From Escherichia phage teqdroes: a stretch of DNA of 64,000 nucleotides. Every line of letters starts with the position of its first letter. Within the stretch, counting starts at the first letter, position 1. The DNA lies in the sequence record NC_054932.1. One strand, given 5' to 3'. The notes under the pieces are model-generated. The model was given only the letters and a program-made list of their open reading frames with translations. It ran no database searches and was not told the DNA's origin. Positions 1 through 64,000 of this stretch are shown piece by piece. The position numbers and the translations under genes were made by a program.

Positions 1-1164
1 AAATCCCGTTTGATTAAAGCTTCCACTTCTAAAATGACTGCTGAACTGACTACATCTAAATTCTTTAATGAAAAGGATGTAATTCGTACAAAAATTCCAA
101 TGCTTAATATTGCTATTTCTGGTGCGATTGATGGCGGTATGCAGTCTGGTTTAACTATTTTCGCAGGGCCTTCTAAACACTTTAAATCAAATATGTCTTT
201 GACTATGGTTGCGGCATATTTGAACAAATATCCTGACGCGGTTTGTCTATTCTATGATAGCGAATTTGGTATTACTCCAGCTTATTTGCGATCCATGGGA
301 GTTGACCCGGAACGAGTAATTCATACGCCAATCCAGTCAGTTGAACAGCTGAAAATTGATATGGTGAATCAGCTTGAAGCTATTGAGCGCGGTGAAAAAG
401 TTATTGTATTCATCGACTCAATCGGTAATATGGCTTCTAAGAAAGAAACTGAAGATGCCTTGAATGAAAAATCTGTGGCAGATATGACTCGTGCTAAATC
501 GCTGAAGTCATTATTCCGTATTGTTACTCCTTACTTTAGCATTAAAAATATTCCATGCGTTGCGGTTAACCATACAATTGAAACAATTGAAATGTTTAGT
601 AAAACCGTGATGACAGGTGGTACAGGCGTAATGTATTCGGCTGATACTGTATTCATTATCGGTAAACGCCAGATTAAAGATGGTTCTGATCTTCAGGGGT
701 ATCAATTTGTTCTAAATGTAGAAAAATCTCGTACCGTTAAAGAAAAAAGTAAATTCTTTATTGATGTTAAATTTGACGGTGGCATCGATCCTTATTCTGG
801 ATTGTTAGATATGGCTCTTGAATTAGGATTTGTAGTAAAACCTAAAAATGGTTGGTATGCTCGTGAATTTCTTGATGAAGAAACCGGCGAGATGATTCGC
901 GAAGAAAAATCTTGGCGTGCAAAAGATACCAACTGCACTACATTCTGGGGTCCTTTATTTAAGCATCAACCATTCCGTGATGCTATTAAGCGTGCTTATC
1001 AGTTAGGTGCTATTGATAGTAATGAAATTGTTGAAGCGGAAGTTGATGAATTAATTAACTTAAAGGTTGAAAAATTTAAATCTCCAGAAAGTAAAAGTAA
1101 ATCAGCTGCTGATTTAGAAACTGACCTAGATCAGCTAAGTGATATGGAAGAATTTAATGAATAA
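1..1164 (+). CDS. uvsX: UvsX recombinase (RecA-like), 5'-truncated at window edge
   Basis: Translation matches T4 UvsX as recalled (…LIKASTSKLTAELT…KSPESKSKSAADLETDL…EEFNE); frame is open to position 1, so the N-terminus lies upstream of the window. Confidence 0.95.
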   Translation, partial: KSRLIKASTSKMTAELTTSKFFNEKDVIRTKIPMLNIAISGAIDGGMQSGLTIFAGPSKHFKSNMSLTMVAAYLNKYPDAVCLFYDSEFGITPAYLRSMGVDPERVIHTPIQSVEQLKIDMVNQLEAIERGEKVIVFIDSIGNMASKKETEDALNEKSVADMTRAKSLKSLFRIVTPYFSIKNIPCVAVNHTIETIEMFSKTVMTGGTGVMYSADTVFIIGKRQIKDGSDLQGYQFVLNVEKSRTVKEKSKFFIDVKFDGGIDPYSGLLDMALELGFVVKPKNGWYAREFLDEETGEMIREEKSWRAKDTNCTTFWGPLFKHQPFRDAIKRAYQLGAIDSNEIVEAEVDELINLKVEKFKSPESKSKSAADLETDLDQLSDMEEFNE

Positions 1165-1501
1165 AGATGATTTAGATTTAGATCTAGAAATTATCGATGA
1201 ATCCCCCTCTTCGGAGGGGGAAGAAGAAAGAAAAGAACGTCTTTTTAATGAATCTCTTAAGATAATTAAATCTGCCATGGAAAATGTTATCCAGGAGATT
1301 GTCATTAAACTAGAAGATGGTTCTACACACATTGTGTATGTGACAAAATTAGATTGGGTTGATGGAAAAGTCGTAATGGACTTTGCTGTTCTTGACCAAG
1401 AAAGAAAAGCTGAGTTAGCTCCTCATGTAGAAAAATGTATTACAATGCAATTACAAGATGCATTTAATAAAAGGTCAAAGAAAAAATTTAAATTCTTTTA
1501 A
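1157..1501 (+). CDS. 40: gp40 head vertex assembly protein
   Basis: ATG overlaps the uvsX stop; synteny uvsX-40-41 as in T4; acidic N-terminus. Confidence 0.7.
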   Translation: MNKDDLDLDLEIIDESPSSEGEEERKERLFNESLKIIKSAMENVIQEIVIKLEDGSTHIVYVTKLDWVDGKVVMDFAVLDQERKAELAPHVEKCITMQLQDAFNKRSKKKFKFF

Positions 1502-1510
1502 GGAGTAAGT

Positions 1511-2938
1511 GTGGTAGAAATTATTCTTTCTCATCTCATATTTGATCAAGCTTATTTTTCAAAAGTTTGGCCATATATGGATTCAGAATATTTTGAAAGT
1601 GGTCCAGCTAAAAATACATTCAAATTAATTAAATCTCATGTCAACGAGTATCATAGCGTTCCATCTATTAATGCGTTAAATGTTGCATTAGAAAATAGTT
1701 CATTTACTGAAACAGAATATTCTGGTGTAAAAACACTTATTTCAAAACTGGCTGATTCTCCGGAAGACCACAGCTGGTTAGTAAAAGAAACAGAAAAATA
1801 TGTTCAGCAAAGGGCGATGTTTAATGCTACGTCTAAAATAATCGAAATTCAAACTAATGCTGAGCTTCCTCCGGAAAAACGAAATAAGAAAATGCCGGAT
1901 GTTGGTGCTATTCCTGACATCATGCGACAAGCATTATCAATTTCATTTGATAGCTACGTTGGCCATGATTGGATGGATGACTACGAAGCACGTTGGCTAT
2001 CTTATATGAATAAAGCTCGTAAGGTTCCATTTAAACTCAGAATTCTGAACAAAATTACTAAAGGCGGAGCTGAGACTGGAACACTGAACGTTTTAATGGC
2101 TGGCGTTAACGTTGGTAAATCATTAGGATTGTGTTCATTAGCAGCAGATTATTTACAGCTCGGACATAATGTTCTTTACATTTCCATGGAAATGGCAGAA
2201 GAAGTCTGTGCTAAGCGTATTGACGCTAACATGCTTGATGTTTCTCTTGATGACATTGATGATGGGCATATTTCTTACGCTGAATATAAAGGAAAAATGG
2301 AAAAATGGCGTGAGAAATCTACCCTTGGTCGTTTAATCGTTAAACAGTATCCTACTGGTGGAGCAGATGCTAATACATTTCGATCACTTTTAAACGAATT
2401 GAAGCTCAAGAAGAATTTTGTTCCAACAATCATTATTGTCGACTATCTAGGTATTTGTAAATCTTGCCGCATTAGAGTTTATTCAGAAAATAGTTACACA
2501 ACTGTTAAAGCTATCGCAGAGGAATTGCGTGCTCTGGCTGTTGAAACCGAAACTGTTCTTTGGACTGCAGCACAGGTTGGTAAACAAGCTTGGGATTCTT
2601 CTGATGTTAACATGAGTGATATCGCAGAATCTGCTGGTCTTCCAGCGACAGCCGATTTTATGCTTGCGGTCATTGAAACCGAGGAGCTAGCAGCTGCTGA
2701 ACAACAACTCATTAAGCAAATCAAATCACGATATGGCGATAAGAACAAATGGAATAAGTTTTTGATGGGCGTTCAAAAAGGAAATCAGAAATGGGTAGAA
2801 ATTGAACAAGATTCTACTCCAACTGAAGTGAGTGAGGTAGCAGGTTCACAACAGATACAAGCTGAGCAGAATCGCTATCAAAGAAATGAATCCACTCGAG
2901 CTCAGTTAGATGCTTTGGCAAATGAATTAAAATTTTAG
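1511..2938 (+). CDS. 41: gp41 replicative DNA helicase (DnaB-like)
   Basis: 475 aa, GTG start 5 nt after AAGGAG; Walker A-like GVNVGKS; matches T4 gp41 length and sequence. Confidence 0.95.
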   Translation: MVEIILSHLIFDQAYFSKVWPYMDSEYFESGPAKNTFKLIKSHVNEYHSVPSINALNVALENSSFTETEYSGVKTLISKLADSPEDHSWLVKETEKYVQQRAMFNATSKIIEIQTNAELPPEKRNKKMPDVGAIPDIMRQALSISFDSYVGHDWMDDYEARWLSYMNKARKVPFKLRILNKITKGGAETGTLNVLMAGVNVGKSLGLCSLAADYLQLGHNVLYISMEMAEEVCAKRIDANMLDVSLDDIDDGHISYAEYKGKMEKWREKSTLGRLIVKQYPTGGADANTFRSLLNELKLKKNFVPTIIIVDYLGICKSCRIRVYSENSYTTVKAIAEELRALAVETETVLWTAAQVGKQAWDSSDVNMSDIAESAGLPATADFMLAVIETEELAAAEQQLIKQIKSRYGDKNKWNKFLMGVQKGNQKWVEIEQDSTPTEVSEVAGSQQIQAEQNRYQRNESTRAQLDALANELKF

Positions 2939-2968
2939 TTTACAAGCTGACAAGACTATGGTATAGTA
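2938..2968 (+). promoter_or_regulatory. T4-type early promoter (GTTTAC -35, TATAGT -10)
   Basis: GTTTAC at 2938-2943 and TATAGT at 2963-2968; -10 lies between the 8-bp inverted repeat ACAAGACT/AGTCTTGT. Confidence 0.55.
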
Positions 2969-2996
2969 GTCTTGTTGGTTAAATGAGGAGATTGTT

Positions 2997-3179
2997 ATGG
3001 AATTGGTAAAGGTAGTTTTTATGGGGTGGTTTAAGAATGAAAGCATGTTTACTAAAGAAATCACAATGATGAAAGATGACGTTCAATGGGCTACTACTCA
3101 ATATGCTGAAGTTAATAAAGCATTAGTTAAAGCTTTCATTGATGACAAGAAAGTGTGCGAAGTGGATTGCCGAGGATAA
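2997..3179 (+). CDS. dmd: Dmd-like antitoxin (inhibitor of host RnlA/LsoA), 61.5 position
   Basis: 60-aa ORF directly downstream of 41 with GAGGAG SD; size and position match T4 dmd. Confidence 0.7.
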   Translation: MELVKVVFMGWFKNESMFTKEITMMKDDVQWATTQYAEVNKALVKAFIDDKKVCEVDCRG

Positions 3180-3180
3180 T

Positions 3181-3438
3181 ATGCATATTGTTTTATTTAA
3201 ACCTACTCCGTATAACGTCAGGAAAAATACTCAATTCAAAGCACTTATTGCAGATACGTGGGAATTGGTGTTAGATATTCCAACAGAAGAAAGTCCTCCA
3301 TTTGGTCGAGTGGAATTTATTAAGTTTGCTGTACGTCCTACGAAGAGGCAGATTCGTCAGTATAAAAGGTATTTTCGTAAAATCGTTAAGCTAGAGAAAC
3401 AGTTTGTAACATGTGATTACGCAGAAGTTTTAAAATAG
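3181..3438 (+). CDS. hypothetical early protein (61.4 position)
   Basis: 85-aa ORF from ATG 3181 with GAGGA SD, basic C-terminus; the ORF-track start at 3139 is TTG and overlaps dmd. Confidence 0.5.
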   Translation: MHIVLFKPTPYNVRKNTQFKALIADTWELVLDIPTEESPPFGRVEFIKFAVRPTKRQIRQYKRYFRKIVKLEKQFVTCDYAEVLK

Positions 3439-3440
3439 CT

Positions 3441-3473
3441 GTTTACTTTTGTTGGAAATTGAGATACTATATA
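3441..3473 (+). promoter_or_regulatory. early promoter
   Basis: GTTTAC at 3441-3446, ACTATATAA -10 region. Confidence 0.5.
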
Positions 3474-3498
3474 AACATAAACTACTGAGGAGATTATC

Positions 3499-3792
3499 AT
3501 GAAAAAATTTATTTTTGCTACAATTTTTACTTTGGCTTCTTGTGCTGCTCAGCCTGCTATGGCAGGATATGATAAAGATTTGTGTGAATGGTCTATGACT
3601 GCAGATCAGACTGAAGTTGAAACTCAAATTGAAGCGGATATTATGAATATCGTTGAGCGCGATCGTCCTGAAATGAAAGCTGAAGTGCAAAAACAACTTA
3701 AGTCTGGTGGTGTAATGCAGTATAATTATGTTCTGTATTGCGATAAAAACTTTAATAACAAAAATATCGTAACCGAAATCACAGGCGAATAA
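3499..3792 (+). CDS. sp: Spackle periplasmic protein (gp5 lysozyme inhibitor, superinfection exclusion)
   Basis: 97 aa with signal peptide MKKFIFATIFTLASCAAQPAMA; near-identical to T4 Sp as recalled. Confidence 0.9.
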   Translation: MKKFIFATIFTLASCAAQPAMAGYDKDLCEWSMTADQTEVETQIEADIMNIVERDRPEMKAEVQKQLKSGGVMQYNYVLYCDKNFNNKNIVTEITGE

Positions 3793-3793
3793 T

Positions 3794-4426
3794 ATGATTT
3801 ATTATATGCACAAAAATCCACCGTTTAAATACGGTAAATTTCCTGATGCACAATGTTATAATATAACGCCTGATGAAAATAACCGTGGATATCTTATTGG
3901 CACAATTTTTGTAATTGTTAAAGATAACGAAATCGTTGCCTGGGCAGATTTTAAAGGTACAACATATGATGTTAATCCGGTGCCTTTCACATATTACAAT
4001 TTAATGGATTTGGCATACGATTATAATTGGTTTAATCATGACACTTTGGCTCATATTGAAGGTGTAGGATTTGATATTTCATATTCGGAATACACTTTAA
4101 GCCCTATGAGTCGAGCCCATAAAGAACCTGAATATTTTTCATTTAGGAAACGTGTAAACTTTAAACGCAGCACAGAGTATGTCGGTGGAATCTTTGTTAA
4201 AGATAATCGAATTATTCGTATTAATTATCCTTTGAGCGTTAGTCAAAAAGATATTGATGTTGATTTAGATTTCACTGAAAATAATATTAATAATATTGCT
4301 TCTGTGTATTTTGGTATCGATCACAAAATTGTAATATGTGGATATGAATTACCGTTTGAAGAACAGCCTAAAGTAAAAGTTTCTATTGACGATCAAATTT
4401 TTAATGCTTTTATGAATAAAGGTTAA
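3794..4426 (+). CDS. hypothetical protein, 61.2 position
   Basis: 210-aa ORF with internal repeated G-x-I-F/V-V-x-KDN segments; C-terminal IDDQIFNAFMNKG is shared with the next ORF. Confidence 0.6.
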   Translation: MIYYMHKNPPFKYGKFPDAQCYNITPDENNRGYLIGTIFVIVKDNEIVAWADFKGTTYDVNPVPFTYYNLMDLAYDYNWFNHDTLAHIEGVGFDISYSEYTLSPMSRAHKEPEYFSFRKRVNFKRSTEYVGGIFVKDNRIIRINYPLSVSQKDIDVDLDFTENNINNIASVYFGIDHKIVICGYELPFEEQPKVKVSIDDQIFNAFMNKG

Positions 4427-4427
4427 T

Positions 4428-4784
4428 ATGTATAGTTCTGAATTTTCATATTTAAAAATGGAAAAAATTTCATACGATTTTATAGATGAAAAGGTTTATT
4501 ACAGTTTCCATGAACCGCGTTTTAATAGTGAGGTTGGGTTTATTGTAGTAAAAGACAATTTCATTTTAAAGATATATTCGGCATTAAAGGATTTTCACTA
4601 CGAAAATATTAACCTAAAATTTGATAAAGAAAACGTTCGTAATTGTGCAGTAACAATTACAGGAAATAAAGGTACATGTGTTATGCTATCTGATGAAATT
4701 AATGATTTACTAAATGATGCAGAAAATATTACTGCGCCATCTATTGATGACCAAATTTTTAATGCTTTTATGAATAGAGGTTAA
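4428..4784 (+). CDS. hypothetical protein, 61.1 position, paralog of the preceding ORF
   Basis: 118-aa ORF ending IDDQIFNAFMNRG; start 1 nt after the previous stop. Confidence 0.55.
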   Translation: MYSSEFSYLKMEKISYDFIDEKVYYSFHEPRFNSEVGFIVVKDNFILKIYSALKDFHYENINLKFDKENVRNCAVTITGNKGTCVMLSDEINDLLNDAENITAPSIDDQIFNAFMNRG

Positions 4785-4785
4785 T

Positions 4786-4950
4786 ATGAAAACATATAAA
4801 GAATTTATTAAAGAAGATATGGTCGCTGGAGATTCAGGTGGTAATCCTGAAAATATCTCTACTGGAACAACGTCAGGCGCTGTAGTAAATAAAGGTCCTG
4901 AGCAGATTCCTAAAAAGAAAAAAGAGGAATCTAAAGAAAAAGAAGAGTAA
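4786..4950 (+). CDS. small Lys/Glu-rich ORF (54 aa)
   Basis: ATG 1 nt after the preceding stop and ending 2 nt before the gene 61 ATG; below the ORF-track size cutoff. Confidence 0.35.
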   Translation: MKTYKEFIKEDMVAGDSGGNPENISTGTTSGAVVNKGPEQIPKKKKEESKEKEE

Positions 4951-4952
4951 AA

Positions 4953-5981
4953 ATGTCATCAATACCTTGGATTGATAATGAGTTTGCATACCGTGCATTA
5001 GCTCATTTACCTAAATTCACACAAGTAAATAATAGTTCAACTTTTAAATTGCGGTTTAGATGTCCAGTTTGTGGAGATTCAAAAACCGACCAGAATAAAG
5101 CTCGTGGATGGTATTATGGTGATAATAATGAAGGAAATATTCATTGTTATAACTGTAATTATCATGCACCAATCGGAATATATTTAAAGGAGTTTGAACC
5201 TGATTTATATCGTGAGTATATCTTTGAAATAAGAAAAGAAAAAGGTAAAAGTCGTCCAGTAGAAAAACCTAAAGAACTTCCTAAGCAACCTGAGAAGAAA
5301 ATAATTAAATCTCTTCCGTCATGTGTTAGATTAGATAAACTGGCGGAAGACCATCCAATTATAAAATATGTAAAAGCTCGTTGTATTCCAAAGGATAAAT
5401 GGAAATATCTTTGGTTTACAACCGAATGGCCTAAATTAGTTAATAGCATAGCACCGGGAACATATAAAAAGGAAATACCTGAGCCTCGTCTTGTTATTCC
5501 AATTTATAATGCTAATGGAAAAGCTGAGTCTTTTCAAGGACGTGCATTAAAGAAAGATGCTCCCCAAAAATATATCACCATCAAAGCTTATCCTGAAGCA
5601 ACAAAAATTTACGGTGTTGAACGAGTTAAAGATGGTGATGTATATGTTCTAGAAGGACCCATCGATTCACTTTTTATTGAAAATGGTATAGCTATTACAG
5701 GTGGTCAATTAGACCTAGAAGTTGTTCCATTTAAAGATAGACGAGTGTGGGTTTTAGATAATGAACCTCGTCACCCTGACACTATCAAACGAATGACTAA
5801 ATTAGTTGATGCAGGAGAAAGGGTTATGTTTTGGGATAAATCTCCCTGGAAATCAAAAGATGTCAATGATATGATTAGAAAGGAAGGTGCAACCCCTGAA
5901 CAAATTATGGAATATATGAAAAATAATATTACCCAGGGGTTGATGGCTAAAATGCGGCTATCTAAATATGCTAAGATTTAA
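4953..5981 (+). CDS. 61: gp61 DNA primase
   Basis: 342 aa; zinc ribbon CPVCGDS…CYNCNYH; matches T4 primase. Confidence 0.95.
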   Translation: MSSIPWIDNEFAYRALAHLPKFTQVNNSSTFKLRFRCPVCGDSKTDQNKARGWYYGDNNEGNIHCYNCNYHAPIGIYLKEFEPDLYREYIFEIRKEKGKSRPVEKPKELPKQPEKKIIKSLPSCVRLDKLAEDHPIIKYVKARCIPKDKWKYLWFTTEWPKLVNSIAPGTYKKEIPEPRLVIPIYNANGKAESFQGRALKKDAPQKYITIKAYPEATKIYGVERVKDGDVYVLEGPIDSLFIENGIAITGGQLDLEVVPFKDRRVWVLDNEPRHPDTIKRMTKLVDAGERVMFWDKSPWKSKDVNDMIRKEGATPEQIMEYMKNNITQGLMAKMRLSKYAKI

Positions 5982-6178
5982 ATCAACCCAACTAAAGCAA
6001 ATGCTAAATCTACAAATGTATCAAGAGTAACTACTGGAATATTAACACCATGAGCAATAGCAATTGGTGATAAAACAAAATTCCAGAGTAAAATTCCTAT
6101 CATAGCAGAAATAGTAAAAGCTATACGTTTTTTATTACCTTTTATGGCATTAACAAGTGCCATTAATTTTTGTACCAT
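5978..6178 (-). CDS. hypothetical small hydrophobic protein, antisense to the early operon
   Basis: 66-aa minus-strand ORF; AAGGAGGA SD 5 nt upstream of its ATG; stop overlaps the gene 61 stop; two predicted hydrophobic helices. Confidence 0.45.
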   Translation of the reverse strand: MVQKLMALVNAIKGNKKRIAFTISAMIGILLWNFVLSPIAIAHGVNIPVVTLDTFVDLAFALVGLI

Positions 6179-6249
6179 GTGTCCTCCTTATTGCTTTATA
6201 TATTTATTGTATAATTAATCTACTAACCCATGAATTGAAAGGAAAAATA

Positions 6250-6768
6250 ATGGCATACTTTAATGAATGTTCACAACTGATTGAAGGCGCTGATAAAGCT
6301 CAAAATGAATACTGGGATATTCTCGGTGATGAAAAAGACCCGCTGCAGGTTATGCTTGATATGCAGAAATCTTTGCAGGTTCGTTTAGCTAAAGATAAAC
6401 CTGAATATAACCGTCATCCTGATGATTTGGCTACTGCCGGTGAAGTTGTTGATTGGCTACGTAATCAGAAAGACTATATTGATGATGAATTCCGTGAACT
6501 TCTGACTTCTCTTGGTGGTATGAGCAATGGCGAAAAAGATGCATCTGCTGTATGGAAACCTTGGAAGTCGCAACATGGTGAACGCCGTGAAACTCTGATT
6601 ACTGATTTGTCTCCGCAAGACCAGCTGGAAATTAAATTTGAAATGATTGATATTCTTCATTTCGTTCTGAATATGTTCCAAGGTCTTGGTCTTACTGCTG
6701 AAGAAATCTTTAAACTTTATTATCTGAAAAATGCAGAAAATTTCGCACGTCAAGACAGAGGTTATTAA
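6250..6768 (+). CDS. 56: dCTPase/dUTPase (gp56)
   Basis: Starts MAYFNECSQLIEGADKAQNEYWDILGDEKDPLQVMLDMQ; matches T4 gp56; the ORF-track start at 6157 is an upstream extension. Confidence 0.9.
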   Translation: MAYFNECSQLIEGADKAQNEYWDILGDEKDPLQVMLDMQKSLQVRLAKDKPEYNRHPDDLATAGEVVDWLRNQKDYIDDEFRELLTSLGGMSNGEKDASAVWKPWKSQHGERRETLITDLSPQDQLEIKFEMIDILHFVLNMFQGLGLTAEEIFKLYYLKNAENFARQDRGY

Positions 6769-7175
6769 TGGCTCGTTTAAATAAACGCCAGCTTAAGAAA
6801 GCCCGCAAGAAACGTATTGACCAGCTATTTAAAGATTATGACAAGGGGCTCGTATGTGAGCTCTTAACTAATCAGCTTCGTATGGTTGATTGGGTTGTAA
6901 AAGAAGGTCCTGACGAAATTTTTGTCAGTGAAGAAGCCTTAAAAATTAATTATAGAGCATTCAAAATGAAATTTGATTTTTATGCATGGCAAAAAGCCGG
7001 GAGACCGGCTAGTAGAGCATTTGGTTCTGATGGATATAATATTAGAGCCCATTGGAAATTTAATGCTCCAGAAGATTATTCTCCGGTAATTATTAACGGT
7101 GATGTTGTTATATTAACTAAAATTGGGTATTTTAACGTTCCGCGAGAATTTATTATAAATAGTCATGTAATTTAA
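6768..7175 (+). CDS. hypothetical protein
   Basis: 135-aa ORF, ATG overlaps the gene 56 stop (TAATG); basic N-terminus; occupies the slot between 56 and soc. Confidence 0.5.
   Translation: MARLNKRQLKKARKKRIDQLFKDYDKGLVCELLTNQLRMVDWVVKEGPDEIFVSEEALKINYRAFKMKFDFYAWQKAGRPASRAFGSDGYNIRAHWKFNAPEDYSPVIINGDVVILTKIGYFNVPREFIINSHVI
7154..7161 (+). promoter_or_regulatory. candidate late promoter (TATAAATA) for soc
   Basis: TATAAATA about 30 nt upstream of the soc ATG. Confidence 0.45.
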
Positions 7176-7191
7176 ATAAAAGGAGAATTAC

Positions 7192-7437
7192 ATGGCTAGT
7201 ACTCGCGGTTATGTTAATATCAAAACATTTGAGCAGAAATTAGATGGAAATAAGAAAATTGAAGGAAAGGAAATTTCCGTAGCTTTCCCTCTTTATTCTG
7301 ACGTTCACAAAATTTCTGGTGCTCATTATCAGACATTCCCTTCAGAAAAAGCAGCATATTCTACAGTATATGAAGAAAATCAATGTACTGAATGGATTGC
7401 TGCAAATGAAGATTTGTGGAAAGTAACTGGTGAATAA
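7192..7437 (+). CDS. soc: small outer capsid protein Soc
   Basis: 81-aa ORF MASTRGYVNIKTFEQKLDGNKKIEGKEISVAF…; matches T4 Soc. Confidence 0.95.
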   Translation: MASTRGYVNIKTFEQKLDGNKKIEGKEISVAFPLYSDVHKISGAHYQTFPSEKAAYSTVYEENQCTEWIAANEDLWKVTGE

Positions 7438-7444
7438 ATTCAAG

Positions 7445-7469
7445 GACTCCTTCGGGAGTCCTTTTTTCA
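7445..7469 (+). terminator. rho-independent terminator
   Basis: GGACTCC-TTCG-GGAGTCC hairpin followed by a T-run. Confidence 0.8.
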
Positions 7470-7477
7470 TTTAAATG

Positions 7478-7507
7478 GTTTACTTTCCAAAATGAGTATG
7501 GTATAAT
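7478..7507 (+). promoter_or_regulatory. early promoter
   Basis: GTTTAC at 7478-7483, TATAAT at 7502-7507. Confidence 0.55.
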
Positions 7508-7533
7508 AAAATTATCTTATAGAGGAGAGCACT

Positions 7534-7740
7534 ATGTTAAATCGCTGGATTAAACCAAATGAAGATTTAGATATTATCATTTCACGACATGTAATGAAGA
7601 AATATGAACTACAGCCATGGTCTACAGAAGTTGTTGTGCATTCATTTATGATGTACGCAGATGGTTCTGTCGAATTTAATGCAGAGATTCGATATGATTA
7701 TGGCGAGAAGCAAGTCGAATTTAAGAGAGGCTTTTTGTAA
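7534..7740 (+). CDS. hypothetical protein (68 aa)
   Basis: ORF with GAGGAGAG SD upstream. Confidence 0.5.
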   Translation: MLNRWIKPNEDLDIIISRHVMKKYELQPWSTEVVVHSFMMYADGSVEFNAEIRYDYGEKQVEFKRGFL

Positions 7741-8081
7741 TGTTTATCTTTAATTGGTTTAAAAGTTTCTTTACAGATTTTTTCTCTACGACTCCTGGAG
7801 AAGGTGTAGTTCCTATTTCAAATGACTACCTTCCTTTAACTGTAGTTGAGTATGTTTATATGGGAGATGGAACAGTAGAAGCAGTTACTATGACTTATGA
7901 AGAAGCCCAAGAATATTATAAAAATCCTTGGCGCTGGTCAACACCTACTGCATCATCTAACACACAGAATACACAGTCTAGTTCTGATTCATATGACACC
8001 AATGTTCCTGTTCATGTATGGACGGGCGATTCATGTGGAAGTTCTTGTGATTCTAGTTGTTCATCTACATCTTGCGATTGA
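7740..8081 (+). CDS. hypothetical protein with Cys/Ser-rich C-terminal tail
   Basis: 113 aa, ATG overlaps the previous stop; C-terminus …[17 protein letters not shown]. Confidence 0.5.
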
Positions 8082-8089
8082 GGAAAATT

Positions 8090-8575
8090 ATGGAAGCAAT
8101 TTTGTTTGAAATGTCTATCAATAGTATTAGTATGGCGTTTGTCAAGGATGTTCCAATTACCGTAGCAGTAATGATTGATAAAAGATATGACAATGACATG
8201 TATCTAGTAGAAGATTTTATTTCAATGCCAATTCCAGAAGATGTTGAAATAAAACTTAAAAAGATCGGAATTATTGAAAATGTACAAAATTCTCCATTTA
8301 TGGCAATTCAAGCATTTACTAAATCTAACTATATTGATGTTGCTGAAGCATATTATAATAATAAACCGCTGCCATTATATTCATATGATTCAATATATGA
8401 CTGGAAAATAGATAAGGGAAATAAATTTATAATTACGGAAGAAAATGCGCTATCATATTTTATTACCTCTTTATGGAATAATTTAAATCCAAAATTGCTA
8501 AAAATTCATGAATTTGACGATGCTCCTACTATTGTTTTAGGTAAAATAAATGAAAGTTCTGAAGAAAATGCTTGA
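8090..8575 (+). CDS. hypothetical protein (mrh-region)
   Basis: 161 aa from ATG 8090 with GAGGA SD; the ORF-track start at 8057 is upstream. Confidence 0.5.
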
Positions 8576-8753
8576 ATGGTTCAATAGACCAAACTCAATG
8601 TATATTGATGATGGTTGGGTTGAACAGGCAAATAAAGAAATGCAGAACGAATCGGAAGAATGGATGAAATCAATGATTAGTGCTGAGAAAGAAAAGAAAT
8701 TAGAACGCTCAGCACTTAAATTGATGAGAGACATCTATGGGGATAAATCATGA
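8550..8753 (+). CDS. hypothetical protein (67 aa)
   Basis: ORF overlapping neighbours in the same operon. Confidence 0.4.
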
Positions 8754-8914
8754 ACAAGAACATGACGTTAGAAGAGGCTAAAGCTAAAGCAAATGAAGCA
8801 CTGGATTTGCTTCTTAAAATCGGTAGTAAAATGATGGAAGAAAATGAGAAATATATCCAGGAAAACAAAATTCCCGATGATCCATTAGTAGGCAAAAGGA
8901 AATCACATGATTGA
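8750..8914 (+). CDS. small ORF (54 aa)
   Basis: ATGA overlap with the previous stop; not in the ORF track. Confidence 0.35.
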
Positions 8915-9377
8915 AGTAGCAAAACATTATTCAATAGAATTTATGTCTAAAGAAGGTAAATCAGTAAATACACTTGATAAAAAATGCTCGTTAATTATTC
9001 CTTTAGCAGAAAATCCGGATTTTTTAATTAAAGATATAAAAGAAAGAAAATATCCAGAAAATGTTATTCTAATTATAAAGCATACTGAAGATATTTTGCA
9101 GAATACAGATTCACCATTTTCTTCTTCTGAAGCTTTAACTATTAAAGGCTATAAAAGAGCTCATGAATATGGTCTTTTTGACTTGTTTGAAGATGATAAA
9201 GTTAAATTAGTGAGTCAGCCTTCTAAAAGTAAAACATTCATTATTGAAGATATTAAAGACATAAATGCATTTGTTAAGATGGTCTGGGCTCATTTTGATG
9301 TTGGACTACGCTGGAGAATGTCCGAAGAAGAAAGAAAGATCATTGAAACTAATCGTCAATTTGGTTTTTATCGCTAG
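8907..9377 (+). CDS. hypothetical protein (156 aa)
   Basis: ORF with ATGA overlap to the upstream ORF. Confidence 0.5.
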
Positions 9378-9385
9378 GAATTAGT

Positions 9386-9568
9386 ATGGATTTATTTGAG
9401 ATGTTAGAAGATAATCATTCTACGAATATCCAGAATGATTCTAGTGATTATAAGAAAGAATACCGTATAGTATTACAGAATTATGGAATTGAAGCCCCAG
9501 ATGCTCTTCTAGAAGAACTGGCTTCATACCATCTTGACCCTCCGCCTTGGGCTCCCTGGGCAAAATAA
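9386..9568 (+). CDS. hypothetical protein (60 aa)
   Basis: ORF; C-terminus DPPPWAPWAK. Confidence 0.4.
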   Translation: MDLFEMLEDNHSTNIQNDSSDYKKEYRIVLQNYGIEAPDALLEELASYHLDPPPWAPWAK

Positions 9569-9579
9569 TTTAAAAAGTT

Positions 9580-9610
9580 GTTTACTTTCCTTTCTAACGA
9601 TGATATGATA
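9580..9610 (+). promoter_or_regulatory. early promoter
   Basis: GTTTAC at 9580-9585, TATGAT -10. Confidence 0.5.
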
Positions 9611-9635
9611 GCTTCTGAAGTATACGGAGGCTATC

Positions 9636-10259
9636 ATGATTATTAATCCAGCAGATGTTGAACAGTTATCTATAAAAGCTGAAAGTGTTGATTTTCAATA
9701 TGATATGTATAAAAAGGTCTGTGAAAAATTTACTGACTTTGAGCAGTCAATTCTTTGGCAATGTATGGAAGCTAAAAAGAATGAAGCTCTTCATCGGCAG
9801 TTGAATAAAATCGTTAAAAAGCATTTAACTAAATCGCCTTATCAGTTATATCGTGGTATATCAAAATCAACAAAAGAACTCATTAAAGATTTACAAGTTG
9901 GAGAAGTGTTTTCAACGAACAGGGTAGATTCATTTACTACTAGTTTGCATACAGCATGCTCTTTTTCTTATGCTGAATATTTCACTGAAATAATATTTCG
10001 CTTAAAAACTGATAAAGCTTTTAATTATTCTGACCATATCAGCGATATTATACTTTCTTCTCCAAATACTGAGTTCAAGTATACATATGAAGATACTGAT
10101 GGATTAGATTCAGAACGTACTGATAACTTAATGATGATTGTACATGAACAAGAATGGATGATTCCAATTGGAAAGTATAGAATAACTTCTATTTCAAAAG
10201 AAAAATTACACGATTCGTTTGGAACATTTAAAGTTTATGATATTGAGGTAGTTGAATGA
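9636..10259 (+). CDS. modB: ModB ADP-ribosyltransferase
   Basis: 207 aa; R/S-x-S/E-x-E-type motifs (YRG, TTS, EQEWMIP); order modB-modA-srd-dda as in T4. Confidence 0.75.
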   Translation: MIINPADVEQLSIKAESVDFQYDMYKKVCEKFTDFEQSILWQCMEAKKNEALHRQLNKIVKKHLTKSPYQLYRGISKSTKELIKDLQVGEVFSTNRVDSFTTSLHTACSFSYAEYFTEIIFRLKTDKAFNYSDHISDIILSSPNTEFKYTYEDTDGLDSERTDNLMMIVHEQEWMIPIGKYRITSISKEKLHDSFGTFKVYDIEVVE

Positions 10260-10858
10260 AATATTCAGCAATGCAATTAAATGATTTTAAAATCAAATCA
10301 ATGGATGCATCGGTGCGTGCTTCTATTCGTGAAGAATTACTTTCTGAAGGGTTTAATTTATCCGAAATTGAACTTTTAATTCATTGTATTACTAATAAGC
10401 CAGATGACCATACTTGGTTAAATGAAATAATCAAATCTCGTTTGGTTCCAAACGATAAACCTCTTTGGAGAGGTGTTCCAGCTGAGACTAAACAAGTATT
10501 AAATCAAGGAATTGATATTATTACATTTGATAAAGTAGTATCAGCTTCATATGATAAAAATATAGCTCTACATTTTGCTTCTGGTTTAGAATATAACACA
10601 CAAGTTATTTTTGAATTCAAAGCTCCCATGGTATTCAATTTCCAGGAGTATGCTATAAAAGCTCTACGATGTAAAGAATATAATCCAAGCTTTAAATTTC
10701 CGGATAGCCATCGCTATCGTAATATGGAATTAGTTTCAGATGAACAGGAAGTAATGATACCAGCTGGAAGTGTATTTAGAATTGCAGATAGATATGAGTA
10801 TAAAAAGTATTCAACATACACTATCTATACTCTTGATTTTGAAGGATTTAATCTATAA
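10256..10858 (+). CDS. modA: ModA ADP-ribosyltransferase
   Basis: 200 aa; LWRG, SASYD, EQEVMIP motifs; paralog of the preceding ORF. Confidence 0.75.
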   Translation: MKYSAMQLNDFKIKSMDASVRASIREELLSEGFNLSEIELLIHCITNKPDDHTWLNEIIKSRLVPNDKPLWRGVPAETKQVLNQGIDIITFDKVVSASYDKNIALHFASGLEYNTQVIFEFKAPMVFNFQEYAIKALRCKEYNPSFKFPDSHRYRNMELVSDEQEVMIPAGSVFRIADRYEYKKYSTYTIYTLDFEGFNL

Positions 10859-10915
10859 TGGAAGGACTTAGATTCATTATACCACGAAAGTTTTAAAGCA
10901 TTTTTACATAAAGTT

Positions 10916-10945
10916 GTTTACAAGCTAAGGTAAAAATGTTATAGT
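10916..10945 (+). promoter_or_regulatory. early promoter
   Basis: GTTTAC at 10916-10921, TATAGT -10. Confidence 0.5.
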
Positions 10946-10981
10946 ATAAGTAGTTAACCGTCCGTAAGATGTGAGAAAAAT

Positions 10982-11737
10982 ATGAAACTGCATAATATGT
11001 CTAATAATCAAATTCGTAAAATTAAACGTCGTTTAGAGCATACTCAGGCATCTGCAAAAAGACGTTCTAAAGATTTTAACTTAGACTTCAATTACATTAA
11101 GAACATTTTAGATCAGAAAGTTTGTGCTTACTCGGGAGAACCTTTTGATAATCGTATTGAAGGAGAGAAATTATCATTAGAACGTTTTGATAATAACGTT
11201 GGATATATTAAAGGGAATGTTATTGCAGTAAAGAAAAAGTATAATACATTTCGTTCTGATTATACTTTAGAGGAGTTGATTGAAAAGCGTGATTTATTTG
11301 CTTTGCGAATTGGTCGTTCATCTGCGAAAAAAGTTCATAAACTAAATTTAGATGAAAAGAAATGGGCTAAAATCAAAAAGACTTATAATCAAATTAAAGC
11401 TATACAGAAAAAACGTGAAAACCGAATTGAACACGTTTCTCAGCTTTCTAAATCAAAACAGACCTCTGACATTAAGCTAAGAATTATAGCACTTAAAGCT
11501 CGTATTGATGGTTCTCGCATAGCTGAAGGCGCTGAAGTTGTTAAATTGAACGTTCTTCTTAAAGGCTCGGATTGGAAAATTGTGAAAAAGTTGTCAGAAG
11601 CAGAAATGCAATATGATATGTGTGATAAAATTATTCAAGGTGTAGAGCGGTATCAAAACTTGTCTTTTATTGATAAACTTAAACTGAAAAGAGGATATCC
11701 GCTAAATTGTTCAATTTTTAAACTTATCCGAGGATAA
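10982..11737 (+). CDS. srd: Srd-like protein
   Basis: 251-aa basic ORF in the srd position between modA and dda.1. Confidence 0.45.
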   Translation: MKLHNMSNNQIRKIKRRLEHTQASAKRRSKDFNLDFNYIKNILDQKVCAYSGEPFDNRIEGEKLSLERFDNNVGYIKGNVIAVKKKYNTFRSDYTLEELIEKRDLFALRIGRSSAKKVHKLNLDEKKWAKIKKTYNQIKAIQKKRENRIEHVSQLSKSKQTSDIKLRIIALKARIDGSRIAEGAEVVKLNVLLKGSDWKIVKKLSEAEMQYDMCDKIIQGVERYQNLSFIDKLKLKRGYPLNCSIFKLIRG

Positions 11738-11738
11738 T

Positions 11739-12050
11739 ATGGTTTATGTATACGCGATAGTTTACCGAGACAAAGACGGATTTACGGCGCCAGTTCCGCT
11801 TGATGAACATCGTCCTGCTGTATTTTTTGAATGGAAGATTGCTGATAAAGTATTTACCACTCTTAAAGAGCAGTATCAACTAGCTTTAGGTAAGGGAATT
11901 CCAAGATTAGTTGAGACTCCACGTAAATTTTGGTTTAATAAAATAGAAGTTAAACATGTTAAGCCTGACGTAGACACACAAAGATTATATCAGCGAATTT
12001 TAGATACTGGGCGTATTGTTAGTATACCAATTGCAGGGAATTTACGATGA
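11739..12050 (+). CDS. hypothetical protein (dda.1 position)
   Basis: 103-aa ORF immediately upstream of dda, overlapping it by 4 nt. Confidence 0.5.
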   Translation: MVYVYAIVYRDKDGFTAPVPLDEHRPAVFFEWKIADKVFTTLKEQYQLALGKGIPRLVETPRKFWFNKIEVKHVKPDVDTQRLYQRILDTGRIVSIPIAGNLR

Positions 12051-13366
12051 CATTTGATGATTTGACCGAAGGCCAGAAAAATGCCTTTAACATCGTTATG
12101 AAGGCTATTAAAGAAAAGAAACATCATGTAACTATTAATGGACCTGCTGGTACCGGTAAGACTACTCTTACCAAATTCATCATTGAAGCCCTAATATCTA
12201 CGGGTGAAACTGGTATTATTTTAGCAGCTCCTACGCATGCGGCTAAAAAGATTCTTTCAAAACTATCAGGGAAAGAAGCGAGTACTATTCATAGTATTCT
12301 TAAAATTAACCCAGTAACATATGAAGAAAACGTTCTTTTTGAACAGAAGGAAGTACCAGATTTAGCTAAATGCAGGGTATTAATCTGCGACGAAGTGTCA
12401 ATGTATGATAGAAAGCTATTTAAAATTTTGCTTTCAACTATTCCACCTTGGTGTACTATAATTGGAATAGGTGATAATAAGCAAATTAGACCTGTTGACC
12501 CAGGAGAAAATACTGCTTATATCAGTCCATTCTTTACACACAAAGATTTTTATCAGTGTGAACTTACTGAAGTTAAACGCAGTAATGCTCCTATTATTGA
12601 TGTAGCTACTGATGTTCGTAACGGTAAGTGGATTTATGATAAAGTTGTTGACGGGCATGGAGTACGTGGATTTACTGGTGATACCGCTTTACGCGATTTT
12701 ATGGTAAATTATTTTTCAATCGTCAAATCTTTAGATGATTTGTTTGAAAATCGCGTAATGGCATTTACGAATAAATCTGTTGACAAGTTAAATAGCATTA
12801 TTCGTAAAAAGATTTTTGAAACTGATAAAGATTTTATTGTTGGTGAAATTATTGTAATGCAGGAACCATTAATTAAAACATATAAAATTGATGGAAAGCC
12901 TGTGTCAGAAATTATTTTTAATAACGGACAATTAGTTCGTATTATAGAAGCAGAGTATACATCAACGTTTGTTAAAGCTCGTGGTGTTCCTGGAGAATAC
13001 TTAATTCGTCATTGGGATTTAACAGTAGAAACTTACGGCGATGATGAATATTATCGTGAAAAGATTAAAATAATTTCATCTGATGAAGAATTGTATAAGT
13101 TTAACCTATTTTTAGGTAAAACGGCAGAAACTTATAAAAATTGGAACAAAGGCGGAAAAGCTCCATGGAGTGATTTTTGGGATGCTAAATCACAGTTTAG
13201 TAAAGTGAAAGCACTTCCTGCATCAACATTCCATAAAGCTCAGGGTATGTCTGTAGACCGTGCTTTCATTTATACGCCTTGTATTCATTATGCAGATGCT
13301 GAATTGGCCCAACAACTTCTTTATGTTGGTGTTACCCGTGGTCGTTATGATGTGTTTTATGTGTGA
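12047..13366 (+). CDS. dda: Dda DNA helicase (SF1B)
   Basis: 439 aa; Walker A GPAGTGKTT; matches T4 Dda. Confidence 0.95.
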   Translation: MTFDDLTEGQKNAFNIVMKAIKEKKHHVTINGPAGTGKTTLTKFIIEALISTGETGIILAAPTHAAKKILSKLSGKEASTIHSILKINPVTYEENVLFEQKEVPDLAKCRVLICDEVSMYDRKLFKILLSTIPPWCTIIGIGDNKQIRPVDPGENTAYISPFFTHKDFYQCELTEVKRSNAPIIDVATDVRNGKWIYDKVVDGHGVRGFTGDTALRDFMVNYFSIVKSLDDLFENRVMAFTNKSVDKLNSIIRKKIFETDKDFIVGEIIVMQEPLIKTYKIDGKPVSEIIFNNGQLVRIIEAEYTSTFVKARGVPGEYLIRHWDLTVETYGDDEYYREKIKIISSDEELYKFNLFLGKTAETYKNWNKGGKAPWSDFWDAKSQFSKVKALPASTFHKAQGMSVDRAFIYTPCIHYADAELAQQLLYVGVTRGRYDVFYV

Positions 13367-13372
13367 GGCTAT

Positions 13373-13633
13373 ATGATTAACATCAATTCAAAATATTTAA
13401 ATCGTCTAATAGATGGTATAAGGAAGCATACTAATAAGCAAGATAATCTTAATGTTATGGTAACAGGAGCTGAGCTCCTTCATAAGCTTTATCTTATAAG
13501 TGATACTATATTAGCAATTAAACGAATTGAAAAACAATCATATCACAGTAATACAGATACGGTAATTACACTAGATGAAAGTGTCTGTAAATTACTAATT
13601 AAATTTGAGGAAGCTATTCGTGGAAATAACTAA
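13373..13633 (+). CDS. hypothetical protein (86 aa)
   Basis: First of three tandem, similar-sized small ORFs. Confidence 0.5.
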   Translation: MININSKYLNRLIDGIRKHTNKQDNLNVMVTGAELLHKLYLISDTILAIKRIEKQSYHSNTDTVITLDESVCKLLIKFEEAIRGNN

Positions 13634-13865
13634 AGATCAGTTTTATCTTCTTCAGGATAAAGTTAGCGAAATTTATGAAATTGCTCATGGTAAAAATCGT
13701 GAAACTGTAAAAATTGAATCTAGTAAGTTGATGCTTCAATTAGAAGAAATTGAACGAGATTTAATTGCGTTAGAATTCTTTTGTGGTGAAGTGAAAACTG
13801 TTACGATCAATGATTACGTTTTAGGCGAAATTAGCTATCTTTATGAGGCGATTATTAATGATTGA
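13620..13865 (+). CDS. hypothetical protein, tandem paralog
   Basis: GTG start with GAGGA SD; shares the …LEEIE/QRD/KDI…DY-x-LG/VG-E/Q-I pattern with the next ORF. Confidence 0.45.
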   Translation: MEITKDQFYLLQDKVSEIYEIAHGKNRETVKIESSKLMLQLEEIERDLIALEFFCGEVKTVTINDYVLGEISYLYEAIIND

Positions 13866-14100
13866 GTTGAGTTGGTACCAATTTAAATCTCTTATGACAA
13901 ATGTTAAAGCTGTCATTGAAGAAAATCAGGGTCCTGAAAATATTACTATTCGCGAAAAAGCTTTAAAGATAGTATACAGTCTTGAAGAAATACAAAAAGA
14001 CATTGAATCTATGGCAAAATTTATTGATGAGCCTATCAATAAAGTTTATATTCAAGACTATACTGTAGGTCAAATTCGTGATTTAGCGAGGAAAATTTAA
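13858..14100 (+). CDS. hypothetical protein, tandem paralog
   Basis: ATGATTGA overlap with the previous ORF; similar to the preceding ORF. Confidence 0.45.
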   Translation: MIELSWYQFKSLMTNVKAVIEENQGPENITIREKALKIVYSLEEIQKDIESMAKFIDEPINKVYIQDYTVGQIRDLARKI

Positions 14101-14783
14101 TGTTTGATTTTATTATAGATTTTGAAACAATGGGAAGCGGTGAAAAAGCAGCTGTTATTGATTTGGCTGTAATTGCTTTTGACCCTAACCCAGAAGTAGT
14201 TGAAACATTTGATGAATTAGTTTCACGTGGCATTAAAATCAAATTTGATTTAAAAAGCCAAAAAGGACATCGTCTTTTTACTAAAAGCACTATCGAATGG
14301 TGGAAAAATCAGTCTCCTGAAGCTCGAAAAAATATTGCACCATCCGATGAAGATGTAAGCACTATCGATGGTATTGCAAAATTTAATGATTACATCAATG
14401 CACATAATATCGATCCTTGGAAATCTCAAGGTTGGTGCCGTGGAATGTCGTTTGATTTTCCAATTTTAGTCGATCTCATTCGCGATATTCAACGTCTTAA
14501 CGGCGTTTCCGAGAATGAGCTTGATACGTTTAAGTTAGAACCTTGTAAATTCTGGAATCAGCGTGATATTCGTACCAGAATTGAAGCACTTCTGCTTGTT
14601 CGTGATATGACCACATGTCCTCTTCCAAAGGGAACTTTAGATGGATTCGTTGCACATGATTCTATTCATGACTGTGCGAAAGACATCCTGATGATGAAGT
14701 ATGCTTTGCGCTATGCTATGGGTCTTGAAGATGCTCCGTCAGAGGAAGAGTGCGATCCTCTATCTCTTCCAACAAAACGATAA
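14100..14783 (+). CDS. dexA: DexA exonuclease A (DEDD family)
   Basis: 227 aa, MFDFIIDFETMGSGEKAAVIDLAVIAF…; matches T4 DexA. Confidence 0.9.
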   Translation: MFDFIIDFETMGSGEKAAVIDLAVIAFDPNPEVVETFDELVSRGIKIKFDLKSQKGHRLFTKSTIEWWKNQSPEARKNIAPSDEDVSTIDGIAKFNDYINAHNIDPWKSQGWCRGMSFDFPILVDLIRDIQRLNGVSENELDTFKLEPCKFWNQRDIRTRIEALLLVRDMTTCPLPKGTLDGFVAHDSIHDCAKDILMMKYALRYAMGLEDAPSEEECDPLSLPTKR

Positions 14784-14789
14784 AAAGTT

Positions 14790-14820
14790 GTTTACTTCCT
14801 CGGTTAGTTGTGGTATTATA
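14790..14820 (+). promoter_or_regulatory. early promoter
   Basis: GTTTAC at 14790-14795, TATTAT -10. Confidence 0.5.
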
Positions 14821-14846
14821 ACACCATAGCTACTGAGGATAATAAA

Positions 14847-15350
14847 ATGAAAATTTATCGTGTTGAATCATCATTTAGTATTCTTAATTATGAAGATGCT
14901 ATAACAATACGTCGAGATCTTTGTGTTCAAATAACGCCGTACAGGAGTATAATGGATTCATGGAGCGAAGAGTGGTTATTACACGTAGGTTATGACAGAC
15001 CTAATTTTATGCATCATAGTAATGATAATAAAAGAATTCCTCTTCCGCACGAAGACAAACTATTAGTTAAAAATGCTAATATAGCAATTAATACTAATTT
15101 TGAGAAAGAAGAATATGTAGGCGTAGATCACTATATTCCAGGATGGTTTATAGCTCTTTATCATTTTGCTTTTGCTAGTGAATATGATATGATGAGATGG
15201 TTCACACGAGAAGAGCGTGAAGAATTAGCTTCTAAAGGATTTTATCTCGCTGTATACGAAGTACCTGAAGATAAAGTTATCATTGGTGGGCATCAAGTAA
15301 TGTTCCGCAAGTCACATGCCGAATTAAAAGGCTTTATTACCTTAGATTAA
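14847..15350 (+). CDS. motB: MotB-like early protein
   Basis: 167 aa from ATG 14847 with GAGGA SD; position downstream of dexA as in T4. Confidence 0.4.
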   Translation: MKIYRVESSFSILNYEDAITIRRDLCVQITPYRSIMDSWSEEWLLHVGYDRPNFMHHSNDNKRIPLPHEDKLLVKNANIAINTNFEKEEYVGVDHYIPGWFIALYHFAFASEYDMMRWFTREEREELASKGFYLAVYEVPEDKVIIGGHQVMFRKSHAELKGFITLD

Positions 15351-15360
15351 AGAGAAAATT

Positions 15361-15798
15361 ATGATTAAAAATAATGCTGTTTATCAATTGAAAAAATTTG
15401 ATGAAATTAAGAATTTTTCGGTACTGTCTAATACAGCTCATAATAAGTTTTGTGAACTTCTTGGTTTAACTGGCGGATATCCTTTTACTGTTATTAGTGT
15501 TAATAGCGGAATTCTTATCGGTATGATGTATATTGAAATTAGAAACTATTATGGAATGGTATCACCGCTTATTATTTATGAAAAAGATTTTAGTCTATTG
15601 ACAGAAATTGAAAAACCTGAAGATCCAACTGATCTACTGTGTAAGGCAGTTTATATTCGTCGTCCATTCGCGAATCCTGTGGGTGGATGGGTGACTGATC
15701 AGTGGATTGAAGATGGTGTTGAACTTCTGAACGTAGTTCATGCTGGAGAGTACTCTGTAGTTCCTCGCAGCGCAGTGATTAATGTTCGTGTAAGCTAG
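15361..15798 (+). CDS. hypothetical protein (145 aa)
   Basis: C-terminal TDQWIEDGVELLNVV motif shared with the next ORF. Confidence 0.5.
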   Translation: MIKNNAVYQLKKFDEIKNFSVLSNTAHNKFCELLGLTGGYPFTVISVNSGILIGMMYIEIRNYYGMVSPLIIYEKDFSLLTEIEKPEDPTDLLCKAVYIRRPFANPVGGWVTDQWIEDGVELLNVVHAGEYSVVPRSAVINVRVS

Positions 15799-15827
15799 TT
15801 TACAAACTCTTGGGACCAGAGTATAAT
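15798..15827 (+). promoter_or_regulatory. early promoter with -10 inside an inverted repeat
   Basis: GTTTAC at 15798-15803, TATAAT at 15822-15827, flanked by GGGACCA/TGGTCCC. Confidence 0.55.
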
Positions 15828-15871
15828 GGTCCCGTGGAGTATAAAATCTTTTTAACAAGTGAGAGATAACT

Positions 15872-16363
15872 ATGATTATTAATATTGGTGAATTAGCTCG
15901 TGTATCTGATAAATCCCGCTCTAAAGCGGCAGGAAAATTGGTCGAAGTTGTAAGCATTCAGCTTAAACACGGTGTTAAAGATGAAGATTCTGAAGTAAAA
16001 GTGCGTATCATTCCTAAAGATGGAAAGTCTAAACCTCAGTTTGGCTATGTTCGTGCGAAATTTCTTGAATCTGCGTTTTTGAAAGCTGTTCCTGCTAAAG
16101 GAATTGAAACGATTGATACTTCGCATGTAGGTGTAGACTTTAAGTGGAAACTCGGTCAGGCTATTAAGTTCGTTGCTCCTTATGAGTTTGAATTTACTGA
16201 AGGTGAGGAAGGTGTTGTTAACCGTACTCGCGCTATGTGTGCATACATTACTGATCAATGGGTAGAAGATGGCGTTAAGTTATACAACGCGGTATTTTTA
16301 GGAACATACAAAGTCATTCCTGAAAGTTGGATTAAACACTATAGCAAAGCTCGCTATGCATAA
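15872..16363 (+). CDS. hypothetical protein (163 aa), paralog of the 15361 ORF
   Basis: C-terminal TDQWVEDGVKLYNAV motif. Confidence 0.5.
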   Translation: MIINIGELARVSDKSRSKAAGKLVEVVSIQLKHGVKDEDSEVKVRIIPKDGKSKPQFGYVRAKFLESAFLKAVPAKGIETIDTSHVGVDFKWKLGQAIKFVAPYEFEFTEGEEGVVNRTRAMCAYITDQWVEDGVKLYNAVFLGTYKVIPESWIKHYSKARYA

Positions 16364-16460
16364 AGTTTAAAATTTTTTCATAAAACTATATACATCAGTA
16401 GTTGATTATGGTACTATATCAATATCAACTACTGATACAGAAAACAACTTGGAGAATAAA

Positions 16461-16730
16461 ATGGAAAATTTAATTATCATCGAGCAATCTTTCAATGATT
16501 ATGGTATGGCTTACGGTTATCGTGCGATAATGGAAGATTCTCGTGGATGTGTTATCGATATTGCTGAATGTAAAGATTTACTGCAGCTTTTGAAGATTGT
16601 TCGCAAAAATTGGGATTGTGAAAACATTAAAGCTCGTGTTGTAACGGAAGAAGAAACTGTTTTTCATGATGTAAAATTTGCCAAAGGTGCTGCTACTCTT
16701 CTGAAACGCATCGCTCCACTGTTCAATTAA
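16461..16730 (+). CDS. hypothetical protein (89 aa)
   Basis: ATG with GGAGA SD; the ORF-track start at 16449 is a short extension. Confidence 0.45.
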   Translation: MENLIIIEQSFNDYGMAYGYRAIMEDSRGCVIDIAECKDLLQLLKIVRKNWDCENIKARVVTEEETVFHDVKFAKGAATLLKRIAPLFN

Positions 16731-16743
16731 TGAGGAAATTGTA

Positions 16744-16959
16744 ATGAAACGTAAAATTGTTCAGAACTGCACTAATGACGAATTTGAAGATGTATTATTC
16801 GATCCAAATTTGGTAGTAGTTCAAAAGGAACACACCATCAAGTTTACTCACTTGACTTCGGTTTATGTGTATGAAAAGGTTGGTGATAAACAACCGATTT
16901 ACGGTGTATTCCGTGAAATCACTGAAGACGGTACAACTTACTGGAAGGAAATTTATTAA
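16744..16959 (+). CDS. hypothetical protein (71 aa; cef position)
   Basis: ORF with GAGGAAA SD. Confidence 0.4.
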
Positions 16960-17384
16960 TGGCTATTAGATTTGAAGTTAATAAATGGTATCAATTTAAA
17001 AATAAACAAGCTCAAGAAGCTTTTATTAAAGACCATACTGAAAACGGAATTTATGCACGACGTTTAGGTATGGAACCTTTTAAAGTTATAGATATTGACT
17101 ATCTTGGTCGTCCAACTAAAATTATGTCATCTACTGGAAGATTGGCATTATCCTCCGGTAAAGATATTTTGGATGAAGATTTTATTTGGCTTTCTACTAG
17201 CGAAGCTGAATTCTTTGATGAAGTTGAAAATCCATACCAGGCAGCTGAAGAGCAAGAGCAGGAAGAGAAAGAGCAAGAACAAATAGAAGATTTCACAGAA
17301 TTCCCGGTCATGAAAGTTACTATTGAAAATAATGAACATGCATGGTCCTTGTATCAGATGTTGAAAGCACATTTTAAGGAATAA
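16959..17384 (+). CDS. goF: GoF/ComC-alpha-like protein
   Basis: 141 aa with an acidic [12 protein letters not shown] stretch; size and position as T4 goF. Confidence 0.45.
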
Positions 17385-17386
17385 TT

Positions 17387-17563
17387 ATGCCAATGTATGA
17401 TTATAAATGCCAATCCGAAGATTGCGGGCATGAATATGAAAAAATTAAAAAGATTTCTGAACGAGAAAATGATGTTTGCCCTAAATGTCATCGTTTGTCT
17501 ACTCGTCGGCCTTCTGCTCCTAAGCATGTGAATGGTGGTTTTTACGACTTACTTAAAGGGTAA
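17387..17563 (+). CDS. zinc-ribbon protein (58 aa)
   Basis: Cys pairs CQSEDC … CPKC; not in the ORF track. Confidence 0.5.
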   Translation: MPMYDYKCQSEDCGHEYEKIKKISERENDVCPKCHRLSTRRPSAPKHVNGGFYDLLKG

Positions 17564-17565
17564 TT

Positions 17566-17937
17566 ATGTTTAAAATCGGTAAGAAATATTGCATTCGTGA
17601 AGGTGAAGAACAGAAATATCTACTTTCTGCTAGTAATAGGAATAGTTCTATTAATGTTGTAATATTGACTAGTGAATTTATCGTTGAAGATATGAAAGGT
17701 CATAATGTTATAATGATTAGTACAGCATCTGGAAATGATGGAAAAATTCTTCATAGTTGTCAGAGTAATGTTCTAATTTATGATGAAGAATTTGACTTCT
17801 TCGAAGAAGTCACAGAAGATTTTGATTTTGAATGCACTATTACTATGAAATCTGGCGACCCTCTTTCTTTTACAGTTAAAGATGAAAGAAGCCGTTTAAG
17901 AATTATTAGTCTCCTTCAAGCCATTAAATTTAAGTGA
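17566..17937 (+). CDS. hypothetical protein (123 aa)
   Basis: ORF tightly packed in the operon. Confidence 0.5.
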   Translation: MFKIGKKYCIREGEEQKYLLSASNRNSSINVVILTSEFIVEDMKGHNVIMISTASGNDGKILHSCQSNVLIYDEEFDFFEEVTEDFDFECTITMKSGDPLSFTVKDERSRLRIISLLQAIKFK

Positions 17938-18203
17938 AAATTATGAAATATGTTAATCGTTCTATCGCAGCATTAGTATTAGCAGTATCTTTAGTAGGAT
18001 GCACTGATGCTGATAATGCAACTAAAATTTTATCATCAAGTGGTTTTACGAATATTGAAATCACTGGATATAACTGGTTCGGTTGCTCTGAAAATGATTT
18101 CCAACATACTGGATTTCGTGCTGTTGGACCTACTGGGCAGAAAGTAGAAGGAACAGTATGTTCTGGGCTGTTCTTTAAGGATTCAACTATTCGTTTTAAA
18201 TAA
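17934..18203 (+). CDS. putative lipoprotein (89 aa)
   Basis: Signal peptide with lipobox LVGC; ATGA overlap with the upstream ORF. Confidence 0.5.
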   Translation: MKIMKYVNRSIAALVLAVSLVGCTDADNATKILSSSGFTNIEITGYNWFGCSENDFQHTGFRAVGPTGQKVEGTVCSGLFFKDSTIRFK

Positions 18204-18222
18204 AAGGCCTTCGGGCCTTTAG
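18203..18222 (+). terminator. hairpin terminator
   Basis: GGCC-TTCG-GGCC hairpin followed by TTT. Confidence 0.5.
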
Positions 18223-18272
18223 CTTTATGATTACCGGAGTATAATATTCCCGAAACCAAACGAGGATAAGTG

Positions 18273-20090
18273 ATGATTAAGAATGAAATTAAAATTCTGA
18301 GCGATATTGAACATATCAAAAAGCGTAGCGGCATGTATATTGGCTCTTCTGCTAATGAAATGCATGAGCGCTTTCTGTTTGGTAAATGGGAAAGTGTTCA
18401 GTATGTACCTGGTCTTGTTAAGCTTATTGATGAAATTATCGATAACTCAGTAGATGAAGGTATTCGTACTAAGTTTAAATTCGCAAATAAAATTAATGTT
18501 ACTATCAAAAACAATCAAGTAACAGTTGAAGATAACGGTCGTGGTATTCCACAAGCGATGGTTAAAACACCTACCGGTGAAGAAATTCCTGGTCCAGTTG
18601 CTGCTTGGACTATTCCAAAAGCGGGTGGTAACTTTGGTGATGATAAAGAACGTGTCACCGGTGGTATGAATGGTGTTGGTTCTAGTTTAACTAACATTTT
18701 TTCTGTGATGTTTGTCGGTGAAACTGGCGATGGTCAAAATAATATTGTAGTTCGTTGTTCAAATGGCATGGAAAATAAATCCTGGGAAACTATTCCTGGA
18801 AAATGGAAAGGAACTCGTGTTACTTTCATTCCAGATTTTATGTCATTTGAAACTAATGAGCTGTCCCAAGTTTATCTTGACATTACACTGGATCGTCTCC
18901 AGACACTTGCAGTAGTTTATCCTGATATTCAATTTACCTTTAATGGTAAAAAGGTTCAGGGTAATTTTAAGAAATATGCACGACAGTATGATGAACATGC
19001 TATTGTTCAAGAACAAGAAAATTGTTCTATTGCGGTTGGTCGTTCACCGGATGGATTTCGCCAATTAACTTATGTGAATAACATTCACACTAAGAATGGT
19101 GGCCATCACATTGACTGTGTTATGGATGATATTTGTGAAGACCTTATTCCACAAATCAAACGTAAGTTCAAAATTGATGTAACTAAAGCACGTGTCAAAG
19201 AATGTTTGACTATCGTTATGTTTGTCCGTGATATGAAAAACATGCGATTTGATTCTCAAACTAAAGAGCGTTTGACTTCTCCATTTGGTGAAATCCGTAG
19301 TCATATTCAACTTGACGCTAAAAAGATTTCACGCGCTATTCTAAATAATGAAGCAATTCTGATGCCAATTATTGAAGCTGCACTAGCTCGTAAATTGGCA
19401 GCAGAAAAAGCAGCTGAAACTAAAGCAGCTAAAAAGGCTTCTAAAGCTAAAGTTCATAAACATATCAAAGCGAATCTTTGCGGTAAAGATGCTGATACTA
19501 CTCTTTTCTTGACTGAGGGTGATTCTGCTATCGGATATCTTATTGATGTTCGTGATAAAGAACTTCATGGTGGTTATCCATTGCGTGGTAAAGTTCTCAA
19601 CAGTTGGGGTATGTCATATGCTGATATGCTTAAAAACAAAGAACTATTTGATATTTGCGCAATCACTGGATTAGTTCTTGGTGAAAAAGCTGAAAACTTG
19701 AATTATCATAATATTGCTATTATGACTGATGCTGACCATGATGGTCTAGGAAGCATTTATCCTTCTCTTCTTGGATTTTTTAGTAATTGGCCAGAACTGT
19801 TTGAGCAAGGACGAATTCGCTTTGTCAAAACTCCTGTAATCATCGCTCAGGTCGGTAAAAAACAAGAATGGTTTTATACAGTCGCTGAATATGAGAGTGC
19901 CAAAGATGCTCTACCTAAACATAGCATCCGTTATATTAAAGGACTTGGCTCTTTGGAAAAATCTGAATATCGTGAGATGATTCAAAATCCAGTATATGAT
20001 GTTGTTAAACTTCCTGAGAACTGGAAAGAGCTTTTTGAAATGCTCATGGGAGATAATGCTGACCTTCGCAAAGAATGGATGAGCCAGTAG
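18273..20090 (+). CDS. 39: DNA topoisomerase II large subunit gp39 (GyrB-like), uninterrupted
   Basis: 605 aa with GHKL ATPase and TOPRIM motifs; longer than the T4 gp39 I recall (~516 aa), consistent with a fused 39+60 reading frame. Confidence 0.9.
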   Translation: MIKNEIKILSDIEHIKKRSGMYIGSSANEMHERFLFGKWESVQYVPGLVKLIDEIIDNSVDEGIRTKFKFANKINVTIKNNQVTVEDNGRGIPQAMVKTPTGEEIPGPVAAWTIPKAGGNFGDDKERVTGGMNGVGSSLTNIFSVMFVGETGDGQNNIVVRCSNGMENKSWETIPGKWKGTRVTFIPDFMSFETNELSQVYLDITLDRLQTLAVVYPDIQFTFNGKKVQGNFKKYARQYDEHAIVQEQENCSIAVGRSPDGFRQLTYVNNIHTKNGGHHIDCVMDDICEDLIPQIKRKFKIDVTKARVKECLTIVMFVRDMKNMRFDSQTKERLTSPFGEIRSHIQLDAKKISRAILNNEAILMPIIEAALARKLAAEKAAETKAAKKASKAKVHKHIKANLCGKDADTTLFLTEGDSAIGYLIDVRDKELHGGYPLRGKVLNSWGMSYADMLKNKELFDICAITGLVLGEKAENLNYHNIAIMTDADHDGLGSIYPSLLGFFSNWPELFEQGRIRFVKTPVIIAQVGKKQEWFYTVAEYESAKDALPKHSIRYIKGLGSLEKSEYREMIQNPVYDVVKLPENWKELFEMLMGDNADLRKEWMSQ

Positions 20091-20119
20091 TTTACTTTAC
20101 CACAAGGATGTGGTATAAT
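20090..20119 (+). promoter_or_regulatory. early promoter
   Basis: GTTTAC at 20090-20095, TATAAT at 20114-20119. Confidence 0.55.
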
Positions 20120-20144
20120 TAATTGGGCAAATGAGGATATTGGA

Positions 20145-20348
20145 ATGAAATCATATAAAGTAAATTTAGAACTTTTTGATAAAGCAGTTCATCGAGAATA
20201 TAGAATCATTCAACGCTTTTTCGATATGGGAGAAGCCGAAGAATTTAAAAACCGCTTTAAAGATATTAGAGATAAAATTCAATCCGACACCGCAACTAAA
20301 GACGAACTACTAGAAGTTGCTGAAGTTATTAAACGCAATATGAATTAA
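20145..20348 (+). CDS. hypothetical protein (rIIA.1 position)
   Basis: 67-aa ORF with GAGGA SD. Confidence 0.5.
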
Positions 20349-20358
20349 TGAGGAAATT

Positions 20359-22536
20359 ATGATTATCACCACTGAAAAAGAAACTATTCTTGGCAATGGT
20401 TCTAAATCAAAAGCATTTAGCATCACAGCATCTCCTAAAGTATTTAAAATTCTGTCATCTGATTTGTATACAAACAAAATTCGCGCAGTAGTCCGTGAAT
20501 TGATTACCAACATGATTGATGCCCATGCTCTCAATGGAAATCCTGAAAAATTTATCATTCAAGTTCCTGGACGTTTAGATCCACGATTTGTTTGCCGAGA
20601 TTTTGGTCCGGGTATGAGTGATTTTGATATTCAGGGTGATGATAATTCTCCTGGTTTGTATAATTCATACTTCAGTTCATCTAAGGCTGAATCTAACGAT
20701 TTCATTGGCGGATTTGGTTTAGGTTCTAAATCTCCGTTTAGTTATACTGATACATTTAGTATTACTTCGTATCATAAAGGCGAAATTCGTGGTTATGTAG
20801 CTTACATGGATGGCGATGGTCCACAAATTAAACCTACATTCGTGAAAGAAATGGGTCCAGATGATAAAACTGGTATTGAAATCGTAGTTCCAGTTGAAGA
20901 AAAAGACTTTAGAAACTTTGCTTATGAAGTTTCTTATATCATGCGACCGTTCAAAGATTTGGCTATCATTAATGGTCTTGACCGCGAAATTGATTATTTT
21001 CCGGATTTTGATGACTATTACGGTGTAAATCCAGAAAGATACTGGCCTGATCGTGGTGGATTATATGCTATCTATGGTGGTATTGTTTATCCTATCGATG
21101 GTGTTATTAGAGACCGTAACTGGCTAAGCATTCGTAATGAAGTGAATTACATTAAATTTCCAATGGGTTCACTTGATATTGCTCCATCACGTGAAGCTCT
21201 TTCATTAGATGATCGCACTCGTAAAAATATTATTGAACGAGTTAAAGAGCTTAGTGAGAAAGCATTTAATGAAGATGTAAAACGATTTAAAGAATCTACA
21301 TCTCCTCGTCACACATATCGTGAATTGATGAAGATGGGGTATTCTGCTCGAGATTATATGATTAGTAATTCAGTCAAATTCACGACTAAAAATCTGTCAT
21401 ATAAGAAAATGCAGAGCATGTTTGAACCTGACAGTAAGTTATGTAATGCAGGAGTTGTGTATGAAGTAAATCTTGACCCTCGACTGAAGCGCATTAAGCA
21501 AAGTCATGAAACATCAGCCGTTGCGTCAAGTTATCGTCTGTTTGGTATTAATACAACAAAAATTAATATCGTTATTGATAATATTAAAAATCGTGTTAAT
21601 ATTGTCCGTGGATTAGCACATGCGCTAGATGATAGTGAATTTAATAACACTTTAAATATTCATCACAATGAGCGTCTTCTGTTTATTAATCCGGAAGTAG
21701 AATCGCAGATTGATTTACTACCTGATATTATGGCAATGTTTGAAAGTGATGAAGTTAACATTCATTATTTGTCAGAAATTGAAGCTTTAGTTAAAAGCTA
21801 TATTCCAAAGGTAGTTAAAAGTAAAGCTCCTCGTCCTAAAGCTGCTACAGCATTTAAATTTGAAATTAAAGATGGACGATGGGAAAAAGAGGAACTATTT
21901 ACACTTACGTCAGAAGCAGATGAAATTACTGGTTATGTAGCGTATATGCATCGTTCTGATATTTTCTCTATGGATGGTACTACATCTCTTTGTCATCCAT
22001 CTATGAATATTTTGATTCGTATGGCTAATCTTATTGGCATTAATGAATTTTATGTTATTCGTCCGCTTTTACAGAAAAAGGTAAAAGAACTCGGTCAGTG
22101 CCAATGTATTTTTGAAGCTTTGCGTGATTTATATGTAGATGCTTTTGATGATGTAGATTATGATAAGTACGTAGGTTATTCAAGTTCAGCTCAACGATAT
22201 ATTGATAAAATTATCAAGTATCCTGAACTAGATTTTATGATGAAGTACTTCAGTACAGATGAAGTTTCTGAAGAATATACACGACTCGCTAATATAGTTA
22301 GTTCATTGCGCGGCGTATATTTTAATGGTGGAAAAGATACCATCGGTCATGACATCTGGACAGTAACTAATCTTTTTGATGTATTATCAAATAATGCTTC
22401 AAAAAACAGTGATAAAATGGTTGCTGAGTTTACCAAGAAATTCCGTATTGTTTCCGACTTCATCGGATATCGCAACTCTTTAAGTGATGATGAAGTTTCC
22501 CAAATCGCCAAAACTATGAAGGCCCTTGCGGCCTAA
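20359..22536 (+). CDS. rIIA: rIIA membrane-associated protein
   Basis: 725 aa, [20 protein letters not shown]…; matches T4 rIIA. Confidence 0.95.
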
Positions 22537-22547
22537 TAAGGAAAATT

Positions 22548-23486
22548 ATGTACAATATTAAATGCCTGACCAAAAACGAACAAGCTGAAATTGTTAAACT
22601 GTATTCAAGTGGTAATTACACTCAGCAGGAATTAGCTTATTGGAAGGATGTATCGGTTGACACAATCCGTCGTGTTTTGAAAAATGCTGAAGAAGCTAAA
22701 CGCCCTAAAGTTACTATTAGTGGTGATATTACAGTTAAAGTTAATAGCGATGCAGTTATTGCTCCAGTTGCTAAATCTGACATTATTTGGAATGCATCTA
22801 AAAAATTCATTTCAATTACTGTTGACGGTGTAACTTATAACGCAACTCCTAATACTCATTCAAACTTCCAGGAAATTCTTAATCTGCTTGTAGCGGATAA
22901 GCTGGAAGAAGCGGCACAAAAAATTAATGTTCGTCGTGCTGTTGAAAAATATATTTCCGGCGATGTTCGAATTGAAGGTGGAAGCTTGTTCTATCAAAAT
23001 ATTGAATTGCGGTCTGGTTTGGTTGATCGTATTCTTGACTCGATGGAAAAAGGCGAAAACTTTGAATTTTATTTTCCGTTCTTGGAAAATCTGCTGGAAA
23101 ACCCAAGCCAAAAAGCGGTATCTCGACTCTTTGATTTCTTGGTAGCAAACGATATTGAAATTACAGAAGATGGTTACTTCTATGCTTGGAAAGTAGTTCG
23201 CAGTAATTACTTTGACTGTCACTCAAATACCTTTGATAACAGTCCTGGTAAAGTAGTTAAAATGCCACGTACTCGTGTGAACGACGATGATACACAAACT
23301 TGTTCTCGTGGTCTGCATGTGTGTTCTAAATCTTATATTCGTCACTTTGGCAGTTCAACCAGTCGAGTCGTAAAAGTTAAAGTACATCCTCGCGATGTAG
23401 TATCAATTCCGATTGATTACAACGACGCTAAAATGCGTACCTGCCAATACGAAGTAGTTGAAGACGTTACTGAACAATTTAAATAA
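22548..23486 (+). CDS. rIIB: rIIB protein
   Basis: 312 aa immediately after rIIA; matches T4 rIIB size and position. Confidence 0.9.
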   Translation: MYNIKCLTKNEQAEIVKLYSSGNYTQQELAYWKDVSVDTIRRVLKNAEEAKRPKVTISGDITVKVNSDAVIAPVAKSDIIWNASKKFISITVDGVTYNATPNTHSNFQEILNLLVADKLEEAAQKINVRRAVEKYISGDVRIEGGSLFYQNIELRSGLVDRILDSMEKGENFEFYFPFLENLLENPSQKAVSRLFDFLVANDIEITEDGYFYAWKVVRSNYFDCHSNTFDNSPGKVVKMPRTRVNDDDTQTCSRGLHVCSKSYIRHFGSSTSRVVKVKVHPRDVVSIPIDYNDAKMRTCQYEVVEDVTEQFK

Positions 23487-23498
23487 GGGCTTCGGCCC
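23487..23498 (+). terminator. GC hairpin (possible weak terminator or RNA processing site)
   Basis: GGGC-TTCG-GCCC immediately after the rIIB stop. Confidence 0.4.
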
Positions 23499-23514
23499 TT
23501 AACTAAGGAAAATT

Positions 23515-23709
23515 ATGTTAGGTTATCAAGCACGAGTAAAAGAAGAATACGATCAATTAATGCTCAAAATTAATGCACTGAGTAAATTTTTAGAAAGCGC
23601 AAAGTTTCTAACAGTTAGTGCAGTTGAGCAAGAACTGCTACTTTCACAGTTCATCTCAATGAAATCTTATGCTGAATGTCTAGAGAAAAGAATTGCACAA
23701 TTCAAGTAA
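23515..23709 (+). CDS. hypothetical protein (64 aa)
   Basis: ORF with AAGGAAA SD. Confidence 0.45.
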   Translation: MLGYQARVKEEYDQLMLKINALSKFLESAKFLTVSAVEQELLLSQFISMKSYAECLEKRIAQFK

Positions 23710-23713
23710 AACA

Positions 23714-23737
23714 AAAGGGCTTCGGCCCTTTTGTTTT
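23714..23737 (+). terminator. rho-independent terminator
   Basis: AAAAGGGC-TTCG-GCCCTTTTGTTTT. Confidence 0.7.
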
Positions 23738-23748
23738 AAGGAAAAATT

Positions 23749-24078
23749 ATGATTTATTGTATGAATATCGGTGATTCCGACATAAAAGAGATTAAACTGC
23801 ACGGAAATCATCACGCTAATATTGTGTACTGTAATAAATTTGAGTTTGGTCACGAAAAACTTGGGTTTCTTTACTGTAATGATGTTATAGTCATGGATAA
23901 AAAGGAGCTCGATGAACTTGACCGCGAGTCTTTAGATGAAAATGACCGAATTTATTATGGCACTCTTAAAGTATATAACGCCTATCTCAGTGGTAAAAAG
24001 GAAAGTCTAAATGCAGAAAACGAATCCGGGTTTACAGAGACTATTTCAGATTCCGACATTTACCCTATCGAACAGTGA
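23749..24078 (+). CDS. hypothetical protein (109 aa)
   Basis: ORF; its 3' end overlaps the denB call by 68 nt. Confidence 0.45.
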   Translation: MIYCMNIGDSDIKEIKLHGNHHANIVYCNKFEFGHEKLGFLYCNDVIVMDKKELDELDRESLDENDRIYYGTLKVYNAYLSGKKESLNAENESGFTETISDSDIYPIEQ

Positions 24079-24568
24079 CTTGACTAGTGAAATGAAGGTC
24101 AAAATTGCTGATACAGCAAGATACTCTTTAAAACAAAACCCGAACCAGGATAAAGCAGAAGTTATTGAAAGATGTCGTATCGCTGTGTACGCAGAATTTT
24201 TTGTAGCAGATTGGTTAAGCGGGTATGTTAATAAAGGCCAAGAGGATGTTAATGACCCGTATACATACGCATGGGATGTATTGGCGCATCCAAGATACTG
24301 CGGGCTTCGTGTAGAAGTTAAGACACACCAAACTGACTCACGTTGGATTTCTGTAACAACAGGATGCAGCGGAGAGTATCCATACGGTTCTGGAATAAAT
24401 CTAGGGCCCATTCTAAATCATCAAGTCGCTGACTGTATAATTATATTCAACACTAAAGAAATTCATCCAGGTGTCATCCAGTACACTCCGAAGTTCATCG
24501 GTGACAGAGAAGACCTTCGTAAGGTTGTAAGAAAAAGCAACTACAACGGATGGTATCTTTCCATTTAA
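24011..24568 (+). CDS. denB: DenB-like endonuclease IV
   Basis: 185-aa ORF from ATG 24011, size and position as T4 denB; an alternative start at ATG 24095 would remove the overlap. Confidence 0.55.
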   Translation: MQKTNPGLQRLFQIPTFTLSNSDLTSEMKVKIADTARYSLKQNPNQDKAEVIERCRIAVYAEFFVADWLSGYVNKGQEDVNDPYTYAWDVLAHPRYCGLRVEVKTHQTDSRWISVTTGCSGEYPYGSGINLGPILNHQVADCIIIFNTKEIHPGVIQYTPKFIGDREDLRKVVRKSNYNGWYLSI

Positions 24569-24586
24569 AAAAAATTTCACAAAATG

Positions 24587-24616
24587 GTTTACATACCACA
24601 AGGACCGTGGTACTAT
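24587..24616 (+). promoter_or_regulatory. early promoter (repeated module)
   Basis: GTTTAC at 24587-24592, TACTAT -10, followed by the conserved leader CAACTATCAGCTACGGAGGAG. Confidence 0.5.
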
Positions 24617-24643
24617 ACAACTATCAGCTACGGAGGAGTAAAA

Positions 24644-24907
24644 ATGAAATTTAAATTTTATTACGCTAAACATAAAATTACCGGTGAATTTATTGCATTT
24701 ACGACTTCAACTACAGGTGAAGGAGATATTTTTACTGCAGTATTTTTATCAAAATGGGAATCAGATCAACCTTACTTATCATCACGTGAAGATCTCCAAC
24801 GATTAGTTAATGGAGAATATAATGATTCATGGTCATATTTAGTCCATGATTGTGTTAAAAAGGCAATAAAACAAAAACACCTGGAAATCATTGAGATTGA
24901 ACTATGA
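24644..24907 (+). CDS. hypothetical protein (87 aa)
   Basis: ATG with GGAGGAG SD; the ORF-track start at 24584 runs through the promoter. Confidence 0.5.
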   Translation: MKFKFYYAKHKITGEFIAFTTSTTGEGDIFTAVFLSKWESDQPYLSSREDLQRLVNGEYNDSWSYLVHDCVKKAIKQKHLEIIEIEL

Positions 24908-24990
24908 GTTCATTATGGTGGTGTTTTGTTTGGTTAATTAGTATTCCATTAATTTGTTTAACATTTACTTTTGTGATGAGGTTATTATGA
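24904..24990 (+). CDS. hydrophobic micro-ORF (28 aa)
   Basis: MSSLWWCFVWLISIPLICLTFTFVMRLL; ATGA overlap with the upstream stop. Confidence 0.35.
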   Translation: MSSLWWCFVWLISIPLICLTFTFVMRLL

Positions 24991-25085
24991 AAATTTTGAA
25001 TTCTGTACTTATTGCTTGTGCGTGGTGGGTTGCACAGGTTTCAGCGGTAGTAGTTGGTATTCACATTTATTACGAATATTTTTAA
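24987..25085 (+). CDS. hydrophobic micro-ORF (32 aa)
   Basis: MKILNSVLIACAWWVAQVSAVVVGIHIYYEYF. Confidence 0.35.
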   Translation: MKILNSVLIACAWWVAQVSAVVVGIHIYYEYF

Positions 25086-25092
25086 AAAAGTT

Positions 25093-25123
25093 GTTTACAA
25101 GACTGTTCTTCCGTGGTACTATT
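25093..25123 (+). promoter_or_regulatory. early promoter
   Basis: GTTTAC at 25093-25098, TACTAT -10, leader …CAACTACGGAGGAAC. Confidence 0.5.
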
Positions 25124-25150
25124 ACCCTATCAACTACGGAGGAACAGAAA

Positions 25151-25264
25151 ATGAAAAAGATTGTTAAAGCTATATGGAATGTAGTTATAATACTAATAGT
25201 TTTGAGTATATTCCCAATCGTTTTAATGATTGATGTATTAAACGTTTACTTTGGATTTATGTGA
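25151..25264 (+). CDS. hydrophobic micro-ORF (37 aa)
   Basis: MKKIVKAIWNVVIILIVLSIFPIVLMIDVLNVYFGFM with GGAGGAAC SD. Confidence 0.4.
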   Translation: MKKIVKAIWNVVIILIVLSIFPIVLMIDVLNVYFGFM

Positions 25265-25271
25265 GGAAAAT

Positions 25272-25469
25272 ATGAAGCGTAAACGCAGTGCTTTTACATT
25301 TATTGAATGGTTTTTCGATAATATTTTTCCGGCTTTATTCATTTTCATGCTGATTTTTGCCTTGGGTTCAGTTGTAGTTGGAATCTATTTGATGACAGTA
25401 GTCGGAATTGATATTCATCAAAATGGTTTAAAATCTGTGGTTGAAACAATTTGGAATGGTGTAAAATAA
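25272..25469 (+). CDS. small membrane protein (65 aa)
   Basis: Hydrophobic core FPALFIFMLIFALGSVVVGIYLMTVVGI. Confidence 0.45.
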   Translation: MKRKRSAFTFIEWFFDNIFPALFIFMLIFALGSVVVGIYLMTVVGIDIHQNGLKSVVETIWNGVK

Positions 25470-25576
25470 TGAATTTACTAAACATTTGGTTTTATATTCT
25501 TATGTTTTACATTGGTGCAAATTTTCCATATTGGATGGGATGGTCAACAACTGCATTCGGATTTTATACTCCTTGA
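25469..25576 (+). CDS. hydrophobic micro-ORF (35 aa)
   Basis: MNLLNIWFYILMFYIGANFPYWMGW…; TAATG overlap. Confidence 0.35.
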   Translation: MNLLNIWFYILMFYIGANFPYWMGWSTTAFGFYTP

Positions 25577-25584
25577 GGTGAATT

Positions 25585-25800
25585 ATGAAAATTTTTAAAG
25601 ATGTAAAAGTTGGTGAAATTTTTTGTTTAGATAATGGTGATCAGTTAATTCGCATTTCACCTCTTAAGAGCACTAGCGAAAAAATGACAGTTAATGCTAC
25701 TTTAGCAAACAATAGTAATGAACGTTTCTGTATTGAAAATGATACTGAAACTTATACCGTAGAAGAGTTTTGGGAATTGAGCGTCGACTGCGACGATTAA
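25585..25800 (+). CDS. hypothetical protein (71 aa)
   Basis: ORF with GAGG SD. Confidence 0.45.
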   Translation: MKIFKDVKVGEIFCLDNGDQLIRISPLKSTSEKMTVNATLANNSNERFCIENDTETYTVEEFWELSVDCDD

Positions 25801-25806
25801 TTTAAT

Positions 25807-25828
25807 GGCCGCGTGTATTCATGCGGCC
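25807..25828 (+). terminator. GC hairpin (candidate terminator)
   Basis: GGCCGCGTGTATTCATGCGGCC. Confidence 0.4.
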
Positions 25829-25860
25829 TTGGAGTAGAAAATAATTTAGAGGAAATTAAT

Positions 25861-26319
25861 ATGAAATACATGACTGTTACTGATCTGAACAATGCAGGCG
25901 CAACTGTTATTGGTACAATCAAGGGCGGTGAATGGTTTTTGGGAACTCCGCACAAAGACATTTTGTCTAAACCTGGATTTTACTTTTTAGTAAGTAAATT
26001 AGATGGTCGTCCATTTAGTAATCCATGTGTGTCTGCACGATTTTATGTAGGTAATCAGCGTTCTAAGCAAGGATTCAGTGCAGTTCTAAGTCATATTCGT
26101 CAACGCCGGTCTCAGCTTGCACGTACTATTGCAAATAACAATGTTCCATACACAGTATTTTATCTGCCTGCTTCTAAGATGAAACCTCTGACGACGGGAT
26201 TTGGAAAAGGTCAGTTAGCTTTAGCGTTTACTCGTAATCATCATTCTGAGTATCAAACACTTGAAGAAATGAACCGTATGTTGGCTGATAATTTTAAATT
26301 CGTTTTGCAGGCATATTAA
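25861..26319 (+). CDS. ndd: Ndd nucleoid disruption protein
   Basis: 152 aa from [25 protein letters not shown]…; matches T4 Ndd. Confidence 0.85.
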
Positions 26320-26399
26320 TGAGTAATTTCCACAACGAACACGTGATGCAGTTCTATCGTAATAATCTTAAAACTAAAGGCGTCTTCGGACGCCAGTGA
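26319..26399 (+). CDS. stp: Stp peptide (26 aa; activator of host PrrC anticodon nuclease in T4)
   Basis: [26 protein letters not shown], as recalled for T4 Stp; TAATG overlap with ndd. Confidence 0.85.
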
Positions 26400-26406
26400 G
26401 GAAAAT

Positions 26407-26562
26407 ATGAATATCGCAAAATTATTAGGAGTTATTTCATTTATTTGTTGGATAGTAGCATGTGTTTTAACTATCTGTATCGATGCCAGCAGTGTGTTTT
26501 CGCAAGCTTTAGCTCAGGGTATGTGTGCATATTTAACATTTGTGTTGTTATCTAATGATTAA
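26407..26562 (+). CDS. ac: Ac (acridine sensitivity) small membrane protein
   Basis: 51-aa hydrophobic ORF directly after stp, as in T4. Confidence 0.7.
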   Translation: MNIAKLLGVISFICWIVACVLTICIDASSVFSQALAQGMCAYLTFVLLSND

Positions 26563-26695
26563 GAAAATCTTGGGCTATTCATTAGCCCTTGCTATTTTAT
26601 TGATAGCGTTATATTACGGAATAATGTTCGGATTAATTCAAGTCGTGCTTTTCATTTCTGATGTTATTATGGCACTACATTCACTAGTATGGTAA
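26555..26695 (+). CDS. small membrane protein (46 aa)
   Basis: MIKKILGYSLALAILLIALYYGIMFGLIQVVLFI…; overlaps the ac stop. Confidence 0.4.
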   Translation: MIKKILGYSLALAILLIALYYGIMFGLIQVVLFISDVIMALHSLVW

Positions 26696-26699
26696 ATTT

Positions 26700-28028
26700 A
26701 TGCAACTGAATAATCGCGATTTAAAAAGTATCATTGATAATGAAGCATTGGCTTATGCTATGTACACGGTTGAAAATCGTGCTATCCCAAATATGATTGA
26801 TGGATTTAAGCCAGTTCAACGATTTGTTATTGCTCGAGCTCTTGATTTGGCACGAGGAAATAAAGATAAGTTTCATAAGCTCGCTTCTATCGCAGGTGGT
26901 GTAGCGGACCTTGGATATCACCATGGCGAAAACTCTGCGCAAGATGCGGGAGCTTTGATGGCTAACACTTGGAATAATAACTTTCCTCTGTTAGATGGTC
27001 AAGGAAACTTTGGTTCTCGTACCGTTCAAAAGGCAGCGGCGAGTCGTTATATTTTTGCTCGTATAAGTAAAAATTTCTATAACGTGTATAAAGATACTGA
27101 ATATGCTCCGGTACATCAAGATAAAGAACACATTCCGCCTGCTTTCTATTTGCCTATTATTCCTACTGTTCTTCTTAATGGCGTTTCCGGTATTGCAACT
27201 GGTTATGCAACTTACATTCTTCCTCATAGTGTTTCTTCTGTCAAGAAAGCTGTACTGCAAGCTATTCAAGGAAAGAAAGTAACTAAACCGAAGGTAGAAT
27301 TCCCAGAATTTCGTGGTGAAGTCGTTGAGATTGACGGTCAATATGAAATTCGTGGAACGTACAAGTTTACTTCACGAACTCAAATGAATATCACTGAGAT
27401 TCCGTATAAGTATGATCGTGAAACTTATGTGAGTAAAATCTTAGACCCACTTGAAGATAAAGGCTTCATTACATGGGATGATGCTTGTGGTGAGCATGGC
27501 TTTGGCTTCAAAGTTAAATTCCGTAAAGAATATTCTTTGAGCGATAACGAAGAAGAACGCCATGCAAAAATTATGAAAGACTTTGGGTTGATTGAGCGTC
27601 GTTCTCAGAATATTACGGTTATTAATGAGAAAGGAAAACTGCAAGTTTACGATAACGTAGTTGATTTAATCAAAGACTTCGTCGAAGTTCGTAAAACTTA
27701 TGTCCAAAAACGAATTGATAACAAAATTAAAGAAACTGAGTCAGCTTTTCGTTTAGCCTTTGCCAAGGCGCATTTCATTAAGAAAGTAATTTCAGGTGAA
27801 ATTGTTGTACAGGGTAAAACTCGTAAAGAACTGACCGAAGAACTTTCTAAAATTGAGATGTATTCTTCTTATGTTGATAAACTAGTTGGTATGAATATTT
27901 TTCATATGACTTCTGATGAAGCAAAGAAACTTGCTGAAGAAGCTAAAGCTAAAAAAGAAGAAAACGAATATTGGAAAACTACTGATGTAGTTACAGAATA
28001 CACCAAAGATTTAGAGGAAATCAAATGA
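26700..28028 (+). CDS. 52: DNA topoisomerase II medium subunit gp52 (GyrA-like)
   Basis: 442 aa; matches T4 gp52. Confidence 0.95.
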   Translation: MQLNNRDLKSIIDNEALAYAMYTVENRAIPNMIDGFKPVQRFVIARALDLARGNKDKFHKLASIAGGVADLGYHHGENSAQDAGALMANTWNNNFPLLDGQGNFGSRTVQKAAASRYIFARISKNFYNVYKDTEYAPVHQDKEHIPPAFYLPIIPTVLLNGVSGIATGYATYILPHSVSSVKKAVLQAIQGKKVTKPKVEFPEFRGEVVEIDGQYEIRGTYKFTSRTQMNITEIPYKYDRETYVSKILDPLEDKGFITWDDACGEHGFGFKVKFRKEYSLSDNEEERHAKIMKDFGLIERRSQNITVINEKGKLQVYDNVVDLIKDFVEVRKTYVQKRIDNKIKETESAFRLAFAKAHFIKKVISGEIVVQGKTRKELTEELSKIEMYSSYVDKLVGMNIFHMTSDEAKKLAEEAKAKKEENEYWKTTDVVTEYTKDLEEIK

Positions 28029-28174
28029 GTCCATTCATAGGTATTACAAGCGCTGCATTAGTATCCGGTAGCATTTTACTGGCGGGTTTAGGTGTTGTTC
28101 CAGCCGTAGCAGGAGGTCTTCTTGCGTTCGGCATTCAACGTGTTATCATGACAGTTATCACAGTCATGCAGTAA
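28025..28174 (+). CDS. small membrane protein (49 aa)
   Basis: MSPFIGITSAALVSGSILLAGLGVVPAVAGGLLAFGIQRVIMTVITVMQ; ATGA overlap with the gene 52 stop. Confidence 0.4.
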   Translation: MSPFIGITSAALVSGSILLAGLGVVPAVAGGLLAFGIQRVIMTVITVMQ

Positions 28175-28179
28175 TTTTA

Positions 28180-28207
28180 GGGAGAGCCGAGGCTCTCCCT
28201 TTTTTTA
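28180..28207 (+). terminator. rho-independent terminator
   Basis: GGGAGAGCC-GAG-GGCTCTCCC followed by T8. Confidence 0.8.
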
Positions 28208-28231
28208 TTTCAAAAATTTTTTCACAAAACG

Positions 28232-28262
28232 GTTTACAACCAAAGCATACTGTGGTACTATA
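28232..28262 (+). promoter_or_regulatory. early promoter (repeated module)
   Basis: GTTTAC at 28232-28237, TACTAT -10, conserved leader CAACTATCAACTACTGATACAG. Confidence 0.55.
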
Positions 28263-28302
28263 CAACTATCAACTACTGATACAGAATTACGGAGATTAGA
28301 AA

Positions 28303-28938
28303 ATGTCTAAAGTAACTTACATCATCAAAGCTTCTAACGATGTTCTGAATGAAAAAACCGCTGCGATTTTAATTACCATTGCTAAGAAAGATTTCATTAC
28401 AGCTGCAGAAGTTCGTGAGGTGCATCCAGATTTAGGTAACGCAGTAGTTAATAGTAATATTGGGGTATTAATTAAAAAAGGCCTGGTAGAGAAATCAGGT
28501 GATGGATTAATCATCACGGGTGAAGCACAAGATATTATTTCAAATGCAGCAACTTTATATGCACAGGAAAATGCTCCAGAACTTCTGAAAAAACGAGCAA
28601 CTCGTAAAGCTCGTGAGATTACTTCTGATATGGAAGAAGATAAAGACCTCATGTTAAAACTGCTAGATGAAAATGGATTTGTTCTTAAAAAGGTTGAAAC
28701 TTATCGTAGTAATTATCTTGCCATTTTAGAAAAACGTACACATGGAATTCGCAATTTTGAAATTAACAACAATGGAAATATGCGAATTTTTGGATACAAA
28801 ATGATGGAACATCATATTCAGAAATTTACTGATATCGGAATGTCATGTAAAATCGCTAAAAACGGTAATGTGTATCTTGACATTAAACGCTCAGCAGAAA
28901 ACATTGAAGCAGTAATCACTGTAGCATCTGAACTGTGA
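28303..28938 (+). CDS. motA: MotA middle-transcription activator
   Basis: 211 aa, MSKVTYIIKASNDVLNEKTAAIL…; matches T4 MotA. Confidence 0.9.
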   Translation: MSKVTYIIKASNDVLNEKTAAILITIAKKDFITAAEVREVHPDLGNAVVNSNIGVLIKKGLVEKSGDGLIITGEAQDIISNAATLYAQENAPELLKKRATRKAREITSDMEEDKDLMLKLLDENGFVLKKVETYRSNYLAILEKRTHGIRNFEINNNGNMRIFGYKMMEHHIQKFTDIGMSCKIAKNGNVYLDIKRSAENIEAVITVASEL

Positions 28939-28948
28939 GGAATAAATA

Positions 28949-29278
28949 ATGAACAAGTTAGAAATTGTTAATGAACTTCGTCGTTGTGCAGAACCTACAC
29001 AAGAGGGTTGGGACATCTGGTATCATGGAGCTTATCTTGGAACTATCGTAAAGATTAAGACTGGTAAATACATGATTATTCGTGAAAGTAAAGATGCTCC
29101 AGTAGGTATTCGTAATAATTTTATGGCAGCGATAAGTTCATTTACGGATGCAGCTTACGAAATTTACCTTGCTGATTATAAAGAATTCCAGGAATCTCAA
29201 CCGGTTATTCGTTCAATTGGTGTTAACAGAGCTCAGCAGAAAACTTTGTGGCAACGTATTAAAGGATGGTTTAAATGA
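28949..29278 (+). CDS. hypothetical protein (109 aa)
   Basis: ORF downstream of motA. Confidence 0.5.
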
Positions 29279-29736
29279 ACCCATTTATCAATCGTTTAAA
29301 AATGCTGAATGTTCCTTTATCTCGTGAAACTCCAGAAAGTCTTGTTGAAAAATTTAAAACGCATGGTTATAAATGCACAGAAGAAGATATTCTGAAAGAA
29401 GTTCCTGAAATCTGTTGGCAGACTGCGTACTGGGATGAAAACCAAAAGTATCAACGACGAATTGTCTGTGCAGCCAACCGTTTTAAATTAAAAGATGGAC
29501 GAACTCTTATTATTCCAGGTGCTCGTCATTATTCTAAAGATATGGCCGAAGTTTTAGATGTAGTTAAACCTCAATTAGTTACTCAACAAGTTTGTGATGA
29601 TGACCAAGGGTTTATTGACCAATACAGTAATTATTGGACACGTGAAGAAGCAATGATTATTGCAACTTACGCTGGACAAGTACGTATTGAACGTGGTGGT
29701 AGTGAAAAAGAACTTTACTCTGAGGACCTTTACTAA
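29275..29736 (+). CDS. hypothetical protein (153 aa)
   Basis: ORF with ATGA overlap. Confidence 0.5.
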
Positions 29737-30032
29737 TGAATATTAAAAAGTTTCAAATCGATGGAATTATGAATCAAATCCAGGCACTGGAATATGCCAA
29801 TAAAATGATGTCAACTAATTGGGGAATTTATGCGAATGAGCCGGCATTTAAATTTTGTGATATGGAATTTGCCAAAAAGCTTGTAGGAAAAGATTATGTA
29901 TGTCCATTTAGTTCTCCAGTAAATGGAATGCTAAAACCTGCTTTACGCGATCTTTATATTGCGATGAACGAAGAAATGATAAAAGAATTAAAACGTCAAC
30001 TGAAGGTGATTCAATTTGGCCAGGGAAATTAA
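29736..30032 (+). CDS. hypothetical protein (98 aa)
   Basis: ORF with TAATG overlap. Confidence 0.5.
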   Translation: MNIKKFQIDGIMNQIQALEYANKMMSTNWGIYANEPAFKFCDMEFAKKLVGKDYVCPFSSPVNGMLKPALRDLYIAMNEEMIKELKRQLKVIQFGQGN

Positions 30033-30234
30033 TTCAAAATCTGATTATTTTAATTCTCTCAATGATAAAGATAAAAATCTAATACGGCATTTTATTGTTG
30101 AGATGGGATATACCGATACACGCGATTTAAGAGAACATATATTTGAATGCGGTGTAGCTAAAAAGTTTTCATTCACATGCAAATGTTTGAGAGAGGTAAT
30201 TCAGCACTATGAACAATTTAGTCGCAAAACATAA
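30016..30234 (+). CDS. hypothetical protein (72 aa)
   Basis: ORF; overlaps the upstream ORF by 17 nt. Confidence 0.4.
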   Translation: MAREINSKSDYFNSLNDKDKNLIRHFIVEMGYTDTRDLREHIFECGVAKKFSFTCKCLREVIQHYEQFSRKT

Positions 30235-30317
30235 TTTCAATAAAGCTTCTGTTCATAAGGATAAGAAGAAAGCGTTTAAAGAATCTAATCGCAAACAGAA
30301 ACATAAGGGGAAGGTCT

Positions 30318-30596
30318 ATGATTATTGATTCTCAGTCTGTGGTTCAATACACAATCAAAATTGATATTCTAGAAAAGCTATATAAGTTTCTACCAAATTT
30401 ATACCACTCAATTGTTAATGAATTAGTTGAAGAACTACATCTTGAGAATAATGATTTCTTGATTGGAACTTATAAAGACCTCTCAAAAGCAGGGTATTTT
30501 TACGTAATTCCAGCTCCAGGAAAAAGTATTGATGATGTATTAAAAACTATAATGATTTATGTCCATGATTATGAAATTGAAGATTATTTCGAATGA
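30318..30596 (+). CDS. arn: Arn anti-restriction protein (McrBC inhibitor in T4)
   Basis: 92-aa acidic ORF immediately upstream of asiA; size and position as T4 arn. Confidence 0.65.
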   Translation: MIIDSQSVVQYTIKIDILEKLYKFLPNLYHSIVNELVEELHLENNDFLIGTYKDLSKAGYFYVIPAPGKSIDDVLKTIMIYVHDYEIEDYFE

Positions 30597-30745
30597 GTCA
30601 TAATCTTGAAAAGGTAATCGAGCATAATGTAGCTCAGGAACGTAAGTCGTTCAAGGAATTCGTAGAAAAAATTTTTGAAGAAAATAACACAGACCAGTTT
30701 ACAAATCAAGCGTCTGATGATATTATAACAAAGTCAACTAATTGA
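30593..30745 (+). CDS. small ORF (50 aa)
   Basis: ATGA overlap with the arn stop; not in the ORF track. Confidence 0.35.
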   Translation: MSHNLEKVIEHNVAQERKSFKEFVEKIFEENNTDQFTNQASDDIITKSTN

Positions 30746-30757
30746 GTGGTATAGTTA

Positions 30758-31030
30758 ATGAATAAAAACATTGATACAGTTCGTGAAATTATTACTGTTG
30801 CGTCTATTTTGATTAAATTTTCCAGAGAAGATATTGTTGAAAATCGTGCTAATTTTATTGCATTTCTGAATGAGATTGGAGTAACGCATGAAGGTAGAAA
30901 ATTAAATCAGAATTCATTCCGTAAAATTGTTTCTGAATTAACTCAAGAAGATAAGAAAACCCTCATCGACGAATTCAACGAGGGTTTTGAGGGTGTATAT
31001 CGATATCTAGAGATGTATACGAACAAATAA
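30758..31030 (+). CDS. asiA: AsiA anti-sigma-70 factor
   Basis: 90 aa, MNKNIDTVREIITVASILIKFSREDIVENRANFIAFLNEIGV…; matches T4 AsiA. Confidence 0.9.
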   Translation: MNKNIDTVREIITVASILIKFSREDIVENRANFIAFLNEIGVTHEGRKLNQNSFRKIVSELTQEDKKTLIDEFNEGFEGVYRYLEMYTNK

Positions 31031-31687
31031 TTATTTAGCCCTTCCTAATATTCTGGCCGCCTGAGCACATATTGATTCAAGGCGGTCATTACTTATATGA
31101 TCATTTCTATACCAGTACATGGTTATCGTTCCAGCATAGATATTATCCAAATTAAAATATGGACAACTGTACATGTAGTTTATTTCGGGAGTAGGCTTTT
31201 TAGTTGGTAAAAAAGCAAATTTTGAGTCAGAATAATAATGACGTCCATTTAAATGAACTGTATATTCATCCATAGTTTTATCAACAGGATATCCTCCAAG
31301 TGATTTTTCAGTTATTGTTGAAGGTAATCTTCCTTCGTATGCTATAATATCAACAAAATAGTTTAAGTTTTTAGGGCGGAAAGAATACACCGCACTAAAG
31401 TCTGCCTCAGATGATATATGAACTATCTGGAGTTGTTCCAGGGCGACAGATTCAAAGCGTGCATTTCTTTCCTTTTCAATAATTTCACTGTATGTTTCAT
31501 ACTTTGATTGCTTATAGTACTCAAAGAAACTATCTCCCCTATACCAAACAATCGCCATCATAAATAAAAGAATTACGACAGCTACCCGGGAAGCAAGAAC
31601 CTTCCCAGTAGCGTTATCTTTGAACAAGCGATCTAGAACACCAAACAGAATATCAGAGGGCGAAAATGATATTCTAGGTGCTGCCAT
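31031..31687 (-). CDS. t: holin T
   Basis: 218 aa; N-terminal TM segment then a large periplasmic domain; matches T4 T; SD AAGGAGGG. Confidence 0.9.
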   Translation of the reverse strand: MAAPRISFSPSDILFGVLDRLFKDNATGKVLASRVAVVILLFMMAIVWYRGDSFFEYYKQSKYETYSEIIEKERNARFESVALEQLQIVHISSEADFSAVYSFRPKNLNYFVDIIAYEGRLPSTITEKSLGGYPVDKTMDEYTVHLNGRHYYSDSKFAFLPTKKPTPEINYMYSCPYFNLDNIYAGTITMYWYRNDHISNDRLESICAQAARILGRAK

Positions 31688-31704
31688 AGACCCTCCTTTT
31701 AAGA

Positions 31705-31712
31705 TATTTATA
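31705..31712 (-). promoter_or_regulatory. late promoter (TATAAATA) for t
   Basis: Plus-strand TATTTATA about 20 nt upstream of the t start. Confidence 0.55.
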
Positions 31713-32259
31713 CGTAATGCTTGAATAAACGCTTATACCAAGGTTTCCGTTCTTTTTCAGGCCATGAAGGGAATTCACCACCTAAATGCTCATGCTTTTC
31801 TAAAAGAGCAAAGAACCGCTTAAGGTTTTTATAATAAAATTTTTCCTTTTTATTGGCGACAGAAGCTTCAATCATATTATTTAAAACTTGGAACTCTTTA
31901 TATAATTCTTCAATTTTTCTATTACGAATTAAAACTCGCTTATATGTTTCGTCTTCTTTCCAACCGTCATCAGTCCATATATCAAATTCGCCAGGCTCAT
32001 CAAAAGTTATACCAACCGGGCTTCCAATTTCACTTATAAAAATTTCTTCTTTATTAAAAGTCCATGCTCGTTTTCCGCGATGGTCTTCTTCATAAATCCA
32101 ATCCTGAGTACGTTCATCAAATACAACTGCATATCCTTCTTTAGGTTCTAAAGGTTTTTTAATTGTTGAATGAGCAGGAAGACCGAGGCCTTTAACCGGT
32201 TTGTAATTTTCTTCTTTGTAAAATTCTTTAGTGTCAAAATAATAATGATATATTTTCAT
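31708..32259 (-). CDS. 38: gp38 distal tail-fibre assembly chaperone (T4-type)
   Basis: 183 aa; matches T4 gp38 size; SD and AUG separated by a GGGGCTTCGGCCCC hairpin. Confidence 0.85.
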   Translation of the reverse strand: MKIYHYYFDTKEFYKEENYKPVKGLGLPAHSTIKKPLEPKEGYAVVFDERTQDWIYEEDHRGKRAWTFNKEEIFISEIGSPVGITFDEPGEFDIWTDDGWKEDETYKRVLIRNRKIEELYKEFQVLNNMIEASVANKKEKFYYKNLKRFFALLEKHEHLGGEFPSWPEKERKPWYKRLFKHYV

Positions 32260-32286
32260 ATTTAGAAGGGGCCGAAGCCCCTCTCC

Positions 32287-35200
32287 TTATGCTAAACGAA
32301 CGATATAGTTAAAAGCAATGTTTTTAACCGTGTTTTCTGTATTACCTGTACTATTTACAGTGATAGTATGACCATGCGAGCCAATTGCTACCGTGTGGGT
32401 ATGAGCACCGATACCTACAGTATGGGTATGAGCACCAATACCTACTGTGTGAGCATGGTTACCTGTAGTGCTTGTAGTACCAGACCAAGTATGAGTATGA
32501 GCACCGTCTGAAGAAGTTTTGGCTATATTCGACCCTGCAGTAGCACCGTTCACGGTTCCAGTGAATTTAGCGTTGGCGTTTGCACCTACACTATTATATC
32601 CGTCATAGAATATGTTATTGGGTATGCCGGCTTGTATCTGAGGACCTGAGCGCGCATGTTGGTGTGCACCAGCAGAACTCGTAGTACCGCTTACAGTATG
32701 AGAGTGGTTACCTGTGGTATTGCTAGTCTTAGTGCCATAGTCAAAGCTACTTGTCGTCTTAGTACCATAATCAAAACTCGACGTAGTTTTAGTACCCAAG
32801 TCAGTACTTGAAGCCGATGCACTATGGCTATGAGCCTTAACACCATCGGCTTCTGCGCTTAATACAGCTCGACCACTTGGTTTACCTTTAATAGTTTGCC
32901 CGCGCATATCTGGAATTACGCCAGATGGGTAAGCCATAGCCAATTTTGGGTATGCAGACTTATCAAAAGTCTGGCCTTCCATAATAGCGTAACCGTCAGG
33001 AGGAGTATCCGTTGGCCATGGAATAGGAGCACCGATTGGGTAACTCGATACAATATCGGTTTTAAGTGATTCAATTGTACTGTTTAAATTAGCAAAATTG
33101 CCAGAACCACCTGTAATATTGCCGTCTGTACCTAAATAAACTGAACCACCAGCAGAAACACGCTTAGGAGATATAAAATCACCATTTTTGTTAAATTCCC
33201 AACCTAAATCCTTTATAATAGCGCCAGTCGAACCGCCATCGCCGCCTTCATGATAATGAACTCTGAAGTTACCGCCGTTAATTAGAGTTCCCAGAGAATA
33301 ACAACTGTTTCCTTGGACATATCGTTGTTTCAAAATAGGAACGTAAGTACTTGTATCTGTACGATTAATATTCATATAGAATGGAGCACGAACGTTTTCA
33401 TTATTTTGTGAAGCAAAAGACCCTGCACCAGCCGGGCGAACTGTGTCAGTACATTCAGCATCAATATAAGCTGCTTGTCCTACCTGCATACGGTAATTAG
33501 GAGAAATGCGACTATTACTAGTAACAACAACAAGTTTGGTATCGTTGTCCACAGTAATCATATTACCGCCAGCGCCATCATCGCCTAACGTAACAGAATG
33601 GCGCATTTGTACCATACCATTATTAAGACTAATACTAAGTGGGCGGAGATTACTTATTCCACCACTTTCACCGGCATCTTTAGGAGTCGGGATAATATGT
33701 AATGCTGTTTCTGAGCGACGGAAAATAGCACCGTATTCGGCATTCCAAATTCTTAATGCATCAGCAGTTCCACCAATTTTTACTTGTCCAGTAATAGAAG
33801 AACCACCTTGGACAAACAAACCATTAGACATGGTAACATTACCGACTAAAGTGCTTAATCCATTAACTTTAATACTTCCTCTAGCATTAACTTGTCCATT
33901 GAACTGGGTTACAACAGGCCCAGTAGTTTCAGAGCCACTTGGAGCCACACGCTGTGAATAAAAATAATATCCTTGTCCATCAGCTACTTCAAAAACCGTT
34001 TCACGATTACGATCGCCAGATGCGTTAAATGAATTACCCCATGCTTTAACAGTTACATAGCTTTTATTCTGACCAGCACGAGTACCGCCTTCCCACAAAA
34101 TTTTCTTAGTGCCATCAATTGTAGTAGTTGGAGCGAATGTTAGCCCAGCAGTAGAATTATTAGCTGCTAAATATATGCCATTATATATTGAAAGCTGCTT
34201 AACAGATGTAATACCGCCATCAGCATAAAACATTACATTATTAGAGCCAGTTACCAATTTCAAAATACCCGGGTTAACTTCCATGCCTTCTTGAGTATTA
34301 ATATTAGTTTTGCCTTTACCACGGAAATAGTGGTTCATTTTTCCGCCTGAGTTATAGCCAATATGCGTCTGGCCGTCTCCAGCAGTGTTTTCATCAGCTT
34401 GTGTTTGAACCGATAAAAACGCGGCGTTGGTTCCAGGCATAATCCATGTTGTACCTTGGTCCTCGGAACGACCAAAAATCGCTTTACGGGTACTACGGAA
34501 ACTATCAGGAGTAATAGATGCTAAAGAAAGACCACTAGCAACTAAATCATATACTCCAGTTTTTTTGTATGATAAGCCTGTTGATGCATCACCGATAACT
34601 ATATAACATTCGCCCATTGCTCCAGCGGAGCCGTAGTTATTAATGTTTTCATCTGTTGTAATTGTACCAATTGCGAGTGAGCGTCGTAATACTAAAGCCC
34701 CATCATTACGAAGACCCATTTGTTTATTAACGGCTGTATTACCAGTCCACCAAGAAAGTTCATCACTTTTTCCGGTTTGCGCAGAAGCTAATTCATGATA
34801 AATTGTACCGCCTGATTTAGCTCGAACTTTACGAAGATAGTTTATACCATTTTCTTCGCCTGTTCCAGGATAAACATATTGAACTAATGATTGCGAATCG
34901 TATTGTCCAAATGCTTTTGTATCTAAAATAATATTTTTAGTATTAATCTGAGGCGAAGTAATATTTCCAATAGCTGCAATATTTCCAGATGTAGTTATAC
35001 TACCTCCTGATACTGCTAAACCTCCACCGTCAACAGTAAATCCGCCGTCACGTCGAAACGTCCAATATTTCGAATCGCCAGATTCATTGATATAATGAAT
35101 CTTCAACGAACCTTCAGAAACTAAAGTACCTAATGAAAAAGTTCCATCTTTAAAGCGCTGTTTAATTATAGGATTATATTCAGATGTGGAAGTAGCTGAG

Positions 35201-35544
35201 CTTAAATCTACAAAAATTGGAGCTTTCGCAGTATGTTGACCGGACCAAGCCCCACTTCCAGTAGTACGATAATTAAACTCAATATATCCACCGCTTGCTA
35301 CAATTTGCGGACCAATTAAATTAAATTTTCCAGTCTGTGTATAATCACCAGTTTGAGTGATATTACCACTGATATTACCGCCAGTAGAAATGCTTAAATC
35401 GATGATATTTCCTGAATCATCTTTAGTAAAAATTGTTCTATCTTTTAAGTTTATAGCCAATTCACCTTCGGCTAATACTGAAGCAGCAGGACGTGCACCT
35501 GCGGTTTTGCTTCTTTTAAATTGTATTTGTTTTAAAGTAGCCAT
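32287..35544 (-). CDS. 37: gp37 long tail fibre distal subunit (receptor-binding)
   Basis: 1085 aa; C-terminal His-x-His boxes ([16 protein letters not shown]…) and tandem [10 protein letters not shown] repeats. Confidence 0.9.
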
Positions 35545-35552
35545 AAGTCCTC

Positions 35553-36218
35553 TTAATAATAGCCGAAATCTTGAACAGAATCCTTAATTACGATTTGGTC
35601 AAATCGTGGAACGTGTGAAGGTTGAGATGCAGGATTCTGCGAGAAAAAGTTTGGCGCTGTTAAATTACCTATCATGGTGTCACCAGACCGTAGCACCCTA
35701 GAGTTTGCATTTGCCGTAACAGTATTTATTGCTCCATCAACATAGTCCTTTCTAGTAAGGTCATTCGCTGCTATAGGAGCAGCCGCATCACTTCTTACTT
35801 GACCTGCTGCCGACACAACGCCTTTTGTACTAATATCACCATTACGTGCATTAATTACAACAGTTCGAGCTGCTGAACCTTGTGATGATTTAAAACCAAT
35901 ACCATTCCACGAAACAATATCGATATTTGCTACAGCAAAAGTAGCATTATCACCGTTACCTGGATAAACACCGCATGGGTTTGTGTTGTTTACAGCATAC
36001 GGAACTTGAATTCCACCGTTAAATGTTACCTTTGATGCATAAGTACCACCATTAGCTTTAGAAACGAAATCGTTATCAGCAGCTTGTGGTTTATTATATT
36101 CTGAATATATTTTAAATGATTTATAGAGTACATCGTCACCGGCTGGATTCAATGGAAAATTTCCTTGATGCCAAATGACAGAGCCTCCGGTTGTTGAACC
36201 TACTTTTAAATCAGCCAT
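35553..36218 (-). CDS. 36: gp36 long tail fibre hinge-distal connector
   Basis: 221 aa, synteny 34-35-36-37-38. Confidence 0.85.
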
Positions 36219-36251
36219 TGTATGCCCCTTTATTTTAATAGTATTTATAAA

Positions 36252-36259
36252 GAAAAAGG
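36252..36259 (-). promoter_or_regulatory. late promoter (TATAAATA) for gene 36
   Basis: Plus-strand TATTTATA between the gene 35 stop and gene 36 start. Confidence 0.55.
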
Positions 36260-36261
36260 GA

Positions 36262-36286
36262 ACCCGAAGGCTCCCTCAATTTATAC
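36262..36286 (-). terminator. hairpin terminator after gene 35
   Basis: Minus strand GGGAGCC-TTCG-GGTTCCC followed by TTTTTC. Confidence 0.5.
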
Positions 36287-37396
36287 TTCTCTAAATTCTT
36301 GCCCAAACACTTTACCAGTTTTAGATGATGCTTGCGTAGGAAGTACCATTATATCCGGAGGTGAAGCGGATTCACAGATATAATTAACACGAATACCGTT
36401 GACGCCAAATTCAGCAGGTTTTGAAATACCACCGTTTCTTGATACTTCAGAAAAGCTTAAATTTCTCATGCCACCTTGGCCAGCTTTAGCAGTTCTTTGT
36501 GCATATATCGTAAATCCTACAGCGTTTTCTGGAACAACTACATAATCTTCCTTTAATTCCCATGACCCAGCTTGTCCGGTAAATTCAGCTTGTGTCGAGG
36601 AAATATATCCATTTGATGCATTATAAAAACGGATAGATATATTTGTAGTTCCAAGAGCAAGTAAATCGGCATCAGCATATAACTGAGCTTTAAGATAAAG
36701 AACATCGCCAGGAATTAAATTATAATCAGATAATTTACTTATAGTAGCTGAAGTTGGTAGACGCGCAATTTCGTTATTAGTTCCACCAACCGCTGACATG
36801 AATTGCTCAACGCTTTCATACGTTCTTCTTGGAAACCCGGTAGCTCCGACGTCTTCTAAACTGTCAAATACAACATCTAAAATAGTTTGATAATCATCTG
36901 TGCTTTTTCTATTACTTAATTTAACATGCTCTAATGCAATAGCTCTTTTAGAAGAAGTATAAAAAGCAGCATATGATACGTCGAATCTTGACAATATAGA
37001 ATCAGATGGAAAAGCAGACGTTCCGGCGGTTCTTAACCAAGATACTACTTCAGGAGGAAAATTAACCTTTCCACTAGTTAATATAGCGACAATTCGATTA
37101 TTCGTCAAAGAATTCATGAAACTAACAAAAGCAGCTGATGTAGTATCATTTGAAGTCGAAAAAGCATATGACTTACTATCAACTAATGCTCCGGTGGAAG
37201 GGTCAAAAACTCTTAAATGAAGACCTGCGCTAAATGTTTGACTTCCTACAGGATTATCCTGAAATTTAACGTATGGTCCTGCTGTAGAAAGCGGGCAAGA
37301 ACCCGCTATACTTATTTTGTATCTTACTGAATTACTTTCCGATAAAAATGGCGTTTGGACATATCCTTGTCCAAACTCTGCCATAAATTTTTCCAT
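36281..37396 (-). CDS. 35: gp35 long tail fibre hinge connector
   Basis: 371 aa, synteny. Confidence 0.85.
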   Translation of the reverse strand: MEKFMAEFGQGYVQTPFLSESNSVRYKISIAGSCPLSTAGPYVKFQDNPVGSQTFSAGLHLRVFDPSTGALVDSKSYAFSTSNDTTSAAFVSFMNSLTNNRIVAILTSGKVNFPPEVVSWLRTAGTSAFPSDSILSRFDVSYAAFYTSSKRAIALEHVKLSNRKSTDDYQTILDVVFDSLEDVGATGFPRRTYESVEQFMSAVGGTNNEIARLPTSATISKLSDYNLIPGDVLYLKAQLYADADLLALGTTNISIRFYNASNGYISSTQAEFTGQAGSWELKEDYVVVPENAVGFTIYAQRTAKAGQGGMRNLSFSEVSRNGGISKPAEFGVNGIRVNYICESASPPDIMVLPTQASSKTGKVFGQEFREV

Positions 37397-37404
37397 AATA
37401 CCTC

Positions 37405-40400
37405 TTATTCAACCCATTCAAATTTAACCGTTTTATTCACTGGGTCAGGAATAATGCGAACATTACCAATTCGTAAGAAATCACGAATAGTAAGATTACC
37501 CATTGTGGCATTATCAGATGGTAAAGCACCGATATCAGATGGTTGAGGAGGGTTACCTCCATCAAATACCTGAACAAAACTTGACCAAGAGTTTTTGGTT
37601 TTCTGCCATGTACGTGTCCAGCGAGTGGTACGCGCGTCTGGCGTCGTTGGATAAGTAATCCAATCTTGGTAAAGCGAATCAAGTGTGTTACCAAACTGAG
37701 TCAGTGTACCAGGAGATTTAACTTCTTCGCCACGTTCTAAGTATGGAAGCCCAGTCACTTCATTAGTTTTTTCAACCATTTTAAAATAACCCGGGAACTG
37801 GTTATAAGTGGCTGAATCGTTAATATCAATTGACCAGAATCCTACCGTATCAGATGTTGGCGCACGGGTATATAAATCAGATGTTTTAGTACCCTGAGAA
37901 CGAATTCTCGAGTTAACAGTTAAACCGCCTGAATTTATAGTAGCACCTTTGGCAATGATTAAGCTTTCACCAATTGTGACTTGACCGGATTGATTATTAA
38001 TTGATAATGGACGTAATCCATTAAATCCACCGGTCTGATCACCAGATGCAGTAAGCATAAAATATGTACTGCCGCCATCATTCCTGATAAAGAATCCATA
38101 ATCACCGTTTATTGCTCTGAAAGCATTTGCAGACTTGCTAATGAATTCACCATTGGCTGTAACTGAACTACCAAATGTTGCTACGCCATTCGTATTCAAT
38201 GAACCGGAAGCATTAACATTTATTGGCATTACAGTACCATTGATACTAAACGTTATATTCCCAGCTTTATTACGTTGAGAATAAAAGTGATTAGACGTTT
38301 CATCACCAACTTCAAATACCGTAGAACGTGTTGTATCTGAACCGCCACCGAACTGATTTCCCCAAACTCTGATAGTCATCGTCTGCACTGGGTTAGTTCC
38401 AGTTTGAGGTCCTTTCTCAAAAATCAGACAAGTTGCCGTTCCAGTATTAGAAATAGTTAATGTGCTGTTTGCCGAAACTGATCCGCCAAACGTAGCAGTA
38501 CTAGATGATACAAGAGGGGCACTCAGATTCGTTTGTTGGGTTAAGGTTAGTGAACCATTAACTGTCTGTGCAATATCCCTACGAATGAACTGGGATGAAT
38601 CTAGACCATCCAATAAATTACTATCTACAGCTTTTGCTTTTAACGGCAAATAATTTGCTAATACACGGTTTAATTCATATGGTGATACCGCATAGCTATT
38701 TTTCTCATACAGTTCTAAATCTTGGGTAGAACCGACTGTATCATTACCAACGAATGTAATTGAACCAGATGAAGTTTTAACAAAGCCTCTTATCGCAGTA
38801 GTAGCTGCCCAAGTAGGTTCACTCTGCACAATCCATTTTAAATTTTTTGGAGATACAGCAGTATTTGCTGACGTTCCAGTCACAGTTTCAGACTGGGTTG
38901 CAACTTTAATAACACCTTCCTGTGCTTCAGTAGATTTAGTACCTAAAAGCTTTTTAGGAGTTATTAAAACATTATCTAATGTTCCTGCAGCAGCTTCAAC
39001 TTGTGTAGCTACACGAAGTGTACCACGCTGTGTCTCATTTGCTTCAAGAATATTAAGGGTATAATGGTCCCAGAGAGTTCCTGATTCAACTAATCCAGAT
39101 AGAGCAACAACAGAAGTACGATCAGTACTATTAAATCTAGTTTTAATTTTTAATGGTGTAGAGATACGAGTATCGTCGACGCCTGCGTCGAATTCAACTT
39201 GTGTAGCAATTTCAGCTATACCACTTAAACTTTCAGTTGCTTTACGGTCATTTAAAGTTTTAGGAGTGACTGCACGAGTATAATCAGTTCCTGTATTAAC
39301 TTCACTTTGTGTAGCAATTTCAATTAAACCAATTCTTCCATCAGTTGATGTCTTTTTATGTAACGTTTCTGGCGTTACAACCGCATTTGCCCATCCTTCT
39401 TGGCTTTGTCCAGCAATTACTTCGCTTTCAACTGCTAAAATTACTGCACCTTGTTGTGTTGGAGTAGCTTTATACTGATCCAGAGCTTTAGGCGAAACAA
39501 CTAAATTATTAGTGTTTTTATTATAAACGTTTGTACCATTTAATTCACGACTAGAAGCTGGAGTAGCTCCTGCGGTAGATACAAAGGTTACAATACCAGA
39601 TAATGATTCAGAACCCTGACGAGCTTGAAGCTTTTTAGGAGTGATGATTGTAGTATCATCAGTACCTGCATTAGTTTCCTGTTGCGTAGCAATTTCAGCA
39701 ACACCTCTGCGAGTTTCTGTAGCAGTTCTTTCATTCAGCTTTTTAGGAGTGATGATAATATCGTCAGCAAAAGAGAATGTAGTATCCTGGTTTACTTGAG
39801 CAGTAGTTGCTATTCTTGCGATACCTCTACGAGTTTCTGTAGCAGTACGGTTAGCTAATGTTTCTGGAGTAATTGCTAATTCTTTTTGTGGAGAATTTTC
39901 TAAATCGGCATTAGCTTGAGCTTGTGTAGCTAAAGCAATTACGCCTAATCTTGCTCTAGTAGAATCATTCAAAGAGTCTACTCTTTCTACGGTTGGAACG
40001 TTTTGTTGTACAACCCAGTATTTTCCATCAGAATCTTCTATATAAGCAAGTTGTAAAACTGGAACATAATTAGTTTCACCGTTAAAAACTAATTCTTGAA
40101 CAGTTACCCATTCAGCTTCAGGTGGATACTCTGAACGTTTTGGGAACTGCAGCAATTGAACTGAAGAAGCAATTTTATCTTCACCGGCAGCTTTGATTTT
40201 AACTGTTTGTCCTTTTCGCATGTAATTCATGGAAATTTTGACAGTATCACCAACAGAAATATTAGTTGGAAGCTGAAGTTCAATTGTTTGGGTTGTTCCA
40301 TTATTCGCACCAAATACCATAACTTCTTCATTTGGACGAATATTAGAATTGGTTGTTATAATGCGTAAACGTGCTTTACTATCCCCGTCAAATAATCTCC

Positions 40401-41274
40401 ATAATTTCTCATTATCATCATACATCAAGAAACCATCAATAGATGTACGGCCTTCAATGGAATGAGTTCCATCTTCTTGTACTGATGTCGTTTCATCGTA
40501 TGTAGTAACAATTGTATGATAAAGCGGATTTAGTTTATCTAAATCGACGAAATTAATAATATCGCCGTGATTAGCAAATCTCGGAAGTTTAATATTTATC
40601 GGTGCAGCAGAAGTAAATCTACGTACGATAAAATCATTAGATTGCGCTTGATAAGTATTCGCTGGTGTTACAACTACAGCTTCTCTACTATAATCAGCTA
40701 CATACATTTGCCACAGACGATTACTAAAAATTAAAACTAACTGCGACTTTGGATGAGTCATTAGTACTGAACGTACTTGTTCGCCTCTAAAGTTTACAAT
40801 ACTTTGCACTGGAGCTACAATTAAAACTTGGTTAACTCCAGGTTTTCCTCCAATATCTTGGAGAACGATAGTATCACCGTCAATTGGGGTAGATGGTAAA
40901 GTAAACGTGATGTCATTTCCAGTTGCAGTATTAACCGAAATAGCTTCACCGGATTTTAATTGATATGAACCAGATGAAACCGTAATCCAGTTTGCGTCTG
41001 TACGTAATGCTCTCCAGCGCCCGCTATTAAAAGCTCCTGCCGGTTTTGGAATATCATTTATAGCAGCCCAAAAGCGGTTATCATAAATGATTACAAAATC
41101 TTTTAAATATCCACGAGTTGGATCATATTGTTGAACTGTGTTTTCTTGAATTAAGTAATCAACGTTAACACCGTCAGTTCCTACGGTACGATCAGCTAAA
41201 GCTACGTTGATTATTTTATCGCCACCTGCGTCCAGACCGTCTTCTGCTCTGAACTTTCTTTTAATCTCGGCCAT
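37405..41274 (-). CDS. 34: gp34 long tail fibre proximal subunit
   Basis: 1289 aa, same length as T4 gp34; repetitive ATQ/TPKKL beta-rich segments. Confidence 0.9.
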   Translation of the reverse strand: MAEIKRKFRAEDGLDAGGDKIINVALADRTVGTDGVNVDYLIQENTVQQYDPTRGYLKDFVIIYDNRFWAAINDIPKPAGAFNSGRWRALRTDANWITVSSGSYQLKSGEAISVNTATGNDITFTLPSTPIDGDTIVLQDIGGKPGVNQVLIVAPVQSIVNFRGEQVRSVLMTHPKSQLVLIFSNRLWQMYVADYSREAVVVTPANTYQAQSNDFIVRRFTSAAPINIKLPRFANHGDIINFVDLDKLNPLYHTIVTTYDETTSVQEDGTHSIEGRTSIDGFLMYDDNEKLWRLFDGDSKARLRIITTNSNIRPNEEVMVFGANNGTTQTIELQLPTNISVGDTVKISMNYMRKGQTVKIKAAGEDKIASSVQLLQFPKRSEYPPEAEWVTVQELVFNGETNYVPVLQLAYIEDSDGKYWVVQQNVPTVERVDSLNDSTRARLGVIALATQAQANADLENSPQKELAITPETLANRTATETRRGIARIATTAQVNQDTTFSFADDIIITPKKLNERTATETRRGVAEIATQQETNAGTDDTTIITPKKLQARQGSESLSGIVTFVSTAGATPASSRELNGTNVYNKNTNNLVVSPKALDQYKATPTQQGAVILAVESEVIAGQSQEGWANAVVTPETLHKKTSTDGRIGLIEIATQSEVNTGTDYTRAVTPKTLNDRKATESLSGIAEIATQVEFDAGVDDTRISTPLKIKTRFNSTDRTSVVALSGLVESGTLWDHYTLNILEANETQRGTLRVATQVEAAAGTLDNVLITPKKLLGTKSTEAQEGVIKVATQSETVTGTSANTAVSPKNLKWIVQSEPTWAATTAIRGFVKTSSGSITFVGNDTVGSTQDLELYEKNSYAVSPYELNRVLANYLPLKAKAVDSNLLDGLDSSQFIRRDIAQTVNGSLTLTQQTNLSAPLVSSSTATFGGSVSANSTLTISNTGTATCLIFEKGPQTGTNPVQTMTIRVWGNQFGGGSDTTRSTVFEVGDETSNHFYSQRNKAGNITFSINGTVMPINVNASGSLNTNGVATFGSSVTANGEFISKSANAFRAINGDYGFFIRNDGGSTYFMLTASGDQTGGFNGLRPLSINNQSGQVTIGESLIIAKGATINSGGLTVNSRIRSQGTKTSDLYTRAPTSDTVGFWSIDINDSATYNQFPGYFKMVEKTNEVTGLPYLERGEEVKSPGTLTQFGNTLDSLYQDWITYPTTPDARTTRWTRTWQKTKNSWSSFVQVFDGGNPPQPSDIGALPSDNATMGNLTIRDFLRIGNVRIIPDPVNKTVKFEWVE

Positions 41275-41308
41275 TCTCCCGGGCTCCTATTGTGTTTTCA
41301 ATAATAAG

Positions 41309-41316
41309 TATTTATA
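41309..41316 (-). promoter_or_regulatory. late promoter (TATAAATA) for gene 34
   Basis: Plus-strand TATTTATA about 35 nt upstream of the gene 34 start. Confidence 0.55.
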
Positions 41317-41319
41317 CTT

Positions 41320-41349
41320 GTTTACTTTAAGATTTGGATGGTATATAAT
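41320..41349 (+). promoter_or_regulatory. early promoter for rnh (divergent from the gene 34 late promoter)
   Basis: GTTTAC at 41320-41325, TATAAT at 41344-41349. Confidence 0.55.
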
Positions 41350-41378
41350 AGAAATCTCACTAATTGAACGAGGTTCAT

Positions 41379-42296
41379 ATGGATTTAGAAATGATGTTGG
41401 ATGAAGATTACAAAGAAGGAATTTGCTTTATTGACTTTAGTCAAATTGCGCTTTCAACTGCTTTAGTAAACTTCCCAGATAAAGAAAAAATTAATTTATC
41501 AATGGTTCGTCATTTGATATTGAACTCAATTAAGTTTAATGTCAAAAAAGCAAAAACGCTTGGATACACTAAAATTGTACTGTGTATTGATAACGCGAAA
41601 TCTGGATACTGGCGTCGTGATTTCGCTTATTATTATAAGAAAAACCGTGGAAAAGCACGAGAAGAATCTACTTGGGACTGGGAAGGTTATTTTGAATCCA
41701 GCCATAAAGTTATAGATGAATTGAAAGCTTATATGCCATACATTGTTATGGATATTGATAAGTATGAAGCGGATGACCACATTGCTGTTTTGGTTAAAAA
41801 GTTCTCTTTAGAAGGACACAAGATTTTAATCATTTCATCGGATGGTGACTTTACTCAACTTCACAAATACCCAAATGTTAAGCAATGGTCACCGATGCAC
41901 AAGAAATGGGTTAAAATTAAAAGCGGTTCTGCTGAAATTGACTGTATGACTAAAATCCTTAAAGGCGACAAAAAGGATAACGTTGCTTCAGTTAAAGTAC
42001 GATCTGACTTCTGGTTTACCAGAGTTGAAGGTGAACGAACTCCTTCAATGAAAACTTCAATCGTTGAAGCTATTGCTAATGACCGTGAGCAAGCTAAGGT
42101 GCTTCTCACAGAATCTGAATATAATCGTTATAAAGAAAATTTAGTTCTAATTGATTTTGATTATATTCCTGATAATATTGCTTCAAACATTGTGAATTAC
42201 TATAATTCATATAAATTACCACCGCGTGGCAAAATTTATTCATATTTTGTAAAAGCGGGTCTTTCTAAATTAACTAATAGCATTAATGAATTTTGA
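41379..42296 (+). CDS. rnh: RNase H (FEN-type 5'-3' exonuclease)
   Basis: 305 aa from MDLEMMLDEDYKEGIC…; matches T4 RNase H. Confidence 0.9.
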   Translation: MDLEMMLDEDYKEGICFIDFSQIALSTALVNFPDKEKINLSMVRHLILNSIKFNVKKAKTLGYTKIVLCIDNAKSGYWRRDFAYYYKKNRGKAREESTWDWEGYFESSHKVIDELKAYMPYIVMDIDKYEADDHIAVLVKKFSLEGHKILIISSDGDFTQLHKYPNVKQWSPMHKKWVKIKSGSAEIDCMTKILKGDKKDNVASVKVRSDFWFTRVEGERTPSMKTSIVEAIANDREQAKVLLTESEYNRYKENLVLIDFDYIPDNIASNIVNYYNSYKLPPRGKIYSYFVKAGLSKLTNSINEF

Positions 42297-42304
42297 GGTG
42301 AATA

Positions 42305-42574
42305 ATGGCTAAAAAAGAAATGGTTGAATTTGATGAAGCTATCCATGGCGAAGACTTGGCTAAATTTATTAAAGAAGCATCTGATCATAAACTGAAAATT
42401 TCCGGTTATAATGAACTGATTAAAGATATTCGAATTCGTGCCAAAGATGAACTTGGCGTTGATGGTAAGATGTTTAATCGTCTATTAGCTTTGTATCATA
42501 AAGATAACCGTGATGTGTTTGAAGCTGAAACTGAAGAGGTAGTTGAACTTTATGACACAGTTTTCTCTAAATGA
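42305..42574 (+). CDS. dsbA: DsbA dsDNA-binding protein
   Basis: 89 aa between rnh and 33. Confidence 0.8.
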   Translation: MAKKEMVEFDEAIHGEDLAKFIKEASDHKLKISGYNELIKDIRIRAKDELGVDGKMFNRLLALYHKDNRDVFEAETEEVVELYDTVFSK

Positions 42575-42890
42575 TATTCGTCCGGTCGATGAGACCGGTC
42601 TTTCAGAAAAAGAACTTTCAATTAAGAAAGAAAAGGATGAAATAGCAAAGCTTCTTGATCGTCAAGAAAATGGATTTATTATTGAAAAAATGGTAGAAGA
42701 GTTTGGAATGAGTTATCTTGAAGCTACGACAGCATTCTTGGAAGAAAATTCTATTCCTGAAACTCAATTTGCTAAATTTATTCCTTCGGGTATAATTGAA
42801 AAAATTCAGTCAGAAGCTATTGACGAAAATCTTTTACGTCCTTCTGTTGTTCGTTGTGAAAAAACTAATACATTAGATTTTCTACTATGA
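42552..42890 (+). CDS. 33: gp33 late transcription co-activator
   Basis: 112 aa from MTQFSLNDIRPVDETG…. Confidence 0.85.
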   Translation: MTQFSLNDIRPVDETGLSEKELSIKKEKDEIAKLLDRQENGFIIEKMVEEFGMSYLEATTAFLEENSIPETQFAKFIPSGIIEKIQSEAIDENLLRPSVVRCEKTNTLDFLL

Positions 42891-43540
42891 TTAAACTCCG
42901 CATGCCTGCTGGTGGTGAAAGATACATTGATGGTAAATCAGTTTATAAATTATACTTAATGATAAAACAACATATGAATGGAAAGTATGATGTAATTAAG
43001 TATAATTGGTGCATGCGGGTGTCTGATGCCGCTTATCAAAAGCGAAGGGATAAGTATTTTTTCCAGAAGTTATCAGAAAAATATAAATTAAAGGAACTTG
43101 CTTTAATCTTTATAAGTAATTTGGTTGCTAACCAAGATGCTTGGATTGGTGACATCTCTGACGCTGATGCACTTGTGTTTTATCGTGAATATATCGGACG
43201 CTTAAAGCAAATTAAATTTAAGTTTGAAGAAGATATTCGCAACATTTATTATTTTAGTAAAAAAGTTGAAGTTTCTGCTTTTAAAGAAATTTTTGAATAT
43301 AATCCAAAAGTTCAATCAAGTTATATTTTTAAACTGCTTCAGTCGAACATAATTTCGTTTGAGACGTTTATCTTGCTTGATTCATTTTTAAATATAATTG
43401 ATAAACATGATGAACAGACTGATAATTTAGTCTGGAATAATTATTCTATAAAGTTAAAGGCTTATAGAAAAATTTTAAATATTGATTCACAGAAAGCTAA
43501 AAGTGTTTTCATTGAAACTGTGAAATCTTGTAAGTATTAA
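42887..43540 (+). CDS. 59: gp59 helicase loader
   Basis: 217 aa; matches T4 gp59. Confidence 0.9.
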   Translation: MIKLRMPAGGERYIDGKSVYKLYLMIKQHMNGKYDVIKYNWCMRVSDAAYQKRRDKYFFQKLSEKYKLKELALIFISNLVANQDAWIGDISDADALVFYREYIGRLKQIKFKFEEDIRNIYYFSKKVEVSAFKEIFEYNPKVQSSYIFKLLQSNIISFETFILLDSFLNIIDKHDEQTDNLVWNNYSIKLKAYRKILNIDSQKAKSVFIETVKSCKY

Positions 43541-43541
43541 T

Positions 43542-43565
43542 TGCTTATTATAAATAGATTATAAT
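43542..43565 (+). promoter_or_regulatory. candidate middle promoter (MotA box TGCTTA plus TATAAT) with overlapping TATAAATA
   Basis: TGCTTA at 43542-43547, TATAAATA at 43549-43556, TATAAT at 43560-43565, upstream of gene 32. Confidence 0.45.
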
Positions 43566-43639
43566 TATCTCACTGACCAGCTATGAGGTCATACATCGTC
43601 ATAGCACCAACTGTTAATTAAATTAAAAAGGAAATAAAA

Positions 43640-44548
43640 ATGTTTAAACGTAAATCTACTGCTGAACTCGCTGCACAAATGGCTAAACTGGCTGGAAATA
43701 AAGGTGGTTTTTCTTCTGAAGATAAAGGCGAGTGGAAACTGAAACTCGACAATGCGGGTAACGGTCAAGCAGTAATTCGTTTTCTTCCGTCTAAAAATGA
43801 TGAACAAGCACCATTCGCAATTCTTGTAAATCACGGTTTCAAGAAAAATGGTAAATGGTATATTGAAAACTGTTCATCTACCCACGGTGATTACGATTCT
43901 TGCCCAGTATGTCAATACATTAGTAAAAATGATCTGTACAACACTGACAATAAAGAGTACAGTCTTGTTAAACGTAAAACTTCTTACTGGGCTAACATTC
44001 TTGTAGTAAAAGACCCAGCTGCTCCAGAAAACGAAGGTAAAGTATTTAAATACCGTTTCGGTAAGAAAATCTGGGATAAAATCAATGCAATGATTGCGGT
44101 TGATGTTGAAATGGGTGAAACTCCAGTTGATGTAACTTGTCCGTGGGAAGGTGCTAACTTTGTACTGAAAGTTAAACAAGTTTCTGGATTTAGTAACTAC
44201 GACGAATCTAAATTCCTGAATCAATCTGCGATTCCAAACATTGATGATGAATCTTTCCAGAAAGAACTGTTCGAACAAATGGTTGACCTTTCTGAAATGA
44301 CTTCTAAAGATAAATTCAAATCATTTGAAGAACTGAATACTAAATTCGGTCAAGTTATGGGAACTGCTGTGATGGGCGGTGCCGCAGCGACTGCTGCTAA
44401 GAAAGCTGATAAAGTTGCTGATGATTTGGATGCATTCAATGTTGATGACTTCAATACAAAAACTGAAGATGATTTTATGAGCTCAAGCTCTGGCAGTTCA
44501 TCTAGTGCTGATGACACGGACCTGGATGACCTTTTGAATGACCTTTAA
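43640..44548 (+). CDS. 32: gp32 single-stranded DNA-binding protein
   Basis: 302 aa; zinc site and acidic C-terminal tail; matches T4 gp32. Confidence 0.95.
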
Positions 44549-44570
44549 TAGATTATATTATTAATTAATT

Positions 44571-44596
44571 GGGGACCCTAGAGGTCCCCTTTTTTA
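44571..44596 (+). terminator. rho-independent terminator
   Basis: GGGGACCC-TAGA-GGTCCCC followed by T6. Confidence 0.8.
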
Positions 44597-44621
44597 TTTC
44601 AAAAATTTTTTTCACAAAACA

Positions 44622-44651
44622 GTTTACATCCTTGTCCTTCCATGGTACTAT
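44622..44651 (+). promoter_or_regulatory. early promoter (repeated module)
   Basis: GTTTAC at 44622-44627, TACTAT -10. Confidence 0.55.
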
Positions 44652-44694
44652 ACAACTATCGGCAATACTGCTGATGATTAAAGAGGAAAATAAT

Positions 44695-44925
44695 ATGGCT
44701 AAAGTTGATATTGACATCGTTGATTTTGAATATATCGAAGAAATTATTCGTAATCGTTATCCTGAACTTAGCATCACAAGTATTCACGATGATCCCAATT
44801 ATTGCAATTTTTCTATTGTCATTGAAGGTCCTCTTGAAGACCTCACCCGCTTTATGGCTAATGAATATTGTGATGGCATGGATTCTGAAGACGCAGAATT
44901 TTACATGGGACTGATTGAACAATAA
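44695..44925 (+). CDS. hypothetical acidic protein (76 aa)
   Basis: ATG with AAGAGGAAAA SD. Confidence 0.5.
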
Positions 44926-44932
44926 TTATCAA

Positions 44933-44948
44933 GGGGCTATCAAGCCCC
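44933..44948 (+). terminator. GC hairpin (weak terminator candidate)
   Basis: GGGGCT-ATCA-AGCCCC, no clear T-run. Confidence 0.3.
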
Positions 44949-44969
44949 TATCAAAATGAGGAAACCGTA

Positions 44970-45350
44970 ATGTATACTGGTAAAAAGTATGAACTTGTTC
45001 CAAGACTTATTGATACATTTATTAATTATAGCCCACGTTCTAATTCATCAATAGTTAAAGCCATTCGAGATAATGGCGGATGGTTTGAAGTTAAAGAAGT
45101 TTCCGTCGCTAACGGATATAAAGCAGTAAAACACATTGAATGCGCAAATGGAAAGCATTTTTACCTCAAAGATAGACTTTTAGAAATTTGCGAAGACGAA
45201 TTTCATTGTTTTCGTGAGTATAAAGAACCGACTTCTGAAAAAGATGAAGTCAAAGACAAGGTTTCTGGCGTAACAAAAATTCACTGCATTGTAGATGAAA
45301 ACAATGTAGACGAAATCATTGAACTTTTGCGAAAAACTTTTAAGGCCTAA
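44970..45350 (+). CDS. hypothetical protein (126 aa)
   Basis: ORF with GAGGAAA SD. Confidence 0.5.
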   Translation: MYTGKKYELVPRLIDTFINYSPRSNSSIVKAIRDNGGWFEVKEVSVANGYKAVKHIECANGKHFYLKDRLLEICEDEFHCFREYKEPTSEKDEVKDKVSGVTKIHCIVDENNVDEIIELLRKTFKA

Positions 45351-45351
45351 T

Positions 45352-45612
45352 ATGACTAAAGATGATTTCCTGAATGCGGTAGAAAAAGCTAGTGAGAAAT
45401 TTGAAGTGATGGGTGTACGGGTCCACAAAGACAGAAATTACGGGCTCGATATTCAAACGTATTCGTTATGGCTTGTGGGTGAACACAGTCTTGTAACCAG
45501 TTTAGTTATGGGTGTCGATACCTATCCTCTATTGGTTAAGTTCAGAAGTATGGAAAAGGCTACTAAAGAAATGATTAAGCTTGGTAAGTGGCTCGATAAA
45601 ATTCAAAAATAA
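45352..45612 (+). CDS. hypothetical protein (86 aa)
   Basis: ATG 1 nt after the upstream stop. Confidence 0.45.
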   Translation: MTKDDFLNAVEKASEKFEVMGVRVHKDRNYGLDIQTYSLWLVGEHSLVTSLVMGVDTYPLLVKFRSMEKATKEMIKLGKWLDKIQK

Positions 45613-45614
45613 TT

Positions 45615-45643
45615 GTTTACAACAGGCTATGGTAGTGATACTA
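45615..45643 (+). promoter_or_regulatory. early promoter with -10 inside an inverted repeat
   Basis: GTTTAC at 45615-45620; AGGCTAT/ATAGCCT flanks the -10. Confidence 0.5.
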
Positions 45644-45669
45644 TAGCCTTATCAACTAAGGAGAATAAA

Positions 45670-45912
45670 ATGAGATTACAACGTCAGAGTATCAAAGATT
45701 CAGAAGTTAGAGGTAAATGGTATTTTAATATTATTGGTAAAGATTCTGAACTTGTTGAAAAAGCTGAACGTCTTTTGCGTGATATGGGATGGGAAGATGA
45801 ATGTGATGGATGCCCTCTTTATGAGGATGGAGAAAGCGCAGGATTCTGGATTTACCATTCTGACGTTGAACAGTTTAAAGCTGATTGGAAAATTGTGAAA
45901 AAGTCTGTTTGA
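45670..45912 (+). CDS. hypothetical protein (80 aa)
   Basis: ATG with AAGGAGAA SD. Confidence 0.5.
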   Translation: MRLQRQSIKDSEVRGKWYFNIIGKDSELVEKAERLLRDMGWEDECDGCPLYEDGESAGFWIYHSDVEQFKADWKIVKKSV

Positions 45913-45922
45913 GGAAAATATT

Positions 45923-46255
45923 ATGTCTGATATTCATGTAACTGGAATTTCCCAAGTAAACATTCGCTGCCAATTTAAAACTGTACCCGGGGTGACTCAT
46001 ATTAATTTATCACACGACCCATATTCTCGTGGAAGACAGTTAACTGGTGTAATTAAGTTTTTCGGAGGAATTGGTGGTAATGAATTTACTATAGGCGATG
46101 AAGAAATTGTTGGCTGTAAATTAAAAGTTCAGAAGGGCGTGTTAGAACTTTTTAATCCTGAAGCTTTTGATGAAATCTCACGAGCAGTTAACAAAGGAAT
46201 GTTAACGTTAATTAAAATGATTAAAGCTAGCGGATACGTTCCTGATCCTTTTTAA
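45923..46255 (+). CDS. hypothetical protein (110 aa)
   Basis: ORF with GAGGAAAA SD. Confidence 0.5.
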   Translation: MSDIHVTGISQVNIRCQFKTVPGVTHINLSHDPYSRGRQLTGVIKFFGGIGGNEFTIGDEEIVGCKLKVQKGVLELFNPEAFDEISRAVNKGMLTLIKMIKASGYVPDPF

Positions 46256-46266
46256 TTGGAGATGAT

Positions 46267-47093
<827 letters not shown>

Positions 47094-47113
47094 AATAACG
47101 CGTGGCGGAAAAT

Positions 47114-47461
47114 ATGAATTTTAATTATTACCCTATTCTATTAGAAAAAGACGCGAAACAGCCAAAGTGGCAGGGTCCTCAGTTTATTAAAGGTGTCTAT
47201 CAATTAGTAGTTCCTAAAGACAAGATTTATAGCAGTTGTTTCACTGAATCCGCTTGCAGTATTTTCGGTAATAGTTCTCCGTATTGGAATTTTGACATAA
47301 AGCTGGATAGAAATATCGATATTTGGTTGAAAGCTATGGATATTGGTAATATCACGTTTGATGAGAATAATTATCATATTATTGGTCGCTTTTCCAAACG
47401 CGGTAAAGAATTATATTTCACGCCTGAAATTGAGAGAAAATTTGATGCTAAACCGTATTAA
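47114..47461 (+). CDS. hypothetical protein (115 aa) between frd and td
   Basis: ORF from ATG 47114 (the track start at 47102 is GTG); no recognisable motif. Confidence 0.4.
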   Translation: MNFNYYPILLEKDAKQPKWQGPQFIKGVYQLVVPKDKIYSSCFTESACSIFGNSSPYWNFDIKLDRNIDIWLKAMDIGNITFDENNYHIIGRFSKRGKELYFTPEIERKFDAKPY

Positions 47462-47505
47462 TTATTAGCTTCATAAAATGTATTATAATTTATATAAGGT
47501 ACTAA

Positions 47506-48366
47506 ATGAAACAATACCAAGATTTAATTAAAGACATTTTTGAAAATGGTTATGAAACCGATGACCGAACAGGCACAGGAACAATTGCTTTGTTCGGTAC
47601 TAAATTGCGTTGGGATTTAACTAAAGGTTTTCCTGCAGTAACAACTAAGAAGCTTGCGTGGAATGCATGCATTGCTGAGCTTCTATGGTTTATTTCCGGT
47701 TCTACCAATGTTAATGATTTACGTCTTCGCACTCATGGTAGTCTTATTCAAGGCAAAACTATTTGGGACGATAACTATGAAAACCAGGCTAAAGACCTAG
47801 GATATCATAGTGGTGAACTTGGTCCTATATACGGTAAACAATGGCGTGATTTCGGTGGTGTGGATCAATTAGTTGAAACTATTGATCGTATTAAAAAATT
47901 ACCAACTGATCGACGTCAAATCGTTTCAGCATGGAATCCAGCTGAAATCAATCAAATGGCATTACCGCCCTGTCATATGTTCTATCAGTTTAATGTGCGT
48001 AATGGTTATCTTGATTTACAATGGTACCAAAGAAGTGTAGATGTTTTCTTGGGATTGCCATTCAACATTGCCTCGTACGCTGCCTTGACGCATATTGTGG
48101 CTAAGATGTGTAATCTTATCCCAGGAGATTTGATATTTTCTGGTGGTAATACTCACATCTATATGAATCATACTGAGCAATGTAAAGAAATTTTACGTCG
48201 TGAGCCTAAAGAACTATGTGAACTTAAAATTGATTGGCCTATAGAGTTTGGAAATTGTGACACCGAAACACAGCTTTACTGGTTAACTGAATACATGAAA
48301 CCGAAAGATTTTATCCTTGAAAATTATGAATCGCATCCAGCAATTAAAGGGAAAATGGCAATATGA
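47506..48366 (+). CDS. td: thymidylate synthase, uninterrupted
   Basis: 286 aa continuous ORF with the catalytic motif PPCH; no intron interruption. Confidence 0.95.
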
Positions 48367-48626
48367 TTTTACGATTTAAAGATACTTCTGGCGTTGTTCT
48401 TTTTACACTTCCTAACCCAAGCGAGTTAGAAGTTCCAGGACCAGAACAGCCTATTACCATTTATGGTAAAAAATACTATACTCATAAAATGACTCGTGAG
48501 TATTTTGATAATAAAATTTCTACAGTTAAAACTTCTTCTGATTGTTATTATGATATTACTGTTTTAACGGAAAAACAATATGACGAATTATTCCAGCGTG
48601 GGCCGTCTATGCCGGGTAGTGAATAA
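48363..48626 (+). CDS. hypothetical protein (87 aa)
   Basis: ORF with ATGA overlap to the td stop. Confidence 0.45.
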
Positions 48627-48906
48627 ATACAAATCCGACTTTGATGTTAATATTCACCGCGGTACATTTTGGGGAAATTACGTCGGTAAAGATGCTGGCA
48701 GCCGGGAGGCTGCCATTGAATTATTCAAAAAAGATTTTATACGTCGAATTAAATCCGGAGAAATAACTAAAGCACATTTAGAGCCTTTACGTGGAATGAG
48801 GCTAGGATGCACATGTAAACCAAAGCCGTGTCATGGTGATATAATAGCTCATATAGTTAACCGAGTGTTTAAAGACGATTTTCAAGTTGAGGACTTATGC
48901 AATTAA
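48580..48906 (+). CDS. hypothetical protein (108 aa)
   Basis: ORF overlapping the upstream ORF by 47 nt; start uncertain. Confidence 0.4.
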
Positions 48907-51161
48907 TTAATGTTATCAAAAGTAGTGGTGTTTCTCAGAGCTTCGACCCACAAAAAATTATTAAAGTTTTATCTTGGGCAGCTGAAGGAACATCAGTAGA
49001 TCCTTATGAATTATATGAAAATATTAAATCTTATCTCCGTGATGGAATGACAACTGATGATATTCAGACTATTGTCATTAAGGCTGCTGCGAATTCTATT
49101 TCGGTTGAAGAGCCTGATTATCAATATGTAGCTGCACGCTGTTTAATGTTTGCTCTTCGTAAGCATGTTTACGGGCAGTATGAACCGCGTTCATTTATTG
49201 ACCATATTTCTTATTGCGTAAATGAAGGGAAATATGACCCTGAACTGCTGTCAAAATATTCAGCAGAAGAAATTACATTTTTAGAATCAAAAATTAAGCA
49301 CGAGCGGGATATGGAATTTACTTATTCCGGAGCGATGCAATTAAAAGAAAAATATCTAGTCAAAGATAAAACCACCGGTCAAATTTATGAAACTCCGCAG
49401 TTTGCATTTATGACTATTGGAATGGCATTGCATCAAGATGAACCTGTTGATAGACTAAAACACGTTATTCGTTTTTATGAAGCGGTATCTACTCGACAGA
49501 TTTCATTACCAACTCCTATTATGGCTGGCTGTCGTACTCCGACTCGACAGTTTAGTTCATGTGTTGTTATTGAGGCAGGTGATTCGCTGAAGTCTATCAA
49601 TAAGGCTTCCGCTTCAATTGTTGAATATATCTCCAAACGCGCTGGAATTGGTATTAACGTTGGTATGATTCGTGCCGAAGGTTCTAAGATTGGTACAGGT
49701 GAAGTACGTCATACTGGTGTTATTCCTTTTTGGAAACATTTTCAGACTGCTGTTAAATCATGCTCACAGGGTGGAATTCGTGGCGGCGCTGCTACTGCTT
49801 ATTATCCTATTTGGCATTTGGAAGTTGAAAATCTTCTCGTTTTGAAAAATAACAAAGGCGTAGAAGAAAACCGAATTCGTCATATGGATTATGGTGTTCA
49901 GCTGAATGATTTGATGATGGAACGATTCGGAAAGAACGATTACATTACTTTGTTCAGTCCACATGAAATGGGTGGTGAGCTTTATTATTCTTATTTTAAA
50001 GACCAAGACCGTTTCCGTGAATTATATGAAGCCGCAGAAAAAGACCCTAATATTCGTAAAAAGCGTATTAAAGCCCGTGAACTGTTTGAATTGCTAATGA
50101 CTGAACGCTCAGGAACAGCAAGGATTTATGTACAGTTCATTGATAATACGAATAACTATACTCCATTTATTCGTGAAAAGGCACCTATTCGTCAGAGCAA
50201 CTTGTGTTGTGAAATTGCTATTCCAACAAATGACGTGAATAGTCCTGATGCTGAAATTGGATTGTGTACGTTATCTGCATTTGTGTTAGATAACTTTGAT
50301 TGGCAAGACCAAGATAAAATTAATGAATTGGCAGAAGTTCAAGTTCGTGCTCTTGATAATCTTTTGGACTACCAAGGATATCCAGTTCCTGAAGCAGAAA
50401 AAGCTAAAAAGCGTCGAAACCTCGGCGTAGGTGTTACTAACTATGCAGCTTGGCTGGCAAGTAATTTTGCTTCTTATGAAGATGCTAACGATTTAACACA
50501 TGAACTATTTGAGAGATTGCAGTATGGACTCATTAAAGCATCCATTAAGCTCGCCAAAGAAAAAGGACCTTGCGAATATTATTCAGACACTCGTTGGTCT
50601 CGAGGCGAATTACCTATCGACTGGTACAATAAAAAGATTGACCAAATCGCAGCTCCAAAATACGTTTGTGACTGGTCGTCGCTGCGGGAAGACCTTAAGC
50701 TCTTTGGCATCCGTAATAGCACATTATCAGCACTTATGCCATGTGAGTCATCTTCCCAAGTTTCTAACAGTACAAACGGTATCGAGCCTCCACGTGGACC
50801 AGTCTCTGTTAAAGAATCAAAAGAGGGTTCCTTTAATCAAGTCGTGCCCAATATTGAGCATAACATAGACCTCTATGATTATACGTGGAAATTAGCTAAG
50901 AAAGGTAATAAACCTTATCTTACGCAGGTAGCTATTATGCTGAAATGGGTATGTCAATCAGCTTCAGCGAATACATATTATGACCCGCAGATTTTTCCAA
51001 AAGGAAAGGTTCCAATGTCAATAATGATTGATGACCTTTTGTATTTTTGGTATTTTGGCGGAAAAAATTTCTATTATCATAATACCCGCGATGGTTCTGG
51101 TACTGATGATTATGAAATAGAAACTCCAAAAGCTGAAGATTGTTCATCCTGTAAATTATGA
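48897..51161 (+). CDS. nrdA: ribonucleotide reductase class Ia large subunit
   Basis: 754 aa, ATP-cone N-terminus; matches T4 NrdA. Confidence 0.95.
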   Translation: MQLINVIKSSGVSQSFDPQKIIKVLSWAAEGTSVDPYELYENIKSYLRDGMTTDDIQTIVIKAAANSISVEEPDYQYVAARCLMFALRKHVYGQYEPRSFIDHISYCVNEGKYDPELLSKYSAEEITFLESKIKHERDMEFTYSGAMQLKEKYLVKDKTTGQIYETPQFAFMTIGMALHQDEPVDRLKHVIRFYEAVSTRQISLPTPIMAGCRTPTRQFSSCVVIEAGDSLKSINKASASIVEYISKRAGIGINVGMIRAEGSKIGTGEVRHTGVIPFWKHFQTAVKSCSQGGIRGGAATAYYPIWHLEVENLLVLKNNKGVEENRIRHMDYGVQLNDLMMERFGKNDYITLFSPHEMGGELYYSYFKDQDRFRELYEAAEKDPNIRKKRIKARELFELLMTERSGTARIYVQFIDNTNNYTPFIREKAPIRQSNLCCEIAIPTNDVNSPDAEIGLCTLSAFVLDNFDWQDQDKINELAEVQVRALDNLLDYQGYPVPEAEKAKKRRNLGVGVTNYAAWLASNFASYEDANDLTHELFERLQYGLIKASIKLAKEKGPCEYYSDTRWSRGELPIDWYNKKIDQIAAPKYVCDWSSLREDLKLFGIRNSTLSALMPCESSSQVSNSTNGIEPPRGPVSVKESKEGSFNQVVPNIEHNIDLYDYTWKLAKKGNKPYLTQVAIMLKWVCQSASANTYYDPQIFPKGKVPMSIMIDDLLYFWYFGGKNFYYHNTRDGSGTDDYEIETPKAEDCSSCKL

Positions 51162-51212
51162 TATAATTTGACTCACGGACGAGTCACTATCTATTAACTA
51201 AGCGGAAAATTT

Positions 51213-52382
51213 ATGAGCACAGTTTTTAATACAAATCCAGTTGATGTTTTAAAAGAACCTATGTTCTTCGGTTCAGGTCTTGGTATTGCGCGTTATGATA
51301 TTCAACGCCATAAAGTTTTTGAAGATTTAACCGAAAAGCAATTATCATTTTTCTGGCGTCCTGAAGAAGTAAACTTGATGATGGATGCTGCACAATTTAA
51401 CAAGCTTCCTCAGTATCAGCAAGATATTTTTACTAATAACCTGAAGTATCAATCACTTCTAGATAGCATTCAGGGTCGTGCACCGTCTGCTGTACTTATG
51501 TCATTAATTTCAGATCCAAGCCTTGATACATGGGTTGCTACATGGACTTTTAGCGAAACTATTCACAGTCGTTCATATACTCATATCATGCGAAATCTTT
51601 ATACTGATCCATCAAAGGTATTTGATGAGATTGTATTAGATAAAGCTATCATGAAACGTGCTGAATCTATTGGTCGTTATTATGATGACGTTCTAGTTAA
51701 GACTCGTGAATATCAGAATGCGGTTGAAGATTATGAAGGAATTTTATCAGAAGGATTTCGTAAAGAAGAGCTAGGCAAAGTTGTTGAATGTACTAAACGA
51801 GCACTAATGAAATCTCTTTACCTCTGCCTGCACGTAATCAACGCATTGGAAGCTATTCGTTTTTATGTATCTTTCGCATGTACCTTTAACTTCCATAAGA
51901 ACATGGAAATCATGGAAGGTAATGCCAAGATTATGAAGTTCATTGCACGTGATGAGCAGCTTCACCTTAAAGGCACCCAATATATTATTCGTCAACTTCA
52001 ACTTGGCACTGATGGTGATGAATGGGTTAAAATTGCTCAAGAGTGTGAACAAGAAGCAGTTGATATTTTCATGGAAGTTAACCGTCAAGAAAAAGACTGG
52101 GCAGTTCATTTATTTAAAGATGGCGATGTTCCTGGATTAAATACAAATAGCATGTGGAGCTTTATTGATTACTTAACTGTATCTCGTATGAAACAGTGTG
52201 GTCTTCCATGCCCAATTACTGATGCTCCGGTTAAACATCCGTATCCTTGGATTCGTGAATATCTTAATTCTGATAATGTTCAATCTGCACCGCAAGAAGT
52301 AGAACTGTCATCTTATCTTGTAGCACAGATTGATAATGACGTTGATGATAAAGTTATGATGAGTTTTAAAAAATATTTTTAA
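51213..52382 (+). CDS. nrdB: ribonucleotide reductase class Ia small subunit, uninterrupted
   Basis: 389-aa continuous ORF with di-iron ligand motifs; no intron. Confidence 0.9.
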   Translation: MSTVFNTNPVDVLKEPMFFGSGLGIARYDIQRHKVFEDLTEKQLSFFWRPEEVNLMMDAAQFNKLPQYQQDIFTNNLKYQSLLDSIQGRAPSAVLMSLISDPSLDTWVATWTFSETIHSRSYTHIMRNLYTDPSKVFDEIVLDKAIMKRAESIGRYYDDVLVKTREYQNAVEDYEGILSEGFRKEELGKVVECTKRALMKSLYLCLHVINALEAIRFYVSFACTFNFHKNMEIMEGNAKIMKFIARDEQLHLKGTQYIIRQLQLGTDGDEWVKIAQECEQEAVDIFMEVNRQEKDWAVHLFKDGDVPGLNTNSMWSFIDYLTVSRMKQCGLPCPITDAPVKHPYPWIREYLNSDNVQSAPQEVELSSYLVAQIDNDVDDKVMMSFKKYF

Positions 52383-52409
52383 GGAGTGGGCCGCAAGGCC
52401 CATTTTATT

Positions 52410-53997
<1,588 letters not shown>

Positions 53998-54000
53998 GCT

Positions 54001-54030
54001 GTTTACAAGTCCCTCATGTTGTGTTATAGT
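54001..54030 (+). promoter_or_regulatory. early promoter with -10 inside an inverted repeat
   Basis: GTTTAC at 54001-54006, TATAGT -10, flanked by AGTCCCTCATGTT/AACATGAGGACT. Confidence 0.5.
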
Positions 54031-54061
54031 AATCTTACTGACATAACATGAGGACTTTATG

Positions 54062-54565
54062 ATGGATTTGCAGCTTATTACTACTGAAATGGTCGTTGAA
54101 GCATACGGTGATACTACAGATGGGATTTCTGTATTTAAAGGAAATCGTCGAGTTGGATATATCACCGATCTTAAGAAAGATTTAGCTAAGCAAGTCAAGC
54201 GGAAAACGACCATTAAAGAATATCGAAATCGTCGTCTTGAGCAAGCCCGTGATATGCTTCCTGATGCGGTTGAAGAGATGAAAGTCTTTTTAGAAAATCA
54301 GCTTGCGAAATATGATTGTGATGTGTTCATTAATCAGACTCAACCTAATGTTCATATTAACAACTGTAAATGCTATATCATCGTTAATCCTTTGACGGGA
54401 AAACATCGTCTTGGAATTAGTAATCCAAATCGTAGCGCATCAGATATGGCAGAAGATGTTGAGGCATGCTTTAAAATTTCTAAATCTCCTGCTGAACATC
54501 ATATTTTAATTAACGGTCTTTCTCAAGACGATATTATAGAGGTTATTAAAACTTTATGCAATTAA
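54062..54565 (+). CDS. alc: Alc (blocks transcription of cytosine-containing DNA)
   Basis: 167 aa, MDLQLITTEMVVEAYGDTTDGISVFKGNRRVGY…; matches T4 Alc. Confidence 0.85.
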   Translation: MDLQLITTEMVVEAYGDTTDGISVFKGNRRVGYITDLKKDLAKQVKRKTTIKEYRNRRLEQARDMLPDAVEEMKVFLENQLAKYDCDVFINQTQPNVHINNCKCYIIVNPLTGKHRLGISNPNRSASDMAEDVEACFKISKSPAEHHILINGLSQDDIIEVIKTLCN

Positions 54566-54909
54566 GTAATACGACAGCAGGCTTGCTATTAATTGTAATT
54601 GCATTGGGCGGAACTTCTTTAATTTTAAAAAATAAAATTGAAAGATTAGAAACGTCTGTTGTAGAAATTACAAAAACGGCCAATGAAAACGCTTTAGCAT
54701 TAAATAATTTGCGAATTCAGTATAATTATATTGATGCGATGAATAATAAAAATCGTGAGGCAATTGCTGCTATTGAGCGTGAAAATGAAAAACTGCGCAA
54801 AGACGCAAAGAAGGCGGATGTGGTGGCTCATAAGCCAGGATTGGTTGAAAAACAAATCAACAACTCCTTCAACAAGTTCGCAGAAGACATCCAGGACCTT
54901 TCTAAATGA
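54556..54909 (+). CDS. membrane-anchored hypothetical protein (117 aa)
   Basis: N-terminal TM helix AGLLLIVIALGGTSLIL followed by a coiled-coil-like region. Confidence 0.5.
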   Translation: MQLSNTTAGLLLIVIALGGTSLILKNKIERLETSVVEITKTANENALALNNLRIQYNYIDAMNNKNREAIAAIERENEKLRKDAKKADVVAHKPGLVEKQINNSFNKFAEDIQDLSK

Positions 54910-55205
54910 TTAAACTATCAACAGTAATATTATCTATTGGTCTTCTAGTTGGTTGTTCGACAAAGCCTCTAGAAGTAAAGAAAGAAACAGTTCATCCTAA
55001 TTGGCCTGTACAAATAAAGTCATATGATGAAGCTAAACTATCTTGGCAAGTTAAAGTTATTGATGGTAAAGCTTGGGTCGGTATGCCATTTGAAGATTCC
55101 CAGGAATTTCGCATTTGGCTTAATGATGTAAAACGATATGTACATGATCAGAAAACTATGATATGTTATTATCGTCAAGAGTTAAAAGAGGATAAATGCA
55201 AATGA
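54906..55205 (+). CDS. putative lipoprotein (99 aa)
   Basis: Signal peptide with lipobox LLVGCS. Confidence 0.5.
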   Translation: MIKLSTVILSIGLLVGCSTKPLEVKKETVHPNWPVQIKSYDEAKLSWQVKVIDGKAWVGMPFEDSQEFRIWLNDVKRYVHDQKTMICYYRQELKEDKCK

Positions 55206-55426
55206 TTTCATGGCATCAATTTGAACATCTCAAAGGATTGATTTATGAATCCGAGATGGCTGCAATGATTTATGGACGCCAGATTCAACGGTTAGAATCT
55301 TTACCTCCAACTAATGATGTTTTATTAGCTCAATCTCGGGCTAATCTTAAAAATGAATACCAAAATAAGTGGGGTAAAGCATCTAAAGACTTGCATGATT
55401 ATATTCAATCATTGGTTGAGAAATAA
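55196..55426 (+). CDS. hypothetical protein (76 aa)
   Basis: ORF. Confidence 0.45.
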   Translation: MQMISWHQFEHLKGLIYESEMAAMIYGRQIQRLESLPPTNDVLLAQSRANLKNEYQNKWGKASKDLHDYIQSLVEK

Positions 55427-55429
55427 TAA

Positions 55430-56654
<1,225 letters not shown>

Positions 56655-56655
<1 letters not shown>

Positions 56656-56852
56656 TGGCGTGGCATCATGAAACTTGGTCTATTGTTATTGTAAATAGTG
56701 GTTTAGTTGGTACTAGTAATGGGCAATTTTGTGTATTCACTAGTGAAATAAGAGCTTGGGAGGAATGCCTTAAATTAAGAGAAAAGAATCCTGATATTGA
56801 ACTAACAGTAAAGAAAACTAAACTACCTTTACCATGGAAAACTTATGAATAA
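56655..56852 (+). CDS. hypothetical protein (65 aa)
   Basis: ORF with TAATG overlap. Confidence 0.4.
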
Positions 56853-57045
56853 TATAGAAAAGATTTATCGTCTTTGTGATAAAATTGAAAAAGAAAAGAA
56901 ATATCTATTTTGTTTATGGCCTATTGTTGATGGAAGAGTAGGCTTAGATGTTCTTGATTATGAAACAGAAGACAAAGTAGATGGTTCAACTTTTGATAAT
57001 GCGTTGGATGTTATTGATTGGCTTGAAGAAAATTATGTGAGGTAA
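56845..57045 (+). CDS. hypothetical protein (66 aa)
   Basis: ORF. Confidence 0.4.
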   Translation: MNNIEKIYRLCDKIEKEKKYLFCLWPIVDGRVGLDVLDYETEDKVDGSTFDNALDVIDWLEENYVR

Positions 57046-57047
57046 AT

Positions 57048-57323
57048 ATGTTTCCGACTTATTCTAAAATCGTAGAAGTAGTGTTTAGTCAAATTATTGC
57101 TAATAATATGTTTGAAAAGCTTGATAACGCAGCTGAGCTTCGAATTCATGCTCAAGTGACTCATGTATTGAACACTTTGCTTCCAGACCAGGTGGATTCT
57201 ATTGCCATTACGCTGTATCCAGGTTCTGCGCATATCATTGTCGTATTTGGTCTTGATGCTGAGCTAGTCATCAAAGGCGATATTCGCTTTGAATCACAGA
57301 CATCAGAATTCAAGGCAATTTAA
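57048..57323 (+). CDS. hypothetical protein (91 aa)
   Basis: ORF. Confidence 0.45.
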   Translation: MFPTYSKIVEVVFSQIIANNMFEKLDNAAELRIHAQVTHVLNTLLPDQVDSIAITLYPGSAHIIVVFGLDAELVIKGDIRFESQTSEFKAI

Positions 57324-57325
57324 CA

Positions 57326-57364
57326 GTTTACTTTACGGTAGAGTTGTGATATTATAGCTCTACC
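57326..57364 (+). promoter_or_regulatory. early promoter with -10 inside an inverted repeat
   Basis: GTTTAC at 57326-57331; GGTAGAG/CTCTACC flanks TTGTGATATTATAG. Confidence 0.5.
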
Positions 57365-57385
57365 AAAACAAATGAGGAAATTGAA

Positions 57386-57913
57386 ATGAGCAAATGGTTT
57401 GAAGAAGATAAGGTTTATCACTTTAAAGCTGGATATAAAGATATTTTTAATGAAACTTGCGGGGCTAATAAACGAATTTCTCAGTTTATTGGGGAAAATT
57501 CATTTAAAGTAAAAATAGATCCTGCGAAAAATGTTATTAGCATTAAACGCGAAATTGACGATTGCTGGTATAAAGCTGTTGATGTAATGGGCGAATCTTA
57601 TAAAGATAGCCCGCTATTTTCAATTACTTATATGTCAGAATATTATTTTTTCGAAGAAGTTCAAAAAGATGACTCTATCAGTAAATTTGAAATTAAAACT
57701 GATAAAGAAATTAAGTGGAAAGTAGTAGGTATTACTGGTTGTATGTTTTATATCTATGCTCAAACTGATACGAAGGAAGAAGCTAAAAAGAAAGCTCTAG
57801 AATATCTTGAAGAGCATGAAGAAGGCCCGGTAATGATTACCCAAGATGCCGAATTAGTTTCTGTCAAATTAGTTAAAAACGTTGAAAGTAAGGAGCTGGG
57901 ATCAACATGCTAA
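57386..57913 (+). CDS. hypothetical protein (175 aa)
   Basis: ORF with GAGGAAA SD. Confidence 0.5.
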   Translation: MSKWFEEDKVYHFKAGYKDIFNETCGANKRISQFIGENSFKVKIDPAKNVISIKREIDDCWYKAVDVMGESYKDSPLFSITYMSEYYFFEEVQKDDSISKFEIKTDKEIKWKVVGITGCMFYIYAQTDTKEEAKKKALEYLEEHEEGPVMITQDAELVSVKLVKNVESKELGSTC

Positions 57914-58143
57914 GTGAAAAACCAATTACTGTTAAAGAATTCCAAGAAAAAGTTAAACTATTTGCTCAGGAATTGGTAAATAAGGTTTCTGAACGATTTC
58001 CAGAAACATCGGTTCGTGTTATTACCGAAACTCCTCGTTCAGTATTAGTAATTGTGAATCCAGGTGATGGTGACCAAATAACACATCTTAAACTGGATTT
58101 TGATGGATTAGTTGAAGCACAAAGGGTGTATGGCGTACTATGA
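57907..58143 (+). CDS. hypothetical protein (78 aa)
   Basis: ORF. Confidence 0.45.
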   Translation: MLSEKPITVKEFQEKVKLFAQELVNKVSERFPETSVRVITETPRSVLVIVNPGDGDQITHLKLDFDGLVEAQRVYGVL

Positions 58144-58478
58144 TGAATTTAACTGATATAATTGATAATTGTCTTGAAAATGATACTGGCGATCATAGAG
58201 CGCTTGATTCTGAAACAGCACAGTTCATTAGAATAACTTTAATGAATGATACTCTAGTGAATAGTATTCATCCTTCTGTGTATGATGCTATTATTGTGAC
58301 GAAATATCCAGTTGAGCTTCACAAAAAGATGGCTGGTGCAATTTTTATTGATAAGAAAAACCGCTTTAAAGATGGGCAGAATATAATTAGTTCTGTTATT
58401 AAAAGTATAACTAAACTTCGTCACGAAATTTATCGTGTTGAAACTGCTAAATCTGCTTATCTGGTGATTATGAAATGA
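58140..58478 (+). CDS. hypothetical protein (112 aa)
   Basis: ORF with ATGA overlap. Confidence 0.45.
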   Translation: MMNLTDIIDNCLENDTGDHRALDSETAQFIRITLMNDTLVNSIHPSVYDAIIVTKYPVELHKKMAGAIFIDKKNRFKDGQNIISSVIKSITKLRHEIYRVETAKSAYLVIMK

Positions 58479-59056
58479 AAGCGAGTACAGTACTTCAAAT
58501 TGCATATTTAGTATCACAAGAATCAAAATGTTGCTCCTGGAAGGTAGGAGCAGTAATTGAAAAGAATGGACGTATTATTTCTACCGGATATAACGGTTCT
58601 CCGGCAGGTGGTGTGAATTGCTGCGATTATGCTGCCGAGCAAGGTTGGTTGTTGAATAAACCTAAACATACTATCATTCAAGGTCATAAGCCTGAATGTG
58701 TATCATTTGGTTCAACTGATCGTTTTGTCTTGGCGAAAGAACATCGTAATGCTCACTCTGAATGGTCGTCTAAAAATGAAATTCATGCTGAACTAAATGC
58801 GATTTTGTTTGCTGCACGAAACGGTTCTTCTATTGAAGGTGCTACTATGTATGTAACACTTTCTCCTTGTCCAGATTGCGCAAAAGCGATAGCTCAATCT
58901 GGTATTAAAAAGCTGGTTTATTGCGAAACATATGATAAAAATAAACCTGGCTGGGATGATATTCTGCGAAATGCAGGTATTGAAGTGTTTAATGTTCCCA
59001 AGAAAAACTTGAATAAGTTAAACTGGGAAAATATCAACGAATTCTGTGGTGAATAA
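58475..59056 (+). CDS. cd: dCMP deaminase
   Basis: 193 aa; zinc motifs HAE…PCPDC. Confidence 0.9.
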   Translation: MKASTVLQIAYLVSQESKCCSWKVGAVIEKNGRIISTGYNGSPAGGVNCCDYAAEQGWLLNKPKHTIIQGHKPECVSFGSTDRFVLAKEHRNAHSEWSSKNEIHAELNAILFAARNGSSIEGATMYVTLSPCPDCAKAIAQSGIKKLVYCETYDKNKPGWDDILRNAGIEVFNVPKKNLNKLNWENINEFCGE

Positions 59057-59292
59057 TGAAATTTCGTTTGGTAAAGCTCACAGCAATTAGTTCTTATTCT
59101 AACGAGAACATCTCATTTGCTGTAGAGTATAAGAAATATTTTTTCTCTAAATGGAAACAGTATTATAAAACTGATTGGACTAGTATTGATAGACCATATA
59201 GTTGGAAATCTGATTTAGAAAAATGCCAAAAATTACTTTCCACCCTTAAAGAACGTGGAACAACTCATATTAAAACTGTAATAGGTAAATAA
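59056..59292 (+). CDS. hypothetical protein (78 aa)
   Basis: ORF. Confidence 0.45.
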   Translation: MKFRLVKLTAISSYSNENISFAVEYKKYFFSKWKQYYKTDWTSIDRPYSWKSDLEKCQKLLSTLKERGTTHIKTVIGK

Positions 59293-59601
59293 ATGAAACT
59301 GACAACTGAGCAGAAAGTAGCAATTCGTGAAATTTTGAAAACTAAATTGTCCATGGGTATTTCAAACGTGGTTTTTGAAAAGTCTGATGGTACTATTCGT
59401 ACTATGAAAGGCACCCGTGATGCTGACTTTATGCCAACTATGCAAACCGGTAAATTGACTGAATCTACTCGGAAAGAATCTACTGATATGATTCCGATAT
59501 TTGATGTTGAACTCGGTGCATGGCGAGGTTTTTCTATTGACAAATTGATTTCCGTTAATGGCATGAAAGTTGAGCATTTGCTTCAATTTATTGGTAAATA
59601 A
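59293..59601 (+). CDS. hypothetical protein (102 aa)
   Basis: ORF. Confidence 0.45.
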   Translation: MKLTTEQKVAIREILKTKLSMGISNVVFEKSDGTIRTMKGTRDADFMPTMQTGKLTESTRKESTDMIPIFDVELGAWRGFSIDKLISVNGMKVEHLLQFIGK

Positions 59602-59657
59602 ATGCTTTAAGAATTATTTGTTATTATTAATTCATCTGTTAACAAAAAGGAAAAACG

Positions 59658-59993
59658 ATGTCTGAAGTACAACAGCTACCAATTCGTGCTGTCGGTGAAT
59701 ATGTTATTTTAGTTTCTGAACCTGCGCAAGCCGGTGATGAAGAAGTTACAGAATCAGGACTTATTATTGGTAAACGTGTCCAAGGTGAAGTTCCTGAACT
59801 GTGTGTAGTTCACTCTGTTGGTCCTGATGTTCCTGAAGGTTTCTGCGAAGTTGGTGATTTGACTTCTCTTCCAGTTGGTCAAATTCGAAACGTTCCGCAT
59901 CCTTTTGTAGCTCTAGGTCTTAAGCAGCCAAAAGAAATTAAACAAAAATTTGTTACCTGTCACTATAAAGCTATTCCGTGTCTTTATAAGTGA
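59658..59993 (+). CDS. 31: gp31 co-chaperonin (GroES-like)
   Basis: 111 aa, [38 protein letters not shown]…; matches T4 gp31. Confidence 0.9.
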
Positions 59994-60001
59994 TATAAAT
60001 A
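59994..60001 (+). promoter_or_regulatory. late promoter (TATAAATA) upstream of rIII
   Basis: TATAAATA immediately after the gene 31 stop. Confidence 0.55.
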
Positions 60002-60119
60002 ATAATATGAATTGAGTTTCAATTCTATGTGGTAGTCTACAACTGAGAGATCTGTCGAAAGAAGATGAAATTCAGAAGAACGTGACTACCGAGTTTTAAT
60101 CTCTAACGAGAATTTTTAA

Positions 60120-60368
60120 ATGATTAAACAATTACAACACGCTCTTGAACTGCAACGAAACGCATGGAATAATGGTCACGAAAACTATGGCGCATCTATT
60201 GATGCTGAAGCCGAAGCTCTTGAAATCCTGCGTTATTTCAAACATCTGAATCCTGCTCAAACTGCATTAGCTGCTGAGCTTCAGGAAAAAGATGAACTTA
60301 AATATGCTAAGCCTCTGGCTTCTGCCGCACGAAAAGCAGTTCGTCACTTTGTGGTAACACTGAAGTAA
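60120..60368 (+). CDS. rIII: rIII lysis-inhibition accessory protein
   Basis: 82 aa; matches T4 rIII size and position. Confidence 0.8.
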   Translation: MIKQLQHALELQRNAWNNGHENYGASIDAEAEALEILRYFKHLNPAQTALAAELQEKDELKYAKPLASAARKAVRHFVVTLK

Positions 60369-60562
60369 TTTATTGGAGAGTCACTGCCTTAGTGTGAAGT
60401 TAAAACGAGGAGCCGTCGAACTTTGTTTTACGGTGTACCTCTTGAATGTTGACGAGGTTTATGGTTATCCTGTCGGTAAATATTCAAAACCTAAGTACCC
60501 CTTGAGGGCTTGCGCAGGCAATGCCAATAAGTCCTGCATTTTCATTTAAAAGAGAATTTATA

Positions 60563-60739
60563 ATGGCAAAACAAGCTAAAGCAAAGAAAGCAGTTGAAAA
60601 GAAAGTTGGTGATTCTAAACGCGCTGGTTACAAGCGTGGGTCGAACTCTCGTATCAATCAAACTGTTGAGAAGATCATGCGCCGAGCACGTGCGGTTCTT
60701 CGAGATGATGCTTCTCGTTTTGGTAAGCAGAAAGCATAA
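60563..60739 (+). CDS. small basic protein (58 aa)
   Basis: MAKQAKAKKAVEKKVGDSKRAGYKRG…; an in-frame upstream ATG at 60521 is also possible; SD weak. Confidence 0.4.
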   Translation: MAKQAKAKKAVEKKVGDSKRAGYKRGSNSRINQTVEKIMRRARAVLRDDASRFGKQKA

Positions 60740-60743
60740 GTTA

Positions 60744-60772
60744 AGGACTCCTTCGGGAGTCCTTTTTATTTT
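60744..60772 (+). terminator. rho-independent terminator
   Basis: AGGACTCC-TTCG-GGAGTCCT followed by a T-run; same hairpin as at 7445. Confidence 0.8.
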
Positions 60773-60791
60773 CCAAAGATTGCACAAAGTT

Positions 60792-60825
60792 GTTTACAGT
60801 ATGGCTCCTTTGTGATAGTATTATC
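60792..60825 (+). promoter_or_regulatory. early promoter
   Basis: GTTTAC at 60792-60797, TAGTATTAT -10 region. Confidence 0.5.
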
Positions 60826-60848
60826 TTACACAAACAAAGGAGAATAAA

Positions 60849-61217
60849 ATGAAAATCAATCTTAACTCATACATCAAAGGTAAAGACCACGACGGCTATA
60901 AAGCTATCGAAACTAAAGAACTTCAGTGGCACTTATACAAAGAACAATTTGAATTTGTAGGTTGCATGACTCCTGAAGGTCCTTCTGATGATTTCTCTTG
61001 GAAAATAATGTTAACTAACTTTTTTACTGGAGATACATACGAATTAAAAACTTTGATTCTTGGTAAAATTCGCTGTGAGACTTATGAAGATAAAGAAACT
61101 GGTTACTCTGAAGATGTTACGTGGTATCAAAATGGTCGTATTACCGCTGACCTCTTGATTGAAAAAATGAAAGCCAAAGGTGAATTAAATTTAGATAATT
61201 GGATTAAAGTTGCATAA
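60849..61217 (+). CDS. hypothetical protein (122 aa)
   Basis: ORF with AAGGAGAA SD. Confidence 0.5.
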   Translation: MKINLNSYIKGKDHDGYKAIETKELQWHLYKEQFEFVGCMTPEGPSDDFSWKIMLTNFFTGDTYELKTLILGKIRCETYEDKETGYSEDVTWYQNGRITADLLIEKMKAKGELNLDNWIKVA

Positions 61218-61222
61218 AATAG

Positions 61223-61261
61223 TTTACTTTGGTACAGGATATGATATTATATACCTGTACC
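61223..61261 (+). promoter_or_regulatory. early promoter with -10 inside an inverted repeat
   Basis: GTTTAC at 61223-61228; GGTACAGG/CCTGTACC flanks ATATGATATTATATA. Confidence 0.5.
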
Positions 61262-61287
61262 GCAATTAAACATCTTGGAGAATAAAA

Positions 61288-61653
61288 ATGAATTACATCA
61301 ACTTTGAACGTAAATATGTTTCTAACGGTATTGCAGGTTCTATTGATACTATCTGCCTTTGGAAACATCAAAATGGATCAGTATGCGAAATTGAACAGTA
61401 TATGACTCCTAACTACGTTTATATGCGATTTGAAAATGGCATCACGGTTTCAATCACGAAAGAAGGTTCTTCTTTTAAAATCGCATTGGATGATGATTTT
61501 CGTCAACGCGATTTAGGGACTCATCCTTGCTGGAATGGCGTTAATCGCAAGCTTCTGGTTAAAACTTGGATTCGTCATATTCTGAGTAACAGAGCTAAAC
61601 CTGAGCATCTTGAAGCAATCTTTGATGTAGTTCTTAACGAATTTGATATTTAA
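61288..61653 (+). CDS. hypothetical protein (121 aa)
   Basis: ORF with GGAGAA SD. Confidence 0.5.
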   Translation: MNYINFERKYVSNGIAGSIDTICLWKHQNGSVCEIEQYMTPNYVYMRFENGITVSITKEGSSFKIALDDDFRQRDLGTHPCWNGVNRKLLVKTWIRHILSNRAKPEHLEAIFDVVLNEFDI

Positions 61654-61663
61654 AATAAAATGA

Positions 61664-61680
61664 GGGGCTTCGGCCCCTTA
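61664..61680 (+). terminator. GC hairpin (terminator candidate)
   Basis: GGGGCTTCGGCCCC followed by TTA. Confidence 0.45.
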
Positions 61681-61694
61681 CTGAGGTAAATACT

Positions 61695-61982
61695 ATGTTT
61701 ATGACTACTTATTTTGATACCCGCAAAAATTTCTGTGAAGTGGTTTTCTCTAAGGCACCTAAAGACCTTCCTGCTCATTTGCAGCCTACTAGTGAATCGA
61801 TTAAAAACTATGTTAATATAGTCTGCCCTTTAGAGTTCCGTACTGTAAATGGCCGCGATACTTTAGCTATCACTAAACTTAATCGTGAAATTGACATTGA
61901 CCCTTCAATTGCGCGTGAAATTAACATTTCTGATATTGGCGGCGGTAATGTTAAATCGCATGGTTTTCAGATGAGGTTCTAA
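61695..61982 (+). CDS. hypothetical protein (95 aa)
   Basis: ORF. Confidence 0.45.
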   Translation: MFMTTYFDTRKNFCEVVFSKAPKDLPAHLQPTSESIKNYVNIVCPLEFRTVNGRDTLAITKLNREIDIDPSIAREINISDIGGGNVKSHGFQMRF

Positions 61983-62179
61983 TGAAATTCTTTTTAGGTC
62001 AAACTGTTGAATTAAAGGGAGTTGGTATACCTGGATTAATTTCTAAGGTTCTACCTCCATTTAAATGGAGTGGTATTCAAATAAAAGAGGCTTATATTGT
62101 TTCCTGGGTAGATGGAAATGAAGACCTTCGTATGGGTGATGAATTATCTCCTATCTACGGATTAAAGGAATTAGTATGA
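61982..62179 (+). CDS. hypothetical protein (65 aa)
   Basis: ORF. Confidence 0.4.
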   Translation: MKFFLGQTVELKGVGIPGLISKVLPPFKWSGIQIKEAYIVSWVDGNEDLRMGDELSPIYGLKELV

Positions 62180-62382
62180 ATATAATTAATAAGATTTTTG
62201 GAATTCAGTACATTAAGGTCACATATAAAGTAACAGATAAAAATCCGTATACTGATGAACACGAAGAACCACAAGTTAAGTCTATTATATTAGAAAAGGA
62301 CCCTAACTGGCCAGTTGAATTTCGTCTTCCTTGCTATGGTCATTGGGCTGATGTTGAAATTATAAGTATTGAAAATGTCTGA
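62176..62382 (+). CDS. hypothetical protein (68 aa)
   Basis: ORF. Confidence 0.4.
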   Translation: MNIINKIFGIQYIKVTYKVTDKNPYTDEHEEPQVKSIILEKDPNWPVEFRLPCYGHWADVEIISIENV

Positions 62383-62833
62383 GCTAGAGATAAGAAGCAA
62401 TTTTAGATGGCCATCATGTGCATTAAGTAATTTCGCCCAATGGCCTTTCGTTATGGATGGTATTCAATTTGGAGGTCTTGAAGGATTCCTCCAAGGGTGT
62501 AAGGTGAAAAATGTTGAACAACAACGTCGTATATTTGGGTTATCCGGGCTTGCCGCCCAACAAGCTGGAAGGTCTTATGCTAGAGCTCAGGACCGTGGGA
62601 CCCTCTTCTGGCTTGGAGTTCCGTTTTCAAGATACTCCCCGGCGTGGAAAGAATTATACACAAATGCATATTTTGAAGCAGCGATCCAAAACAAGGGCTT
62701 TCGTGATGCATTACAAGCCTCGAAAGGAAAAGTTTTGAAGCACAGCATGGCTAGTGGTCTAACAAAAGATGATACAATACTAACCGAAGCTGAATTTATT
62801 GATGTGTTAAATCTATTAAGAGACTCTCTATGA
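62375..62833 (+). CDS. NADAR/YbiA-like (DUF1768-type) domain protein
   Basis: Motif ALSNFAQWPF…DG…F…EGFLQGCK resembles the YbiA/NADAR signature as I recall it; assignment is by motif only. Confidence 0.45.
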   Translation: MSELEIRSNFRWPSCALSNFAQWPFVMDGIQFGGLEGFLQGCKVKNVEQQRRIFGLSGLAAQQAGRSYARAQDRGTLFWLGVPFSRYSPAWKELYTNAYFEAAIQNKGFRDALQASKGKVLKHSMASGLTKDDTILTEAEFIDVLNLLRDSL

Positions 62834-63666
62834 AGCCTACTATTTTAACTGATATTGATGGAGTATGTTTAAGCTGGCAATCAGGCCTTCCTTATTTTGC
62901 TCAGAAATATAATCTTCCGTTAGAACATATTTTAAAAATGATCCAAGATGAGAAATTTATTTCTCCGGGTAAACTCTTTAATTGCGATGAAGAACTTGGC
63001 GTCAAGTTAATTGAAAAATACAATCGTTCAGATTTTATTCGTTATTTGTCTCCATATAAAGACGCCCTGTGCGTAATTAACAAATTAAAAGAAGATTATA
63101 ATTTTGTAGCTGTTACAGCGTTGGGTGATTCTATTGACGCTCTGTTGAATCGTCAATTTAATTTGAATGCTCTTTTTCCTGGTGCCTTCTCAGAAGTAAT
63201 GATGTGTGGTCATGATTCTTCAAAAGAAGAGTTGTTCAAAAAGGCAAAAGAGAAATATAACGTAATTTGTTATATTGACGATCTCGCTCACCACTGCGAT
63301 CATGCGAGTGAAATATTACGTGTTCCTGTGTATTGGATGGCTCGAGGGGAACGTGACAGTATTCCAAAAACCGCTCAGCGAGTTTATACATGGAACGATG
63401 TAGAGAATAAGCTTTTTTCACCAAAGGAAAATAAAGAAAGTTTTGATAGTGAAAAAGCTATAAAAGATGTAATTGAAAAGATGATTAAAAATGATTCTTT
63501 TCGTTGGAACACTACCTGGAGAACTCCTGGATTTAATCCTTATAATCCATATCATCCATATCAGACACATCCGTTTCAGACATGGAACTATATTAAACCT
63601 GGTGGCATAGAGTATTTGTATAATAGACCTACTAGTGGTGATAATATTTTCCAAGGAGCATTCTAA
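62830..63666 (+). CDS. HAD-superfamily hydrolase-like protein (putative nucleotidase/phosphatase)
   Basis: N-terminal DIDGV (HAD motif I-like) and downstream YIDDLAHH; 278 aa. Confidence 0.45.
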   Translation: MKPTILTDIDGVCLSWQSGLPYFAQKYNLPLEHILKMIQDEKFISPGKLFNCDEELGVKLIEKYNRSDFIRYLSPYKDALCVINKLKEDYNFVAVTALGDSIDALLNRQFNLNALFPGAFSEVMMCGHDSSKEELFKKAKEKYNVICYIDDLAHHCDHASEILRVPVYWMARGERDSIPKTAQRVYTWNDVENKLFSPKENKESFDSEKAIKDVIEKMIKNDSFRWNTTWRTPGFNPYNPYHPYQTHPFQTWNYIKPGGIEYLYNRPTSGDNIFQGAF

Positions 63667-63935
63667 TGTTTGTTGTTCACACTATTTATGAAAATGAAGG
63701 TAATACTACACGTGATTACGGTCACGTAAATCAATTTTTTAGATGCAATCCAGAATTCCGAGCTCAAAAAGACGAACGAATTTTTAAAAAATGTGTAGAG
63801 CAAGGTTTCATTTACGTCAAACACTGGATGCAAGGAAATAAAGTTAGAACCACGTACCATAGGTCTTTGACTGAGCTTAATGATGAATTGATTTATAATA
63901 GAGCTGTAAACCAAACTCTAAAGGATGAACAATGA
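63666..63935 (+). CDS. hypothetical protein (89 aa)
   Basis: ORF immediately upstream of the ligase gene. Confidence 0.45.
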   Translation: MFVVHTIYENEGNTTRDYGHVNQFFRCNPEFRAQKDERIFKKCVEQGFIYVKHWMQGNKVRTTYHRSLTELNDELIYNRAVNQTLKDEQ

Positions 63936-64000
63936 TTCTTAAAATTCTGAACGAAATAGCATCTATTGGTTCAACTAAGCAGAAGCAAGCAATTCTTGAA
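63932..64000 (+). CDS. 30: DNA ligase gp30, N-terminal fragment (3'-truncated by window end)
   Basis: MILKILNEIASIGSTKQKQAILE… matches the T4 DNA ligase N-terminus. Confidence 0.85.
   Translation, partial: MILKILNEIASIGSTKQKQAILE

Follow-up and report, generated by a model that had tools for sequence, protein, structure and literature searches.

A probable T-even anti-toxin-antitoxin island between the helicase and primase genes of Escherichia phage teqdroes and its half-size relative of AdfA

The closest described counterpart of the locus reported here is the group of small genes lying between genes 41 and 61 of phage T4, which "may be an anti-TA island" (Srikant et al. 2022 eLife, PMC9391042). 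In T4, Dmd neutralises RnlA and LsoA (PMC9391042; HIDEN-SEQ preprint), dmd and 61.4 are transcribed from an early promoter (Srikant 2022, PMC9391042), and throughout the T-even phages Dmd and TifA share an operon (PMC9391042). Spackle has been described as an early gene product and in its complex with gp5 (PMC7677548), while 61.1 is listed among the conserved T4-like ORFs without function (PMC1524935). The anti-DarT factor AdfA was studied in RB69 (LeRoux et al. 2022), in which escape mutations map to adfA; Arg164 of the RB69 protein is non-binding, whereas His at this site, as in the R164H variant in a two-hybrid assay, enables DarT1 binding and neutralisation, and solely His and Arg variants were described at this position in a panel of 13 phages (PMC11257639). 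Deletion of adfA in T4 is without DarTG1 phenotype, even in the absence of adfN (PMC11257639), so that AdfA may be a minor factor or may be aimed at unknown DarT variants.

The stretch analysed, the window, comprises 64,000 nucleotides of Escherichia phage teqdroes (NC_054932.1), a Tequatrovirus (T4-like) genome that at the island locus is 99.7% identical to Escherichia phage 303Ecol101PP. The locus is bounded upstream by the gene 41 replicative helicase (1511..2938, + strand; 475 aa, 99.8% identity to T4 gp41) and downstream by the gene 61 primase (4953..5981, + strand; 342 aa, 98.8% identity to T4 gp61), and the order dmd-tifA-sp-adfA-61.1 is common to this phage and T4; the extra gene p118 is inserted here between adfA and 61.1, whereas T4 lacks it. 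Adjacent small genes directed at different host defences and variably present among relatives are what defines an anti-defence island, and this is the organisation found: orthologues of three of the six genes have experimental anti-toxin activity against three toxin-antitoxin systems (PMC9391042, PMC11257639, PMC10853763), and the gene content differs among T4, T2, RB69, VR25 and this phage. Identity to T4, which ranges from 92 to 100% in 41, dmd, tifA, sp, 61.1 and 61, falls to 60-89% in adfA. The locus is thus very probably the "anti-TA island" of T-even phages, a hypervariable slot between the helicase and primase genes. As a published cluster of small early genes, with Dmd, TifA and AdfA acting against toxin-antitoxin systems and Spackle against superinfection, it is already known, and p118, a half-size AdfA relative of 118 residues, is its sole uncharacterised piece.

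An initial annotation had proposed a compact counter-defence/exclusion islet at this place; its five ORFs are all found on the + strand at the coordinates it gave, each assignment that it made or suspected holds, and PMC9391042 agrees with the general reading. The word exclusion leaves room for Spackle as a superinfection-exclusion protein; Spackle and 61.1 are not counter-defence genes and the island is therefore functionally mixed. The likeness to anti-CRISPR and anti-restriction islands consists in small, tightly packed, early and variably present inhibitor genes with different targets side by side; the difference is that the targets here are toxin-antitoxin systems, and none of the six ORFs was identified as an aca-type regulator gene. 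The products would be stoichiometric inhibitors acting independently of each other, and the mechanisms shown for the T4 or RB69 orthologues of Dmd, TifA, Spackle and AdfA presumably extend to the proteins of the window at about 74-100% identity. On sequence alone, resistance of the phage to RnlAB/LsoAB and, with a potency like that of T4, to ToxIN at chromosomal level is predicted, as is the exclusion of superinfecting T-even phages. The main value of these results is a correct annotation; the remaining leads, namely the Asn167 allele of AdfA, p118 and a duplicated gene tail, are modest.

Two early sigma-70-type promoters would drive two units, dmd-tifA and sp-adfA-p118-61.1-61. The promoter of the dmd-tifA operon (2938..2967, + strand) consists of GTTTACA and TATAGT separated by 17 nt, with an upstream TG, and scores 10 of 12 matches with the TG in the promoter scan; its hexamers are identical in T4, and the sole T4 difference in the 76-nt junction is located downstream of the -10. 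A second early promoter-like site, upstream of sp (3441..3470, + strand; GTTTACT, 17 nt, TACTAT), reaches 8 of 12 by manual reading, below the scan threshold; its sequence is also identical in T4, where one base differs upstream of the -35. Both early promoter regions therefore match T4 save for one base each, and promoters are annotated at both places in the record of phage Lutter, which supports the two early promoters of the initial annotation, the second with its 8 of 12 only. The overlapping start and stop codons reported there are instead an error, because the junctions dmd|tifA, sp|adfA, adfA|p118 and p118|61.1 read TAA-T-ATG, with one base between the two codons; it is T4 that has an overlapping TAATG at sp|adfA, in comparison to TAATATG here. 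At the TAA-T-ATG junctions inside the units, the Shine-Dalgarno sequence lies within the last codons of the upstream gene, and this arrangement, together with the abutment of the codons, suggests coupled translation. Two gaps of 58 and 60 nt contain the promoters. The terminator scan returned no intrinsic-terminator-like site, none being found between the two units, and positions 2700-5200 gave no match to Rfam elements at E up to 1.

The first unit begins with dmd (61.5; 2997..3179, + strand), whose 60-aa product, recognised in the initial annotation as Dmd-like, matches Pfam Dmd (PF17587) along the whole profile (E 1.6e-46, positions 1-60 of 60), is 100% identical to T4 Dmd and matches PDB 5hy3_B, the chain of T4 Dmd in a structure with bound RnlA, with E 1.8e-37. 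From this identity, the Dmd of the window is expected to neutralise RnlA and LsoA as an antitoxin-like direct inhibitor that would bind these RNase toxins and block them. The start codon of tifA (61.4; 3181..3438, + strand) is 1 nt past the dmd stop, an arrangement as in PMC9391042. Its 85-aa product is 96.5% identical to T4 gp61.4 (= TifA), so that the tentative mention of a ToxN-inhibiting TifA near this slot was right, and it is basic as had been observed (17 K+R vs. 9 D+E, pI 9.9); it matches Pfam DUF7279 with E 5e-20, and the sequence search of solved structures gave no matches for it. The motif RPTKRQIRQ occupies residues 52-60, with the numbering of RB69 TifA, and the RNA-binding residues K55, R56 and R59, replaced in the K55A R56A R59A mutant used in PMC10853763, are all kept. 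TifA, as an RNA-binding inhibitor of the ToxN endoribonuclease, would bind ToxN plus RNA and trap the toxin in an inactive ribonucleoprotein, according to the mechanism of PMC10853763. Position 41 is Phe as in T4, the high-potency Ser or His being absent, and a weaker, T4-like inhibition of ToxN is therefore predicted; this is a property of the allele and no bar to membership in the TifA family.

The second unit opens with sp (61.3; 3499..3792, + strand), encoding the 97-aa Spackle, a periplasmic inhibitor of the gp5 tail lysozyme in superinfection exclusion. The protein matches Pfam T4_Spackle (PF25676) along the entire profile (E 5.8e-45, positions 1-96 of 96), is 93.8% identical to its T4 counterpart and matches PDB 6x6o_A with E 7.7e-60. 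The signal peptide noticed in the initial annotation corresponds to residues 1-22 (3499-3564, + strand), in which the hydrophobic N-terminus MKKFIFATIFTLASCAAQPAMA ends in AMA; residues 23-97 align with 7cn6_A, the mature chain as crystallised, and this agrees with a cleavage after Ala22. Spackle would be exported to the periplasm and would inhibit there the gp5 tail lysozyme of superinfecting T-even phages. In the RB69 locus, differently from this one, imm and imm.1 are located between tifA and sp.

The larger of two ORFs previously described as paralogous and left unnamed is adfA (61.2; 3794..4426, + strand), which fits the DarTG assay that had been proposed for the locus. Its 210-aa product matches Pfam AdfA (PF23813) with E 3.2e-139 and 461.7 bits (cut-off 27) across the full profile (positions 1-211 of 211), and the gene is located between sp and 61.1, directly upstream of p118. 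AdfA is 73% identical to T4 gp61.2 and about 83% identical to the full-length RB69 protein, with which it shares the C-terminal tail and the position after sp; the N-terminal half is closer to the RB69 type. The specificity site differs from both, being Asn167 here vs. His165 in T4 and Arg164 in RB69, whose escape mutant has the His of T4, and Asn is found at this site in 7 of 30 sampled sequences. As the protein has Asn167 and not His, DarT1 activity cannot be assumed even though it is a family member; from its orthologues, it would bind a DarT ADP-ribosyltransferase toxin, and the Asn167 allele, outside the published His and Arg variants, could define a third DarT specificity. A search of solved structures by sequence returned for AdfA a single chance-level match (E 0.35).

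The smaller paralogue, p118 (4428..4784, + strand), is at the sequence level a single-domain relative of AdfA and not an AdfA orthologue: it reaches 31.9 bits against Pfam AdfA (cut-off 27), covering just profile positions 113-211, and belongs to its own PHROG (phrog_4122, E 2e-72). BLASTP aligns it to the C-terminal half of AdfA with 37% identity over 106 aa (E 6e-11), and, since both proteins are above the Pfam threshold, the paralogy proposed for the 210-aa and 118-aa ORFs is borne out. In a wider profile search for the family among 1.84 billion cluster representatives just 10 proteins were retrieved, and there are consequently no distant homologues informing function. A derivation of AdfA from an internal duplication of a p118-like module was also considered; BLASTP of the N-terminal vs. 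the C-terminal half gave no alignment. The two halves have a similar predicted secondary structure (five strands, then a helix), but the AdfA model is poor (mean pLDDT 52.3) and for this reason the duplication is not claimed.

Both adfA and p118 end in a 49-nt direct repeat, whose copies are 94% identical at a spacing of 358. Copy 1, the 3' tail of adfA (4382..4430, + strand), encodes SIDDQIFNAFMNKG, followed by the stop and by the start of p118, and carries a "promoter" annotation in the Lutter record; copy 2, the 3' tail of p118 (4740..4788, + strand), is identical to T4 across the 49-nt repeat unit and is the homologue of the T4 middle promoter P61. The consensus of T4 MotA-dependent middle promoters is a box (a/t)(a/t)(a/t)TGCTTtA with a spacing of 12 +/- 1 bp to a downstream -10 TAtaaT, which for P61 should agree with the mapped T4 start. 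In copy 2, positions 4760-4787 hold the MotA box TAATGCTTTT (4760-4769), 12 nt and the -10 TAATAT (4782-4787), with an expected start at 4794; the T4 P61 start at 19122 (PMC2988021 Table 1) follows the assigned -10 TAATAT by exactly 7 nt and the A of the 61.1 ATG by 8 nt. Copy 1 presents at 4402-4429 the same box (4402-4411), 12-nt spacer and -10 (4424-4429), so that the P61-type motif is present twice in this phage as judged from the letters of the two tails. The motif in the adfA tail would start transcription 8 nt inside p118, counted from the A of ATG, and cannot therefore express full-length p118.

The shared tail would do two jobs, encoding a conserved C-terminal peptide (DDQIFNAFM) and providing a predicted MotA-dependent P61 for the primase. 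DDQIFNAFM ends all sampled full-length AdfA-type and single-domain proteins from the 1.84 billion cluster representatives; in the VR25 proteins of 145 and 119 aa the peptide is retained while synonymous DNA changes alter the MotA box, which points to a constraint at the peptide level. As a direct repeat, the tail moreover lends itself to recombination, by which cassettes could be gained or lost, a concrete and testable route for changes in the content of the island, and recombination between the 49-bp copies would explain the three states that are found: adfA only in T4, p118 only in T2 and both in this phage. Among phage records, 485 have the AdfA N-terminal half, 331 have p118 and at least 156 have the adfA|p118 junction.

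The T2 locus (sp, p118, 61.1) has a p118 that is 97.5% identical, with identical tail and P61 motif, and differs in being without adfA, p118 being the sole AdfA-family gene annotated there. Directly upstream of T2 p118, a 14-nt stretch, TAGAGGTTAGTATG, resembles the end of an AdfA-type tail and suggests an adfA deletion in the T2 lineage. In the T4 adfA tail, three diagnostic positions have p118-type bases, the outcome expected of a deletion between the repeats; RB69, with no p118-like ORF among its translated proteins, has the same bases at two silent positions and at the third CGA, also Arg. These bases may hence be ancestral, and they do not tell whether p118 was gained or lost. A similar organisation is known in the PeSL cassettes (PMC2839356, PMC4122927), where variable ORFs of a hyperplastic region are bordered by short regulatory repeats, plausible sites of homologous exchange preserving downstream expression; these are intergenic early promoters with a stem-loop, whereas here a MotA-type middle promoter lies in coding 3' ends that also encode a conserved peptide.

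The product of p118 may be a further stand-alone toxin-binding module of the AdfA family. A wider proposal, put forward tentatively and with the odds rather against it, is that p118 and the single-domain forms of 119-145 aa in other T-even genera are a distinct class of stand-alone toxin inhibitors and that the two-domain AdfA was assembled from a module of this kind; DDQIFNAFM(N/K)RG, as an invariant helix at the C-terminus, would be a common docking peptide for the toxin or, more speculatively, for the gp45 clamp, so bringing the inhibitor to replicating DNA, the place of DarT action, and the promoter-bearing 49-bp tail would be a recombination handle with which modules are stacked or dropped according to the variants of DarT, or of other toxins, in the host. 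Alternatively, p118 could be what is left of a partial tandem duplication of adfA, without function and kept only because its 3' end contains the promoter and the ribosome-binding site for 61.1 and primase expression. Its alignment solely to the C-terminal half of AdfA, the coincidence of its tail with the mapped P61 and the fact that T4 does well without it are in line with this explanation, which is nevertheless unlikely: in 330 of the 331 matching records an intact frame covers at least 80% of p118, p118-like proteins persist at 44-50% identity in Gaprivervirus phages, single-domain relatives of 119-125 aa form separate clusters, the AlphaFold model is confident (mean pLDDT 80.7), T2 has p118 as its only annotated gene of the family, and such a promoter motif is already provided by the adfA tail, which makes p118 superfluous in this respect.

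Still less probable is a clustering without functional meaning, in which a recombination-permissive "hyperplastic region" takes any small early gene and the counter-defence theme is coincidental. The contents are indeed mixed, with Spackle as an exclusion protein and 61.1, and are reshuffled between genera, as indicated by imm/imm.1 in RB69 and by VR25, where extra ORFs and a second tifA-like gene follow the p118-like gene; promoter-containing repeats (PeSLs) mediate such shuffling in T4-like phages (PMC4122927). However, anti-toxin activity in the orthologues of half of the genes and the conserved co-operonic state of Dmd and TifA argue against coincidence, and the permissive region accounts for the arrival of genes, not for their function, so that it complements the anti-TA island reading. 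A role of adfA, p118 and 61.1 as replication accessory factors, transcribed together with the primase and anchored at the replisome through an acidic-hydrophobic C-terminal tail loosely like the gp45-clamp-binding C-termini of gp43, gp33 and gp55, is very unlikely, since the location between helicase and primase, the shared primase promoter, the C-terminal, acidic, hydrophobic and predicted helical AdfA tail SIDDQIFNAFMNRG and the T4 deletion without DarTG1 phenotype are opposed by a just loose likeness to the published gp45-binding motifs, whose LDFLF core is absent, by the DarT1 binding of RB69 AdfA(R164H) and the escape mutations in adfA (PMC11257639), and by the dispensable and variable presence of the genes (T2 without adfA, T4 without p118), unlike replication factors.

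The last gene before the primase, 61.1 (4786..4950, + strand), is a conserved ORF of 54 aa with 96.3% identity to T4 gp61.1 that belongs to phrog_1823 (E 7e-34) and gave no match in the Pfam search. As regards p118, the gene is widespread, and T2, where no other gene of the AdfA family was found, offers a clean background for knocking it out.

The window belongs to a Tequatrovirus (T4-like) genome, as established by the ORF listing and similarity searches, and its plus strand corresponds to the minus strand of the T4 reference. The genes follow the order uvsX, 40, 41, dmd, 61.4 (tifA), sp, 61.2 (adfA), a 118-aa ORF (p118), 61.1, and 61, and all ORFs of the initial annotation are recovered at the same coordinates. 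The 2.1-kb locus has matches in 663 phage records, the closest being Escherichia phage 303Ecol101PP (99.7%). The interpretation of the small genes at 2997-4784 as a counter-defence/exclusion islet is supported; the islet as such is already published, with near-identical loci in hundreds of GenBank records, and what stays of interest is p118, the Asn167 allele of AdfA, and a repeated tail with a dual purpose. The initial description of overlapping start and stop codons does not hold: the sequence at four junctions is TAATATG, in which one base separates the stop from the start, an arrangement that could allow translational coupling. Gene 61.1 (4786-4950), just beyond the range first considered, is conserved in T4-like phages as an ORF without assigned function.

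The two ORFs proposed as paralogues, of 210 and 118 aa, are indeed related (37% identity over 106 aa, E 6e-11), and the larger, previously unnamed, is AdfA, anti-DarT factor A, encoded by adfA (3794-4426; T4 gene 61.2) and matching Pfam PF23813 over the full length with 461.7 bits. It is 73% identical to T4 AdfA and about 83% to that of RB69. The orthologue AdfA(His) binds DarT1; at the same site, Arg164 of RB69 gives no DarT1 binding, while His, present in T4 and in an escape mutant, gives binding and allows DarT1 neutralisation. In the published 13-phage panel, His and Arg are the only variants described at this position, which in the window is Asn167 (codon AAT at 4292-4294, one base off the His codon CAT). 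In a sample of 30 family sequences, 22 have His here, 7 have Asn, and 1 has Arg, so that the Asn allele is recurrent; AdfA(Asn167) may target some DarT variant. The importance of AdfA has been tempered by later findings: T4 without adfA has no DarTG1 phenotype, even when adfN is also missing; AdfN (gene 30.3) is the chief anti-DarTG1 factor, and AdfM (tk.4) is reported as an anti-DarTG2 factor.

The AdfA paralogue p118 (4428-4784, 118 aa) is absent from T4 and found in 331 phage records, including T2, where it occurs without adfA. Since the adfA|p118 junction is present in at least 156 records and the N-terminal half of AdfA in 485, all three states (adfA only, p118 only, and both) are common. 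The family of p118 is very small, with 5 clusters at 90% identity; searching 1.84 billion cluster representatives with a profile yielded only 10 proteins, namely AdfA, p118, three further single-domain forms of 119–125 aa, and fragments. Distant genera retain the intact ORF at 44–50% identity, which argues that p118 is a real gene, and its product might be a further toxin-binding module. The p118 position aligned with Asn167 is also Asn (N72).

At their 3' ends, adfA and p118 share a direct repeat of 49 nt (4382-4430 and 4740-4788, 46/49 identical), outside which they have diverged to about 37% protein identity. The DNA of this tail matches P61, an experimentally mapped, MotA-dependent middle promoter of T4 whose start site is 19122 (PMC2988021 Table 1). 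This start is 8 nt downstream of the A of the 61.1 ATG, which places TAATAT, composed of the stop TAA, a T, and the AT of the next ATG, at -12 to -7; the MotA-box-like TAATGCTTTT is located 12 nt upstream of TAATAT, with consensus and spacing as published. The motif is present twice in the window, before 61.1 and before p118, with predicted starts at 4794 and 4436, respectively, and both copies are annotated as promoters in phage Lutter. The Shine-Dalgarno sequence for the next gene (AGAGG or AAAGG) is also within the tail. At the protein level, the conserved tail peptide DDQIFNAFM(N/K)(K/R)(G/D) ends all full-length AdfA-type and single-domain proteins sampled. In VR25 (Gaprivervirus), two neighbouring genes (145 and 119 aa) have different bodies and the same tail, and synonymous changes in the coding sequence of these tails alter the MotA box. 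The tail appears to be subject to two constraints, as promoter and as peptide. Being a direct repeat, it lends itself to the deletion or insertion of p118 by homologous exchange and might mediate cassette turnover; T4 rearranges this very locus via short homologies, and cassette shuffling in T4-like phages is mediated by promoter-bearing repeats (PeSLs).

In comparison to T4, the variable part is the slot between sp and 61.1: identity is 92–100% over 41, dmd, tifA, sp, 61.1, and 61 and decreases to 60–89% in adfA. A mosaic boundary lies at 3761-3910, where DNA identity to T4 is about 97% on the sp side of the sp|adfA junction and about 60% on the adfA side; the Spackle end (IVTEITGE) and the N-terminal half of AdfA are RB69-like rather than T4-like. 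In T2 (L003, its locus, 2466-2515), after the sp stop comes TAGAGGTTAGTATG, which matches the AdfA-type tail end at 13 of 14 positions, and then directly p118; this 14-nt stretch looks like the scar of a deletion and suggests the loss of adfA in the T2 lineage. Relative to T4, the difference in p118 may be a gain or a loss. Other genera have different cargo in the same slot. RB69 (L004, its locus, 2318-5899) has extra ORFs and, between tifA and sp, the superinfection immunity genes imm and imm.1, and VR25 (L006, its locus, 213-3433) encodes two TifA-like proteins, VR25_040 and VR25_036, both containing RPTKRQIR, as well as two proteins with the DDQIFNAFM tail.

The Dmd-like ORF (dmd, 2997-3179, 60 aa) encodes a protein 100% identical to T4 Dmd (Pfam Dmd, E 1.6e-46; PDB 5hy3_B match); the orthologue inhibits RnlA, and from this identity the same activity is expected here. 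The basic 85-aa ORF in the 61.4 slot (tifA, 3181-3438, pI 9.9) is 96.5% identical to T4 gp61.4 and matches DUF7279; the initial tentative identification with TifA was correct. When T4 was evolved on hosts with toxIN, Srikant et al. (2022) found dmd-tifA amplified (PMC9391042), and TifA binds both ToxN and RNA, trapping ToxN in an inactive ribonucleoprotein (PMC10853763). The window TifA, which retains the RNA-binding residues K55, R56, and R59, would by its identity also inhibit ToxN. Ser or His at residue 41 determines stronger inhibition and the window protein has the weaker, T4-type F41; a T4-like potency is therefore predicted, sufficient against chromosomal toxIN and insufficient against plasmid-borne toxIN. 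In phage Pinarejo (L007, its locus, 244-552), the tifA ORF is extended to 102 aa, past the usual stop position into the sp promoter region.

Spackle, recognised initially with its signal peptide, is encoded by sp (3499-3792, 97 aa; Pfam E 5.8e-45; PDB 6x6o), and the alignment of the mature crystallised chain begins at residue 23, in keeping with a predicted signal peptide of 22 residues that ends in AMA. Spackle acts against superinfecting phage by inhibiting the lysozyme domain of their gp5 tail spike (PMC7677548), and its role is exclusion rather than counter-defence; the window orthologue probably acts likewise, given its identity.

Of the two proposed early promoters, the first consists of GTTTACA, 17 nt, and TATAGT, with TG (2938-2967; 10/12 in the promoter scan), and the second, a promoter-like site, of GTTTACT, 17 nt, and TACTAT (3441-3470; 8/12 by hand, unlisted by the scan). 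The two sequences are nearly identical in T4, the independent annotation of phage Lutter has a promoter at both places, and the early promoter of the dmd-tifA operon has been demonstrated in the orthologue. A 10-bp inverted repeat, GACAAGACTA / TAGTCTTGTT (2949-2976), also present in T4, straddles the -10 of the dmd promoter (DNA fold z-score -3.76, with 0/200 shuffles folding as well); no such structure is found in the sp promoter region. The ribosome-binding regions of dmd (2984-3002) and sp (3486-3504) are near-copies, TGAGGAGATT..ATG (repeat family D3), and both contain GGAG, the motif that the T4 RegB endoribonuclease cleaves in early mRNAs.

Downstream of the primase, T4 has dam directly after gene 61, whereas in the window gene 61 is followed by a minus-strand ORF and then by gene 56; no homologue of T4 Dam, expected near 6000-6200, was detected in the 64-kb window when the first 208 residues of the T4 protein were used as the tblastn query. 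The minus-strand ORF (5978-6178), encoding a hydrophobic protein of 66 aa, overlaps the stop codon of the primase gene. Its counterpart in T4, at 17738-17935, is 94% conserved and carries no feature in the RefSeq record; the annotations of T2, RB69 (RB69ORF029w), and VR25 list it as hypothetical.

Follow-up and report, generated by a model that had tools for sequence, protein, structure and literature searches.

AdfA, the product of gene 61.2, is a small cytoplasmic protein that neutralizes the DNA ADP-ribosyltransferase toxin DarT1 by binding to it (PMC11257639). Few other phage inhibitors of DarTG are known, and how AdfA works is poorly understood. In the AdfA protein of phage RB69, the substitution R164H switches on DarT1 binding, and T4 has the His form (PMC11257639). 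T4 without adfN is sensitive to DarTG1 despite its AdfA, and T2 has been published as a phage naturally without adfA (PMC11257639). The locus that holds the adfA region has been proposed to be an anti-toxin island in T4, and segments of the dmd-tifA locus have been seen experimentally to be amplified and deleted by T4 via homologies of 6 to 10 bp (PMC9391042). In plastic regions of T4-type genomes, repeats of about 50 bp (PeSLs) flank accessory ORFs and act as recombination sites for their insertion, deletion, and replacement (Arbiol et al. 2010, PMC2839356; Comeau et al. 2014, PMC4122927). Such PeSL-mediated shuffling is the closest described process to what we report here for the adfA locus of Escherichia phage teqdroes (NC_054932.1). 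By the window, we mean the whole 64,000-nt stretch of this genome that was analyzed. The window encodes two adjacent proteins of the AdfA family: ORF1, which is already known, and ORF2, a newly described member with one domain.

AdfA and a one-domain paralogue between spackle and the primase gene

The window belongs to a Tequatrovirus (T4-like), and several Escherichia and Shigella phages match its positions 3400 to 5200 at 99.6% identity. The genes follow in the order uvsX, 40, 41, dmd, 61.4, sp, ORF1, ORF2, 61.1, and 61 (Table 1), and the region from sp to the primase gene is a variable slot inside the phage anti-toxin island (dmd, tifA, sp, adfA). An earlier note, made from the DNA alone, had tied this region to counter-defense, in keeping with its location within the island proposed for T4 (PMC9391042). 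Genes of the AdfA family lie 3′ of spackle and 5′ of 61.1 and the primase gene, which is also where they are found in the window. In every relative examined, distant ones included, the gene directly 3′ of sp is a member of the superfamily that bears the C-terminal tail described below.

Table 1. Features of the teqdroes adfA slot and of the genes around it (positions in the window)
Feature	Coordinates	Strand	Basis
dmd (61.5), RnlA toxin inhibitor; start of the island	2997..3179	+	annotated homologues; PMC9391042
tifA (61.4), ToxN inhibitor, DUF7279	3181..3438	+	Pfam PF23945 E 4e-20; translation; PMC9391042
sp (spackle)	3499..3792	+	Pfam T4_Spackle E 6e-45
ORF1, adfA (gene 61.2), 210 aa	3794..4426	+	Pfam AdfA PF23813, 461.7 bits, E 3e-139
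Beta-hairpin motif GTIFVIVKDNEIV, AdfA N-domain	3899..3937	+	strands E38-43 and E46-51 in model
Beta-hairpin motif GGIFVKDNRII, AdfA C-domain	4184..4216	+	strands E127-136 and E139-146
Codon AAT, AdfA Asn167, equivalent to RB69 AdfA 164, C-domain helix	4292..4294	+	alignment; primer-derived numbering
Repeat copy 1: AdfA tail SIDDQIFNAFMNKG, stop, ORF2 start (TAATATG)	4382..4430	+	
MotA-type middle-promoter-like pattern (TGCTTTT, 12 nt, TAATAT), repeat copy 1	4405..4429	+	pattern search
ORF2, 118 aa, phrog_4122, RB32ORF033c / HY01_0032 type	4428..4784	+	phrog_4122 E 2e-72
Beta-hairpin motif GFIVVKDNFIL, ORF2	4536..4568	+	strands E34-42 and E45-51
ORF2 Asn72, aligned with the AdfA specificity position, helix 67-78	4641..4643	+	BLASTP alignment; model
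Repeat copy 2: ORF2 tail SIDDQIFNAFMNRG, stop, 61.1 start	4740..4788	+	
MotA-type middle-promoter-like pattern, repeat copy 2	4763..4787	+	pattern search
Gene 61.1, 54 aa, true 61.1	4786..4950	+	annotations; phrog_1823 E 7e-34
Gene 61, DNA primase; downstream limit of the slot	4953..5981	+	gene calls and annotation

ORF1 is AdfA (gp61.2), the known anti-DarT factor and the counterpart of T4 gene 61.2. It covers positions 1 to 211 of the Pfam AdfA profile, the full length, and its size lies within the 208 to 216 aa of the two-domain form. The earlier note had offered this assignment as a possibility, and both the Pfam match and the published work (PMC11257639) bear it out. The position equivalent to residue 164 of the RB69 protein is Asn167 in the window, as counted from the MIYYM start. 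Of 17 AdfA clusters, 15 have His at this position, one has Arg, and one has Asn. The His that marks the DarT1-neutralizing allele is thus absent from the AdfA of teqdroes, which has the rare Asn allele.

ORF2 matched the same Pfam profile with 31.9 bits (cut-off, 27) and only over positions 113 to 211, so that with 118 aa and one domain it falls short of the full AdfA architecture. The earlier note had placed the two ORFs in the 61.1/61.2 slot; ORF2 is not 61.1, and the real 61.1 is the 54-aa ORF that follows. A counterpart of ORF2 is missing from T4 and T6. The ORF2 of T2 is 97.5% identical to that of the window. The GenBank labels for ORF2 are "hypothetical protein," RB32ORF033c, and HY01_0032, with "61.2" in one T2 record; a literature search found no publication that names it.

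An orphan domain is present twice in AdfA and once in ORF2, and both proteins end in a tail. In AdfA, the N-domain spans residues 1 to about 108, the C-domain about 109 to 185, the linker about 186 to 196, and the tail 197 to 210. In ORF2, the AdfA-like domain covers residues 8 to 100 and is followed by a linker and by the tail at residues 105 to 118. BLASTP aligned residues 111 to 210 of ORF1 with residues 21 to 118 of ORF2 at 37% identity (E 6e-11), a significance that, like that of hhalign for this pair, owes much to the tail. Without the tail, ORF2 and the C-half of AdfA are about 27% identical, and hhalign of small alignments falls to E 0.01. Because identity outside the tail is only about 27%, the split between ORF2 and the AdfA C-half must be ancient. 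A profile of the single-domain relatives from which the tail had been removed matched the C-half of AdfA with iE 1e-10 to 4e-7 and the N-half with iE of about 1e-5 (single-sequence search space). When small alignments were compared by hhalign, the match of the AdfA N-half to the other families was not significant; the larger HMM alone revealed this relationship.

Structure prediction gave the same picture of a repeated unit. The AlphaFold2 (AF2) model of ORF2, based on a 31-sequence alignment, has a pLDDT of 82.8 overall and of >90 across core residues 8 to 100. Its core runs from five beta strands through a helix and a further strand to a second helix, after which comes a low-confidence C-terminal helix at residues 106 to 115. 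In the AF2 model of AdfA (pLDDT 73), the same order of elements occurs twice, at residues 2 to 90 and 113 to 181, with a low-confidence tail helix after the second, at residues 198 to 207; the order of beta strands, helix, and strand is therefore common to ORF2 and to both AdfA halves. Nothing can be concluded from the predicted tail helix (pLDDT of about 50), since an invariant segment offers no covariation to the prediction. A G-x-hh-V-x-KDN-x-I motif is found at residues 36 to 48 and 131 to 141 of AdfA and at residues 37 to 47 of ORF2 and corresponds to the turn of the central beta-hairpin of each domain. An exact 13-nt repeat, TTGTTAAAGATAA, at 3915 and 4194, lies within the DNA of this motif. 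The earlier note had read the two ORFs as paralogues of a modular family, with the KDN segment present twice in the first and once in the second, and the profiles and AF2 models agree with that reading.

Searches beyond the family returned only the family itself. Foldseek matches to the models were confined to family members, and when 1.84 billion representative proteins were searched exhaustively by profile, the yield was 10 clusters only, all of the AdfA/ORF2 family. A search of NCBIfam gave no match. We found no solved structure for AdfA or its domain, and the tail peptide had no match among solved structures. The hairpin resembles the beta1-beta2 hairpin of dCMP deaminases, a similarity that was not significant; neither a significant profile or fold match to the cytidine/dCMP deaminase fold nor its HAE and PCxxC zinc motifs were found, and a deaminase reading was set aside.

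What might ORF2 do? It is most likely a binder-type inhibitor with a specificity unlike that of AdfA, since it is homologous to AdfA and lies in the island, and since the DarT1-specificity residue of AdfA falls in the helix of the domain that the two share. T2 without adfN is DarTG1 sensitive although ORF2 is present (PMC11257639). The retention of ORF2 in this phage argues against its activity on the tested DarT1 at native levels.

The C-terminal tail and its 49-nt repeat

A repeat search found one two-copy family of direct repeats, 49 nt in length, identical at 46 of the 49 positions, and 358 nt apart from start to start. The remaining direct repeats in 3400 to 5200 are 12 to 22 nt each, and the 49-nt repeat is thus far beyond chance. 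Both copies encode SIDDQIFNAFMN(K/R)G and run on through the stop codon into the start of the next gene, the two overlapping in TAATATG. The sequences immediately 5′ of the two copies have no similarity to each other, and the DNA of copy 2 is identical to the 3′ ends of T4 61.2 and T2 ORF2. Near-identical direct repeats around the second ORF, as well as the two ORFs with their respective C-terminal ends, had been described in the earlier note. These observations hold; the left end it gave for the repeat lies one base too far out (t versus a at 4381/4739).

The tail consensus across all members is (S/x)(I/V)DDQIFNAFM(N/K)(R/K)(G/D), that is, 14 near-invariant residues of hydrophobic and acidic character. 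Among 14 diverse representatives, the tail had a mean pairwise identity of 86%, versus 28% for the core and 25% for the linker, which varied from 11 to 37 residues in length. Tail codons differ synonymously between genera (TCT/TCA, GAT/GAC, CAA/CAG, ATT/ATA, GCT/GCC/GCA, and TTT/TTC) with the peptide unchanged. This drift at synonymous sites, together with the constant peptide, indicates that selection acts primarily on the tail peptide. By tblastn, the tail was detected at 902 places in 705 phage records, always at the spackle-primase locus, and the tail module is present in every superfamily member of Tequatro-, Mosig-, Dhaka-, and Gaprivervirus. Loci retrieved by a tail DNA pattern are biased to intact tails, and protein searches independent of that pattern agree with them. 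Because the tail is conserved in every superfamily member, the repeat is not the footprint of a recent insertion. The earlier note had allowed that a universal 3′ module with no repeat-linked variation would speak against its reading of the second ORF as an inserted or duplicated cassette; the module is indeed universal, yet repeat-associated variation exists.

The wider family includes a 145-aa family (phrog_8539) in Dhaka- and Gaprivervirus, ORF2-like genes of 116 to 125 aa in Gaprivervirus, and more distant members of 120 to 148 aa. In several lineages, single-domain members are the sole form. Scans of IMG/VR and of metagenomes added few extra loci, and a marine match (L033) proved to be a chance match.

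Comparison of the two tails within a genome suggests that they have exchanged sequence. Of the 12 degenerate tail codons in the window, ORF1 and ORF2 have 10 in common, versus 6.3 expected from codon usage, a modest excess (P 0.024). Outside the tail, 10 of the 27 identical residues share a codon versus 13.2 expected. In four of the five two-gene genomes compared (the window, L004, L040, and the Gaprivervirus locus L013), tails of different families differ at 1 to 3 of 42 nt, and in the fifth (L012) they differ at 9 of 42 nt; between genera, orthologous tails differ at 4 to 9 of 42 nt. Three variable tail sites are shuffled between the copies in L004, L040, and L045/vB_Eco_CP, and vB_Eco_CP has a 59-nt tandem duplication of the tail. 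Judged by these sequence patterns, the two tails within genomes are partly homogenized.

Gene content at the tail and how it may have arisen

Complete ORF2 DNA was found in 297 records, of which 141 have the sp-to-ORF2 junction (T2 type, without AdfA) and 156 have the AdfA-to-ORF2 junction (window type). The N-half of AdfA was found in 485 records, and AdfA without ORF2 in about 329, including T4, T6, and RB69-type phages. In T4, the AdfA body runs straight into tail DNA that matches repeat copy 2 of the window, the one after ORF2, at 100% identity. The AdfA-only and AdfA-plus-ORF2 arrangements diverge exactly at the tail, at the 5′ edge of the repeat. The second ORF therefore behaves like the cassette that the earlier note had proposed, present in some phages and absent from others, with its boundary at the repeat where AdfA is present. 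In the ORF2-only (T2-type) arrangement, the junction coincides with a short TGAATA-like homology close to where the tail ends, and only the last bases of the tail are kept. Since this junction is the same in all 141 records, it may represent a single ancestral event. ORF2 occurs with both AdfA allele classes, and in L040 and vB_Eco_CP, a T4-type AdfA is followed by ORF2. An apparent tandem duplication of ORF2 in Yersinia phage phiD1 is an assembly artifact with Illumina adapter sequence and Ns.

We consider it fairly probable that the locus is a slot in the anti-toxin island occupied by modular paralogues, AdfA and ORF2, each with a specificity domain and a docking tail, and that the DNA of the tail provides the homology for their exchange. 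The fast-evolving domain would be the specificity element that binds a toxin or another defense protein, and the specificity-switching residue of AdfA sits in the helix of this domain. The constant tail may be a docking or assembly helix for a conserved partner, as the conservation pattern suggests. ORF2 would be a functional paralogue that adds a second specificity, other than the DarT1 tested so far. The 49-bp repeat, made up of tail DNA and the stop/start junction, could offer in-register homology to the very active recombination system of the phage, because every member ends with the tail repeat. Members could then be added, deleted, or swapped, with an intact ORF, the tail, and translational coupling to the next gene regenerated each time. 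Exchange at the tail would give rise to a phage population of AdfA-only, AdfA-plus-ORF2, and ORF2-only types, and occasional gene conversion would keep the two tails of one genome alike.

Could the repeat instead be a by-product of selection on the peptide and of strong codon bias, with no part in gene gain or loss, so that the three arrangements go back to unrelated events? The peptide is kept across genera whose synonymous sites differ, every tail codon is the preferred codon of the phage, and the T2-type deletion junction, which uses a short homology at the tail's extreme end and not the full repeat, has the look of one event. We nevertheless regard this explanation as unlikely, since T4 and the window part company precisely at the 5′ edge of the repeat, with dissimilar sequence upstream and 100% identity downstream, and since codon identity rises above expectation inside the tail and not outside it. 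In addition, tail DNA mostly groups by genome and not by gene family (the two copies in L013 share CAG/GCC/TTC), the duplication in vB_Eco_CP involves the tail itself, and T4 is able to recombine at far shorter homologies in this locus (PMC9391042). A regulatory role has also to be weighed, in which the tail DNA would be conserved mainly as a MotA-dependent middle promoter plus a Shine-Dalgarno sequence and start for the next gene, so that each cassette brings the promoter for what follows. Both repeat copies match TGCTT, 13 to 15 nt, TAnnnT, a pattern with 26 matches in the window versus 14.3 ± 3.5 expected, and both equivalent sites are annotated "promoter" in phage Lutter, an annotation that is itself a prediction. 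The last two tail codons (AAA GGT or AGA GGT) form a Shine-Dalgarno-like AAAGG or AGAGG at the proper distance from the next ATG, with AAAGGT serving ORF2. However, the Mosigvirus AdfA tail contains TGCATTT, which breaks the MotA box with the peptide kept, and any regulatory role is for that reason at most a secondary, lineage-specific constraint, confined to Tequatrovirus. Gapriver- and Dhakavirus tails likewise vary at GCC/GCT, CAA/CAG, and TTT/TTC. As the main reason for the conservation of the tail DNA, regulation therefore seems to us quite improbable. A search of 2900 to 6100 found no terminator-like sites, and the repeat had no strong sigma-70 match.

Is ORF2 a gene at all, or did a partial tandem duplication, covering the 3′ half of adfA, leave it behind as a nonfunctional, decaying remnant? 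Its match to the C-terminal half of the AdfA profile only, its absence from T4, T6, and many other viable phages, and a split copy in a distant relative (L049) would all fit a remnant. Against this, 297 records contain an intact 118-aa ORF at 75 to 100% identity, and its dN/dS of 0.08 to 0.35 corresponds to purifying selection. Its Gaprivervirus orthologues, at 46% identity, have a conserved length; the core of the AF2 model is confident; the split from the AdfA C-half is ancient; and single-domain members stand alone in several lineages. Decay is thus very hard to credit, and we conclude from the dN/dS values, the conserved length of the orthologues, and the confident predicted fold that ORF2 is a real gene.

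Comparison with known systems

ORF2 resembles AdfA (PF23813) in its C-terminal domain, its beta-hairpin motif, and its tail, and it scores above the Pfam cut-off. It differs in having one domain versus two and 118 aa versus 208 to 216 and in forming a family of its own, phrog_4122. This single-domain paralogue adjoins AdfA in about a quarter of T-even genomes, and the residue that switches specificity sits in the domain common to both proteins. In T2-type phages, so far treated as being without adfA, ORF2 is the only family member, which makes T2 a doubtful clean negative background for the AdfA family.

In its design, the tail is reminiscent of the clamp-binding epitopes of T4 gp43, gp55, and gp33 (PMC2988020), in which a folded body and a variable linker are followed by a short conserved hydrophobic/acidic C-terminal epitope, on proteins that are otherwise unrelated. 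The sequences are different: the gp33 of the window ends in TLDFLL, and the tail of ORF2 reads SIDDQIFNAFMNRG. We rejected a gp45 clamp-binding reading of the tail, because SIDDQIFNAFMN(K/R)G is unlike the C-terminal (S/T)LDFL(F/L/Y)-type motif. A broader proposal is that the tail is a portable docking epitope that tethers diversifying toxin-binding domains (AdfA, ORF2, and the 145-aa family) to one conserved hub, with the tail DNA doubling as an in-frame exchange site and carrying an embedded middle-promoter-like signal. We hold this to be distinctly doubtful. If it were true, a candidate hub would be a component of the phage replisome, where the single-stranded DNA on which DarT acts is exposed; the inhibitors would form a plug-in set brought to one place, and new specificities could be swapped between phages.

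The microhomology events at T4 dmd-tifA (Srikant et al. 2022, PMC9391042) took place in the same neighborhood, 1 kb upstream, and there too tandem duplication or deletion between short direct repeats altered anti-toxin gene content. Laboratory selection brought out those events, which relied on chance homologies, whereas the teqdroes locus is a natural polymorphism with a 49-bp homology that is kept by selection on the protein.

PeSLs share with the teqdroes repeat their length and their position next to accessory ORFs. They are intergenic and consist of an early promoter followed by a stem-loop terminator, whereas the teqdroes repeat is coding sequence (tail plus stop/start) without a terminator-like stem-loop, and the hallmark of a PeSL, a sigma-70-type early promoter between genes with a stem-loop terminator behind it, was not found. 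Because the repeat is coding sequence, exchange would take place in frame and rebuild a complete protein, unlike exchange at a PeSL. The cassette polymorphism at the tail is a modest but clear addition to what has been described, and the locus is a natural case in which, within a phage anti-defense island, a protein-coding segment probably acts as the homology for cassette exchange.

Composition of the AdfA gene and its specificity position

We compared AdfA, the 210-residue anti-DarT factor encoded by gene 61.2, with its T4 and RB69 counterparts along its length. Residues 1 to 60 are identical to the RB69/Mosigvirus type at 54/60 positions versus only 25/60 for T4, and in the C-terminal half identity is higher with T4 (87%) than with the RB69 type (75%). 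Judged on these identities, the gene is a mosaic. The AdfA of Ec_O157kw has the same backbone as that of the window, with a T4-like patch that includes the His. Because of the mosaic identities and this patch, the sequence comparison points to allele exchange between genera.

The residue at the specificity position, where the R164H change in RB69 switches on DarT1 binding, was tabulated across AdfA clusters (90% identity). It is His in 15 of the 17 clusters, Arg in 1 of 17, and Asn in 1 of 17; the Asn-bearing cluster is the window's own and contains 94 member sequences.

Features and sites considered, with their coordinates
Feature	Sequence	Coordinates	Remark
AdfA gene (61.2)	window	3794-4426	
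AdfA aa 167 codon	window	4292-4294	Asn; position of RB69 R164H
MotA-box middle-promoter-like pattern, AdfA tail copy	window	4405-4429	TGCTTTT, 12 nt, TAATAT
MotA-box middle-promoter-like pattern, ORF2 tail copy	window	4763-4787	TGCTTTT, 12 nt, TAATAT
gp61.1	window	4786-4950	54 aa
gp33, late-transcription co-activator	window	42552-42890	112 aa; C-terminus ...TNTLDFLL
dCMP deaminase (Cd)	window	58475-59056	beta1-beta2 hairpin WKVGAVIEKNGRIISTGYNG
Spackle gene, one-base insertion; AdfA deletion junction	T2 (LC348380)	1440-1500	insertion near 3' end of spackle
Tandem duplication	vB_Eco_CP (OZ034683)	2228-2323	59 nt
Apparent second ORF2 copy	Yersinia phage phiD1 (HE956711)	1805-2000	artefact
Extra ORF	Gaprivervirus DK-13	2111-2332	73 aa; TifA/DUF7279-like motif ARPTKRQIRKLKK
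Split ORF2-like gene	distant relative L049	3937-4294	63 + 68 aa, overlapping

Junctions and further genes in related phages

In T2, the junction of the AdfA deletion falls at a short TGAATA-like homology that links the end of spackle (the upstream neighbor) with the end of the AdfA tail, the near-invariant C-terminal 14 residues; the T2 spackle gene, with its insertion, is annotated at 92 aa versus 97. In vB_Eco_CP, the duplication comprises the tail of ORF2 (the single-domain AdfA paralogue) and the junction, which yields a third tail copy upstream of 61.1, with the K type (Lys at the K/R position) in 3/3 copies. The second ORF2 copy in phiD1 was rejected as an assembly artefact and no real duplication, since its junction holds Illumina adapter sequence (GATCGG..AGA..C..TCTGAAC) as well as stretches of N.

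The extra ORF of DK-13 lies between the ORF2-like gene and a 63-aa ORF and may represent a second tifA-like cassette within this slot. The split gene of the distant relative adjoins a 144-aa family member and is either a frameshifted pseudogene or the product of a sequencing error. For gp61.1 of the window there is a further match (E 2.6e-16), to a longer phage protein family, phrog_2086; it covers positions 109-154 of 156, the C-terminal third of that family. This may be one more instance in which a short gene is related to one section of a longer gene.

Promoter-like patterns and comparison proteins

Each tail copy contains one pattern resembling a MotA-box middle promoter, and in phage vB_EcoM_Lutter the equivalent sites of both carry a 'promoter' annotation. 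A count of TGCTT-N13-15-TAnnnT over the window gives 26 matches versus 14.3 expected.

Two proteins encoded elsewhere in the window served for comparison. The AdfA hairpin YVGGIFVKDNRIIRINYP resembles that of dCMP deaminase; given a best PDB match (2hvv) at E 0.14-0.35 and an hhalign probability of 0.9%, a relationship was rejected and the likeness judged a local resemblance only. The AdfA tail was compared with the C-terminus of gp33, an epitope of the sliding-clamp-binding type.

Follow-up and report, generated by a model that had tools for sequence, protein, structure and literature searches.

The junction of genes 61 and 56

In the 64,000-nucleotide stretch of Escherichia phage teqdroes DNA analysed here (NC_054932.1; hereafter the window), the gap between the DNA primase gene, 61, and gene 56 is 268 bp, and it holds a short open reading frame (ORF) on the opposite strand (Table 1). 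The window is Tequatrovirus (T4-like coliphage) DNA with 95–98% identity to RB51, RB68, wV7, SholemSchwarzbard and others, though it equals none of them exactly, and on the RB51 map it runs from 22.7 kb down to 1 and then from 168 kb down to 127 kb. The gene 56 product begins MAYFNEC and its T4 counterpart MAHFNEC. The peptide specified by the minus-strand ORF, MVQKLMALVNAIK…, reads in full MVQKLMALVNAIKGNKKRIAFTISAMIGILLWNFVLSPIAIAHGVNIPVVTLDTFVDLAFALVGLI.

An earlier, sequence-only reading of this DNA had estimated the interval at about 270 bp and had singled out the ORF, which is present in the ORF list, as a lone convergent gene with a stop overlapping that of gene 61. The description holds. 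All the genes around the ORF are on the plus strand (in the first 50 kb of RB51 the other strand has just two genes, the ORF and that of a homing endonuclease), and both stop codons fall within a single palindrome. The Shine Dalgarno sequence is strong, as had been said, but its distance from the ATG is shorter than the 5 nt then given. Longer antisense ORFs, of 95 and 98 aa, lie nearby inside the flanking genes, so the length of the ORF is not by itself beyond chance.

Table 1. Features at the gene 61–gene 56 junction (positions in the window)
Feature	Position	Strand	Source
Gene 61 (DNA primase, 342 aa), convergent neighbour of the ORF	4953..5981	+	ORF list
66-aa ORF, PHROG 2024 member (RB69ORF029w / RB32ORF030w family)	5978..6178	-	ORF list
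TTAA, in which the stops of gene 61 (+) and the ORF (-) overlap	5978..5981	.	sequence
Weak terminator-like hairpin and T run, inside ORF codons 2-12	6144..6173 (hairpin 6144-6163)	+	
Shine Dalgarno AAGGAGGA, 3 nt ahead of the ORF ATG	6182..6189	-	sequence
T4-type middle promoter of gene 56: MotA box TGCTTTA 6192-6198, 11-nt spacer, TATAAT 6210-6215	6192..6215	+	
Late-promoter-like box AATAAATA, T4 consensus TATAAATA with A at -13, 22 nt ahead of the ORF ATG	6201..6208	-	
Gene 56 (dCTPase/dUTPase, PHROG 173), no dam before it	6250..6768	+	

Conservation of the ORF and selection on its product

With tblastn the ORF is found in 691 phage records and is full length in 685 of them, and at the level of lineages it is conserved across at least eight genera. 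The identity of its protein to that of the window is 92–98% within Tequatrovirus, approximately 54% in Mosigvirus (RB69ORF029w of RB69) and approximately 46–52% in Gaprivervirus. A search with the Gaprivervirus protein, coupled with inspection of each locus, widened the family to Dhakavirus JS98, Moonvirus Merlin, Gelderlandvirus S16, Klebsiella phage R3_1 (Marfavirus) and two metagenomic lineages. The match to the PHROG 2024 profile is full-length (E = 3.5e-31, residues 2–66 against profile positions 1–65 of 65), and the 66 aa of the window protein fit the range of 61–69 aa among 108 relatives.

The manner in which the sequences diverge is that of a coding region. In eight comparisons within and between genera (Nei-Gojobori) dN/dS is 0.10–0.39, and in seven of the eight it is 0.10–0.27, with synonymous sites saturated in the comparisons between genera. 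The variable columns of the alignment are distributed 44/21/56 over codon positions 1/2/3. Across nine lineages with 20–70% identity, W32, N33, P38, G44 and P48 never vary and position 53 always holds an acidic residue; the window protein, with D53, has the resulting family pattern, W-N-x4-P-x5-G-x3-P and an acidic residue five positions on. The Shine Dalgarno core, AGGAGG or AAGGAG, is retained in all 11 lineages compared. As judged from the conservation, the codon-position pattern and dN/dS, the ORF is a genuine membrane-protein gene under purifying selection. On this point the sequence-only reading, with its proposal of a small membrane protein encoded convergently to gene 61, is upheld.

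Alternatively, the ORF could be spurious and the interval non-coding, a spacer in which the gene 61 transcript terminates and which houses the gene 56 promoter. There is a plus strand terminator-like hairpin as well as a middle promoter (Table 1), a predicted terminator is annotated at the hairpin in SA20RB, and the classic T4 annotation has no ORF here. However, dN/dS is far under 1 with substitutions that track codon positions, and the frame, length and Shine Dalgarno sequence are retained between genera whose proteins are only about 25–55% identical. The interval has no Rfam match (E <= 1) and its RNA folding is unremarkable (z-score −0.5). The hairpin is present in Tequatrovirus only and absent from the other genera, and so it is not what conserves the ORF family; for the same reason the idea of a conserved terminator on the early strand within the ORF was rejected. 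A mere spacer is accordingly a most improbable description of the interval.

Constancy of place beside the primase gene

The ORF lies beside gene 61, and convergent with it, in at least eight T-even-type genera, T4 included; the arrangement was seen in T4, RB69, RB51, JS98, Merlin, S16, R3_1 and the lineages L018 and L021. The 4-nt overlap of the stops recurs in T4, RB69, JS98, Merlin, S16 and R3_1, and it is missing from L021 and Gaprivervirus RZ; in RZ a homing endonuclease gene stands between the ORF and gene 61. What lies on the far side of the ORF is more varied. It is gene 56 directly in the window, RB51, RB69, JS98, S16, L018 and L021; dam and then 56 in T4; a 181-aa ORF, dam and then 56 in T2; and small ORFs in Merlin and R3_1. 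The ORF is an ancient conserved T-even gene that keeps its place by the primase gene, whatever its other neighbour.

Relationship to dam

The DNA adenine methyltransferase gene of T4, dam, is at 16846–17625 (NC_000866), between 56 and 61, which is where the sequence-only reading had placed it. Equally correct was the observation that no methyltransferase-sized ORF is present at the junction: a Dam-homologous ORF of approximately 260 aa is absent from the 268 bp between 61 and 56, and tblastn with T4 Dam finds no homologue there or elsewhere in the 64 kb window (best E = 1.0). Nor is there a Dam homologue in bases 1–150000 of RB51, a phage with the same junction, and the window covers the remainder of the RB51 map.

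From these observations it had been proposed that the phage lost dam and took on an antisense membrane microprotein in its stead. That T4 has dam between the two genes and the window lacks it is in keeping with such an exchange, but the comparison of the locus in T4 and relatives is not. The 309 bp gap between 61 and dam in T4 holds a copy of the ORF, and the T4 and T2 proteins, both encoded in the 61–dam interval, are 92–95% identical to that of the window. As T4 has the ORF alongside dam, the ORF was not gained in exchange for it, and this half of the proposal is refuted by the T4 sequence itself. Other dam carriers likewise hold the ORF beside dam, and the ORF occurs in genera that never show dam at the site. 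Nor does loss fare better. Among approximately 501 ORF-carrying Tequatrovirus records, the contiguous 61–ORF–56 junction is in 327 and T4-type Dam in 182, the two sets being near complementary, so that the order 61–ORF–dam–56 of T4 is the less common form and 61–ORF–56 is that of most records. Only the absence of dam from this junction and the rest of the window survives of the proposal, and an exchange is almost certainly not what happened.

In Tequatrovirus the dam-less 61–ORF–56 junction predominates, and in the other genera it is the sole state seen; no non-Tequatrovirus lineage examined has dam at the locus. By this distribution, the dam-less state is probably ancestral, and Dam looks like an insertion in the T4/T2 subgroup, or a presence/absence polymorphism, rather than something lost here. 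Another origin considered for the junction was a simple deletion in which dam dropped out between the short TTAA(A)TTAAT repeats found on either side of it in T4. The product of that event mismatches the junction sequence, and gene 56 is only 77.6% identical to that of T4 while the flanks are approximately 96% identical; on both counts an origin by deletion was rejected. The ORF is unconnected with dam, which is a separate cassette in a minority of Tequatrovirus genomes. The epigenetic consequence that had been foreseen, that there is no phage Dam methylation, is plausible, and would be common to most of the genus.

Expression

T4 early and middle transcripts are all of one polarity and late ones are of either (PMC2988020). 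The ORF runs against the direction of early and middle transcription, and so it would be transcribed only in the late mode; a minus strand sigma-70 promoter for it was looked for and not found. The late-promoter-like box upstream of it differs from the T4 consensus by the A at −13 (Table 1). Of the fifty late promoters listed for T4 (Geiduschek and Kassavetis 2010, PMC2988020), 32 match the consensus perfectly and nine carry A at −13; AATAAATA is the commonest variant. The T at −13 is poorly conserved in late promoters (Nolan et al. 2006, PMC1524935).

At the corresponding site RB69, JS98 and L018 also have AATAAATA, whereas T4 and T2 have GATAAATA, Gaprivervirus has CATAAATA, Merlin and S16 have TATTAAATA, and L021 has no box at this place. 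In the coliphage lineages the position at −13 is A, G or C and TATAAATA is never found at the ORF; the box is canonical in Klebsiella phage R3_1 alone, which sets it apart from T4 late promoters of the TATAAATA type. In 8 of 11 lineages NATAAATA ends 16–22 nt short of the ATG, and the sequence surrounding it is unalignable between groups. Within the window the heptamer ATAAATA is depleted approximately 2.7-fold, with 14 occurrences against 38 +/- 6 expected from dinucleotide-preserving shuffles. Only five ORFs of at least 50 aa have NATAAATA at −45 to −8, and apart from the minus-strand ORF these are soc, t (218 aa), 34 (1289 aa) and 36 (221 aa); seven further non-canonical NATAAATA sites are away from gene starts. 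Like these T4 late genes, the ORF has a strong ribosome-binding site with the late-promoter-like box spaced from it as usual, an AT-rich stretch after the box and a polarity permitted only to late transcripts. Unlike them, it has no place in a published list of late promoters: the HMM-derived list for RB69 has no site at ~16030, the position of the box there (Nolan et al. 2006, PMC1524935).

Taken together, these features suggest that the ORF is most likely a gp55-dependent late gene for an inner-membrane microprotein whose N-terminus is cytoplasmic. RNA polymerase with gp55 would transcribe it only late, from the predicted AATAAATA box, and the transcript would have a leader of roughly 16 nt with a very strong Shine Dalgarno sequence. 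A prediction of such late expression is a gp55-dependent start site near T4 17722.

The box overlaps another promoter. It sits within the spacer of the plus strand middle promoter of gene 56, an element annotated also in SA20RB; the T4 homologue of that promoter, P(M)16.53 or the oriA promoter, is annotated in X01416. On the minus strand there is no intrinsic terminator downstream of the ORF between 3400 and 6000, so the transcript probably continues antisense into gene 61. These two features raise the possibility that the main product is the RNA: a late antisense transcript into the primase gene, with the peptide secondary, that fires here inside the gene 56/oriA middle promoter and helps to shut off primase or origin transcription late in infection. 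[quoted passage not shown] Set against this are the purifying selection at the level of the protein and its invariant residues, the separation of the box from the gene 56 promoter by dam in T4 and T2, and the lack of unusual structure in the RNA, and a primary role for the RNA is considered unlikely.

The protein and its disposition in the membrane

The hydropathy of the protein is high from approximately residue 17 to its end. There are two hydrophobic stretches, as the initial inspection had noted, though only the first (approximately residues 19–42) has the length needed to span a membrane. In the AlphaFold2 model, which has helices at 2–12, 16–42 and 52–63 (pLDDT 77, from a nine-sequence alignment), the second forms a helix of 12 residues. 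For RB69ORF029w a single transmembrane segment at 21–41 has been predicted (Nolan et al. 2006, PMC1524935). In 108 relatives the net charge before the long helix is +1 to +5 and that after it 0 to −2, and by the positive-inside rule the basic N-terminal segment and the neutral or acidic C-terminal one favour an N-in, C-out orientation. The predicted topology is N-in and single-pass in the inner membrane, with a C-out end as opposed to a helical hairpin being a prediction from charge and model. The product would be inserted with its basic N-terminus in the cytoplasm and one transmembrane helix, and its short acidic hydrophobic C-terminal helix would be placed at the periplasmic face.

Small size, a location in the membrane and probable late expression are also attributes of holins, and the closest structure in BFVD, from the same family, is named ‘Holin’, a label that comes from the UniProt entry of one relative. 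That label has no support. Pfam holin families give no match even at E <= 10, there is neither an NCBIfam match nor a similar PDB fold, and the charged hydrophilic C-terminal tail is missing: the protein ends in a hydrophobic stretch (…LAFALVGLI), its C-terminal net charge is 0 to −2, and in the window protein no basic residues are present there. The genetic linkage is also not that expected, as the ORF is at 16.5 kb and the endolysin gene, e, at 65.5 kb in RB51, some 50 kb apart, and the phage already has holin T (31031–31687 in the window) with a canonical late promoter. Compared with class II holins and pinholins, the ORF product is alike in size, hydrophobic segments and probable late expression; it differs in that it matches none of their families, lacks a charged C-terminal tail, is unlinked to an endolysin gene and comes from a phage with a holin T of its own. 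That it is a holin or other lysis effector is very unlikely.

The invariant residues W32, N33, P38, G44, P48 and the acidic residue at 53 occupy the outer half of the helix and the dozen or so positions after it, and their location suggests binding to another membrane protein. The small bacterial inner-membrane regulators MgrB and AcrZ act by binding a larger membrane protein. There is a likeness in kind, as each has fewer than 70 residues, one transmembrane helix, and conserved residues in or beside it (no sequence or fold similarity to the ORF protein was detected, and the comparison is one of analogy, not membership). By this analogy the product may work through contact with a second membrane protein, in or at the outer leaflet, and the likeliest mode of action would be for it to bind such a protein on the periplasmic side at a late stage of infection. 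Candidate roles are in late envelope events, e.g. the timing of lysis or exclusion of superinfecting phage. A more specific proposal, in which the late inner-membrane function is lysis-inhibition signalling, superinfection exclusion or binding to a host envelope protein, possibly combined with antisense silencing of primase mRNA, is improbable as it stands.

Annotation and significance

The family is already known, as a hypothetical protein in hundreds of GenBank records and in PHROGs; public records list it as RB69ORF029w, RB32ORF030w and PHROG 2024, which are of the identical family and in the same convergent place beside gene 61. The ORF of the window abuts gene 56 as in RB69, RB51 and RB68, whereas dam intervenes in T4 and T2. 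The T4 copy, at 17738–17938, is absent from the annotation of NC_000866, of AF158101 and of the 1984 record X01416, and is annotated in OZ209057, an automatically annotated T4 record. The JS98 copy (NC_010105, 15343–15543) is also unannotated.

Pfam, NCBIfam, profile searches, and Foldseek against PDB and BFVD yielded no homologue whose function or fold is known. The ORF protein has no match in NCBIfam or, at E <= 10, in Pfam generally. A profile search of 1.84 billion representative proteins yielded six clusters only, all of the same phage family, and a wider one yielded 114, all from T4-like phages and unnamed except for one ‘Holin’ and one evident misnomer. Foldseek detected no similar fold in PDB; in BFVD it detected the family itself and two weak 63-aa phage proteins, one of them from Enterobacter phage CIP9. 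Searches of the literature on RB69ORF029w, T4 ribosome profiling and T4 reannotation turned up nothing relevant.

The best explanation of the whole, and a probable one, is that the junction carries a conserved late T-even inner-membrane microprotein gene that is unlinked to dam. For the window itself its significance is small, since the gene is a catalogued hypothetical one and the absence of dam is a common polymorphism. Two modest points are of use beyond it. The reference records of T4 and JS98 leave out this gene, which is under purifying selection in eight genera or more, and transcriptomic, proteomic and knock-down work built on the T4 and JS98 annotations will miss it. For T4, the ORF is a compact candidate for the study of late membrane events.

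The small ORF in other records and the edges of the dam cassette

The 66-aa membrane-protein ORF that converges on gene 61 is annotated in most relatives and in automatically annotated T4 records (OZ209057); the reference records of T4 and JS98 in which it is conserved but lacks annotation are listed in the table. Its stop codon overlap with gene 61, usual elsewhere, is broken in the Gaprivervirus vB_EcoM_RZ by insertion of a homing endonuclease gene between the two. In T4, short AT-rich repeats similar to each other, TTAAATTAAT and TTAATTAAT, can be read by eye at either end of the dam cassette.

Coordinates of features in the window and in related phages
Feature	Sequence	Position	Strand	Remark
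Homing endonuclease gene between gene 61 and small ORF	vB_EcoM_RZ locus (L015)	2372-3121		
Small ORF, conserved, unannotated	T4, NC_000866 / AF158101	17738-17938	+	
Small ORF, conserved, unannotated	JS98, NC_010105	15343-15543	+	
AT-rich repeats flanking dam, TTAAATTAAT and TTAATTAAT	T4 locus (L002)	~4215-4235 and ~3340-3355		By-eye reading
Adjacent 61.2-like ORFs, 210 and 118 aa	Window	3794-4426 and 4428-4784		PHROGs 3781 and 4122
135-aa ORF between 56 and soc	Window	6768-7175		End-to-end matches to two small PHROG families
Two canonical TATAAATA boxes away from an obvious gene start	Window	43549-43556 and 59994-60001	+ (both)	

Duplicated and fused ORFs

The two 61.2-like ORFs match each other and have in common the C-terminal motif SIDDQIFNAFMN(K/R)G, and therefore appear to be tandem paralogues. 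The ORF between 56 and soc looks like two small genes fused, within a variable cassette: residues 1-60 match PHROG 5782 and residues 67-135 the separate family PHROG 5773, each end to end, the corresponding parts are two separate genes in SA20RB, and RB51 lacks window segment 6782-7139.

Late-promoter boxes

Across the whole window there is a strong depletion of ATAAATA, the heptamer of late promoters, with 14 sites where shuffles give 38 ± 6. Of the six canonical T4 late-promoter boxes, TATAAATA, four immediately precede soc, t, 34 and 36. One of the remaining two lies 83 nt ahead of an ORF of 302 aa; close to the other, no start is preceded by a Shine-Dalgarno sequence.

Divergence of gene 56

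DNA identity to T4 is only 77.6% in gene 56 (window 6250-6768), while it is ~96% in both flanks. The homing endonuclease gene segF, which follows 56 in T4, is absent. Marker exclusion by SegF at gene 56 is a known phenomenon, and the divergence of this gene, together with the absence of segF, fits it.

Follow-up and report, generated by a model that had tools for sequence, protein, structure and literature searches.

The 13-bp inverted repeat at 16394-16436, just 3' of motB in Escherichia phage teqdroes, is probably the stem of a composite promoter/stem-loop cassette of the PeSL (promoter-early stem-loop) kind. The strong evidence is the fixed position of the repeat within an early promoter, together with its invariance in Tequatrovirus and its structural conservation in other genera. 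The 13-bp repeat taken alone is only moderately improbable. The feature is a further, well-supported but ordinary member of a described class, and it opens no new kind of system. Positions are those of the window, the whole 64-kb (64,000-nt) stretch of DNA that was analysed.

The repeat and its place in an early promoter

The window is, by its sequence, the early region of a Tequatrovirus. The tested stretch of it is 100% identical to Escherichia phage vB_EcoM_R5505, and hundreds of Tequatrovirus genomes match it at 94-99% identity. On the + strand the gene order is dexA, two ORFs, motB, an 89-aa ORF, cef, goF and gene 39. Gene 39 (topoisomerase II large subunit) is one 605-aa ORF here (18273-20090), and is split in two by an insertion in the T4 annotation. 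The motB stop codon is at 16361-16363, the start codon of the 89-aa ORF is the ATG at 16461, and the repeat sits in the 97-nt gap 3' of motB. The features of the site are as follows.

15872-16363, + strand: motB, 163 aa, the cistron upstream of the repeat (from the ORF list; motB is annotated in matching records)
16370-16388, + strand: A/T-rich, UP-like block aaattttttcataaaacta, aligned without gaps to the blocks of the promoter at 28233 and the T4 msp1 promoter
16389-16394, + strand: -35-like TATACA, 17 bp before TACTAT and in register with GTTTACA of the paralogues
16394-16406, + strand: left arm ATCAGTAGTTGAT, in the promoter spacer at -30 to -18, where the paralogous promoters are unrelated
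16394-16436, + strand: hairpin of the read-through RNA, from RNA folding (13 bp, a 2x2 internal loop, 5 bp and a CUA loop)
16409-16417, + strand: extended -10 TGgTACTAT; 16409-16413 pairs with 16417-16421 as the inner 5-bp stem
16413-16421, - strand: putative mirror-image extended -10 TGaTATAGT, read from the sequence, with a predicted start at 16406
16424-16436, + strand: right arm ATCAACTACTGAT, predicted +1 to +13 of the local transcript and a conserved early-leader start
16437-16460, + strand: remainder of the leader, read from the sequence, with the Shine-Dalgarno GGAG at 16451-16454
16461-16730, + strand: 89-aa ORF served by the promoter (ORF list), of family phrog_3720, which assigns it no function
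16744-16959, + strand: cef, following the 89-aa ORF (ORF list)

The perfect 13-bp inverted repeat reported in the initial annotation is exact in coordinates and sequence: ATCAGTAGTTGAT (16394-16406) and ATCAACTACTGAT (16424-16436) are perfect reverse complements, and the 17 nt between them are TATGGTACTATATCAAT. A repeat finder extends the dyad inward to arms of 20 nt, with 85% complementarity and 3 nt between them. Three inverted repeats in the 64-kb window are perfect over 13 bp or more with a spacer of 40 or less; dinucleotide shuffling predicts 0.12 per window, and at least one turns up in 7.5% of the shuffled windows. Another of the three spans 42948-43007 (AAATTATACTTAA, 34 nt, TTAAGTATAATTT). 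At 23707-23738, AAAACAAAAGGGCTTCGGCCCTTTTGTTTT forms a perfect 14-bp palindrome around a UUCG loop, has an A-run and a T-run at its flanks, and resembles a bidirectional intrinsic terminator.

A search for the TGGTA[CT]TAT core showed that 16370-16460 is one copy of a repeated T4 early-promoter cassette. No gaps are needed to align it with the early promoters at 24588, 25094, 28233 and 44623 or with the promoter annotated for T4 msp1. The order of the cassette is an A/T-rich block (aaaattttttca), a -35, a 17-bp spacer, the extended -10 TGgTACTAT, six bases, and a leader that begins ATCAACTAC. The -10-like element TGGTACTAT of the initial annotation is the extended -10, common to the T4-type early promoters at 24608, 25114, 28253 and 44643. 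The initial annotation thus saw the -10 and the recurrence of the right arm, but did not recognise 16370-16460 as one repeated promoter cassette. The TATACA of this copy differs from the T4 early TTTACA by one change, and the GTATACA variant of the -35 is also found in the cef-upstream sequences L016-L019. The usual -10 spacing and the paralogous promoters place the predicted transcription start at 16424, where the right arm begins.

The two arms differ in how often they occur in the window. The right arm with its downstream bases has an exact copy at 28268-28286, and diverged copies occur at 24623-24635 and 25129-25141, which bears out the recurrences noted earlier in other leaders. All three copies lie at an equal distance after a TGGTACTAT box. 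The right arm recurs because it occupies the same position in paralogous promoters, that of the conserved leader start. The left arm has no second occurrence anywhere in the 64-kb window. The T4 msp1 promoter has its whole leader, up to ATGGA, in common with the promoter at 16389, and its spacer is unrelated; the complementarity therefore belongs to the spacer of the 16389 copy. The upstream half of the msp1 promoter (L046 = T4 L13089), comprising the -35, spacer and -10, matches the promoter at 44623, which has a different leader. This comparison, made with 16424-16466 and 44623-44660 of the window, suggests cassette recombination with a breakpoint just after +1.

A generic sigma-70 scan made no call at 16389, where the -35 is weak, because TATACA and TACTAT together score only 8 of 12 matches. 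The T4 GenBank records AF158101, NC_000866 and M89919 carry no promoter feature at the site, and the 'predicted early promoter' of Yersinia phage fPS-2 is the one upstream of motB, not the one at 16389. A literature search found no experimental 5'-end mapping for 16424 and no genome-wide data on primary 5' ends of T4. A T4 middle or late promoter was rejected, as neither a MotA box (TGCTT) at -30 nor TATAAATA at -10 is present in 16380-16430. The available part of the list of mapped T4 middle promoters gives none between T4 5349 and 10058.

The surrounding locus is variable. The 89-aa ORF (16461-16730) is intact in the window and in AR1. T4 has the same intergenic sequence between motB and cef as is found here, yet its 89-aa ORF is mostly deleted; about 213 bp were lost between two AAAATT repeats, leaving ATGGAAAATTCGCTAAAGG. 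RB7 and KRT47 carry an extra motB-like gene of 139 aa between motB and the promoter. The Shine-Dalgarno of the 89-aa ORF is GGAG (16451-16454), the motif cleaved by the T4 RegB endoribonuclease in some early messages. RegB attacks early mRNAs at the Shine-Dalgarno sequence (PMC2988021).

Hairpins across the -10 element

The initial annotation had suggested folding the RNA that reads through the repeat. A 117-nt read-through RNA forms a stable hairpin at -23.6 kcal/mol (z -3.94, 0/200 shuffles), and the 60-nt segment from -36 to +24 folds at -20.2 kcal/mol (z -6.06, 0/200 shuffles). The hairpin begins 31 nt after the motB stop codon. An RNA that begins at 16424 has the 3' arm alone and lacks structure (-1.3 kcal/mol, z +0.9). 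The antisense RNA of the 16394-16436 element folds well too, at -18.0 kcal/mol. The 13-bp arms are purely Watson-Crick, and therefore the copy at 16389 cannot by itself discriminate between RNA and DNA. A scan of the Rfam families gave no match at E <= 1 in 16200-16600.

Two conventional roles for such a hairpin were considered and rejected. An intrinsic terminator does not fit, with ACAGAAAAC in place of a U-tract after the stem and an A/U-rich stem (4 G-C pairs of 13), and a terminator scan found no + strand site in 15800-17000. A canonical termination mechanism is unlikely because the U-tract is missing. Masking of the ribosome-binding site does not fit either. The stem ends 15 nt before GGAG, and the read-through fold leaves the ribosome-binding region accessible, with an unpaired probability of 0.60 versus 0.37 in the local transcript.

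All Tequatrovirus orthologues examined keep the palindrome unchanged (T4, five contigs from IMG/VR, and four GenBank records taken from the most divergent of about 500 matches), while the upstream T-run and the bases just downstream vary. A pattern scan of IMG/VR found these five contigs and no others. The sole arm variant found was in Salmonella phage Lv5cm, where A16435>G turns an A-U pair into a U.G wobble.

From 25 IMG/VR contigs that belong to other T4-like lineages we also took the region upstream of cef. These include Cronobacter phage Pet-CM3-4 (L023), Escherichia phage EcS1 (L031), vB_EcoM_VR25 (L032) and a contig that Klebsiella phages match at 98% (L025). Every other lineage has an inverted repeat around the -10 of its cef-upstream promoter, and the arm sequences differ. 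The initial annotation had proposed a comparison of orthologous intergenic regions among T-even phages, in which lack of conservation would count against the element; what we found is a palindrome kept in Tequatrovirus and pairing kept elsewhere. The cef-upstream arms of the other lineages are listed here (left arm / right arm).

GGTAGGGTA / TACCCTATC
GGTCTAT / ATAGACC
AGGGCTAT / ATAGCCCT
GGTGTAGG / CCTACACC
GGTAGGAGC / GCTCCTACC
GTGTAGGAAC / GTTCCTACAC
GATAGGG / CCCTATC, in VR25, where the -10 is almost gone

A MAFFT alignment anchored by the -35 and -10 was used to score a 10-pair helix, which was derived from these same, related sequences and for which the Tequatrovirus stem was entered as unpaired. 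On that basis 82.9% of cells are paired, versus 34-47% when the partner is displaced by 1-3 columns. Both sides have changed in six of the ten pairs, and the covariation score was reached by none of 500 column shuffles. A single structure common to all genera was tried and fails, as the register of the Tequatrovirus stem is shifted by 5 alignment columns, with its centre near -9 versus -11.5 in the other genera. The Tequatrovirus stem is therefore an analogue of the stems in other genera and not their column-by-column homologue.

Hairpins of this type are also common among the other early promoters of the window. We folded the segment from -36 to +24 of 18 bona fide early promoters and calculated z against dinucleotide shuffles. 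Half of them (9/18) have a hairpin across the -10, with z from -3.6 to -6.7, and the other nine are shuffle-like. The hairpin promoters have their -35 elements at 2939, 14791, 15799, 16389, 25094, 45616, 54002, 57327 and 61223, and their arms are unrelated in sequence from one promoter to another. The promoter at 15799 is that of motB itself, so that the cistron upstream of the repeat is also served by a promoter with a hairpin spanning its -10.

The strand preference of these hairpins is informative. The sense RNA is more stable than the antisense RNA in all nine hairpin promoters of the window. When related loci are added, the sense RNA is the more stable in 33 of 36 (mean difference -4.3 kcal/mol), and the enclosing stems have 74 G.U pairs in the sense versus 32 in the antisense; this set and the cef-upstream set include related sequences, which makes the counts partly dependent. 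A G-T apposition can pair in RNA alone, and on one strand only. Hence the bias speaks for selection on the sense transcript, not on a DNA cruciform or protein site. Between the two possibilities offered by the initial annotation, an operator and an RNA hairpin in read-through transcripts, the hairpin is favoured by the folding (z -3.9 to -6.1), the co-varying arms elsewhere and the sense-strand G.U bias.

Finally, the presence of a hairpin is linked to the distance of the upstream gene. Hairpins occur in 9 of the 12 early promoters with an upstream stop codon at most 26 nt from the -35, a count that holds if the 32-aa ORF at 24987-25085 is real, and in none of the six with a longer gap or a divergent upstream gene. 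The link has a one-sided Fisher p of about 0.005 by hand calculation, or 0.025 if the promoter at 25094 is classed as long-gap. The hairpin-less promoters at 7479, 28233 and 44623 come directly after canonical intrinsic terminators. Those terminators (7440-7478, 28183-28215 and 44596-44622) have G/C stems, short loops (one of them UUCG) and T-runs.

Other explanations of the repeat

There are several other ways to explain a perfect repeat at this position. First, the repeat may have no function of its own, being a quasi-palindrome perfected by templated (strand-switch) mutation and then kept by conservation of the promoter. Templated correction of quasi-palindromes is a classic mutational route in T4. 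The right arm is constrained anyway as the leader of the cassette, and a perfect 13-bp repeat turns up in 7.5% of shuffled windows. We nevertheless consider this origin unlikely as a full account. The spacers of the paralogues vary freely, yet the spacer at 16389 shows no change among the Tequatrovirus orthologues examined, although the bases next to it do vary. Other genera, and half of the window's early promoters, have independent stems of other sequence at this place.

Second, the site may be a symmetric bidirectional promoter, with divergent starts at 16424 (+) and 16406 (-), the arms being +1 to +13 of each transcript and the minus-strand RNA being antisense to the 3' end of motB. The -10 is the centre of the dyad: TACTATA reads as TATAGTA on the other strand, and the extended elements are TGgTACTAT on the plus strand and TGaTATAGT on the minus strand. 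The geometry, which is that of sequence only, is that of TACTAT at 16412-16417 (+) opposite TATAGT at 16418-16413 (-). The predicted starts are exactly 18 bp apart, hexamer positions 2 and 6 pair, and position -18 is T. Warman et al. found divergent starts 18 bp apart to be the commonest bidirectional arrangement in E. coli (10.1101/2020.01.31.928960). The site thus resembles bidirectional sigma-70 promoters in its overlapping opposite-strand -10 elements, its 18-bp separation of predicted starts and its T at -18. It differs in that both starts are predictions, the minus strand has neither a -35 nor an A/T block, and the symmetry is not shared by related promoters. The minus-strand TGn could make up for the absent -35. 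However, the minus strand has TCTGTA where a -35 would lie, no A/T block upstream, and no ORF or ribosome-binding site after the predicted start. In the other hairpin promoters and in the cef-upstream promoters of other genera, the dyad centres lie at about -7.5 and -11.5, without a minus-strand TGn. What is conserved is therefore not the symmetry about the -10, and a functional bidirectional promoter seems quite unlikely.

A wider proposal would combine this minus-strand promoter with the hairpin class. About half of the Tequatrovirus early promoters would be nested in hairpins that form only in read-through RNA, as a genome-wide device, and a divergent antisense promoter at 16406 would be directed into the 3' end of motB. 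If true, the read-through and local messages of the same gene would be made structurally different throughout the genome. We regard the combined proposal as improbable.

Third, the element may act as DNA. The 43-bp near-palindrome could extrude as a cruciform or hairpin and serve as a recombination or breakpoint site in the shuffling of cassettes, along the lines of the mini-circle idea for PeSLs, or as an off-switch for the promoter. Its 20-nt arms are 85% complementary around a 3-nt centre, and the DNA hairpin is calculated at -11.5 kcal/mol (z -5.1). The locus is hyperplastic, with an ORF deleted in T4, an extra gene in RB7 and KRT47 and a leader in common with T4 msp1, and recombination at PeSLs is already published. 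Several observations make a DNA-level role doubtful, however. The stems of the class contain G-T appositions and the sense RNA folds better in 33/36, a bias that DNA structure would not give. The T4 deletion ends inside the ORF, at the AAAATT repeats and not at the palindrome, and the RB7 insertion lies upstream of the whole cassette.

The weakest explanation is the operator for a dimeric DNA-binding protein that the initial annotation had proposed: a perfect dyad centred on the -10 is classic operator geometry, but the left half-site is unique in the 64-kb window, orthologous and paralogous promoters conserve pairing and not sequence, several stems of the class contain G-T appositions, the exact right-arm copy at 28268 and the diverged copies have no matching left arm, and we know of no sequence-specific early repressor, all of which makes an operator very unlikely. 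One candidate protein, MotB, is reported to bind DNA without sequence specificity (PMC6070864), which also counts against it.

Comparison with known systems and a possible role

The closest described relatives of the element are the PeSLs. Arbiol et al. (2010) defined them in phages RB49 and phi1 as cassettes that combine an A/T-rich block and a sigma-70-like promoter with a stem-loop, and that end in a Shine-Dalgarno sequence and start codon (PMC2839356). There are five subclasses by position of the stem, including stems between the -35 and -10 and stems overlapping the -10, and one PeSL stem-loop lowered reporter expression in the same way as rrnB T1 (PMC2839356). Comeau et al. (2014) later described PeSLs in the T4/PST pair, with the promoter consensus TTTACW-N17-TAYWAT (PMC4122927). 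In the figure legend for PST/T4 the stem-loops lie immediately before the promoter instead of around the -10 (PMC4122927).

At the level of sequence, the site at 16389 has every feature by which a PeSL is recognised. The promoter is TATACA-N17-TACTAT with a TGn and the A/T block aaaattttttca, and deviates from the consensus only at position 2 of the -35. The stem, at -30 to -18 and +1 to +13, encloses the -10. The motB stop codon lies 5' of the cassette, and GGAG (16451-16454) and ATG (16461) lie 3' of it. The cassette is a repeated one in a variable locus, as seen from the ORF deletion in T4 and the extra gene in RB7 and KRT47. The element is thus like the published PeSLs in its A/T block, its 17-bp spacer, a stem between the -35 and -10 or over the -10, its intergenic position near indels and its shared leaders. 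It differs in the nature of the stem. The RB49/phi1 stems have G/C tracts and one of them terminates, whereas the stem at 16389 is A/T-rich and has an interrupted loop of 17 nt, and this copy is a putative terminator and promoter.

We propose the following model for the cassette. Between motB and the next ORF there is a T4 early promoter of the sigma-70 type, whose variable spacer would have become complementary to the first 13 nt of its own transcript. Polymerase starting at 16424 would make an RNA with only the 3' arm, which would be unstructured. Polymerase arriving from the motB promoter and beyond would transcribe both arms, and the RNA would form an interrupted hairpin of 18 bp. That hairpin may mark the end of the upstream cistron, either by attenuating or pausing read-through or by protecting the 3' end of the motB message after cleavage, while the nested promoter would re-initiate for the downstream genes. 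A role at the cistron boundary, as proposed for the PeSL stem-loops, is the most likely function by analogy.

The model offers a reason for the location of the hairpin inside the promoter. With motB abutting the promoter, the spacer and the first transcribed bases would be the only DNA left free, an explanation suggested by the link between hairpins and abutting genes. If our reading is right, the site is a cistron boundary folded into a promoter, and not a missing T4 repressor site. The packing of T4 genes would be tight enough that a promoter spacer is the only DNA free to carry an RNA signal. The regularities of the class (half of the early promoters, the bias toward the sense RNA and the abutting genes) make the PeSL idea directly testable in T4. 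Such tests could also clarify how early polycistronic messages are segmented.

Two other types of T4 element invite comparison. The intrinsic terminators of T4 (such as those at 23707-23738 and 28183-28209) are similar in that a stem-loop follows a cistron and precedes an early promoter. They differ in having G/C-rich stems, UUCG-type loops and T-runs, all of which are absent at 16394-16436. The T4 e, soc, 49 and I-TevI genes have a late promoter inside a hairpin, with a 3' arm that sequesters the Shine-Dalgarno or AUG (PMC3014915). The resemblance to these genes lies in a promoter placed within a stem-loop, such that RNA initiated upstream folds and local RNA, here from a predicted start, is without the 5' arm. 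The difference is that the promoter at 16389 is of the early type and its Shine-Dalgarno is 15 nt past the stem and unoccluded, so that the defining feature of the e/soc/49/I-TevI arrangement fails. At three other hairpin promoters of the window (25094, 54002 and 57327), the prediction is that read-through RNA leaves the ribosome-binding region far less accessible than local RNA does. The predicted occlusion at these three resembles control of the T4 lysozyme type, but at early promoters.
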